Of a DNA stretch of 64,000 nucleotides, positions 1-64,000 are shown piece after piece (position 1 is the stretch's first letter; each line of letters opens with the position of its first letter). Origin of the DNA: Balamuthia mandrillaris (taxonomy: Eukaryota); the NCBI GenBank assembly GCA_031835245.2, contig JAVKOQ020000043.1, positions 186,001-250,000 on the forward strand. The letters run 5' to 3'. The notes beneath the pieces were generated by a model. It had not been told where the DNA came from and ran no database searches. It worked only from the letters and a program-made list of their open reading frames with translations. A program made the position numbers and the translations under genes.

Positions 1-18110: not shown

Positions 18111-19074
18111 ATGAGCAACAGCGTCCCGCGGCCGTCCAGCGTGCACGCTGCCTCACGCACGGGGCCTCCACCCATCACTCGACCAGAGGCCACAGGAGAA
18201 GAAAACACACAAAACAAGCTCTACGTCGGCAATCTCTCTCCAATGACGACCGAGTACGCTTTTTCTAAATCTTTTGGTTTGCTTCTTTTTTTTTCTTCTC
18301 TTCTTTCTCTCTTCCTATTTCTCCTTCTCTCTCTCTCTCTCTCTGTTGTTTCTCACTTTTTTTTTGCTTCCTCTCTCATAAAAGATATCACATACTTAAA
18401 TTATTCCGGCCGTTTGGCACCATTGTGAGAGAACAGTTTGTGTGGCACAAGCATGGCCCACGAAGAGGAGAGCCCAGAGGCTTTTGCTTCGTGGAGATGT
18501 CCACCAAGGAAGAGGCGGAGGCTGCCATGCAAGCCCTGAACGGGAAGGTGCTTCAAGGACGACCCTTGGCCATTCGGTTTGTTGTTACTAAGGTATGTCT
18601 CCTCTTCTCCTCCATCGATCGTTGCCTCTCTGCTTTTCTGCGCTGTTTTCTCGTTCTTGTGCCATCGCTCTATTCCATCTTCGTTGCTCGTTTCAATGCT
18701 TCTTTTTTCATCTCATCCAAAAAAAAAAAAAATATCAGCAAGAAGAAGAAGCTGCTGCTGCAACGACTACTTCTTCAACGGCTACCACTCCCTCTCCTGG
18801 CTTTTCTTCTTTACCCTCCCTCTCCTCTTCTATATCATCTTCCCGCAAAAACAACACCCTCAGCAGTGCTTCGTCAACGTCAACACCTTCATCAGAGTCA
18901 ACGGCAGAACGAGAGCAAAAACGAAGACGAAGAGAAGCCAAGATAAAGGCCATCCAGGCCAAACTGGCCATGATGGAAGGGAACAAAACAACCAACAAGA
19001 ATGCAAGTGGTGGTGGGGGTCCTTCCAAACGAGGAGGCGGAGGAAGAGACACGTTTCGTTCTCGGCCCTATTGA
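18111..19074 (+). CDS. RBM18: RNA-binding protein RBM18-like (single RRM)
   Basis: NKLYVGNLSPMTTEYHILKLFRPFG...FVWHKHGPRRGEPRGFCFVEM; C-terminal AKIKAIQAKLAMME and terminal RPY. Confidence 0.85.
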
Positions 19075-19184
19075 CTCCTTCTCTTTCCTCTCTTCTGACG
19101 GTTAAAACAAAGTAAGTTATGAAGAATGTACAATCTTTACTAATGGAATAACCCAACAACAAAAAAGACAGTTGCATTCACGCT

Positions 19185-20270
19185 TTAAAGCTCCATGATG
19201 ATCCTGCGGATGTCAGAGCTGGTACGAAGGCTCTCCTCCCTGGTCCTATTGGCCAGCTCCCTGCACTCATCCACCGCACGTTGGGAGAGCTGCCTCATGC
19301 TCTCGCTCTGCCGCTTCAACCTCTCCACCAACGCCTCGGGTCCTTCCTCCTCCTCCTCCTCTTCCTTCTTCTCCTTGTCGCCACCAAGGCTCAAACGCAA
19401 GGTGGCGTCCGCTAGTTGGCTGCAAAGGGCTGTGGATTGGGAGGACAACTCCCCAGCCACACCAGGGGACAAGGACCCCGCCTGATATTGCTGTTGTCTT
19501 TGCAATGTTGAGAGGCGACCGCAGAGCTCGGCGGTTCTTCGGCAGAGCTGGCTGCACTGCTGGGCAATGTCAGAGGACAATGTGGAGCAGAGCTGGCTGT
19601 GCTCCCGGTCGGACTCTTTTTGCTGCTCCAGGGCCGCTTTGATGGACTCTGAGAAGAGGAGGGTCTGCTGGGAGATCTCCTTGGAGTACTTGGCGACCTC
19701 CAGGCTGGTTTCGGTGCAGTTGGCAAGGGTCTCGTCCACCACGCGTCTGGGGCGTTGTTGCGCTTGCTGTGGTTGTTTGGACGGGGGATCCCATTGGGAG
19801 GGATCTGCCAATGGGGGATATTCCTTTTCCTCCTTGCTGAGCACGTTGTTATGGGCAGAAGCAGAAGAAGCAGTAGTAGTAGCGGGCAAGGGGCCTTTCT
19901 CTATGGTGATCTTGATCCTTTTGTCCGCAGCTGGTTCGTTGACGAGAGAAACGGTGGCGGTGGCGGTGGCGGTGGTGGAGGCAGAGGAGGCGGAGACAAT
20001 GAGACGCAAAATGGGCGGCACGTTGTCCTTGCTCAGCCGGAAGGCCTCGCTGAGCTCCTCGTCAGAGGTTATGGAGATGAGGTCGCCCTCGTCGTCCACG
20101 TATTTGACGACGAGGCTGCCCGGCTCTTTATCGACGTGTCGGCCAGAGTAGACGGCGGCGAGGTGCGCGCAAAGCTCCTCATACCTACAGGAAAGGGGCA
20201 AGGAGAAGCGTCTGAGGTCTTCCCCAAACTTGCTTTTCACCGTGATGAGCTGCTGTGGTTGTGTCTCCAT
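19185..20270 (-). CDS. PB1-domain protein with C-terminal helical/coiled-coil region (intronless)
   Basis: ITVKSKFGEDLRRFSL...VKYVDDEGDLISITSDEELSEAF is a type I/II PB1 domain with the OPCA motif. Confidence 0.85.
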   Translation of the reverse strand: METQPQQLITVKSKFGEDLRRFSLPLSCRYEELCAHLAAVYSGRHVDKEPGSLVVKYVDDEGDLISITSDEELSEAFRLSKDNVPPILRLIVSASSASTTATATATVSLVNEPAADKRIKITIEKGPLPATTTASSASAHNNVLSKEEKEYPPLADPSQWDPPSKQPQQAQQRPRRVVDETLANCTETSLEVAKYSKEISQQTLLFSESIKAALEQQKESDREHSQLCSTLSSDIAQQCSQLCRRTAELCGRLSTLQRQQQYQAGSLSPGVAGELSSQSTALCSQLADATLRLSLGGDKEKKEEEEEEEGPEALVERLKRQSESMRQLSQRAVDECRELANRTREESLRTSSDIRRIIMEL

Positions 20271-20778
20271 CTCTCTTTTTCTTCTTTTTCTCGAAAGATA
20301 AAATGTTACGTTGAAATTTTATTTTGTTGAGTGGCGAAATGCTTTCGGTGAATTACTTGAAGAAATGGGCGCTGGCAAAGGATGTCTAGAGAAAAAGCGC
20401 AGAACCGTCGGACGTTGTCCTCCCTGAAAAGGCCTGTTTGATGTTCCTCCGAAAATTTTCCGAAACCTAAAAAATTTCGTTGAAGTTTCCGTTAACGCTG
20501 AAGAAATGGAGCTCCACTGCTGGACAAAAAATTTCGCGACGACATGAGATGTTAAACACTGATAAAGGAAGAAAGCAGTGGCGGGAAGGAAGGAACATGC
20601 TTGGTAGCAGCATTCGTGGCGGTCGCCTTGGCTCCCCGCGGTTCCTCGCGGGATGTTGCACCGACACGGCCCTTCGCGGGTAAAAGAAGGAGAGAGAAAG
20701 AGAGAAGTTTATATAAGAGAATTAGAATCTGACCGTCCTGTTCTTTTTTTAAAAAAAAAAAAAAACAACACACACAGA

Positions 20779-22689
20779 ATGCTTCCTGTTTTTCCGTTGA
20801 GAGGATCGCCTGCAACATCAGCAACAGTTTGGCTGTATCCCTCCTCCTCCTCCTTCTTCTTCTCCACTTTCTGCTCCACTACTCGTTCTGCTTCTCTCTC
20901 GTCTTTTCACCCCATGAACAACAGCAACAATAAACCCTCTACAGCAACACCACCACTCCGACTCTTCTCAACCACCACTTCTGCCCCCTCTGCCACACCT
21001 TACAGCACGACAGCCACCGCTACTACTGCTTCCACAACAGTGCCACAGGAACAGGCGGCCCTCCAAATGAACCGCGAAGAGCTGCTGATGCACAGCAAGT
21101 CGCTCATTCGACAACGACGCTGGAAGGAGGTGCACGAGCTGCTCTTCTCCTCCTCCTCGTTCTCCTCCTCCACCGACCGTGGCGTCCTGATTCATATGTT
21201 GGCCTACTTGGGCTACTCCTTTCGTCCTCACTTTGGGCTGGCGGCCGCTCGCGGCTATCTTGCTCTCTCTCTGCGCCTGCTGGACGAGCTGCGCCAACAG
21301 CCTCCTTCTCCCTATCATCCTTCCTACTATCCCTCTTCTTCTCCCTCCTACTCCTCGCCCACCATCTCCGTGGAGCTGATGAACCGGTTGTTGGGAGTTG
21401 CCTGCCGTGCGCGTGACATACAAGGCGCTACCGACGTCTTTGCCAAGGGAGTGAAACTGGGCGCCCACCCGGATGAGTACTCCTTTGCGTGCCTCGGCAA
21501 GACCTTGATCCGAGCCAACAACATGCAAGCGGCAATGATGCGCGACAACACCTCGTCGCCGAAAAAGAGAGAGCCAAGGGATCACATGAGACAGGACTAC
21601 CTCCTCAACCAGAAGCAGAGCTCTCTTCGTCGTCAAGCAAAGCAACAGCAGGGTCATCGTGAACCTGGAGAAGTGGATGAGGGATATCAGCAACACATGG
21701 CACTACCGGAGGAGGAACAAAAGGTCATCATGGAGGAAGGTTACGATGATCAACACAAATATCTGCTTGCCAATGACGACGAAGCGGAAGAAGACCAAAA
21801 CGAACCAAATGATACAAAAGAAGAGCAACAGCAAGGAGGAGAAAAGAAATGGACTGTGGAGGATCAACAAAAGGAGATGAAAGACCTTACGCTCATCGTC
21901 GAGGAGGCTCGCCGGAATGGCGTCCGCCTAACGGCTGTTCCTTTCAACGCCTTCCTTGTAGCCCTCTCCCTTCGTCCCAACGCCATGAACTGCGTGCAAC
22001 AAGTGCTCCAGCTGATGGAGCGCATGGGCGTCACTCCCGATAACGGCACCTGGTCTCGTTTGCTCCAAGTCATCGTAAACCAGGAAAAGGATCTCCGAAA
22101 GGCGTTCGACTTTGTGGCGGAGGTAGCCAAAGCGCATCGCGCCACTACCAGCTTGTTCAACCAGCTCCTTCGCCTCTGTGCCGCCTTAAAGAAGACGGAT
22201 GCGGCCTTCTTCGTGATGGATCGCATGATGGAGCACAAACTGGAGCCCGATACCTTCACGTATACCCTGTTGATGGCGGCCTGTAGCAAAACAGCAGATC
22301 TCGAAAGGGCCTACCAGCTTTTGGAGATGATGAGGGAGAGAGCCGTGCGTGGTAACGTCGTGCTCTATAACAGCCTGTTGACGACCATGCTGAAGGCGCA
22401 CCGCGCGGAGGATGCCATGCGGCTGCTTCACGACATGCGGACGGATGAGCACCTGCCTCGTCCTGATATAGTGACGTATAACGCACTGTTGGCGCTTTGC
22501 CTGCAGAATCACTCCATCGCGCAGACGTGCCTTCCTATAGTGTTTAACTGTATGGTGGCGGATCGGATGCAGCCCGACATGGACACGAAGAGGAGTCTCC
22601 AGAAATTCTTCAAGTTTTATGGGGAGAGAGCGATGGGCAGAAAGTACCACTGGTTAAAGGCGCATTGGCGTATCAAGGCTGCTTCTTAA
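20779..22689 (+). CDS. Pentatricopeptide-repeat (PPR) protein, probably mitochondrial (intronless)
   Basis: Repeats such as PDTFTYTLLMAACSK, NVVLYNSLLTTMLK and PDIVTYNALLALC; Ser/Thr/Arg-rich N-terminus typical of a transit peptide. Confidence 0.88.
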   Translation: MLPVFPLRGSPATSATVWLYPSSSSFFFSTFCSTTRSASLSSFHPMNNSNNKPSTATPPLRLFSTTTSAPSATPYSTTATATTASTTVPQEQAALQMNREELLMHSKSLIRQRRWKEVHELLFSSSSFSSSTDRGVLIHMLAYLGYSFRPHFGLAAARGYLALSLRLLDELRQQPPSPYHPSYYPSSSPSYSSPTISVELMNRLLGVACRARDIQGATDVFAKGVKLGAHPDEYSFACLGKTLIRANNMQAAMMRDNTSSPKKREPRDHMRQDYLLNQKQSSLRRQAKQQQGHREPGEVDEGYQQHMALPEEEQKVIMEEGYDDQHKYLLANDDEAEEDQNEPNDTKEEQQQGGEKKWTVEDQQKEMKDLTLIVEEARRNGVRLTAVPFNAFLVALSLRPNAMNCVQQVLQLMERMGVTPDNGTWSRLLQVIVNQEKDLRKAFDFVAEVAKAHRATTSLFNQLLRLCAALKKTDAAFFVMDRMMEHKLEPDTFTYTLLMAACSKTADLERAYQLLEMMRERAVRGNVVLYNSLLTTMLKAHRAEDAMRLLHDMRTDEHLPRPDIVTYNALLALCLQNHSIAQTCLPIVFNCMVADRMQPDMDTKRSLQKFFKFYGERAMGRKYHWLKAHWRIKAAS

Positions 22690-22723
22690 AAAAACATAAA
22701 ATAAATAAACAAAACGTTTGAAC

Positions 22724-22767
<44 letters not shown>

Positions 22768-22770
22768 ACA

Positions 22771-24340
22771 CTAAGAAGAAGAAGCGGCAGCAGCAGCTTC
22801 CAAACGACGAAGCACGCGGCCCATGCGATGAAAGGCAAGAGCAAGGCCGACATCCGACACGGCCGCGAAGCAACAACGGAAGAATCCAGCCTCCTTGCAA
22901 AAACAGCTCAGGCCAGGAGTCATGATCACCTTTGCTTCACCCGTCATCATCGTCCACAACAGCATCTCTTTCTGTTGCTGCTGCTGTTCTTCTGAACCGT
23001 TGGAGGAGGAAGAAGAAGCTGAAGGCAAATACTTTAACCAACGGCGAAGATCCAACCAAACAAAGAAGCCGGCGTTGGAGGGAAGAACCGGAATGCCTTC
23101 TTGCGTGGCCGCCTCGCGAACCGTTCGATGCAAGCCAGAAAGAAGAATCTGGTTCTTGAGAAGAAAGGCGGCCAGTCGCTCCTCTTGGAGCAGCAGGTGA
23201 CGAAGAGAGTGTTGCACCAGGTTGGAGCAGAGGCAAAAGTAGAGGAGACCGCCGAGAGAGGCGTGAAGCTGTTTGTTCTCGGTATAGATGGCGCCACAAC
23301 GAAAGCCGCTCATGCCAAAGTCTTTGCTGAAGCCATAAATGATGTGTATACGATCGTTCATGGAAGCCGACTTTGTTGCTGTTTCTTTTTCTTCTTCGTG
23401 GAGAGAGAAGGAATGGTCGTAGAAAGAAGCGGCAGAAGTGAAGTCACGACCACGTTGAGCGAAGGAGAGAGCGCGGTTGTAGCCCTTTACTTGAGAGACG
23501 GCAGCGGTAGCGAAGGAGGGATCGTTAAAAGGTATGCCTTCATCTTCGTCAGCTTCTTCTTTATCTTCTTTTCCTTCGGCCGAGTTTGGTTTGGCAAAGA
23601 TGGAAGCAGCGTAGATTTCTGTTACAATTGTCATTATATAAGAAAGAAGGAAAGCAGAAAACGGAAAGAACAAACCATCAGAAACCAAGTGTAATCCATT
23701 TCTATAGGACCAACGAGTTATGGCAGCCATTTCCTCATAGGAGTAAGAAGTGCCCAACGGATTGTTGGGGGAGGTCAACAGCAACACTTTACAGCGAATG
23801 CCTTCGTTTGTGGCCCTCTTCAATGCCTCATCTAAAACTGCCTCATTGAACTTGAATCCATCTTCAGGCCTTTGATAGGCTGGCACCAATGTACTATTAA
23901 TTGAACATCGGATTAAACAAAAGAACTGGGGTAATAAAGAAGAACAACAAGAAGGACAAGGACAAGGACAAGGACAAGGACAAGGACAAGGACAAGGACA
24001 AGGACAAGGACAAGGACAAGGACAAGGACAAGGACAAAGGACAAGGACAAGGACAAGGACAAGGACAAGGACAAGGACAAGGACAAGGACAAGGACAAGG
24101 ACAAGGACAAGGACAAGGACAAGGACAAGGACGAACCATCCAATTTTGTAGGTTATATCCATAATGAATCCAGGGTACATTGGAGTAAGCACAATAACGC
24201 CTTCGCCACGCTCGCAGAGACAGAACATGAGAGTCTCAACAGCCGAACCACAACCAGCAGTCAAGGAGAGGTTCTCCGCTGAGAAGGTTCTTTTATGGTC
24301 GATTCTTGCTCCTTTGCACTGAAGAGAGAAACAAAACGAG

Positions 24341-24387
<47 letters not shown>

Positions 24388-24459
24388 CAACGACAACAAC
24401 GAAGAAGAAAATCAAGAAGGAAGAGAAGTGAGAAAAAGAACGAAACGAGGTGTTGCAAC

Positions 24460-24500
<41 letters not shown>

Positions 24501-24959
24501 CCAGGAAGACGTATTTGAGGAGAAAAGAAGAAAGTAACGTTTGACGAAAGGCAGCATTGCCATGCATGTCATCATAGGCAGCCACAGTCTCTGGAATAGG
24601 CTCCTCAAACGCTGTCCTCACATCTTTTTCCAAACTTTAAAATCCAAGAAAAAGTTGTCCGTCAGTGGTGGCAAGAATGAAGAAAGATGTGTATGTGTAT
24701 GTGAGTGTGAGTGAGCGAGAGAGAGAGAGAGAGAGAGAGAGAAGGAGGAGGAGGAGCACAAGTACATGGGCCAATCGTGCTTGTTCTCCGCGACGGCCAG
24801 GTTGATGTAGCCCTCCGGGTTGAGCTGTTCGGACCATGGGTTTTGCATGGCTTGCAGCGCGGGCCCCAAGTACTGCATGGAGGGATGGCCCTCAGCACAC
24901 TTGAGGCCTCTCCGGCTGAGCCCTGGCTCCTGCACCACAACAGTCGCGCTCTGCTCCAT
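22771..24959 (-). CDS. ACC-synthase-like PLP-dependent aminotransferase (class I/II)
   Basis: GYINLAVAENK, AGCGSAVETL, TPMYPGF, LLLTSPNNPLG, SDEIYA (spliced), YGFSKDFGMSGFRCG (PLP lysine), AGFFVWLDL, GFFRCCFA. Confidence 0.88.
23945..24131. repeat. Intronic (GGACAA)n hexanucleotide repeat
   Basis: About 30 tandem ggacaa units with one single-base slip near 24038, inside an intron of the aminotransferase gene. Confidence 0.9.
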
Positions 24960-25059
24960 CTCCGCTTTCAACACAAAACAAAAAAAAATTACAATTTATC
25001 GTGTCGTCCCGAATTAACACTCCAAATTTACCGTGTCGTCATGAAATGTGGAGGCGGGT

Positions 25060-25377
25060 TCAGCTCTCCTTCCCTGGAGGCAGGTTCTCCTTGTAGTAGT
25101 CAAGGCCGAAGCAGCCCCGAATGCAGTCGGCCCAGCTGCCGCATAGCCAGTAGCAAGGGCAACAAAAAACGCAGCAGTAGCAGCTGAGCTCGTCGTTGCA
25201 GCGGCCGCCGCAACAGAAGCAATGGAAGCCCTCTCCCTCGTTTCCGCCGATGTAGACGTTGCAGGTGAGCGTCCACACGAGGCACTGCGCGCAACCGCCT
25301 TGACAAGGACCTCCGGTGGGGTTCACCCCATCCTCTCTGCTCATCGTCTCTCCCGCTTTCCTTTGGTCTCCCTCCAT
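25060..25377 (-). CDS. Small cysteine-rich protein (possible palmitoylated/CYSTM-like membrane protein)
   Basis: MEGDQRK...CQGGCAQCLVWTLTC...HCFCCGGRC..LSCYCCVFCCPCYWLCG; GC-rich coding-like composition. The start could be further upstream (~25449). Confidence 0.55.
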   Translation of the reverse strand: MEGDQRKAGETMSREDGVNPTGGPCQGGCAQCLVWTLTCNVYIGGNEGEGFHCFCCGGRCNDELSCYCCVFCCPCYWLCGSWADCIRGCFGLDYYKENLPPGKES

Positions 25378-25760
25378 CTCCGTCGTTGTGTTTCTCTTTT
25401 CTTCTTTTGATTGCCGGGGGTATACTCTTGTCGACAGTAATGCCACCATGCGCTGCACTCCTGTTGTCCCTTCAGCGTTTGCATTTTGTGCTCACAAAAA
25501 AAATTGTTTTCAGTCCCTCATCACCATGCTTCTCGTGCTGGGGATGAATGAGCCCCAAGGATGTAAAGCAAATGGAAAGGTCCTCGTTTTTTGTTTTGTT
25601 ATATGTTTTTGTTTTGAACAGGCGCATGGAAGTTGTTTGCGCCTCTATGTGCACCGCAACCTACGCGCATTCCCTACAAGTGGACACATCTGGATGCTCC
25701 GGATCGGTTTTAAAAAACAAAAAAAGAAAAAGTATAATAATTATTAACTTGTTATTAATA

Positions 25761-26889
25761 ATGCAAGAAACAAAAGGTTACGAGACTGCTATACGCACCA
25801 TGAGCTCGGAGAAGGCGGAGCAAGAACACCTCTCCTCATCCTCTTCTTCTGTAGAAAATGAATCGCTCCCTTCCTCTTCCAACAGCAACACGAGCAATCC
25901 AGATAAGAAGAACAACAACAAGAAAAAGACCTCCTCCTCCTCAAGAACAGATTCCGTTCAACGAAGACGAAAGCTGAGCCGGCCCTGGACTTTCTCTCTC
26001 CCTCTCAACACCAGTCGCGACAAAATCTCTTCTGCGGCGGCCTCAGCTGAGCCTCCAACTCCTTCTTCTTCCTCTTCTTCTCTTTCTTCCATTCCTCCTC
26101 TTTCTTTCTCTTCTTTCTCTTTCAATGGCGAAGAGGAGAACATGCAACGCCTGTTAGAAGAGAGCAAGCGGCTGCGAGAGCACGTGGCTTGTTGGCACGA
26201 AGCATCGCAGCGTTACGCCGTGGCGGGACGTCAGTTGAACGACCACGCCAGAGGATTGCTCTCTGCCATGGGCGCTTACGTTTGTCAGCACGAATCGATC
26301 GACTCTGCCTCTTCCATACGGCCTTCTTCCAGTGCTTCTTCTTGCTCTTCTTCTTCTTCTTCTTCTTCTTCTTCTTCTTCTTCTTCTTCTTCTTCTTCTG
26401 CTTCCACTGCCGATACTGCTGCAAAAGTTGACGACGAAGAATGTGAACAAGAAGAGAAGAAGGGAGAAAGCGAGAACGAGCAGAAAGGAAAAGAGAAGGA
26501 GGAAGACGCCGAAACCGATAATAAAACAGAAAATGGGATAGCGGAGAAGAGAGAGGGAGAAGCGATGAAAACGGTGCAAGAAGAGAAAGGAGAAAAAATA
26601 AGCGAAGAGGAGGAGAGCGAAGAGGAGAAGCAATGGGACGCGCTCGATTCGACGGAGCGACTCACCATGACGCTAGTAAAGGCATTAACCAAAGTAGAGA
26701 GCATGAAAAACGCTTTAGTACGTCGTCTTTCTTTGCTTCGTCGTGTTCTTCTGCTTCTTTTATCATTTGTTAAAGAAACTTTCTTTAACCAATACTATAA
26801 AAAAGCACAAACAAATGGAAGTACTGTTAACGTTACCACTGTCGCATTATCTTGGCGTTGATATTCAAGGCGTGCTTGTATGTTCTCTC

Positions 26890-26920
<31 letters not shown>

Positions 26921-26999
26921 TTTCTTCAACGGTTTCACCTGACATATGAAATTGTTAACAGAACATGGAGAAGGAATGGAGGTACATTCTCCCTCTCTG

Positions 27000-27043
<44 letters not shown>

Positions 27044-28474
27044 GAAAACCTAACACTCAAAAAACACAACAGAGAACGAAAACAAAAGTTAACTCGGTTG
27101 CAAACCAAGCTCAACCAAAAAATGAAGGCAGACAGTCAATCCTACAAAACCAAACAACTGGAAACAAAACTCCAAGAGGCGGTTACCGACTTTGAGGTAA
27201 CGCTACCATTCCTTTTCTTTCTTATCGTTTCCTTCTTTCCTCTAACCACGATGCTGTTATTGCAGTTGTTGGATATGGCGTTTCGTCTTCGGTTAAGAGA
27301 GATTCATAAAGAGAAATACTTTAACTTGAATCGATGGCTGCTCGCTTGGAGCTTTGTCAATCTTAGGTTTTATTTGTTTAATGTATCTTCTCTTCGTTTT
27401 CTTCTCTTACCTTTATTTTCTAAAAAAACAGTTTCTTTAGGCAAGGGTACCATTACCTTGGAGGTCTTGAGCCACTCATGCGACAACACACTCTTCAAAT
27501 GAATATTGTACGTTGCTGCTTCTTCCAGTTGTTGCTTTTATTGTTTAGATACATTCTTCTAAACTATTTTCTTGGTCAGACATCAAAAGAGGAAGCGAAC
27601 AAAGAAACCCAGTACCAACAGGAACAACTTGGTCAAGAACGTCTAAAATCGGTAACCTTTCTTCTCTCTTCAGATTATGCTTCCTTCGTCCTTCTCACTT
27701 ATGAACATAATACAGAAACGTGGAAGAGAGAAATATGAAACTGTAACAGAGAGAGAAGGCTTTCTTCTCTATCGCAACAAGCCTACATGGTTCGTGGTGA
27801 GAGGTGGCTCCATGGGTTACTACAAAAGCTGGAAGGCTGTCGAAGACCACAAGATAAAAGGGGGACCATTCGCGCTGGCCTTTTGCACCGTTCGACCGAG
27901 CGAAGACAGCGAAGACCTCAAAAAGCGTCTCATCTTTCACGTCTACACCCCACAAACTACCCTCACCTTACAAGCGATGAACAGCACTGAGTATGAAGAA
28001 TGGATGACCGTATTGGAGAATGCTATAGCGGAGGCTGTTCGAGAGAACAACAACAACAACGCGAATAATAATTACTACAGCAACACTATAACTGCAACGT
28101 TACCCAAGATTCCTCCTTCAGTTCTTCCTTCGCCAAGGACCGTCACGACCGCGCGGTCCTACCCTCATTATACGGTGACGACGGTTACATCTCCGACGGC
28201 AACAATCGGTTCGACTTCAGGTTCTACCGTGACATTCTCGACGACTTTGGGAGAAGGAAGGGGTGGAAAGAAGATTCCGGTATCAAAGTTTGAGGAAGGA
28301 AGCAAGTGCGTTAGAGGAAGAGCGCTTTTGCAGCAGCTTTATGCGGCCAATAAACGGAATAAGACGTGTGCCGATTGCGAGGATAAGGACCCTACTTGGT
28401 GTTGCTACAATCTCGGAAGTCTTATTTGCAGTCAGGTTAGTACTCCCTTCGTTTTTCTATTTTGTTTTTGTGGT

Positions 28475-28515
<41 letters not shown>

Positions 28516-28832
28516 TAACCATCGATTGTTGCTTCGTGTTGTTCTTAACAGTGTGCTGCTGTGCATCGATCGCTTGGTTCCAATCTGAGCAAAGTGCAAT
28601 CGTTGGAGGTGGATTGGTGGGAACCTCATCTCGTCAAGGTATTAACAACAAAACAAAAACATGTCTTTGTTCTTGTGGTATATAGTCTGTGAACTGACAA
28701 ACCCTTTTTTTTAATGAAAAGATGGTGGAAATGTTAGGTAATGAGAAGATAAACAAGGTCTATGAATTCAAGATCTACGAACAAGAGAATCCGCTTAGAG
28801 CGCATCCTTCCTCCTCCTTGTGAGTTTTCTCT

Positions 28833-28875
<43 letters not shown>

Positions 28876-29797
28876 TCTCCTCTCATTACCACGTTGTTCT
28901 TATATGTTTTTATTTTGTTTGCAGTGATGAGAAAGAGGCGTGGATTCAAGCCAAGTATGTCGAGCGCAGGTTCATCAAAGATACCAACGTTTATCCCTCC
29001 GAGGTACCTCTTCTTTTCTGTTCAGCTTCATTCTCCCTCTCTTTTTTAAACTCACGTATTGGGGGTTTTGGTGTTCCGCTCATTTAAAGCAACTGTTTCG
29101 CACTGTAGAAGAGGTGGTGGGTGAGCAACGTACTGTGGAATCTGCTCTTTACAAGGCGCTTCGGCTGAAGGCTTGTGGGGCAGACATCGACTGGAAGCGC
29201 AAATACAGCGGCGTTACGTCCCTCGCCAAAGCTGTCGAAAGCCAATCCCTCTGCCTTGTTGACTTTTTGCTCCTCAACGATGCCAACCCCAACACCTTGG
29301 ACATCGTTGGACGTTCGCCTCTGGTAAAACTTCTCTTTCACTTTTCTCTTTCCACATCCTGGTATTTGTTTGACTCTTCGACCCTCCCACAGTTCAAATG
29401 CGTGGAGATCCATTGGACCGAAGGAGCAAAGCTGTTGCTAGAAAGAGGAGCACTCATGCGAGCACTCCAACAAGACGAAGACCAGCAACAACAAAAAGGA
29501 GGAGGAGCAGCCCCAAAGTGCGAGCTAAGCCTCTCCAGAGAAAAAGGTTTCATGGACGTGATCTTCTTGTTGGAACAACATCTCGAACGTCGAACGAACG
29601 GTGACAGCGGGTCGACCATCACCTCCGCAACATCTTCTCCGGTCATCCCCCGGCAAAAGGGTCAAAACGAAGAAACATCCTTTGAAGGAGAAGAGGAAGA
29701 AGAAGAGGAGGAAAGCAGCAGTAGCAGTTGTAGTAGTAGCAGCAATAGCAGCAGCAACAGTGTTAAAACGAAAGCAACGAAAGATAAAAATGTTTGA
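25761..29797 (+). CDS. ACAP/centaurin-like Arf GTPase-activating protein (helical BAR-like region, PH, ArfGAP, ankyrin)
   Basis: PH domain (EREGFLLY..WFVVRGG...TLQAMNSTEYEEWMTVL); ArfGAP zinc finger CADC-x16-CSQC..VHR (spliced); GNEKINKVYE; EKEAWIQAKYVERRF; ankyrin-like repeats. Start uncertain (25761 or 25800). Confidence 0.85.
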
Positions 29798-29853
29798 AAA
29801 AAGAGAGAAGCAACTTGAGCTTTGTTTTTCTGGTTCTGTTTTTTCTTTGTTGA

Positions 29854-30948
29854 TCAGTTGACTGTCTCGATGATGTTCTTGCTTCGCTCTTTCTTTCGAG
29901 GGATGGAGTCGGGCTTGCTGTGAGCACGTCGGTTGGTCTCTTTGCGCTCTTGTGCTGTCTTCATAGTCACTTTCAGCTTTTGGGCCAAGTGAATTGACTT
30001 TGGAACGTGTCGATGTCTGTTGTATTCATTCATCAGTAAATACATCCATTTCACCGATAGAAGAGAGAGAGAGAGAGAGAGAGAGAGATACCTTTCAATG
30101 CGTTTCACTTCAGGAAGGTTTCTGTAACGCTGCTTAAGTTTTTCGTTGTACTCGAGCTTTTGTTTCTCTCGTGGATTCAACTGGGTTTTTTTTATTAAAA
30201 CAACAAATGTTAGAACAACATTAAGCGAGGGAGGGAGAGAGAAGATAACGAACAATCTTGACAGGAGCTGAGGCTTGAGCCTTCCAAAGCCGAATGTTGG
30301 TATCATCAGAACCAGTTAAAACATATCTTGAATCAGAAGTAAACTTGATGCAAAATATGCTGTGGAGAGAAATAAGTCGTTTGAACGCAATTTTGAAAAT
30401 AGGGAAAAGAAACCAAAAAAGAAATGAAAGAAATACCGTTGCATGCGTTTTGTGTGATAGACTTCTCTGCTGCGACCACCTTCGACTGGAAAGATTCGCA
30501 GAGTGCGATCATAGGAACCAGTAGCAAACTCTTGCCCGGTTGGGGAATAGTCTATGTCCAGACTTCAAGACAGCATTAAAAAAACAATATTCATAATGGA
30601 GAGAGAGAGAACGAGAACGAGAACGAGAACGAGAACGAGAACGAGAACGAGAACGAGAACGAGAACGAGAACGAGAACGAGAACGTACACAGCAGAAACG
30701 TGGTCTTTGTGAACATTTTGAGCAATATCTAGTCTGCGCATGTCAAAGGTATAACAGTTGTGGTCTTCATTTGCCTGTTACAACAATAAACAACATATTA
30801 ATTGACACGAAGCGCATAAGCTCATTAATAAAAGTACCAGGGTAAAGTTAAATGCTTCCATTGGGTTCCATGCTATCGCGTTCGTTTTCATCTATTTTTT
30901 TAAAAAAAAGTCAGTCCATCATCCAGCTTGTGCTTTGAGAAAGAATAT

Positions 30949-31007
<59 letters not shown>

Positions 31008-32146
31008 ACAAACCGCGAGAATCATTTTTTTGACGGGAGTGTTGCCACGTGTGTCGTATAGAACAACATTACGATCGGTGGCGCTGCTTGCCAATACGTG
31101 TGTCTCGATCGGATTATACTTAACTGTTAGAATGGAGTCACAACCCCATGAATACGTTTGTATTGGCTCTGACCTTTGTGTTTGTTTATTTGTGTTGGCG
31201 TCAAATGTAATGAAGAAAAGAAAGAAACAAACAAACCTAGTGACATCCCAGACATCGACTTCAGTACCAGAGGTCACAAAGTTACTGGAACGAAGACGGT
31301 AGTCCAAACCGCTGAATGCATTCTTTCCAAGAAATGTGTTTATAGGCTGTTGACAGTGGTTATTAGAAAAGAAGAAAAGGCAAAAGGAGAAGAGGAAAGC
31401 AGAAGAAGAGCCAAACCGAAATGTCAGCCGTGTCCCGCTCTTCCATTTCGAGAGACCATTGCTTCACAGTCTGGTCATCTCCGCAAGAAAGAAACGTGTT
31501 GCCGTCCGAGGCAACCACCAAACCTCTCACGAAGCCCGCATGTGCTGGGATCGTCGCCAGCGCTTGTCTAGGCATGAGGAAGAAACAAACGAGAAAAATG
31601 GAGAAAGACCGAGAGAACAGAGAGAAGGAGAGAACAAGAGTAGAGAGGAAACGTGAGAAGAAAGGAACAAAGAGAGAAGAGGAAGAGAGAAGAGAGAAGA
31701 GAGAACGAGAGAACGAGAGAACGAGAGAACGAGAGAACGAGAGAACGAGAGAACGAGAGAACGAGAGAAGAGAAACAAACTTGGTGGAAAGGTTCCAGAC
31801 TTTGACCTCTCCATCACAGCTGCCGGAGAGAAAGGTGGAGAGGCGAGAGGGGTGCTTGGCCATGCAGAACACTCCGTCCGTGTGGCCGCTGAGGGCGGCG
31901 AGGAAGGGCTTGGCGTATATCTTGTCGACTTTAGTGGCGTTGAGGGCGCGCGTGTACTCCCTAGCCTTCTCAAAGGGGTGGATGGAGGGGTCCACGTTGC
32001 GGTGCACCCTCCGGAGGTCCACTTTGCGCTCCCGCGTGAACTCCTCCACATTCCTGGAGATCACGTTCACCTTCTGCTCCGGACCCCACAGAGAAAATTA
32101 GAACCATTTTTTTTGTGCTGTTGACAGAATAAAAAGGGCGGAGGAA

Positions 32147-32181
<35 letters not shown>

Positions 32182-32204
32182 GAGAAGAAGGAAAAACAAA
32201 CCAT
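29854..32204 (-). CDS. DCAF13: DDB1- and CUL4-associated factor 13 / SOF1 (U3 snoRNP WD40 protein)
   Basis: MKVNVISR...HPFEKAREYTRALNATKVDKIYAKPF; WD40 repeats; C-terminal Sof1 domain PEVKRIERHRHVPKSI. Confidence 0.95.
30608..30685. repeat. Intronic (GAACGA)n repeat; a related (GAACGAGA)n repeat lies at ~31703-31767
   Basis: Visible tandem repeats in DCAF13 introns. Confidence 0.85.
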
Positions 32205-32470
32205 CTTTCCGTTTCTTTCTTGTTTTATTTTTATTTTCGAATTTTTTTCCGACTTTCTTTCTTGCAAATATTTGTCGAAATGTCGACGATAAACAGTCCC
32301 ATTATCGGAACAATCGGCGAAAAATCGATAAAAATATATTGATGGATTTCTTCGCGGAAGGTACGAGGGTCCGTTGTCCAAGAATTATGAAAAGACTTTT
32401 TTTTTGCCACACGGCAGAACTGAGCAACTGTTTTTTTGGAACAAACACACACACACACAACGACGCACAA
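32205..32470. promoter_or_regulatory. Compact bidirectional promoter between DCAF13 and the E2 gene
   Basis: 266 bp between divergent ATGs; rich in TCG/CGA motifs including TGTCGAC at 32281-32287. Confidence 0.6.
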
Positions 32471-33151
32471 ATGGCAGGCGCTTCGGCAAAGAGGTTGGCA
32501 AAGGAGCTGAAGGAGATGGAGAAGAACCCCCTTCCTTGGGCAAAGGCTGAGCCCACAGGAGACAGTTTGTACAAATGGAAAGCCATCATCACCGGCCCTG
32601 TACGTTCTATTCCTTTTTTCTTTTTTTTTCAAGTTTAGCTCTAAAGACCCTCACCGAAAAAAAAAGTAGCGAAAATCCTTGCTTGCGCTCTTTTCTCACC
32701 CTACTTTTTTCCCCCGTTTTGTAGGAGAACACTCCTTATGATAAGGGAAGCTTCCAATTGGAACTGGAGATGCCCCCCGAGTACCCTTTCAAGGCCCCCA
32801 AAGTGAAGTTCCTCACCAAAATCTATCACCCCAACGTCAAAAGTGATGGTCAGCTCTGTTCCGAAGTGCTCAACCAGGGCTGGAGTCCTCAGCTTAAGAT
32901 CCCTGAAGGTAGAACCATCACGCACTGTTTTTTTTTCTCCTTCCATCCGAGGCTTTTGATTATTCTTGTAGGGTCTTCAACAACTCACCATTGCATTTTT
33001 TTTCCCTCTAGTGTTGCTCACCATCCGCCAAGTGTTGGTGGAGCCCAATCCCGACAATCCTCTCGAGCCCGAAATCGCCAACCAGTACAAGGAGAACCGC
33101 ACTCAGTTCAACAAGACTGCCAAAGAGTGGACGAAAAAGTATGCCAAGTAA
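32471..33151 (+). CDS. Ubiquitin-conjugating enzyme E2 (3 exons)
   Basis: [16 protein letters not shown]...[26 protein letters not shown] (active-site Cys)...[12 protein letters not shown]...[10 protein letters not shown]. Confidence 0.95.
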
Positions 33152-33340
33152 TCGCCACTGGGAGGAAGATTTGAAGAGATTAAAGAGGCGCGGGTGGTAC
33201 AACCGTTGGAGGAAGTAAGCCTTTTTTTTGCCTCCTCTTCTGCTTTTGTATCCCCTCTTTTGTTTTTTTCTCTTTACATGTAAAGACGTACAATTACTAT
33301 CATTTCTCCTTCTTTTCTGTACACACGCCCTTTCGTTCGT

Positions 33341-33635
33341 TCACACTTCTTCTCCGAAAACGACTTTGAGGGCATTCTCTGCTGCCACTATAGTGTATAA
33401 CATCCCATCACGGAAGAAACAAGTTAAAAGAGAGCACAAGAAGAAGAAGAAGATCAAGAACAAACGAGCTAATGAGTGACCTTGTTCAGCGCTTTGCCGG
33501 GAGTAACTGGTGCCTTCCGCCAAGAAGCGATCCAACAAATAAACACCTACCGTAAAAACGCGCATGTGTGGTGGTCCGCTCTCCGATATTATCCTACGAC
33601 ATTGTTGTGAGAAGAAGTTTGGTTGAAATGAAGAA

Positions 33636-33684
<49 letters not shown>

Positions 33685-34961
33685 CAGAGAGAGAGAGACA
33701 GAGAGACAGAGACAGAGAGAGAGAGAGCAGAGAGAGAAGGAAGAGAGCAGAAACCGATAGGAAGGGCCTTTGCTGCGGTTGCGTGTCTTGGCAAGGATTT
33801 TATGTTGGAGACAGGTCTTGGCATCTCGCCATTCCCTGTCGGTGATAGCTTGCATGGCCCTCGGGAATATGCACACCTCCGCGAATGTCTCCACGCAACC
33901 CATCCCTTTGTCTAACAGCAATGCTCCCACAAACGCTAAAAAGTTGTTGTTTGTTTGTTAAAGAATGAAAGATAAAAAGAGAGCAAAAATAAAAAAAACC
34001 TTCAAAACAATCGGCAAGCATGTTGGTATTGGCACGAGGAAGAAAGGTTTGGGCAGGAAAGAAGCGAAGGTAGTTGGCAAAGCCAAGCGACTCGGCAATG
34101 CCTGATAGAGCGCTGTTGCTCACCAACATACTTCGCAGTAACTCCAGGTAGAGAAGATACCACTTAATGTTAGGAAAAAGAGAAGCACGAAAGAGTGGGT
34201 AAACGTACAGTAAGTTCTCCTTCTTGAAGAAAAGGGAAAGTAAAATAGAGATGACGACTGGTAACGAACTGAAGGATGGCGTCTCCCAAGAACTCCAACC
34301 GCTGATTGTTGCCAATCCCTAAAATGTCCATTCCGTTGGAAAAAGAGGGATGGGTGAAGGCGCGCACGAGTAGCCTAATGTGACGGAAGACGATGCCTAA
34401 AGATTGCTCCAACTCAGTGAAGCGTTTGATGATAGGAGAGCGTAAGATCTCTTCGCGGTCGGTGGGAAAGGGGGTTTGTAGAGGGTGGCGAGGACAACGC
34501 AACCATAGCTGTCGAAACTTTTTCTCCTCTGGGTCGTTGCCAGGAAAGAGCTGTTCAGCAAAAAGTCTGCAACAAGTGTCTAATCCTTGATCCACATATA
34601 CTGCTCCTGTTACAGTTATTGTTTTTGAATTAGGGAAAAAAAAAAAAAAAGACAACGAGAAGAGAATCAGAAGAGAGGAAGGGAGAATATGGAGAACAAG
34701 CGAAAGAACAAGAGATTACCAAGTAAAGACTCGAAACAATCCGCAATCATGTAACGGCGTACCAAGCCTTCTTGAAGGAGGTCTTCGCTGTAGCCGTAGA
34801 GAATGTAGCTATCAAGATTAAGATTGCTAGCAATATGGGCTAAAAACTTATTGTTCACCATGCTCGAACGCATTATTGTAAGATCTCCTTCTTTATGCTC
34901 CGGAAGCTATCATAATGAACACAGAAAGTCAATTTGTGATTGGAGAAACCACAAAGAACGA

Positions 34962-34996
<35 letters not shown>

Positions 34997-35799
34997 ACCT
35001 GACAAAATAAGCTAAAGCTACAAATAAATTCCAGGATGGCATCGCCCAAGAATTCCAATCGCTGGTTGTGTATGATGCCGACAGGCATGAATGGACCAAC
35101 ATTTTTCTTCTGTTCCGTCCCATCCAGAATTGCATTCTCCAGCGTTTTCGCCATATGAAATGTGCTATTATGTCGTCCTGTGATATCATTATCAGTACTT
35201 TGGCACATGTGTGGCACAAGGCAAGAAACGAGAAACCAGGAAAAAAATAAGAGAAGAGAAGAATAAAAAGCAAGATAAGAACCTTTGTAGGTTCTTCCGC
35301 TTTTGCAAGTTGCAGAGTAGGAAGGCCCCGACGGCCGATAGATATGGTAGAGTCTATGTGGCACTTTACCGCAACTTGAACAAATGCGATAGTAGATGTG
35401 TTCCAGTGCTGCAGCATACAGTGCAAAAACTTCAAGATAAGAAACATGAGTGAACACCTATTTTGAGTGGAATGTTATTTGTAAAAGCTCGAGAAAAAGA
35501 AAGGAGAAGAAAAAGTCATTAGAAGGAGAATGGCACCTGTTCAAGTAATTGCTTGTTGCGAAAGGTTATATTGATGCTTTTCTCGAAGCGAGACAACGTT
35601 GCAAATAGACGAGTATGATGGATAACAGCAGGCATCAACGCTCCTGCTTTGCAAATGTCCACCTTTAGCGGTGATACAGTGCAGAGTTCGGGTACTAAGT
35701 ACATCGCGTTGGAGCGATCTTTCCGAAACACTTCCAATACGCTCTCTAAGAGGAAAAATTTAGCTACGTTCTAAAAACAATAAGCGAATAATCGAGGGG

Positions 35800-35851
<52 letters not shown>

Positions 35852-36122
35852 CTGGAGGCATAGGGGAAAGGGCGCCTGGCCCAGGGAGAAGCCCATGCGT
35901 TGAGGTCAGGAGGAGAGCGGACGAAGTGACGGTAGTTAACTTCGTTATTGTTGCTGCCACTGCCCGTTCCATAACTGGAGGTAGTAACTCTTTTACGCAA
36001 TGGGCATGGCGCTGTGTTGTAAATCATGCCAGTTTCAGTTGTTTGCAACTTGATATTATGTTCTCGTTCGAAGTAGTCGTAGAAGTTTGATTGCTGCAAT
36101 AAATGAATTATTTATTGTTAGA

Positions 36123-36159
<37 letters not shown>

Positions 36160-37886
36160 ATACAAAGTGAGAGGAAAAAAACTAGAGAAAAGAGACAAAC
36201 CTCATCGTTACTATCATTAGAGTAATAATAGGTATTTGTTGGATTTAAAGTAGGATTAAATCCGTCAATGCGAAAAGCAACATGAAAAGTACAATATTCC
36301 GTGGTAGCGATGTGGTTCCTCAGCCGCGAGCGAAGCATATCTTGCCAGTACCATCGTGGGTTTGCCTGCTGCTGATTATGTTTTATAGGGGGCTGAAGAG
36401 GAGGTTGAAGGTGAGAGAAAGAAGAATGAAGTGGCCATTGAGCTACCAGTTGGGCGTCTCGTGGATCGGTTGATGCTACATTAGTAGAAGAAAGGGCCGA
36501 TGGTCCTCCTTCCTCTGTTATCATTGCTTCATTGGTCCATCTTTGCAGCAGCTCTTCTGCATTGATGGACGTATCGCAAATGAGTTGACACACAATCGTT
36601 ATAGGTAACTCCTCCATTCGATTCTTCTTCATTGTCTCTCTTTGTTCTGCTACGTTGTTGTTGTCGTTGATGGAGAGTGCTACAAAGCGAGGACATATGT
36701 GAAAACGACGGCAGCCGTTAACTCGCCTCCTGCTAGAGTCATAGTGAGTGGTGGGACCAAGCCACTGCCAGTCGTCCACTTCCAGCAACGTCCCAAATAG
36801 GTACTCGTGAAACCATTCCATTGCCTTCAGGTGCGCCCACTCCATTGCAGCTTGTTCGTCCGTTTCTTCTTCCTTTCCTTCTTCTTCTCCTTTTATCTTT
36901 TTGTCTTTTTCGTTTGCGTTTGTTTCACCATCCAGCTCTCCTTCTTCTTTGATACCTTCTTTTTGGTCTCTTGTAGCTACAGAATTCGCTGGCGAAGAGG
37001 AAGAGGAAGAGGAAGAGGAAGAGGAAGAGGAAGAGGAAGAGGAAGAGGAAGAGGAAGAGGAAGAGGAAGAGGAAGAAGGTGGAATGAAGAAGGAAGGCAT
37101 GGGGCAAGGCGTGAGGGTAGCACGCCAGGGCTTGGCCTCCACTCTCAGGGTTGCAGGTGGCAGCCTCGGTGGGAGCTGCACATGAGAGAGCAAGTAGAAC
37201 CCCTCAAAGCCATAGTCCTCCCCTTCATAGCGCAGCACCGAACGTTCCCCCATAGGAGGCCACCAGTGGTTGCTGCTGTTGTCGCCCAAAGAAGAAGAAG
37301 AAGAACAAGAACAAGAAGAAGAACAAGAAGAAGAAGAAGAAGAAGAAGAACAAGGTACTTCTGTTCCCTCTTGATCTTCGAGCAACGCTGATCCCTCAGA
37401 CGGTCCTTTGGGTGAGTACTTTGCTCCTTCTTCTCCTTCTTCCTCATTTTCATCGTGTTGCGTGGCGGGGCAGATGCGCAGCAAGTACGGGTAGAGACGA
37501 GAGGGACGGCACTGCCGCAAGGGAAGGGCCTCCTCTTCCTCCTCGCCGGGAAACAGCACAAGGGAGGCCTGCTCGTGGATACCACCTATCCGTTTCGTGT
37601 GTCCACGCTTTGTTGTTGTTGTTGTTGTTGTTGAGGCGATGGAAGCGGTGGTGGTGGAGGTGGTGCGGCAATGGTCTTTTTCCTCCTTTTCATCTTTCTC
37701 CTTTCGACCGTCCCTTCTTTCCCTGGAGGCAGGGTAACGGTTTCCAGCAGCACGAGAAGAAGAAGTAGAGGAGACGTCTCGGTATTCTCCTAAACGTGGC
37801 CGCTTGGTGGAACTTCCACCTCCGCCGCCTTCCTCCCGCCTGGCGCCAGGGCCCTTGCTGCGCCGTTGCTCTTCTCTACGTTTCAT
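33341..37886 (-). CDS. DROSHA: Drosha-like class 2 ribonuclease III (central domain, PAZ-like segment, RIIIa, RIIIb, dsRBD; no helicase); multi-exon
   Basis: Two RNase III signatures, HNQRLEFLGDAILEF (~35030-35070) and NNQRLEFLGDAILQF (~34270-34310), each with ADCFE. Inter-domain linker CPRHPLQ...TDREEILRSPIIKRFTELEQSLGIVFRHIRLLVRAFT. C-terminal dsRBD WRDAKTCLQ...SGPPHMRVFTVGVY...SAEQVAAENAL. Upstream motifs FPGEE..CRP, FEGFYLLSH and CRRFHICPRF match the animal Drosha central domain as I recall it. Confidence 0.88.
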
Positions 37887-38242
37887 TCTTCTTTTTCTGC
37901 TACACTTTTGCTACACTTGTTTTTTTGCCTTTCCACTTTTGGAGTTCGATGACGTCATGCGGGTGGAAACTTCAGATGTCGACAAAAATAAGAGCAAACG
38001 GCGCGAGGAGGCACCACCCAACCACCACGGCATCTTTGGGCAGTCCGCCCAAAGCCCCCCATACAGCCCACCTGTGAGCAAGGACGGAGTCGCTGCTAAG
38101 GCGGCGCAAAGATCATAAGATCTAAGGACAACGAAAAAAGGAAAAAATTCAAAATTCGCCGCCTTAGAGTCGCTGCTTGCTGAAAAGATAGAAAAAAAAA
38201 AAAGCAAATGCAATGAATGGTGTTTTTTTTTATATTCACAAG

Positions 38243-40312
38243 TTAAAATAAGTCGCTGGAACGAAGTGCCCTGCGGTGAAGAAAGCAGAGACAACGTCAG
38301 AAAAACGCAAAGGAAGGAAAAAGAAAAGAAACAGAAACAGAAACAGAAACAAAAACAAAAACAAACCTGGGAGCGGTCGAAGTGGTGGCGTCAAGAATGG
38401 CAATCGCCCATGCACGCTCGAATCCCAACTCGTGCAAAAATTCGCCCGCTGACTTTGGTCGATGCTGGGCCAGTGCCTCCTCCGCCAAACTTTTTAGCTT
38501 CGGATAATTTTTCCTGTTGGTTGAACATGCAATGGAAAAACAAGAATGAGAAGAAAGGCAGAAGCAAGAAGAAAGAAGACATACAAGAAAGTGATAAGGT
38601 ATTCTTTGGTGTCGATGCCACAGGAAATACGAATGTAATGGCAGGCATCGAACGTCCAAAGGATGTTTCTGGTATGAAACAGCTTTCGTCGCGCCATTTC
38701 CTTCCACAGCGGAAGCCCGAATGAGTTGGAACAAAAGTTGAGAGCCGTCCAGGCGTAGCACCACAACAGCTTCAACCGTTTCTTGGGCGAGGTGATGCCC
38801 AACAACTTGTTCACAATGGTTGGTTTGGTGATAGGAACCAATGTTGGAGTGATGGTCGTGTTCTGCATTGGTTAATATTCGTTTCGTCAGTCATGAAACA
38901 CACAACAAATAAACAAGGACAAGAAGCGAAAGGAGGAACCTTATGGCGCAGCCTAATGCGAGAATTGTAGGCCTTATGATAACCCGCCTCAGTGGTAAAT
39001 GTTACTGCCACAAGATCTGTTTTAAAACGCATTAGACTTCTTTTCTTTGTCTTGGACGTGAGCACACAAAATGAAGAAAGGAGCGAAGAAAACCTTGAAG
39101 AAGGCTAGGAACTTTGGAGCGAATACCCTGCATGTTCTCATCGGGTATTCGAACAACACGCGAAACAGGAATGTTGCCCTTCACTTCGTACAAATGACGT
39201 ATCTCCTCCAACGGGAAGGAACGAGGTATGCCGGACAAAAACAGGCTCTCCTCGAACTTTTTGTCCTTTGCAACTTTGGCCCTTCCTGCAAAGGACCACA
39301 CGTCCGTTCCATCGATGCTCGCGTACTTTATTCTTGGATTCTGGCATCTGTCATTCATTGTCTCGTTGAGCATTCAAAAGTTGCTGGCAGGAAAACAGAT
39401 AGAGCAGAAGAGAAGCAATAAAGAGATAAAAGGAAGAGAAAAAAAGGCACCTGGAAATGGTGGAGGTCCAGTTTTGGGCAAGCAATACACGTCCCTCATA
39501 CAGCTTCTTCCAAGTGCATGTCCTAACGTGCAAGAAAGAAAGAGATGAGAGGAGAGAAAGAAAAGAATGGACGAAATGTTTGGTATGCACAAACCCATCC
39601 ACAAACAATACGTCCAAATGGTCGATGATGAGAGGGTCCAGAGCAGAAGGAAACTCTGCAATGAACTGAGCTTTGCAGAGGTATCTGTCCTGCGTATAAC
39701 GGTACCATTCCTTACATACACTCTCACACCTGCACCGCAAATAAGCACGATAAGAACTGGGACAAATAGAAGGAGGAAAAAGAAGAAAAAGCACAAAGAA
39801 GGAAGGAAGGAACAAACAAGAGCGATAGAAAGCAGAAAAAGCACGAAAGAGGACGAAAGAAGCAAAAAACAAAAAAGAAAGAACAAGAAAGACGGATGAA
39901 ACAGGGTACAGTAGTAAGGGAGAGACCTGAGCAACGTTCTCCAATCGCAGAAAGAAAAGATGTGCAGCTTCAACTCGGGAGAAAGCAGAGCAAAGAGGCC
40001 TTGCTGAAGGCTGTAGTGCAGCCTGGGGCTTCTGATGAAGGAGGCGGAGGGGGAGGAGGACGGAGAGCACTTGTTGCTCTTGCTACGTCGGTGCTGCTTC
40101 TTCTTCTTGTGGCCCTTTCGTTTATGCTTGCCTTGAGTTTGGGGTTGTACCTGCTGTTGCACGGTGAAAGCAGAAGCAGCGGTGGAAGTGGTGGTGGCGG
40201 TTATGCCAGAGCGGTAGGCTCGCTCGTCCTCATCGTTGTTGTTGTTGTCGTGGCTGTGAAGATGGATAGCACGAAGAAAGTGGTTTTGAAGGTGATGAGA
40301 TTCTTGTTCCAT
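38243..40312 (-). CDS. F-box protein with a putative RRM-like central domain; multi-exon
   Basis: F-box LLSPELKLHIFSFCDWRTLL/RCESVCKEWY; later ESLFLSGIPRSFPLEEIRHLY...LVAVTFTTEAGYHKA resembles RNP2/RNP1 spacing. 3' exons traced to a stop at 38243. Confidence 0.65.
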
Positions 40313-40979
40313 GTCACACTGCCGACCAAAGTCACACAAGCGGATGTTTGTTGATGTGGTTGTTTGTTTTGTTTTAAAAACAGGCCAAGTAGTAGTGGTG
40401 AGAGGTTGAAAGAGGGTCGAAAAAAAAAACGCAAGCAAAATGGGGTTCTCTCCTTCTCTTTCCTGGCAACTTGCTTTCCAAAACCAAATGACTGCTTTGC
40501 CTTCTTATTCAAAAAAACAAAAAAATTACAAATAGGAGAAAAAAAAACTCCTCTGCTACGTACAAAAAAAGGGCAGAAGAAGGGAAGAGAGGGGGAAGTC
40601 GCCCCAGCACCCACCCGTTTCTCTTTTTCTCTCACCACAGCACTGTGCAATATTATTCGCCGAGAAGGAGAGAGTCTCTCTCTCGCTCTTGTCGGCTTGG
40701 ACCTGGGGGGATGATGGTGGTGTTCTATTTTTTTCCATCTCAGCGAAATTTTGCGGGTAGGTTATTGGAACGATTATTTTTGGTAGGGTTATGCCGTTAC
40801 AAACCCTAACCTTCATTTCAGTAGATGTCGACGGAAATGAGCATGGATATATATGATTTCGTATTGGAGAATACAGATCGATTGGGTGATCAGTAAGCGT
40901 CACTGAAAAAAAACACAACGCCGATTTTAAAAAAAAATAAACAGAAACGAAAAGAAAGGAGAAGAGAACACACGAAGCA

Positions 40980-41565
40980 ATGGCAGGTTACAAGGCGGTG
41001 ATGCTGTGCAAGGAAGGACAGACATGGGCACAATGGGACGCTTCCGGTCGTGCCTACGGCATTGCCCATCTCGAATTTCCCCCTGACGCTGAAATCGGTA
41101 TGTCCCTCGTATTTTTGCCTCTCACACTCGAGATCACATCGCGATGGTCTTTGTTCCCCCTGTGGTCTCACCGTCTTCTTTCTCGACTCTTGCTTCTTGG
41201 CCACCTCTTTCTCTTTCTTTCTTGCGTTTCGTTCAACAGTGGTTCCCAATCCCAAGGCTGAGCACCAGGACACCGTTTTCATCGGCAAGAGGAGGGCCGC
41301 TCGGGCGACCATCACCAAGCTCGTGGACCTGGAGGGCAACGAGGTGGACGGCGACGTCTTTGGCAGGAGCGACTTTGCCTGGACCTTCCTCTACAAGAAG
41401 GGCGGCCAGGTGGGCCTCCTCGAGACCGAAACGGAGAGCTACGAGAAGATGAAGGACTTTCGTGACTTGGAAAAGACCTGCACGCCCGGCATTCACTTCT
41501 TCGACACCGAGGAGGGCGCCAAGAACATGGCCCTCTTCTGGAAGAACATCCACCAGAACGCTTAA
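40980..41565 (+). CDS. Small DUF5758-like protein (2 exons; intron ~41098-41239)
   Basis: GYKAV...IAHLEFPPDAEIVVP...GKRRAARATI...SDFAWTFLYKKGGQV...DFRDLEKTCTPGIHFFDTEEGA matches the DUF5758 pattern (KxR, F.Y..G, C..GIHFF) as I recall it. Confidence 0.65.
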
Positions 41566-41881
41566 AACCTCTTTCTTTTTTTTTCTTCAACAACAAAAGT
41601 GAAGACGCGTCTTTCGTGTCTTTTGTAACATTGTTTTCTTGCTTTCGCCAGACCAGCCCTTGTTGGCAGAAGCGGCAAGAGAGAAAGAGAGAGAGAGAAA
41701 AGAGAGAGAAGAGAGAAGAGAGAGAGAGGAAAAATGGTTATAAATAATCTTCTTGTTCTTCTTCTGTGTGGGAGGAAGAGAAAAACAAGAAGAAACTTGA
41801 CAAAACAAAAAGGTGGTGGTTGAAAGGGTGGAGAAGAAAACACGGATCTTGCTCCTGAATAAATAAAATAAATAACTAAAT

Positions 41882-44441
41882 TCAGGACTTGAAGATCTTG
41901 CCAAAGATACTTGGGTTGGTCTTCTCTTCCTCTTCCTTGAACTTCTCCATCGCTTCCTTCATCGCTGGAGTCAGTTTCCTGGTTTTCATGAAAAGTTAGT
42001 TAAAGGGAAAAAAGACTGTGAAAGAGAAAGAGAAACATACTTGGGAATGACAACTTTGAAGGTGATGTACTGGTTACCATGACCCTCACCGTTCACGTCC
42101 TTGATGCCCTTGCCACGCAGCACTCTCTTTTCATCAGGTTGAGTGCCAGCGGGCACCTTGATCTCAACGTCTTGGCCCTCGAGGGTGGGCACTTTGGCTG
42201 TGCCGCCCAGCACGACATGGCTCAGTGGAACCAGGACGTCAGTGTAGACGTGTGTGCCTTCTCGTCTAAATACTTTATCTGCCGGGACCTTTTTGTTTTT
42301 TAATCATTTTGTTAAGAAGCGAACATAATAAGATAGAGAGAAAACGAGGAAAACGTACGTTAAGTCGTATGTAGAGATGGCCAGGCTTGCCACCTTTAAC
42401 TCCAGCATCTCCTTGGTTCACCAACCTTATCTCCATCTTGTCATCGACACCTTTATTATAACGGAAGAAAATGAGCAAATAAGAAACAAATGAAAGCAAG
42501 AGGATAATCAATAACAAGAAAGAAAGAAAGAAAAAAGTTACCAGCTGGAATCTTGACAGTAACTTTGCGAGTACCCCGTGTGGAACCCTTGCCACGACAA
42601 GTTTTACAAGGGTCAGAGATAATCTCTCCTGTTCCTTGGCAAGTGCGGCAGGTCGTAGCAATTGGAATAAATCCTTGTGCGATTGTTTCCTATAATAGTA
42701 TAAGTTAACAACAGTAGGGAGGAGGGAGGGAGGGAGAGAGAGAGGAGGGAGAGAGGGAGGAGGGAGGGAGGGAGGGAGGGAGGGAGGGAGGGAGGGAGGG
42801 AGGGAGGGAGGGAGGGAGGGAGGGAGGGAGGGAGGGAGGGAGGGAGGGGGAGGAGGGAGGGAGGGGAGGGAGGGAGGGAGGGAGGGAGGGAGGGAGGAGG
42901 GGAGGAGGGAGGAGGGAGGGGAGGGAGGGAGGGAGGGAGGGAGGGAGGGAGGGAGGAGGGGAGAGGGAGGGAGGAGGGAGGGAGGAGGGAGGGAGGGAGG
43001 GAGGGAGGGAGGGAGGGATGGAGGGAGGGAGTGCTGTAATGTTAAGGATCAGTTCAAAAGATGATACTATGAAAACTGAGTGTCATCCAGTGGTAGTTAT
43101 CCTTCAATTACTTTCGGCATGGTTTTGTTTTAATGGTTTCCGACCGATTTCATCAAAAGAAATCGAACGAATGCTAACATGCCCTCTTGGAGAGAAAAGG
43201 AAGGGGGGAACAACGCAAGGGAATGGAATAAAGTGGAGAAAGTGTACCATGCCACTGCCGTTACATCTGCTGCATTTCTTTGGTTTGGAGCCAGCTCCGG
43301 CGCCACTGCCATCACACGTGTTACAGACAAGATTGGCAGCAAAGCTGACCTCCTTCTCACAACCAGTGACAGCCTCCATGAAGCTGATGGTCAAGTTGAC
43401 CTGTACGTCCTCGCCTCTTGCCTTTCCTCGGCCCATAGGTCCTCCACCAAACCCACCAAATACTCCCTCGAACAGGTCTTCCATGTTGATGTTCATTTGG
43501 CTTGGGTCGAAGCCGGGTCCTCCGCCTTCGAATGCCTGCCCAAATTGGTCGTACTGTCTTCGTTTTTGCTCATCTTTCAAAACCTGCGTTGAACATAAGA
43601 AAGAGAGTTAGGGTGTGGAGAAAGAGAGCGGGTGGAGGGAGATAAAAAGAGAGATTTGGGAACAAAACAAACCCCATAAGCGTTGTTGATCTTGGCCAAC
43701 TTTTCCTCTGCCTGTTTTTTATCACCGCCTTTGTTTCGATCAGGGTGGTACTTCATCGCTAACTATTTATTCGCCAACAAAAATAGAAGAAAGAAGAGAC
43801 AGGAAAGCAGACAAGAGAGAAGAGGAAACGAAGGAAGAGAGAGAGCAAATGTTAGAAGTAGTTTTTAAATTGGACCTGAAGAAAAAAACCTACTTTGTGA
43901 TAGGCTTTCTTGATTTCGTCCTGGCTAGCGGTGCGCGGTACGCCGAGGACCTCGTAATAATCCTCTTCTCTAGTGGGAGCTAGAGGGAGAGCACTTGGGT
44001 GAGTACTTCCAAGGAAGAAAAAAAAGGGCCAGAGACAAAGGAGCGAGCGGAGAGCAAATACCTGTAGTGTGGAATGATGACCGCTGGTGATGCGAAGAGC
44101 AAGAAGAAGCAAAGCAGGAAGCGGCAGTGGTCGTCACGTTCGAGCCTATCAACGATTAATTTTGTTAAAATAAAAACACGAAACAGACAAACAAAATCAG
44201 TGAGTTAGGAGAGAAGAGAGAGTGCGGGCAGCGTACGTTGTGAATAACGAGAGCGAGAAAAAGTGGAGAGAACGTTCGGACGCAAGCTCCGCCCTGTGGT
44301 GGAGGCGTTGCGCCTCGCCGCAGAGGACGTCGTGTGGAGAAAGAAGCCCTTTCGTCCTCCCAGCTTCGCCGCGAACACGGAGCGTGTGGCAGCGGGCGGC
44401 ATGAACATACCGCTTGCACGGCACGTGGTGGAGGTTCTCAT
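41882..44441 (-). CDS. Mitochondrial DnaJ (type I Hsp40, Mdj1/DNAJA3-like)
   Basis: Transit-like N-terminus; J-domain [26 protein letters not shown] region; CxxCxGxG zinc-finger repeats; C-terminal domain [16 protein letters not shown]. Confidence 0.93.
42717..43031. repeat. ~315-bp (GGGA)n / G-rich tract in a DnaJ intron
   Basis: Near-pure ggga/gga repeats inside intron 42690-43247. Confidence 0.95.
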
Positions 44442-44722
44442 CGTTTTTTGCTGTCCAGTGTGCGCGGTGAGGTTCTTTTTTTTGCCTCAGAATAAAAAAA
44501 AAAAATCCGAGTCACTGCCACTACTCTCTCTCTCTCTCTCTTCGCTTGGCGGCAGGCAGACAGAAGAAAAGAGAAATAAAAAGATTTTTACAGGAATGCG
44601 TCGACAAATAATGTCGGCAGGAAACAGCAACAAGCTTTGTTTTTTTTGCGGACGCGCACAGGAAATTCGGCGGGGAGATGAGAGTGACGGACGAAGGCGA
44701 AGGCGCAACCTCCTCTCTCGGG

Positions 44723-45316
44723 ATGTTTATAGCGGTGGCGGCCGCTGGTCTGCTGGCTCTGCTGTTCCTCTTTCTTTTGTACGGACATACGATCTCTGTT
44801 TTGTTGATTCCTTTGCTTTGCATTTAAACTTAGAGCCTCTCTCTCTCTCTCTCTCTGTTGGTATAACACTCTGCAGAAGAGGTAAGAGGAAGAGGAGGAG
44901 CGTGGAGGCTGCCGGCAGGTGGGTGTTGGTGACCGGAGCGGCCTCTGGCTTTGGCCGTGCCGTCACGCGGCTGCTCTTAGAAAAGCGCTGCAGGCTGTTC
45001 GCCGTGGACCTCAACAAGGCTCAGCTCCTCTCCGAGTTTGGTGAGGAGCAAGGCGTTATCACCATCGTCTGCGACGTAACAGATCCTCAACAAGTCTCAG
45101 AGGTCCCCTTTTCTCGTTCTGGCCTATGTTCTCTTGCTTTCGTTCCATCCTTCTCACCATTCCTTTTGGGTGTTCAAAAAGATGGCAAAAGTTGTTGAAC
45201 GAGAACTGCAGGGAGAACCGCTCTTTGGGGTGGTTAACAATGCTGGCATCGGCCTGCCCCCCACCTCGCTCGTCGACCATTCCGAAGAGGAGATGCTGCG
45301 GGTCATCAACGTACAT

Positions 45317-45354
<38 letters not shown>

Positions 45355-46132
45355 TTCTCTCTCTCGTAAACGAAGAAGACTCATACGCACATAGGTGAAC
45401 GCGCTAGGCATGTGGCGAGTGAGCAAAGCTCTCTTCCCATTACTGCAGCTTCAAGATAACGATTACTCCAAAAGCGGCCCACGCAAAATAACCACACGAA
45501 GAAAAACACACCTGGATAAGAGTGTGGGCTCTTGCATAGTAAATGTTACCTCGGTGGCAGGAAGGGTGGCCTCTGCCATGATGGGCTCCTATGCCATGTC
45601 CAAGTTTGCCGGGGAGGCCCTCACCGATGTGCTTCGCCAGGAAATGGGTCCACTGGGAGTGCGCGTGGTGGCCATCCAGCCCCATTTCTCGGATACTGGC
45701 ATCCTGGGTAATGCCAGGCTGAAGATGGAGGATCAGGGCGGTGGTAGTGGGTCCTGTCACCCGTTGTGGGATGGCATGGCCAGGCATTCCCTTGCCTGGT
45801 TACAAGAGAAGGTGAAACTGCTGCCAGCAGAACAAAGTAAGAACTTCTCTCTCTCTCTCTCTGTCTCTGTCTCTCTCTGTCTCTCTCTGTCTCTCTGTCT
45901 CTGTCTCGCGCTCGCTCTCAATGGGAAAATGGGATTAATCCTGTTTTTGTTTTATCTCCTAGCGGCAAAAGAGATAGTTGACTGTCTGTTCGATCCACAG
46001 TGCCCCTCACGGGTGCTTGTGTGTTGGCGAAAGGATCGGTTTGCCTTGCGGTTTCTTTGGCCTTTGCTCTCTGACCGACTTCGCGACAGGATTCTTCTTT
46101 TCCAAACACTTCCTCCAACTACCAACAAATAA
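44723..46132 (+). CDS. Short-chain dehydrogenase/reductase (17beta-HSD/retinol dehydrogenase-like) with N-terminal membrane anchor
   Basis: MFIAVAAAGLLALLFLFLL anchor; VLVTGAASGFG; VVNNAGIG; IVNVTSVAG; catalytic YAMSK. Confidence 0.92.
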
Positions 46133-46198
46133 ACACAATCAACAAAGAAACTAAAGACAAACAGCGAAGCGATCGAAATACCTCTTCTTACTTATCAG

Positions 46199-46814
46199 CT
46201 AAAAACTTTCTTCTTCATGTTCGGCCTGATAGAACTGTATTACACCCCATTTGCCATCCACTTTCCACTGCTCGTCCTCCGCTTCTACCTGCTGCACATG
46301 AGCCATGTCTCGCATGCCCACCACCACGTCCGATTTTAGGATGCGCAACGCTACGAACCGCAGCCTATTGTAACATCCCTCGTGTTGTTTGTTCAGAGAA
46401 GAAAGAAGCGACTGGAAGGAAGTGGTAGGAGGCCAGTAACGATCTTCCACTAGGCGGCGATAGTTAGCATCTCCTTTTACAAATATCATGTGCGAGTTGA
46501 TTAGGTCAGAGTACAGGCTGAAGCAGCGCCCTTTCATCTCGGAGAAGAACAGAGGAGAGTTCCAAAACCTGCAACAGTTTACGATCAGTTCTCTTAAAGC
46601 CGAATGAGAGTGCCTTTAAGCGTACCGATGGGAGCGTAGCTTCCAGTGCCCTTGAGCAATGTGTCCTCGCCAAGTGGGAACAAGTTGCTTCATTCTTTGT
46701 TCCTCATCGTGGCCTGCAACCGAATCTTCCAGAGCACTCAATAACCTCTCTATGTCTTGCGGTGTCGCATCAGACACAAACGTTGGATATTCCTGCAGTG
46801 AAAGCAAGATTAAG

Positions 46815-46853
<39 letters not shown>

Positions 46854-47981
46854 CAAAGACCTTGAGGTGGAGATGGACGGTGCAAGAGGGAATGAGAGAC
46901 ACTAAAACGTGAGCAAAACACAAGTCACTAAACAGCTCCAATCCAGCATTGTCCAGAATGATATCTATCCGCAGGGCATCACTTCAACGCGCATGCATTC
47001 AACAGAAAAAAGATGAGAAAGAGTATAGAACAACGCACAATAGCAAACGGACAAGCTAGCCTCTTACCTTGAAGGAGAGTTCGCCAAATTCAACAGTTTC
47101 TCGCAAACAGGCAAGGAATCGTCCGACAAAAGGGCATCCAGCCCCGCTTTGTGCCGGTCCTCTCGCTCCTTCTCATCCTCCTTCCCCTCATGGTGCGCAC
47201 GCTGCTTCTCCGACAACACCAGCGGATCTTCCGTTATGGAGAAGAGGCTCATGTCCGCTCGATTGCCCCATAAGCTGCGCAACAGAAACCTCAGGATGAT
47301 GCTCTCCTCTTTCTTGCCAAGCAAAGGTGCAGCAGAGTCTCCTCCTGCTTCCCCTCTTGTTTTGGCGTTGTCCGTCTCCTCCAACATGGAGAGCATGGAA
47401 GAGGCGATGGCCAACATCACGTTGAGCGACTCTTTCGTGCCGGCGTCCTTCTTCTTGGCAAAAGGGTCCCACCAGCGGGTTGCTGCTTGTTTTTCAGAGG
47501 CCACCGGGCGCCAGCAGTGAGAGAGGATGCGTCGGTAGAGGTAGGCCTCTCCCCAGTAAAAGGGAACCTCCTTCCAGCTCTTTCCTTCCATCGGCGCCAC
47601 GTATGCCCTCCATTCCTCTGGTTGGAGGGAAGAAAGCAGGATGGATGAGTAGTGTCCATCAATTGCCAAAAAACAAAAAAGAAAAGCAGTGGTACCAAGA
47701 TCTGTAGCAGCAGCTTCTTCAGCAGCAGACGCGGGTTGAAATGCTGCAATGGGACTGGGTCGATGAAGATTAGATCAGAGGCCCTACGTGCAAGGAGAGA
47801 GCGGAACCAACCTATGCTCAATCAGTTCTTCCTGCAGTGATACAAGCCCTTGCCGTGCTTCTGAGGTAAGGAAGTCTGGGTTGTCTTCTACCACTTCGGC
47901 TACGATCTTTGGCAACCTCCTTTCCAGCGTAGAGTAGGCCCACGTTCCTTCCTTGTCGCAAGTTATGAGCTCCGCCTCCAT
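46199..47981 (-). CDS. ARMT1: Damage-control phosphatase ARMT1 / DUF89 family
   Basis: TWAYSTLERRLPKIV; PFYWGEAYLYRRI; DPFAKKK; SLWGNRADMS; ILDNAGLELFSD; YPTFVSDAT; FVKGDANYRRL; LRILKSDVVVG. Confidence 0.9.
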
Positions 47982-48027
47982 CTCTTGTTGGTTACCCCTT
48001 CTTCGAAGAACCGTGTCGACATGGTAC

Positions 48028-48190
48028 TCTCTCCTCTCTCCTCTCTCCTCTCTCCTCTCTCCTCTCTCCTCTCTCCTCTCTCCTCTCTCCTCTCTCCTCC
48101 TCTCTCTCCTCTCTCCTCTCTCTCTCTCCTCTCTCCTCTCTCCTCTCTCCTCTCTCCCTCTCTCCTCTCTCCTCTCTCCTCTCTCTCCTC
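48028..48190. repeat. Intergenic (CTCTCCT)n repeat
   Basis: Visible heptamer tandem repeat upstream of ARMT1. Confidence 0.85.
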
Positions 48191-48381
48191 TCGCTCCTCT
48201 CGTTGTTTGCCCAGTCATCATCTCATGGGTGGTCTTCGCGCAAGACCTTCTTCTCTAAGAGAGGAAGAGGGGAACGCAAGAAAAACCGAAACATATTTAA
48301 TACAGCCAAAGGAAACAAAAAAAAAAACAAAGCAGAAGAAGCAAGAACACTGGTAGTAGTTATCACCCCATGGGGAATCCT

Positions 48382-49903
48382 TCAATAAGGAAGCACTTCG
48401 GAAAAGCTGGTAATGGCGACCTTGCCATCGCTGCCTCCGCTGATGATCTTCTTGTCGTCAAACTGGAGCGTGTTGACGGTGGCGCTGTGCCTGCTGAAGG
48501 AGGCGGTGAGGGTCCTCGTTTTGAGGTTCCAAACGTTCACCATGTGATCGCTTCCGGCCGTAACGAGGCGAGTGTCCTGGAATTGAAGGTCCATGACACG
48601 GCCTTTGTGGGCTCGGTCGATCGTCCACAAGCACTTGGATGCCCTCATGTCCCACATTTTTACTGTCTTATCGCTTGATCCTGTTTTTTGTTTGATCAAG
48701 TGGTGTGTGAGAGAGAGAGAGAGAGAGAGAGAAAGAAGAACGAAAGACCAGAAAAGACACCATACCAGACACCAAGTTGTGGTCCTCAAACTGTAAACAC
48801 CGCACAAAATCTCTGTGGCCATGAAGCGTGCGGTGGGCCTGCCAGATGCGTATGTCCCAGACCTTGATGGTGGAGTTCATGTAGCCACATACCAGCTTGT
48901 TGCCGGTGGCCTGAAAGGCGAGGCAGGGAACGACCCCCTTGATGGTCTTTACGCACTGGCCAGTGGTGAGGTCCCACACTCTACCTGTCAGGTCACAGGA
49001 AAAGCTCAGCAGCTTGTTGCTGCCCAGCTGCAGGGCGGAAACCCAGGCGTTGTGGCCGGTGAGAGTCATAACGCAGCGAGGGCCTTCCTCCTCAGAGTTT
49101 TCCAATGAAGAAGAAGACCCGGAGGAAAAGCCCCGCCACAACTTGATGGTGCAGTCCTTGCTGCCAGTGGCCAGCAGGTCGTTTTGGCTGTCAAACTGAA
49201 GGCAGGTCACCTGGGCTTGGTGTCCTTGTATGCAGTGGAGCTGCCTGCCGGTGGCCAGATCAACAAAGCGCAGCTTCTTGTCGGCAGAGCCGGTTATCAA
49301 CAGCTCCCCTGGCATGGAGTCTTCTTCCTCCAGGTCCTCAACCAAACAACTGGCAGGGGCTTTGGTGTTGGTGCGTCGCAAGTAGTCGGCAGCGCTGGTG
49401 GCCGGGTTGAACTGCAGGCAAAGCACGGCGGAGGTGTGCGGCACGGGGAGAATGGACTCGCTGACCGCATGGCCGTTCTTCCAGTTGCCCTTGGTGGTGT
49501 ACCTGTTCTTCCAGCTGCGCCAACCAAAGAGCTGCTCCTCCTCCAAGAAGCGGCCGCCCATCCCTCTGTTGCCGCCCCCGCCGCCTCTTAATCTTCGTCG
49601 GCCGTTGTTGCGCGTCGCACCCACGGCCGACAAAGACCCCCACTTTTGCATGTAGAGCGGCTTCCACAGGGAGTCATCCTCGCTGAGAAAGTTCCAATGC
49701 TTGCAAGCCAGCGACACGTTGAACAGGTCGGCCGTCTCCAGGAAGGCAAAGACCAGCACGGTGAGCTCGTTGGGCAGCACACGGAACGCGCCCAGGCTCG
49801 CCAGGTGCTGCTGTTGCAACAAACCCTCGCTCGTTCTCAATGCTCCGCCACCGCCGCTGCCGCCACCACAACCACCACCACCGTCCGTGGTCTCCGTCGT
49901 CAT
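48382..49903 (-). CDS. F-box/WD40-repeat protein (SCF substrate receptor)
   Basis: F-box LPNELTVLVFAFL...VSLACKHW...DDSLWK followed by about 7 WD40 repeats (GH...V.CLQF...SGS.D.T.K.WD); one intron. Confidence 0.92.
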
Positions 49904-50271
49904 TTTTTTTTTCTTTGGGTGTTGTTTGTTGTTGTTTGCGGCTCCTCCTCCTCCTCCTCCTCCCTCTGGCCTCTACTCTCCTGTCTCGATTTTGCGTAGC
50001 GGATTTTTTTTTTTTCGCTTAGCGATGAAACTCTGGAAAAATTATTATGAGGAGTCACTGTAGAATTACTGTAAAATATCTCTGGTTTCTGTTCGATGAG
50101 TTTGGTTGGTGCTTACCCGCTTTGTTCTTTTCTTTTTTGTTTTTGTTTTATCGATAAGCTCCCCACGTATTCTTTACCAGTAGAAGTTGTTTCTTCTGTT
50201 CTTGTGCTTCTTCATCTTGTGCTTCTTCTTCTCCTTTCGTTTTTTTTTTCATTCTTGAATCTCTTTTCTCT

Positions 50272-52948
50272 CTATTGAGTGAAGGATTTTTGCAGTATGT
50301 CCACGATCATGCGTCTCCGGAAGTAGGGCATGTCTTTTTGGCTAAAGTCAAAGTCATGGTTGCTGCTGATGCTCTCCGCAAAGCGACACATGAACACGCC
50401 ACAGTCGTGGCCGTTCCTTTGTTGGGGTATGTCTTTGGGTTGATAGTCCGTCCAATCACTAAGATCTATCTCCTGTAGTCGCTTGTCAAGACTTTCATCG
50501 TTCAGGTACCGTCGTAGCTTCTACAGTTTAGTCAGCATATTGTTTTTGATACTATACCAAGTTTGTAGATAACACAAAAGCAAACCTTGATACAAATGTC
50601 GTTTCTGCTTCCTAGGGAGTCATAATATTCGAATCGTCTGTCGTTAAAATTGATAACTGCCAAGCACCAGTGGTTGCCAAGATGGATGGGCACTATCACT
50701 TTCTCCATTTCAAATAGATCCACCTTTTGTTAAAAGCAGAAAAGAATGTAAGAGCAACGGACGGACGGAGGGAGAGAAAGAGAAACGAACCCTTCTGGTC
50801 CATTTGCTTACGCGTGCATAGTTATAGCCACCACGATCCGTGAGCAATGGATAGAAAAATGTATTGAAAAAGTGGCACTTGGGAAAAGCGGAACCAAATT
50901 CTTTGGCCCTTTCTGCCAACAAGTTTAGATAAAAGTTGATCACCTATTTGAAAGTGGCAAGTTAGACAAAAGAAATAGGAGATAGAGAGAGAGAGAGAGA
51001 GAGAGAGAAGGGAGGGAGGGAGGGAGGGAGGAGGGGAGAGAGAGAGAGAACAGAAACCTCATCGTTGAGCCATTCTGTAGGTTGTAGATGACTGATGTCG
51101 CCCCTAGTGATTTCACAATTGAAGCCTGATACCAAAACTTCAGACTGTGGACCCCTGGCAAGGGCGTACTTCACAACCATCTTTTCGTCCTCCGTCAACG
51201 CTCGCACCTGGCGCCTTTCCTCCAGCTCTCGCAACCGCTGTCGCAAAGTTTTCTCTTTTTCCAACTGTTCTCTGGCTGTTCTGAATGTTTCCAACCACTT
51301 TTGACGTCGTTCCAATATCTTCTTGACTTGTGCCACTCTTTCATTTCCAATAAAAATGAAAGAATCCAAAGGATGGTGAGTTACGAAGACTAATATAAAA
51401 AAGAACCAGTTCTAACCTTGCAGCTTGTTGTTCTTCATAGAAGGTTTTCTTCCACTCGATGGGGCCTAACGTTTGTTGATAAAACCGCGAGGTCCGTTGC
51501 TCGATTGCATCCATATCGTTGTCCTTCAAACTGATGGTACCTTCTCTTCCTTTCTCCTCGTCTTCGTCCTCCTCCACTTCCTCTTCTCCACTTACAGCTG
51601 AGGTTAGCCACAAAGGGTCGAAGGGATGTTCTTCCTCAAATAAACTGTCATAGTCCACTATTCTTTCGCGCTCTTGTTCTGTTGCTTCTTTTTCTTCTTC
51701 TTCTTCTTCTTCTTCTTCTTCTTCTTCTTCACTTAATTCTTCATATAGCTCCACTTCATAGTTTTCCTCACGGGTTGTTCGCCTGGGTGAGTAATAGTCG
51801 TCGCCTTCATCAAATAGACTCAATAAACCAAAGTCCTCTTTCAAGCTGGTTGGTTTGGTTTTTACAATGGGTCTAAAGCCTGGAAGTTTATGGCCGCTCG
51901 CAGGTATCATCACTGGTTTCATCGCTTGTCTCGCCGCCAACCATTTCTGGTGTTTACTGGTTTTTTGGCGCTCTGTTTGAAGGAAAGAATTAATAAAGTG
52001 TAATGGACGAAAACGTAAAGGAAATAACATCCGAAAATGCTAATAGAGAAATGTAATAACCTCTAGCACGAGCTATGGAATAGCTGTGATGCATCTCTTC
52101 TTCATCACCTTCATCCGGGATATCAAACGGATTTTGGAGCTTATTTCTGCTGGGAGGAGGAAAGCCAGCAAACATGCGAGGAAATGAGTTGCATTCGGCC
52201 TTTAGCCTTTCCTCGAAAAGCAAACTTTGCTCCAACCGCTGTGTTTTATCCAGCAACCGTTCTGGCGGTGAAGAGAATTGAGACGATGGAGAATAGGGTG
52301 TGGTGAGTCCTGTTGATGAGGATGAGCTACGACGTCGCGACGAAGAAGCAGAAGAGGAAGGAGAAAAAATGATCGGAGAGGTAAAGGACAACGGAGAATG
52401 CACAGCTTTGGCTATCGAGGTTGAGGTACGACGTGGTTGTGGTGTCCGGCTCCGGGAGGTTGAAGAGGAGGAAGAGGGTGCTTGAAAAGCAGGACGAAAA
52501 AAGGAGGCAGAAGAAGCAGTTCGCTTGTGTGCATGTTGAACGTTAGGAGCAGGTGTTTCAGGAAGAGTAAAGAGCGAGAGCGAAGGAGGAGGATTGGAGG
52601 AAGCACCATCATCAGGGGAGGAGAGGGTGTGGCGGGTAGAAGCGCCTGAAGTTCGCCAAGTGGAGGCATATTTCTCCTGGTGGGTCCGGCGCTGAGAATT
52701 GGAAGAGGAAGGAGGAGAAGAGGCGGTCTCATCCTCCGTTGGAGCGTATGTGTCTTCAAAGGGTTTATCGAGGGTAAAGAAGGGATTGGGCCTTGAGGGA
52801 ATGCCTGGTGTTCCTCCTGCATCTGCTCCTTCTTGTTGGTGTTGCTGGTCGAGATAGTACAAACGTTTAAAGTTGGAGTAGAGGCTCTTCACTGGCGTTA
52901 AGACCAACTTATCTGCACAACAAAAAAAAATAATGAAGGAGAGAAAAT

Positions 52949-52981
<33 letters not shown>

Positions 52982-53493
52982 AAAGAGATAGAAGCAAAGA
53001 AAAGAGATGAGGAAAGAAGCGAGGGAAGTAAAAGAAGCGTGTGAGGAGCAAGAAGAAAAGAGCAGTCACAAGTGAAGAAAATAATGATTACCTAGATTGG
53101 GCAGAAGAGGTGAGGAAGGAGGGTCAGCCTGAGCACAGGCCGTTGTGGGAGGCGCGGAGAGCAGAAGCATGTCATCTTCTTCCTCTTCCTCCTGCTCGAC
53201 CGTCTTTGCCGTCGGTGCATAAACGCCACGGTCACCGCCGCTACTGCCCTCTTCTGCTTCCCTTGCTTTCTTCATGGCTGGCTCTTCCAGCTCAAACCTG
53301 ATGTACTCGCTGAGAGAACAAAAAAAAGAGAGTAAAGAATAGGAAAAAATCTAAAAGATCTCAAGCAGGGCAGGGCTCACCTGGAAAAGTCGGTCGGTAG
53401 AGATTCAACAACGGCTTCTTTCTCTCGCTTGCGCTTCCTCTGCGGGTTTCCCCTGATGAAACCCACAAAGGTCCTTTTCAGTTCTGCAAACAT
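50272..53493 (-). CDS. Ulp1/SENP-family SUMO protease (peptidase C48); multi-exon
   Basis: LQPTEWLNDEVINFY, FFNTFFY, IVPIHLGNHWCLAVI, YYDSLG and PQQRNGHDCGVF give the His-Asp-Cys triad; N-terminal NLS-like RKRKREK. Confidence 0.92.
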
Positions 53494-53852
53494 GGACTCC
53501 CCTTCTTTCCAAAACTTGAACGTCCGTCAGTCCGATTGGGTTGTGTTTTGTTTTTTTAAAAACCTCCTCACCCCCCAAAAAATAATACAAATAAAGATGG
53601 CTTTGCACGGAGATGAAAGGGTGGAGTGGAAGCTGCTTTGTTTTCCTGTCTTTGTTGGGTTTGGTGGTTCACAGCCAAGGAGTGGCTTTCTTTTCTTTCT
53701 TTTTGATGAGATCATAGGACAATAATGAACGATCGTTCAATGGTAAATCATAAAATTGATCGATCGCTGTATCCATCCAATAGTGATTCAAACAGAATTT
53801 AGTCGACAACAGAAGAACGGAAGCAAGACGGCCAAGCAAGAAATAGCCAAAC

Positions 53853-55260
53853 ATGGGCAAAGCCTCCAAAGATAAAAGGGTACGCGTTTCTTTCTTTGCT
53901 GTTTTTTGTAACTTTTGTTTTACTACCGGTACGCTTTGTGTTCACTGGTGACCTTTCTTTGCGAAACACAAAACAACCCAAATAGGATATTTACTATCGT
54001 AAAGCAAAAGAGGAAGGCTGGCGAGCTCGGTCCGCGTTCAAGCTCCTCCAAATCGACGAAGAGTTTAACATTTTTGAAAGTTCGTTTGGTTTTGCACGTG
54101 TGTGTACTTGTCTTTTGTGTGTTGTTCAAGCTTCTCAAGCAACGGAATCCTTTCCTTTCAAAAGATGTAGTACGTGCGGTGGACTTGTGCGCTGCTCCGG
54201 GAAGTTGGAGCCAGGTTCTCAGCCGGAAACTCTACAAAGAGAGGCCAAAGGGAGAGAGCGGTCAGGAGGAGGTGAAAATAGTGGCGGTGGACTTGCAAGA
54301 AATGGCTCCGTTGGAGGGGGTCATCCAAATCAAGGGAGACATTACCAAGCTGTCCACCGTGAAGCAGATCATTGGCCACTTTGAGGGCAAGCTTAGCGAC
54401 TTGGTCGTGTGTGACGGTGCACCCGATGGTATGCTCGTCTCTCTTCTTTCTCCATTTCTTCTTCTTCTCCGATAAATCTGTGTATTGGTCATCCTGTCTT
54501 TCCTCTCTTCTTTTCGTCTCATTCTTTCTCTTCTTGTCGTTTCCTTCTTTTATTCATTGGTATGCATACTCTCCCGTAGTGACTGGATTGCATGACATGG
54601 ACGAGTACGTGCAAGCACAGCTTATTCTTGCAGCTCTAAACATAACCACCCACGTGTTGCGGCCAGGAGGCACCTTTGTGGCCAAGATATTCCGAGGGAA
54701 GGATGTGACCCTGCTGTACTCCCAGCTGAAAGTATTTTTCCCACAAGTCACCATCGTCAAGCCCAAAAGCAGTCGTAACTCTAGCATTGGTATGTATTTG
54801 TTATGTTTGCTTTTGTATTTGTTGTTCAACGAACAACAAAAACTGATGAACGTGTCACGTATCCTGCTAGAGGCGTTCGTGCTTGGGCAAAACTATCAAC
54901 CACCAAAGGACTATGTCCCCACCATCATCAATCCAATGCTGGATCATCATTATGGTATGAAAATCTCTCTGCTCTTCCTTTCTCGCCAACGAATGAATTC
55001 ATTTGAGTGCCCAGATTTATTCACTCCCTGTTCCCTCTTTATCAACAGCGAGCAACAACGAGTTTCTTGGCCCCAACCGAATGATAGTGCCGTTCATTGC
55101 TTGCGGTGACCTCAGTGGCTTTGATGCGGATAGCGCCTACGAGCTGGATGAAGCCTCCACCAATTACACTACCCTCAACCCAACCCAATCTCCCATCAAT
55201 CCACCTTACCAACAAGCTCTGCAGCGAAAGCGTGGAGCAGGACCGCAACAGGACGAATAA
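53853..55260 (+). CDS. FTSJ1: tRNA (cytidine32/guanosine34-2'-O)-methyltransferase
   Basis: [82 protein letters not shown]. Confidence 0.95.

Positions 55261-64000: not shown

What the first reader, a model, noticed from the sequence alone, without database searches (positions are those of the whole stretch)
33341..37886. Apparent bona fide Drosha orthologue in a protist-like genome
Seen in sequence: an RNase III with no helicase, a long charged N-terminus, tandem RIIIa/RIIIb and one dsRBD. The similarity is to Drosha specifically and extends outside the catalytic cores. Pairs below give this protein vs human Drosha recalled from memory: FPGEE..CRP vs YPGEE..CRP; FEGFYLLSH vs FEGFSMFAH; CRRFHICPRF vs CPRFHFMPRF; DICKAGALMPAVIHHTR vs DVCQHAMMLPVLTHHIR; CPRHPLQ..TDREEILRSPIIKRFTELEQSLGIVFRHIRLLVRAFT vs YPLHPLQ..TDRQLIETSPVLQKLTEFEEAIGVIFTHVRLLARAFT; EVCIFPR..EWRDAKTCLQ vs NVCFFPR..DWNDPKSQLQ; GPPHMRVFTVGVY vs GPSHARTYTVAVY. 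Established knowledge: Drosha/Microprocessor is usually described as restricted to animals and some close unicellular holozoan relatives. Inference: if the host is an amoebozoan, Drosha is older than usually stated and a Microprocessor-like hairpin/miRNA pathway may operate here. The gene has host-style introns and microsatellites, which argues against animal contamination.
Basis: partly seen in the sequence, partly recalled or inferred. Interest (0 to 1): 0.92.

Follow-up and report, generated by a model that had tools for sequence, protein, structure and literature searches.

The report
Amoeba Drosha keeping Dicer's PAZ domain
This is an intact gene for Drosha, the enzyme that starts microRNA production in animals, in a non-animal microbe that is likely an amoeba; it still carries a recognisable RNA-end-binding PAZ domain like Dicer's, so Drosha is likely older than animals and their close single-celled relatives.

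Summary
Observation confirmed. An 11-exon minus-strand model gives an open 1191-aa RNase III with both active sites intact. It is a Drosha orthologue: Drosha-type RIIIa insert (94 aa; Dicers 11-16), central-domain profile hit (41 bits; 16 Dicers at most 6.7), and a Drosha clade at 100/99 with the insert removed. Grouping with amoebozoan short Dicers or inside animals is rejected. The closest named relative is from the amoebozoan Nematostelium (49%), which also has a separate short Dicer. The neighbouring DCAF13 gene rejects a holozoan host (p=0.0075); 'amoebozoan' is inferred. Novelty is partial: a 2026 review lists an Acanthamoeba Drosha BLAST hit, and a 2026 paper describes a rhizarian Drosha-like enzyme. 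I found no paper showing amoebozoan orthology or PAZ retention. Function, DGCR8 partner and splice junctions are untested. The scan held no look-alike of this sequence, only related oomycete and Plasmodiophora notes.

The parts
33341..37886 (-). Drosha-family RNase III gene, 11 exons, 1191 aa in the preferred model
   Evidence: Open reading across 10 GT-AG introns; junctions inferred from homology, not from reads
36201..37886 (-). Exon 1 (aa 1-562): charged N-terminus, platform domain split by Ser-rich and acidic insertions, first half of PAZ
37572..37886 (-). Charged, Arg/Ser-rich N-terminal region (aa 1-105; R+S 28% in aa 1-110) with a basic KRPR patch, a possible nuclear localisation signal (inference)
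36657..37571 (-). Platform part of the Drosha central domain (aa 106-410), three collinear blocks
   Evidence: Profile of 28 animal central domains: 41 bits in all, best block aa 348-410 31.6 bits
35675..36350 (-). Dicer-type PAZ domain (aa 513-672), across exons 1-3, more decayed than in the Nematostelium protein
   Evidence: Profile of 13 Dicer PAZ regions: 24.8 bits whole protein, 28.9 for aa 480-700, best of 200 shuffles 6.2; Pfam PAZ on exon 3 alone E 0.044, below cut-off
35576..35674 (-). Connector helix with the conserved kink proline (aa 673-705)
   Evidence: kink proline described in PMC6903759
34539..35575 (-). RNase IIIa (aa 706-921), acidic residues E818, D822, D892, E895
35068..35445 (-). 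Drosha-specific insert in RNase IIIa (bump helix and wedge region); 94 aa by the count, 29 aa shorter with the alternative donor at 35369
34428..34538 (-). Drosha-type linker between RIIIa and RIIIb
33859..34427 (-). RNase IIIb (aa 959-1104), acidic residues E1003, D1007, D1075, E1078
33359..33828 (-). Single C-terminal dsRBD (aa 1115-1186), exons 9-11
   Evidence: Pfam dsrm 26.8 bits on exon 10, cut-off 23
35853..36093 (-). Exon 2
35537..35763 (-). Exon 3 (alternative acceptor at 35746 fits equally)
35283..35457 (-). Exon 4 (alternative donor at 35369 fits slightly better, 505 against 503 bits)
34999..35177 (-). Exon 5
34720..34906 (-). Exon 6
34209..34606 (-). Exon 7
34000..34141 (-). Exon 8 (GAG acceptor preferred by homology; AAG at 34163 is the alternative)
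33755..33935 (-). Exon 9
33481..33593 (-). Exon 10
33341..33387 (-). Exon 11 with stop codon

Best explanation
The gene encodes an intact Drosha orthologue of a non-holozoan protist, likely an amoebozoan, that keeps a Dicer-type PAZ domain and likely makes the first cut at the base of hairpin RNA stems. Shown by sequence: two RNase III domains with all eight acidic residues, one dsRBD, the Drosha platform, connector and RIIIa insert, and a PAZ domain. Inferred from human Drosha structures: the two domains would form one processing centre leaving 2-nt 3' overhangs; the insert would block the duplex about one helical turn from the RIIIa site, so the enzyme would measure from a single-strand/duplex junction rather than dice long duplexes. 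Inferred: PAZ would hold the 3' single-stranded flank or a free 3' end where animals use the belt helices, and a separate short PAZ-Dicer (present beside the Drosha in Nematostelium) would make the second cut, probably without a true DGCR8. Odds by step: Drosha orthology 0.93; non-holozoan host 0.9; amoebozoan host 0.8; hairpin-cropping role upstream of a second Dicer about 0.55.
For: Insert 94 aa against 62-71 in 13 named animal Droshas and 11-16 in 16 Dicer-type rows. Animal central-domain profile: window 41 bits, Nematostelium P0174 137.5, 16 of 16 Dicer-type rows at most 6.7. IQ-TREE C20, 35 rows, 416 columns, insert removed: Drosha clade 100/99, animal clade 97/97, protist-type group 86/82; Planoprotostelium P0105 also inside (SH-aLRT 95). 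AU tests reject grouping with short Dicers (p 6e-7), inside cnidarian-bilaterian Droshas (p 7e-72) and with the animal clade alone (p 0.015). PAZ: window 24.8 bits, P0174 51.5, P0008 37.6, 33 named animals at most 3.4; Pfam PAZ above cut-off in P0174 and P0008; the P0174 model superposes on Hiwi1 PAZ, Z 15.5, rmsd 1.9 over 104 residues, and predicts helices at 605-624 and 650-658 inside the insert. Nematostelium has both P0174 and the short Dicer P0005. Acanthamoeba has miRNAs and two Dicer-like genes (PMC11014262, passages). Host: DCAF13 outside animals 100/99 and outside opisthokonts 88/97, holozoan placement rejected p 0.0075; the stretch is held by 14 runs of 5 studies under one organism label.
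Against: No function was tested. No genome is held, so DGCR8, a second Dicer and Argonaute could not be sought in this host; a review found no DGCR8 in Acanthamoeba or Naegleria. The only tested non-holozoan Drosha-like enzyme, PbDRL, cuts long dsRNA into 21-nt products alone and did not bind two dsRBD proteins in two-hybrid tests, which fits rival 1. The window protein lacks the CxC...GIRH motif found in 25 of 33 animal Droshas, and its wedge region aligns poorly. PAZ was detected in only 3 of 7 protist-type rows tested (P0105, P0078, P0107 and the fragment P0001 were not significant). The DCAF13 trees do not join the host to the two named dictyostelids with support. Expression is low: depth 0-1.75 against up to about 21 for the neighbouring E2 gene. 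The trees hold no animal Dicer, DrnA/B, named ichthyosporean Drosha, Acanthamoeba protein, PbDRL or oomycete DCL2. The fold was predicted for the Nematostelium relative, not for the window protein.
Confidence: 0.55

Rival explanations
1. Same ancestry, Dicer-like job: the Drosha orthologue works alone, anchors a free 3' end in its PAZ domain and makes about 21-nt small RNAs from long dsRNA or long hairpins, doing both cuts itself.
For: PAZ is retained. PbDRL, a bump-helix Drosha-like protein, makes 21-nt products from long dsRNA without a partner (PMC13547706, passages). No DGCR8 was found in two amoebae. Dictyostelium miRNA precursors seem long and plant-like (PMC10328071, passage).
Against: The insert is placed to block a continuous duplex in the human model (PMC6903759, passage). 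The window's PAZ is decayed, with the QPLL motif replaced. Nematostelium keeps a separate insert-less PAZ-Dicer that could do this job.
Confidence: 0.27
2. The orthologue cuts structured RNA for another purpose, such as hairpins in mRNAs, transposon transcripts or pre-rRNA, and makes no guide RNAs.
For: Creolimax has Microprocessor genes but no detected miRNAs, and Drosha cuts other stem-loops (PMC6206976, section 5). Low expression. A perfect 409-nt inverted repeat lies in the same window.
Against: miRNAs were found in all nine amoebozoans examined, two of them Acanthamoeba. No such substrate was tested here.
Confidence: 0.13
3. The gene came from an animal or another holozoan by contamination or lateral transfer and says nothing about the age of Drosha.
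For: Distribution in Amoebozoa looks patchy: Dictyostelium DrnA/B are reported to cluster with Dicers (PMC5056781, passage). No named ichthyosporean Drosha was in my trees, so an old transfer from that lineage is not tested.
Against: AU tests reject placement in or beside the animal clade alone. It shares PAZ and the RIIIa aspartate with Dicers, where 31 of 33 animal Droshas have asparagine. Ten host-style introns; 14 runs of 5 studies; relatives in two named amoebozoan genera.
Confidence: 0.03
4. It is an amoebozoan helicase-less Dicer that resembles Drosha by convergence or by loss of domains.
For: Amoebozoan short Dicers have the same domain order, and the fold model of one (P0005) also ranks human Drosha first.
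Against: AU p 6e-7; insert and central-domain profile separate the groups; both types occur in one species.
Confidence: 0.02

Closest known systems
Human DROSHA (PDB 5b16, 6v5b, 6lxd, 9asm)
   Same: Domain order platform-connector-RIIIa with insert-RIIIb-dsRBD, no helicase; collinear sequence matches in exons 1, 3, 7, 9; same clade.
   Different: Keeps a Dicer-type PAZ where animals have a PAZ-like domain with belt helices; no CxC...GIRH motif; aspartate instead of asparagine in the second RIIIa motif; no proline-rich start; no known DGCR8.
Nematostelium gracile EP01118_P017027 (P0174), unannotated EukProt protein
   Same: 503 bits, 49% over 526 aa; same architecture with PAZ and insert; same group in trees.
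   Different: Compact central domain without the window's long low-complexity insertions; better kept PAZ (51.5 against 24.8 bits). Not described as Drosha in any paper I found.
Acanthamoeba castellanii ACA1_291000
   Same: Listed as best hit to human Drosha, 40% identity, E 2e-78, against 5e-12 for Dicer (PMC13315211, Table 3); probably the same family (inference).
   Different: Only a BLAST entry in a review, no tree or domain analysis; the sequence was not retrieved here, so it was not compared.
Plasmodiophora brassicae PbDRL (Rhizaria)
   Same: Two RNase III domains, dsRBD, bump helix, clusters with Drosha (PMC13547706).
   Different: Other supergroup; shown to make 21-nt RNAs without Dicer; no PAZ is mentioned for it in the passages seen; its reference Drosha set holds only holozoans (Table S12). 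Sequence not compared here.
Ichthyosporean Drosha (Brate et al. 2018)
   Same: Recognised by the same three criteria: two RNase III domains, bump insert, tree (PMC6206976).
   Different: Holozoan, accompanied by Pasha; that study searched opisthokonts, with Dictyostelium listed among its resources.
Amoebozoan short PAZ-Dicers (P0005 Nematostelium, P0044 Soliformovum, P0068 Protostelium, P0064 Thecamoeba)
   Same: No helicase; platform, PAZ, connector, two RNase III domains, dsRBD.
   Different: No insert (16 aa), no hit to the Drosha central-domain profile, separate clade 98/96.
Oomycete DCL2 and Dictyostelium DrnA/DrnB
   Same: Described as Drosha-like in layout or tree position; DCL2 has a PAZ domain (PMC4791657; PMC5056781).
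   Different: DrnB has its dsRBD at the N-terminus and is reported to cluster with Dicers; DCL2 was judged separate from Drosha. Neither was compared here.

Membership tests
Drosha family (orthology criteria of PMC6206976) | Two consecutive RNase III domains | tested here: met
   eight acidic residues present
Drosha family (orthology criteria of PMC6206976) | Insert in RNase IIIa that forms the bump helix | tested here: met
   94 aa against 11-16 in 16 Dicer-type rows; helix predicted at 605-624 in the relative P0174; the window protein itself was not folded
Drosha family (orthology criteria of PMC6206976) | Clade with animal Drosha, independent of the insert | tested here: met
   100/99; AU tests; no animal Dicer in the tree
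Drosha family (orthology criteria of PMC6206976) | Single C-terminal dsRBD and no helicase or DUF283 | tested here: met
Drosha family (orthology criteria of PMC6206976) | Drosha-type central domain (platform, connector) | tested here: met
   41 bits against at most 6.7 for 16 Dicer-type rows
Animal-type Drosha (Microprocessor subunit) | PAZ no longer recognisable by sequence | tested here: not met
   PAZ profile 24.8 bits; 33 named animals at most 3.4. Lack of PAZ is called a hallmark in PMC4791657
Animal-type Drosha (Microprocessor subunit) | CxC...GIRH motif (first zinc site; that role is recalled, not from a call) | tested here: not met
   absent in 10 of 10 protist-type rows, 4 of them fragments without that region; present in 25 of 33 animals
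Animal-type Drosha (Microprocessor subunit) | NxxE second motif in RNase IIIa | tested here: not met
   DxxE in 9 of 10 protist-type rows (1 not scored); N in 31 of 33 animals; motif noted in PMC4791657
Animal-type Drosha (Microprocessor subunit) | Belt helices and wedge that clamp the basal junction | tested here: inconclusive
   described in PMC11100773; no belt-like hairpin with good confidence in the P0174 model (513-539 low pLDDT); wedge aligns in P0174, poorly in the window
Animal-type Drosha (Microprocessor subunit) | DGCR8/Pasha partner | not testable with these tools
   no genome held
Animal-type Drosha (Microprocessor subunit) | Crops pri-miRNA about 11 bp from the basal junction, in the nucleus | not testable with these tools
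   needs biochemistry and small-RNA data
Canonical Dicer / DCL | N-terminal helicase and DUF283 | tested here: not met
Canonical Dicer / DCL | PAZ domain before the connector | tested here: met
Amoebozoan short PAZ-Dicers | No insert in RNase IIIa; member of their clade | tested here: not met
Host in Holozoa | Neighbouring single-copy gene groups with holozoans | tested here: not met
   DCAF13, AU p 0.0075; one gene only
Host in Amoebozoa | Neighbouring single-copy gene groups with amoebozoans | tested here: inconclusive
   unresolved; an 18-row set at support 81 that also holds a rhizarian

The most novel reading that the evidence does not exclude
Drosha split from a short PAZ-bearing Dicer before amoebozoans and opisthokonts parted, perhaps near the root of eukaryotes. 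Amoebae that keep both paralogues run a two-enzyme hairpin pathway homologous to the animal one. These proteins are the living intermediate in which PAZ had not yet been remodelled into the PAZ-like domain and belt, and DGCR8 was added later in Holozoa.
Probability: 0.35. Interest if true: 0.87.

Novelty: new variant of a known kind. Interest (0 to 1): 0.68.

Why it matters
Reviews and primary papers still place the origin of Drosha in a metazoan or early holozoan ancestor (PMC10328071; PMC6206976), and one model calls opisthokonts the only organisms that evolved it (PMC5056781). Brate et al. wrote that an earlier origin would need such proteins in other lineages. A supported amoebozoan Drosha group supplies that, implies loss in fungi and dictyostelids, and reopens whether miRNA machinery in amoebae and animals is homologous. 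A Drosha with a recognisable PAZ makes the structure-based idea that Drosha descends from a Dicer directly testable: one can ask of a single enzyme whether it measures from an RNA end or from a junction. The Acanthamoeba miRNAs give a ready system.

Tried and rejected
No whole genome is held: no search for DGCR8, Dicer or Argonaute in the host. No RNA holder was listed among indexed runs; laid raw RNA reads were too shallow to show any joint in the gene, so splice sites and strain polymorphism stay untested. ESM Atlas on aa 105-562 of exon 1 gave only scores of 0.80 or less, chance level. Structure ranking as proof of Drosha identity was rejected as sufficient: the control model of the short Dicer P0005 also ranks Drosha first (Foldseek 9.5e-29 against 3.0e-27 for Dicer; VIA Z 35.5 against 33.1); only the wider gap for P0174 (2.2e-49 against 4.1e-23; Z 39.8, rmsd 9.7 over 612, against Z 33.0, rmsd 4.7 over 601) says something, and it partly reflects sequence identity and an alignment rich in animal Droshas. 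Folding exon 1 was dropped because its alignment was wrong. The DCAF13 exon search found no close relative (best 70%, unnamed; 124 of 426 candidates). Rfam: 0 matches in the window. The E2 codon figure was out of frame and is not used. P0107 (4.6 bits) and the fragment P0001 (8.9) did not pass the central-domain profile. Kwon 2016 was not requested; two other papers were not held; the supplement of PMC11014262, with its Dicer trees and domain figures, could not be read and may bear on novelty. No complex prediction was run: no partner is known.
Full report
1. Observation. The region holds a minus-strand gene from ATG 37886 to TGA 33341. Eleven exons joined at GT-AG sites give an open frame of 1191 aa; the ten introns are 64-161 nt and 69-85% pyrimidine. 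Four alternative splice choices also read open and change the score against the closest relative by at most 10 bits, so three junctions and one possible intron retention are uncertain. Raw RNA reads from three runs with the same species label (3-5% of each run read) cover the neighbouring E2 gene well, with two GT-AG joints, but cover this gene at depth 0-1.75 with no joint listed; one contig of a run guessed to be RNA lies on 36391-36665. The gene therefore seems weakly transcribed, and its splicing is not shown. The stretch is held in whole or part by 14 runs of 5 studies, all under one organism label.

2. Exon-wise comparison with solved structures. Exon 7 scores 136 bits against human Drosha and 57.6 against the best Dicer. 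Exon 9 hits only Drosha, 5 of 5. Exon 1 has two Drosha chains as best hits, weakly (E 0.017, 0.027). Exon 3 matches Drosha over residues 31-74 (E 0.016) and Dicer over 17-55 (E 0.023), which first pointed to a PAZ end before the connector. Pfam finds RNase III pieces and a dsRBD and no helicase in 10 exons or 3 upstream ORFs. Both domains keep their four acidic residues.

3. Relatives. Searches gave 5 proteins, the best 150 of 7,114 and the best 120 of 5,358. The best named relative is P0174 of Nematostelium gracile, an amoebozoan (lineage recalled): 503 bits, 49% over 526 aa, against 305 bits for a lizard Drosha. Unnamed metagenome proteins P0006, P0008 and P0001 score 402, 387 and 345. P0105 of Planoprotostelium fungivorum is a more distant member. 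A second group of helicase-less proteins comes from Nematostelium (P0005), Soliformovum, Protostelium and Thecamoeba. Nematostelium thus has one of each.

4. Family tests. (a) Insert in RNase IIIa, the diagnostic used in PMC6206976: 94 aa here, 80 in P0174, 45-69 in five unnamed protist-type rows, 62-71 in 13 named animals, 11-16 in 16 Dicer-type rows. (b) A profile from the central domain of 28 animal Droshas (30 chosen, 2 lacked both signatures), without RNase III columns: window 41 bits, P0174 137.5, P0008 31, P0078 26.8, P0105 22.9; P0107 4.6 and the fragment P0001 8.9 fail; 16 of 16 Dicer-type rows at most 6.7. (c) Trees with the insert removed. A FastTree of 72 of the 77 rows with two signatures (of 158 then held) gave the same grouping at support 87-91. 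IQ-TREE LG+C20 on 35 rows (43 chosen; P0105 and P0284 missed by the motif filter, six dropped for size) and 416 columns gave a Drosha clade of 22 rows at 100/99, made of 13 rows with the animals (97/97; two unnamed) and 9 protist-type rows (86/82); the amoebozoan short Dicers form their own clade (98/96). A quick tree of 37 rows adds P0105 to the Drosha clade (95) and leaves the Clastostelium protein outside. AU tests reject the window with the short Dicers (p 6e-7), with Nematostella plus seven bilaterians (p 7e-72) and with the animal clade apart from the other protist rows (p 0.015). Missing from all trees: animal Dicers, DrnA/B, named ichthyosporeans, the Acanthamoeba protein, PbDRL and oomycete DCL2. 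The Dicer outgroup is one named fungal Dicer and three unnamed rows.

5. What differs from animals. A profile from the PAZ regions of 13 Dicers outside the Drosha clade scores the window at 24.8 bits (28.9 for aa 480-700; best of 200 shuffles 6.2), P0174 at 51.5 and P0008 at 37.6; 24 of 33 named animal Droshas score at most 3.4 and 9 are not reported; P0105, P0078, P0107 and P0001 are not significant. Pfam PAZ passes its cut-off in P0174 and P0008 and is absent from the two named animal rows and one unnamed animal-clade row scanned. The AlphaFold model of P0174 (mean pLDDT 71.6, pTM 0.70) superposes on the Hiwi1 PAZ domain at Z 15.5, rmsd 1.9 over 104 residues. The second RIIIa motif has aspartate in 9 of 10 protist-type rows and 8 of 9 short Dicers, asparagine in 31 of 33 animals; the CxC...GIRH motif is in 25 of 33 animals and in no protist-type row. 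The cysteine and histidine motifs that I recall as the second zinc site are present in the window and in P0174. These states are shared with Dicers, so they read as ancestral (inference). In one alignment the animal segment that I take to hold the belt sits over the PAZ pocket helix; that the belt was remodelled from PAZ is a suggestion only.

6. Fold control. The P0174 model ranks human Drosha first, but so does the model of the short Dicer P0005, nearly tied with Dicer. The rank alone is not evidence; the sequence tests carry the assignment.

7. Host. DCAF13, 1.2 kb from the gene's end, is 59-70% identical in its first exon to fish, chytrid, dictyostelid and unnamed proteins alike. In a careful tree of 31 of 121 rows it lies outside animals (100/99) and outside opisthokonts (88/97); holding it with animals and the two EukProt rows inside opisthokonts is rejected (p 0.0075; that those two are ichthyosporeans is recalled from an identifier style). 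A MEI2-type RRM (PF04059) at 60587-60937 fits a non-animal host (recalled knowledge). An amoebozoan host is inferred from the Drosha relatives and is not resolved by DCAF13. A discosean amoeba is my guess from intron style, from memory and unverified. The claim that Amoebozoa have Drosha does not depend on this, since P0174 and P0105 are named.

8. Mechanism. Shown: the parts. Inferred from human structures (PMC6903759; PMC13049099; PMC11100773; passages only): an intramolecular RNase III pair cuts both strands; the bump helix stops the duplex about 11 bp from the RIIIa site; belt, wedge and dsRBD clamp the basal junction. I favour junction-guided cropping of hairpins followed by a second Dicer (0.55), because the insert is kept and a separate insert-less Dicer exists in a relative. 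The main rival (0.27) is stand-alone, PAZ-anchored dicing, as shown for PbDRL.

9. Prior art. Ten searches of the library. PMC13315211 (passages and Table 3) lists A. castellanii ACA1_291000 as best hit to human Drosha (40%, E 2e-78) without a tree, and found no DGCR8. PMC13547706 (passages, supplement search, Table S12) describes PbDRL in Rhizaria. PMC6206976 (passages and all of section 5) puts the origin early in Holozoa. PMC11014262 (passages; supplement unreadable) reports amoebozoan miRNAs and two Acanthamoeba 'Dicers', and names Drosha only in a reference. PMC5056781, PMC4791657, PMC10328071 and PMC7154892 were seen as passages. None of what I saw shows an amoebozoan Drosha clade or a Drosha with PAZ; subscription papers are outside the library. 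Earlier notes of this scan: none like this sequence, none on this genome, 8 of 34 Drosha notes seen, and 8 near matches.

10. Verdict. A real Drosha orthologue of a PAZ-keeping, non-animal type. The family is known and its presence outside Holozoa is partly in print, so this is a new variant rather than a new system. Its value lies in dating the Drosha-Dicer split and in offering a testable intermediate. Interest 0.68.

Noticed in passing
window 38096-38167: A 72-bp element with perfect 11-bp terminal inverted repeats flanked by an 8-bp direct repeat, about 210 bp upstream of the Drosha start codon; many RNA reads match 38097-38140 and run on into other sequence, so it looks like a dispersed miniature DNA transposon.
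   Followed up: partly
window 15377-16359: A perfect 409-nt inverted repeat with a 165-nt spacer; both arms carry the start of the same 204-codon frame with no Pfam hit. It would give a long hairpin if transcribed, or may be an assembly fold-back.
   Followed up: partly
window 34142: The homology-preferred acceptor of intron 7 ends in GAG, an uncommon 3' splice site; the alternative AAG at 34163 adds 7 residues inside RNase IIIb.
   Followed up: partly
window 32472-33151 (+) and 29853-32107 (-): A ubiquitin-conjugating enzyme gene, spliced and well expressed, ends about 190 bp from the Drosha stop codon on the opposite strand; DCAF13 is transcribed divergently from it.
   Followed up: partly
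window 371-1540 (+); 60587-60937 (+): An Fe/Mn superoxide dismutase whose motif looks iron-type (recalled) and a MEI2-type RRM protein, both of kinds I recall as absent from animals.
   Followed up: partly
proteins P0078 and P0107 (unnamed, no locus fetched): Two unnamed proteins carry the Drosha insert and fall in the Drosha clade but have a different amino-acid make-up and no PAZ hit; they may come from other protist supergroups, which would widen the range further.
   Followed up: partly
proteins P0005, P0044, P0064, P0068, P0090: Helicase-less PAZ-Dicers in several amoebozoans and in Pharyngomonas; the model of P0005 matches Drosha and Dicer structures about equally, as expected of a template for Drosha.
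   Followed up: partly
proteins P0103 / P0284 (Clastostelium): An RNase III protein with a shorter, unrelated-looking insert in RIIIa and weak PAZ and Dicer-dimer hits; it falls outside the Drosha clade.
   Followed up: partly

What the first reader, a model, noticed from the sequence alone, without database searches (positions are those of the whole stretch)
35690..36330. Drosha-like protein retains a Dicer-type PAZ segment: a possible Dicer-Drosha intermediate
Seen in sequence: between the Drosha-type central domain and the connector, the exons encode ...FRIDGFNPTLNPTNTYY.../QQSNFYDYFEREHNIKLQTTETGMI.../...MYLVPELCTVSPL. 'F.DYF...HNIKL' and 'YLVPELC' are hallmark motifs of Dicer/Argonaute PAZ domains. 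Established knowledge: animal Drosha has only a degenerate PAZ-like remnant and is thought to derive from a Dicer. Inference: this enzyme may combine Drosha's RNase III module with a functional 3'-overhang-binding PAZ. It could then measure from RNA ends or perform both cropping and dicing, which would be an undescribed architecture.
Basis: partly seen in the sequence, partly recalled or inferred. Interest (0 to 1): 0.85.

Follow-up and report, generated by a model that had tools for sequence, protein, structure and literature searches.

The report
Non-animal Drosha keeps full PAZ domain
This gene from a non-animal eukaryote, likely an amoeba, encodes a relative of the animal microRNA-cutting enzyme Drosha that still carries the RNA-end-gripping PAZ module animal Drosha lacks, so it likely measures its cuts from an RNA end as Dicer does and likely shows what Drosha looked like before animals remodelled it.

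Summary
Observation confirmed. An 11-exon minus-strand gene (33339-37886, predicted 1185 aa, no stop) encodes Drosha's platform, a PAZ domain over exons 1-3, connector, two intact RNase III domains with the Drosha-type long RIIIDa insertion, and a dsRBD. A PAZ profile built from other proteins scores the spliced model 25.9 bits (best of 1000 shuffles 10.3; animal Droshas at most 5.0). It is not alone: a Nematostelium gracile protein and metagenomic proteins form a clade with it (98/93) next to animal Drosha (93/73, unresolved). The predicted Nematostelium structure matches Drosha overall (Z 39) and human PIWI PAZ locally (Z 16.9, 1.8 A). Animal Droshas lack the pocket module and carry the belt, which these proteins appear to lack. 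Corrections: this is a living lineage with the likely ancestral state, not an intermediate; the PAZ is closer to PIWI than to Dicer PAZ; this copy has lost the QP motif. RNA binding, dicing and the PAZ splice joints are not shown. Partial precedents: oomycete DCL2, Plasmodiophora PbDRL.

The parts
33339..37886 (-). Drosha-lineage RNase III gene, 11 predicted exons (37886-36201, 36093-35853, 35745-35537, 35457-35283, 35177-34999, 34906-34720, 34606-34209, 34141-34000, 33935-33755, 33593-33481, 33387-33339), 1185 aa
   Evidence: All 10 introns GT-AG, no internal stop. Another strain's contigs: 21 synonymous and 5 non-synonymous of 26 exonic among 40 listed differences (47 more not shown); 7 of 7 listed indels inside the gene body are intronic.
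37557..37886 (-). Charged, low-complexity N-terminus (aa 1-110); no helicase or DUF283
   Evidence: Sequence; Pfam on exon 1 gives only a low-complexity SR-25 match; the upstream gene is a separate transcript.
36651..37556 (-). Drosha-type platform (about aa 111-412) with low-complexity insertions
   Evidence: 43.1 bits, E 3.6e-11 on a profile from 26 animal Droshas; short PAZ Dicers 6.8 or less; hits only Drosha chains in the PDB, weakly (E 0.03).
36201..36347 (-). PAZ, first part (aa 514-562): Y531, F538-R539, Y553
35853..36093 (-). Exon 2: PAZ pocket helix (F566, Y569, F570, H574), strand with TG in place of QP (583-584), then a Gly/Pro-rich insert where animal Drosha has the belt
   Evidence: RNA reads cover it at depth 1.3-1.6 without listed joints.
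35672..35745 (-). PAZ last strand (YLVPELC, aa 658-664)
   Evidence: Pfam PAZ positions 84-122, 13.9 bits; human Dicer 1028-1066.
35585..35671 (-). Connector helix (about aa 668-696), Drosha-like
   Evidence: Human Drosha chains, E 0.013.
34578..35584 (-). RNase IIIa with a 95-aa insertion in the place of Drosha's bump/wedge insertion (about 35445-35071); catalytic motifs E-x-x-G-D and D-x-x-E intact
33900..34430 (-). RNase IIIb, both catalytic motifs intact (34310-34281 and 34015-33934)
   Evidence: best relatives are unnamed metagenomic proteins, then animal Droshas.
33365..33825 (-). C-terminal dsRBD (about aa 1110-1178)
   Evidence: Aligns with the Pfam-dsrm-bearing ends of P0001, P0003, P0006 (Pfam labels).

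Best explanation
The gene encodes a Drosha-lineage double-RNase-III enzyme with a complete PAZ domain, which likely grips a free RNA 3' end so that the enzyme would cut double-stranded RNA at a fixed distance from that end, probably giving 21-25 nt products as Dicer does. Shown here: the domain order platform-PAZ-connector-RIIIDa-RIIIDb-dsRBD in the gene model, intact catalytic motifs, Drosha-type platform and RIIIDa insertion, aromatic residues at 6 of 6 mapped PAZ RNA-contact positions, and a clade of relatives with the same build. Predicted: the full PAZ fold (folded for the Nematostelium relative, not for this protein) and the absence of the belt. Inferred: end binding, ruler length, independence from a Pasha-type partner, and the history in which Drosha's ancestor had a full PAZ, animals deleted its pocket module and inserted the belt, switching from measuring from an end to measuring from a junction.
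For: PAZ profile score and controls. Pocket module length 36-40 aa here, in P0173, P0010 and 5 short Dicers, against 12-45 (median 18) in 44 of 47 animal Droshas (anchors differ by about 3 residues). In one search, 3 of 120 listed proteins carry Pfam PAZ and lack PF26050, the other 117 the reverse. Model of P0173: PAZ pLDDT 81-92, insert 513-539 unstructured; residues 424-556 superimpose on human Hiwi1 PAZ at Z 16.9, 1.8 A over 104 residues, the whole on Drosha at Z 38-39 and on dicing-state Dicer at Z 33. Mapped by alignment to the PIWI RNA-contact columns described in PMC8657434 (passages), the window has Y531, F538, Y553, Y569, F570, H574. Insert composition unlike a coiled coil: Gly+Pro 0.14 against 0.05, helix formers 0.32 against 0.62. 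Functional precedent: PbDRL, Drosha-like with a bump helix, turns long dsRNA into mainly 21-nt RNA without a detected partner (PMC13547706 section 2.4).
Against: No binding or cleavage data. This copy is diverged: QP, invariant in 13 of 13 rows of alignment A4, is TG here, and two contact tyrosines are phenylalanine. The bump-type insertion is retained; in human Drosha it lines the RNA path near the basal junction and, as I recall, limits the stem to about 11 bp, which could keep a 22-bp duplex from reaching the pocket. The confident PAZ fold came from an alignment chosen for PAZ-bearing rows; the animal-rich alignment gave pLDDT under 50 and helices there. An animal-rich MAFFT run lays the pocket helix on the first belt helix instead of on a gap. 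The sister position to animal Drosha has 93/73 support only, and grouping with all short PAZ Dicers is not rejected (p-AU 0.175). Nematostelium also has a short PAZ Dicer, so dicing may be that paralog's job. PbDRL's own PAZ status is unknown to me. PAZ splice joints were not seen.
Confidence: 0.5

Rival explanations
1. End-anchored cropping: the bump/wedge insertion still sets a short, Drosha-like cut near the base of a hairpin, and the PAZ grips the single-stranded 3' end of the flank in place of the belt; the short PAZ Dicer paralog does the dicing.
For: 95-aa RIIIDa insertion retained; PAZ closest to PIWI PAZ, which binds guide 3' ends (PMC8657434); in human Drosha the 3' strand leaves past the PAZ-like domain (PMC11100773 passages); two paralog classes in Nematostelium, the Drosha-type one with an Arg/Ser-rich N-terminus.
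Against: No belt detected to clamp a junction; Pasha/DGCR8 was not found in free-living amoebae in a review (PMC13315211 passages); PbDRL dices despite its bump helix.
Confidence: 0.25
2. The PAZ is structurally present but its pocket is decaying in this species and no longer binds RNA ends; the enzyme positions itself by other means.
For: 25.9 bits against 52.0 for P0173 and 32.5 for P0010; QP lost; shortened pocket modules in other non-animal Drosha-like proteins (28 aa in P0040, 25 aa in Phytophthora P0069) and none in P0217 or P0049 show repeated decay.
Against: Aromatic residues kept at 6 of 6 mapped positions; full module length.
Confidence: 0.12
3. The full PAZ is a secondary graft into an amoebozoan Drosha from a PIWI gene or from the short Dicer paralog, not an ancestral state.
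For: P0173 PAZ hits PIWI at E 1e-8 and no Dicer at E up to 10; deep branches unresolved.
Against: The short Dicers' PAZ is also PIWI-like, so this looks like a shared old signature; animal Droshas keep the flanking R-[IV]-D and P-x-x-x-H strands collinear with these proteins; PAZ remnants sit in the same place in a separate non-animal lineage (P0040). No PAZ tree with PIWI rows could be built.
Confidence: 0.08
4. The gene model is wrong: exon 2 is skipped or intronic, so the protein lacks the pocket.
For: No joint read listed; in-frame alternative acceptors at 35770 and 35743 would permit skipping.
Against: Exon 2 is covered by RNA reads at the depth of other exons and has 6 substitutions and no gap in another strain, while neighbouring introns have indels; the PAZ score rises from 2.3 and 4.7 to 21.6 bits when exons 1 and 2 are joined; transcript-derived P0173 has the same segment.
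Confidence: 0.05

Closest known systems
Animal Drosha (human, PDB 5B16, 6V5B, 9ASM)
   Same: Platform type, connector, long RIIIDa insertion, tandem RNase III, C-terminal dsRBD, no helicase; top sequence and fold match.
   Different: Animal Drosha lacks the PAZ pocket module and has the belt hairpin; here the module is present and the belt is not detected. RIIIDa second motif is D-x-x-E here and N-x-x-E in most animal rows.
Plasmodiophora brassicae PbDRL (PMC13547706)
   Same: Non-animal Drosha-like enzyme with bump helix; reported to make 21-nt RNAs from long dsRNA.
   Different: The paper does not mention a PAZ for it (1 occurrence of PAZ in the text, about AGO; 0 in two supplement files; figures not seen) and calls the mechanism not understood. 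Its sequence was not identified among my hits.
Oomycete DCL2 (PMC4791657)
   Same: Reported as PAZ + 2 RNase III + dsrm, placed basally near Drosha; Drosha-type platform (40.0 bits) and long RIIIDa insertion.
   Different: Phytophthora oleae P0069 has no Pfam PAZ at E 0.05 and a pocket module cut to 25 aa; separate clade.
Short helicase-less PAZ Dicers of amoebae and heteroloboseans (P0035, P0064, P0072, P0084, P0068, P0106); Giardia Dicer as solved example
   Same: Platform-PAZ-connector-RIIIDa-RIIIDb(-dsRBD) without helicase; PIWI-like PAZ.
   Different: RIIIDa insertion 14-17 aa, platform 6.8 bits or less on the Drosha profile, separate branch; one occurs beside the Drosha-type gene in Nematostelium.
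PIWI PAZ domain (Hiwi1 3O7V, Hili 3O7X, Miwi 2XFM)
   Same: Best sequence and fold match of the relatives' PAZ.
   Different: Sits in an Argonaute and holds the guide's 3' end; here it sits in an RNase III.
Acanthamoeba castellanii ACA1_291000 (PMC13315211)
   Same: Amoebozoan RNase III, 40% identical to human Drosha, best hit for both Dicer and Drosha.
   Different: 805-aa annotation; no PAZ mentioned in that review (0 occurrences); not identified among my hits.

Membership tests
Drosha | Two tandem RNase III domains plus C-terminal dsRBD, no helicase | tested here: met
Drosha | Long insertion in RIIIDa (bump helix; diagnostic in PMC6206976) | tested here: met
   95 aa against 14-17 aa in 11 of 14 short Dicers that could be anchored and 66-101 aa in animal rows. 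Met as an insertion; helix geometry was not modelled for this protein and is partly low-confidence in P0173.
Drosha | Drosha-type platform / central domain | tested here: met
   43.1 bits, E 3.6e-11.
Drosha | Groups with animal Drosha in RNase III phylogeny | tested here: inconclusive
   Sister in the best tree at 93/73; alternative not rejected, p-AU 0.175; clade with 5 short Dicers of the amoebozoan group borderline rejected, p-AU 0.043. Only one helicase Dicer in the tree.
Drosha (animal type) | Belt coiled coil that clamps the basal junction | tested here: not met
   Insert is Gly/Pro-rich, unstructured in the P0173 model, not found by a belt profile (that profile also misses several divergent animal rows, so it is weak alone).
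Drosha (animal type) | PAZ reduced, without the 3'-pocket module | tested here: not met
Drosha (animal type) | Works with Pasha/DGCR8 and crops pri-miRNA | not testable with these tools
   No genome held; no biochemistry.
PAZ domain | Profile match over the whole domain | tested here: met
   Own profile 25.9 bits, hhalign 95.9%. Pfam's cut-off could be tested only on single exons and was not reached; relatives pass it (P0010 46.7 bits; P0173 labelled PF02170).
PAZ domain | PAZ fold with the alpha/beta pocket module | tested here: inconclusive
   Met for the relative P0173 (Z 16.9, 1.8 A, 104 residues) with a PAZ-rich alignment, not with an animal-rich one; the window's spliced protein was not folded.
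PAZ domain | Conserved aromatic RNA-contact residues and QP motif | tested here: inconclusive
   6 of 6 mapped positions aromatic (3 Tyr, 2 Phe, 1 His); QP replaced by TG.
PAZ domain | Binds RNA 3' ends | not testable with these tools
   Needs a binding assay.
Canonical Dicer | N-terminal helicase and DUF283 | tested here: not met
   None in exon 1; the upstream ORFs belong to a separate spliced transcript.
Canonical Dicer | Fixed-length products measured from the PAZ-held end | not testable with these tools
   Needs a cleavage assay.

The most novel reading that the evidence does not exclude
Drosha is not a late offshoot of animal Dicer but an old eukaryotic paralog that had a full, PIWI-like PAZ and could dice from RNA ends; amoebozoans keep that form, several protist lineages eroded it, and the animal line deleted the pocket module and inserted the belt to become a junction-measuring Microprocessor. 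This would also supply the missing ruler for Drosha-like enzymes such as PbDRL that make 21-nt RNAs without Dicer.
Probability: 0.45. Interest if true: 0.85.

Novelty: new variant of a known kind. Interest (0 to 1): 0.68.

Why it matters
Reviews treat lack of a PAZ pocket as the mark of Drosha and derive Drosha from a Dicer duplication near the origin of animals (PMC10328071, PMC6206976, PMC4791657; passages). A clade next to animal Drosha with the pocket module in place and no belt gives a living form on which to test how an end-measuring enzyme became a junction-measuring one, pushes the Drosha lineage outside Holozoa, and offers a mechanism for small-RNA production in amoebae that have miRNAs but no recognised Pasha.

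Tried and rejected
No genome is held, so Dicer paralogs and Pasha could not be counted in this organism. No RNA holder was listed as such; raw reads gave depth under 2 on most of the gene and no PAZ joints; X3 and X4 behave as DNA of another strain. Pfam on single exons does not reach the PAZ cut-off; exon 2 alone has no PDB hit at E 10. ESM Atlas: nothing for exon 3; one 0.75 lead for P0173 255-620, not used. First fold of P0173 with 73 rows, most of them animal Droshas, left the PAZ insert at pLDDT under 50. Acanthamoeba, Plasmodiophora and ichthyosporean proteins were not identified among the hits; those searches are word-limited or list only the top rows, and I scanned 68 of the 150 rows with Pfam and looked up names for 30 proteins. 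Tree: 3 of 56 chosen rows dropped because the motif cut failed (P0219, P0147, P0039); no plant or animal Dicers were in hand. Primary papers on the Dicer and PIWI pockets were not held, so residue mapping rests on PMC8657434. Rejected: that the upstream F-box ORFs are an N-terminal part of this gene (separate spliced contig); that Rfam miRNA hits in exon 1 are real (far below gathering score, on simple repeats). Nine literature searches returned no paper whose listing or read passages describe a Drosha-type protein with a complete PAZ in Amoebozoa; subscription papers, figures and the supplementary trees of PMC11014262 were not seen.
Full report
Gene. The finding lies in a minus-strand, intron-rich gene. 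Ten GT-AG introns of 64-161 nt give 11 exons from 37886 to 33339 and a 1185-aa frame without a stop. The model is a prediction: RNA reads were too thin to list any joint in this gene (3-5% of each run read), although six introns of the same kind were shown for the upstream gene. Contigs of another strain support the frame: of 40 listed differences (47 more not shown) 26 are exonic, 21 of them synonymous, and 7 of 7 indels inside the gene body are intronic. No genome is held.

Drosha scaffold. RIIIDb's best relatives are unnamed metagenomic proteins and then animal Droshas. A platform profile from 26 animal Droshas scores the model 43.1 bits and the short PAZ Dicers 6.8 or less. The RIIIDa insertion that PMC6206976 (passages) uses as the Drosha diagnostic is 95 aa here, 14-17 aa in 11 of 14 short Dicers that could be anchored, and 66-101 aa in animal rows, a few of which have a slipped anchor. 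Both catalytic motifs of both RNase III domains are intact. There is no helicase.

PAZ. Exon 3 hits human Dicer 1028-1066 with residues 11-49 and the Drosha connector with residues 26-68. Pfam on single exons gives only 13.9 bits. A profile from 9 other Pfam-positive PAZ domains scores the spliced model 25.9 bits over aa 518-667; the best of 1000 shuffles of the segment gets 10.3, animal Droshas at most 3.3 among 162 targets and at most 5.0 among 111 further proteins. hhalign gives 95.9% against under 0.5% for 4 of 4 animal controls. Between the R-[IV]-D strand and the next strand the model, P0173, P0010 and five short Dicers have 36-40 residues holding the pocket helix; 44 of 47 animal Droshas have 12-45, median 18 (alignment). 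After that strand animals carry the belt (PMC11100773 and PMC13049099, passages); here the insert is Gly/Pro-rich. Against this: an animal-rich alignment instead lays the pocket helix on the first belt helix, and the belt profile misses several divergent animals too.

A family. A profile search of 1.84 billion representatives and two word searches gave relatives with the same build: Nematostelium gracile P0173, metagenomic P0010/P0172 (Pfam PAZ 46.7 bits), the partial P0004, and P0001, which begins after the PAZ. In one search, 3 of 120 listed proteins carry PF02170 and lack PF26050 (name not given), and 117 the reverse. A second class, short PAZ Dicers, occurs in Nematostelium, Soliformovum, Thecamoeba, Protostelium, Pharyngomonas and Willaertia; Nematostelium has both classes. 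Other non-animal Drosha-like proteins show shortened or missing PAZ (Phytophthora P0069, P0040, P0217, P0049). In a 53-row RNase III tree the window protein, P0004, P0173, P0010 and P0001 form a clade (98/93), animal Droshas another (100/99), and the two are sisters at 93/73. Holding the window clade with all 14 short Dicer-like rows and the one fungal Dicer is not rejected (p-AU 0.175); holding it with five short Dicers of the amoebozoan group is borderline rejected (0.043). The deep order is open, and canonical Dicers are represented by one long branch.

Structure, by proxy. The spliced protein was not folded. P0173 folded with a 21-row alignment of non-animal relatives has a confident PAZ (pLDDT 81-92) and an unstructured insert; residues 424-556 superimpose on human Hiwi1 PAZ at Z 16.9, 1.8 A over 104 of 107 residues, and the whole on Drosha at Z 39.4 and 38.1 and on dicing-state mouse Dicer at Z 33.3 (Foldseek ranks nine Drosha chains first). 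With a 73-row animal-rich alignment the same stretch was under pLDDT 50, so the fold depends on the alignment. In sequence the PAZ of P0173 and of a short Dicer is closest to PIWI PAZ (E 1e-8 and 1e-12) and further from Dicer PAZ (no hit; E 1.5e-4) (profile search: PIWI 70-82 bits, Dicer PAZ cassette 58-59).

Pocket. Using the PIWI contact columns in PMC8657434 (passages) and the alignments, my mapping gives Y531, F538, Y553, Y569, F570 and H574: aromatic at 6 of 6, tyrosine at 3. The QP motif, invariant in 13 of 13 rows of A4, is TG. The pocket is plausibly kept but more diverged than in P0173 (52.0 bits).

Mechanism. Most likely (0.5) the PAZ holds a 3' end and the connector sets a Dicer-like ruler; binding, ruler length and partner independence are inferred. 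The reported activity of PbDRL, which has a bump helix and makes mainly 21-nt RNA from long dsRNA (PMC13547706, section 2.4), shows a Drosha-like scaffold can do this, but its PAZ status is unknown to me. The main rival (0.25) is cropping with the PAZ gripping a single-stranded 3' flank, since the bump-type insertion is kept (the 11-bp limit is recalled, not from a call) and a short Dicer paralog exists in Nematostelium. Decay (0.12), grafting (0.08) and a wrong gene model (0.05) follow.

Known and new. Dictyostelium DrnB lacks PAZ and has a shuffled order (PMC5056781, passages). Amoebozoan Dicers were treed without mention of PAZ in the main text (PMC11014262, passages; supplements not seen). 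Oomycete DCL2 was reported with a weak PAZ near Drosha (PMC4791657, passages). An Acanthamoeba protein was noted as best hit for both Dicer and Drosha (PMC13315211, passages). PMC6206976 leaves a pre-holozoan origin open for lack of candidates; PMC10328071 calls Drosha a metazoan Dicer duplicate (passages). Nine searches showed no description of a Drosha-type protein with a complete, PIWI-like PAZ and no belt. The scan's index had no matching note apart from one on a Naegleria Dicer-like gene.

Verdict. Real, a family rather than a one-off, a new variant of a known kind. Interest 0.68.

Noticed in passing
window 38078-38180: Intergenic stem (11-13 bp arms, z about -2.8 on both strands) just upstream of the gene. 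Its core, 38096-38140, recruits many RNA reads and contigs with different flanks on both sides, so it is a multi-copy motif elsewhere in the genome; some flanks hold C-box-like or CCAAT words, and the minus strand holds an Sm-site-like word (motif labels recalled). No Rfam match, no second copy in the window.
   Followed up: partly
window 38400-40485, minus strand: Separate upstream gene with six spliced introns shown by an RNA-type contig; weak F-box-like match.
   Followed up: partly
P0219 and P0040 (ENA proteins): Non-animal Drosha-like proteins with long insertions between platform and PAZ remnant; P0219 carries precomputed PF00076 and PF00397 (RRM and WW, names recalled), which echoes the RRM partner SRSF3 docking on human Drosha's PAZ-like domain.
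   Followed up: no
P0134 (Cavostelium apophysatum): Short Dicer-like protein fused to an N-terminal 3'-5' exonuclease domain (PF01612) and an N-terminal dsRBD.
   Followed up: no
PAZ of P0173, P0072 and relatives: The PAZ of both amoebozoan RNase III classes is closer to PIWI PAZ than to animal or plant Dicer PAZ.
   Followed up: partly
window 32471-33151, plus strand: A ubiquitin-conjugating-enzyme-like gene (recognised from its translation, not searched) converges on the RNase III gene's 3' end; other neighbours are ordinary (ankyrin, TPR, PPR, WD40, kinase).
   Followed up: no
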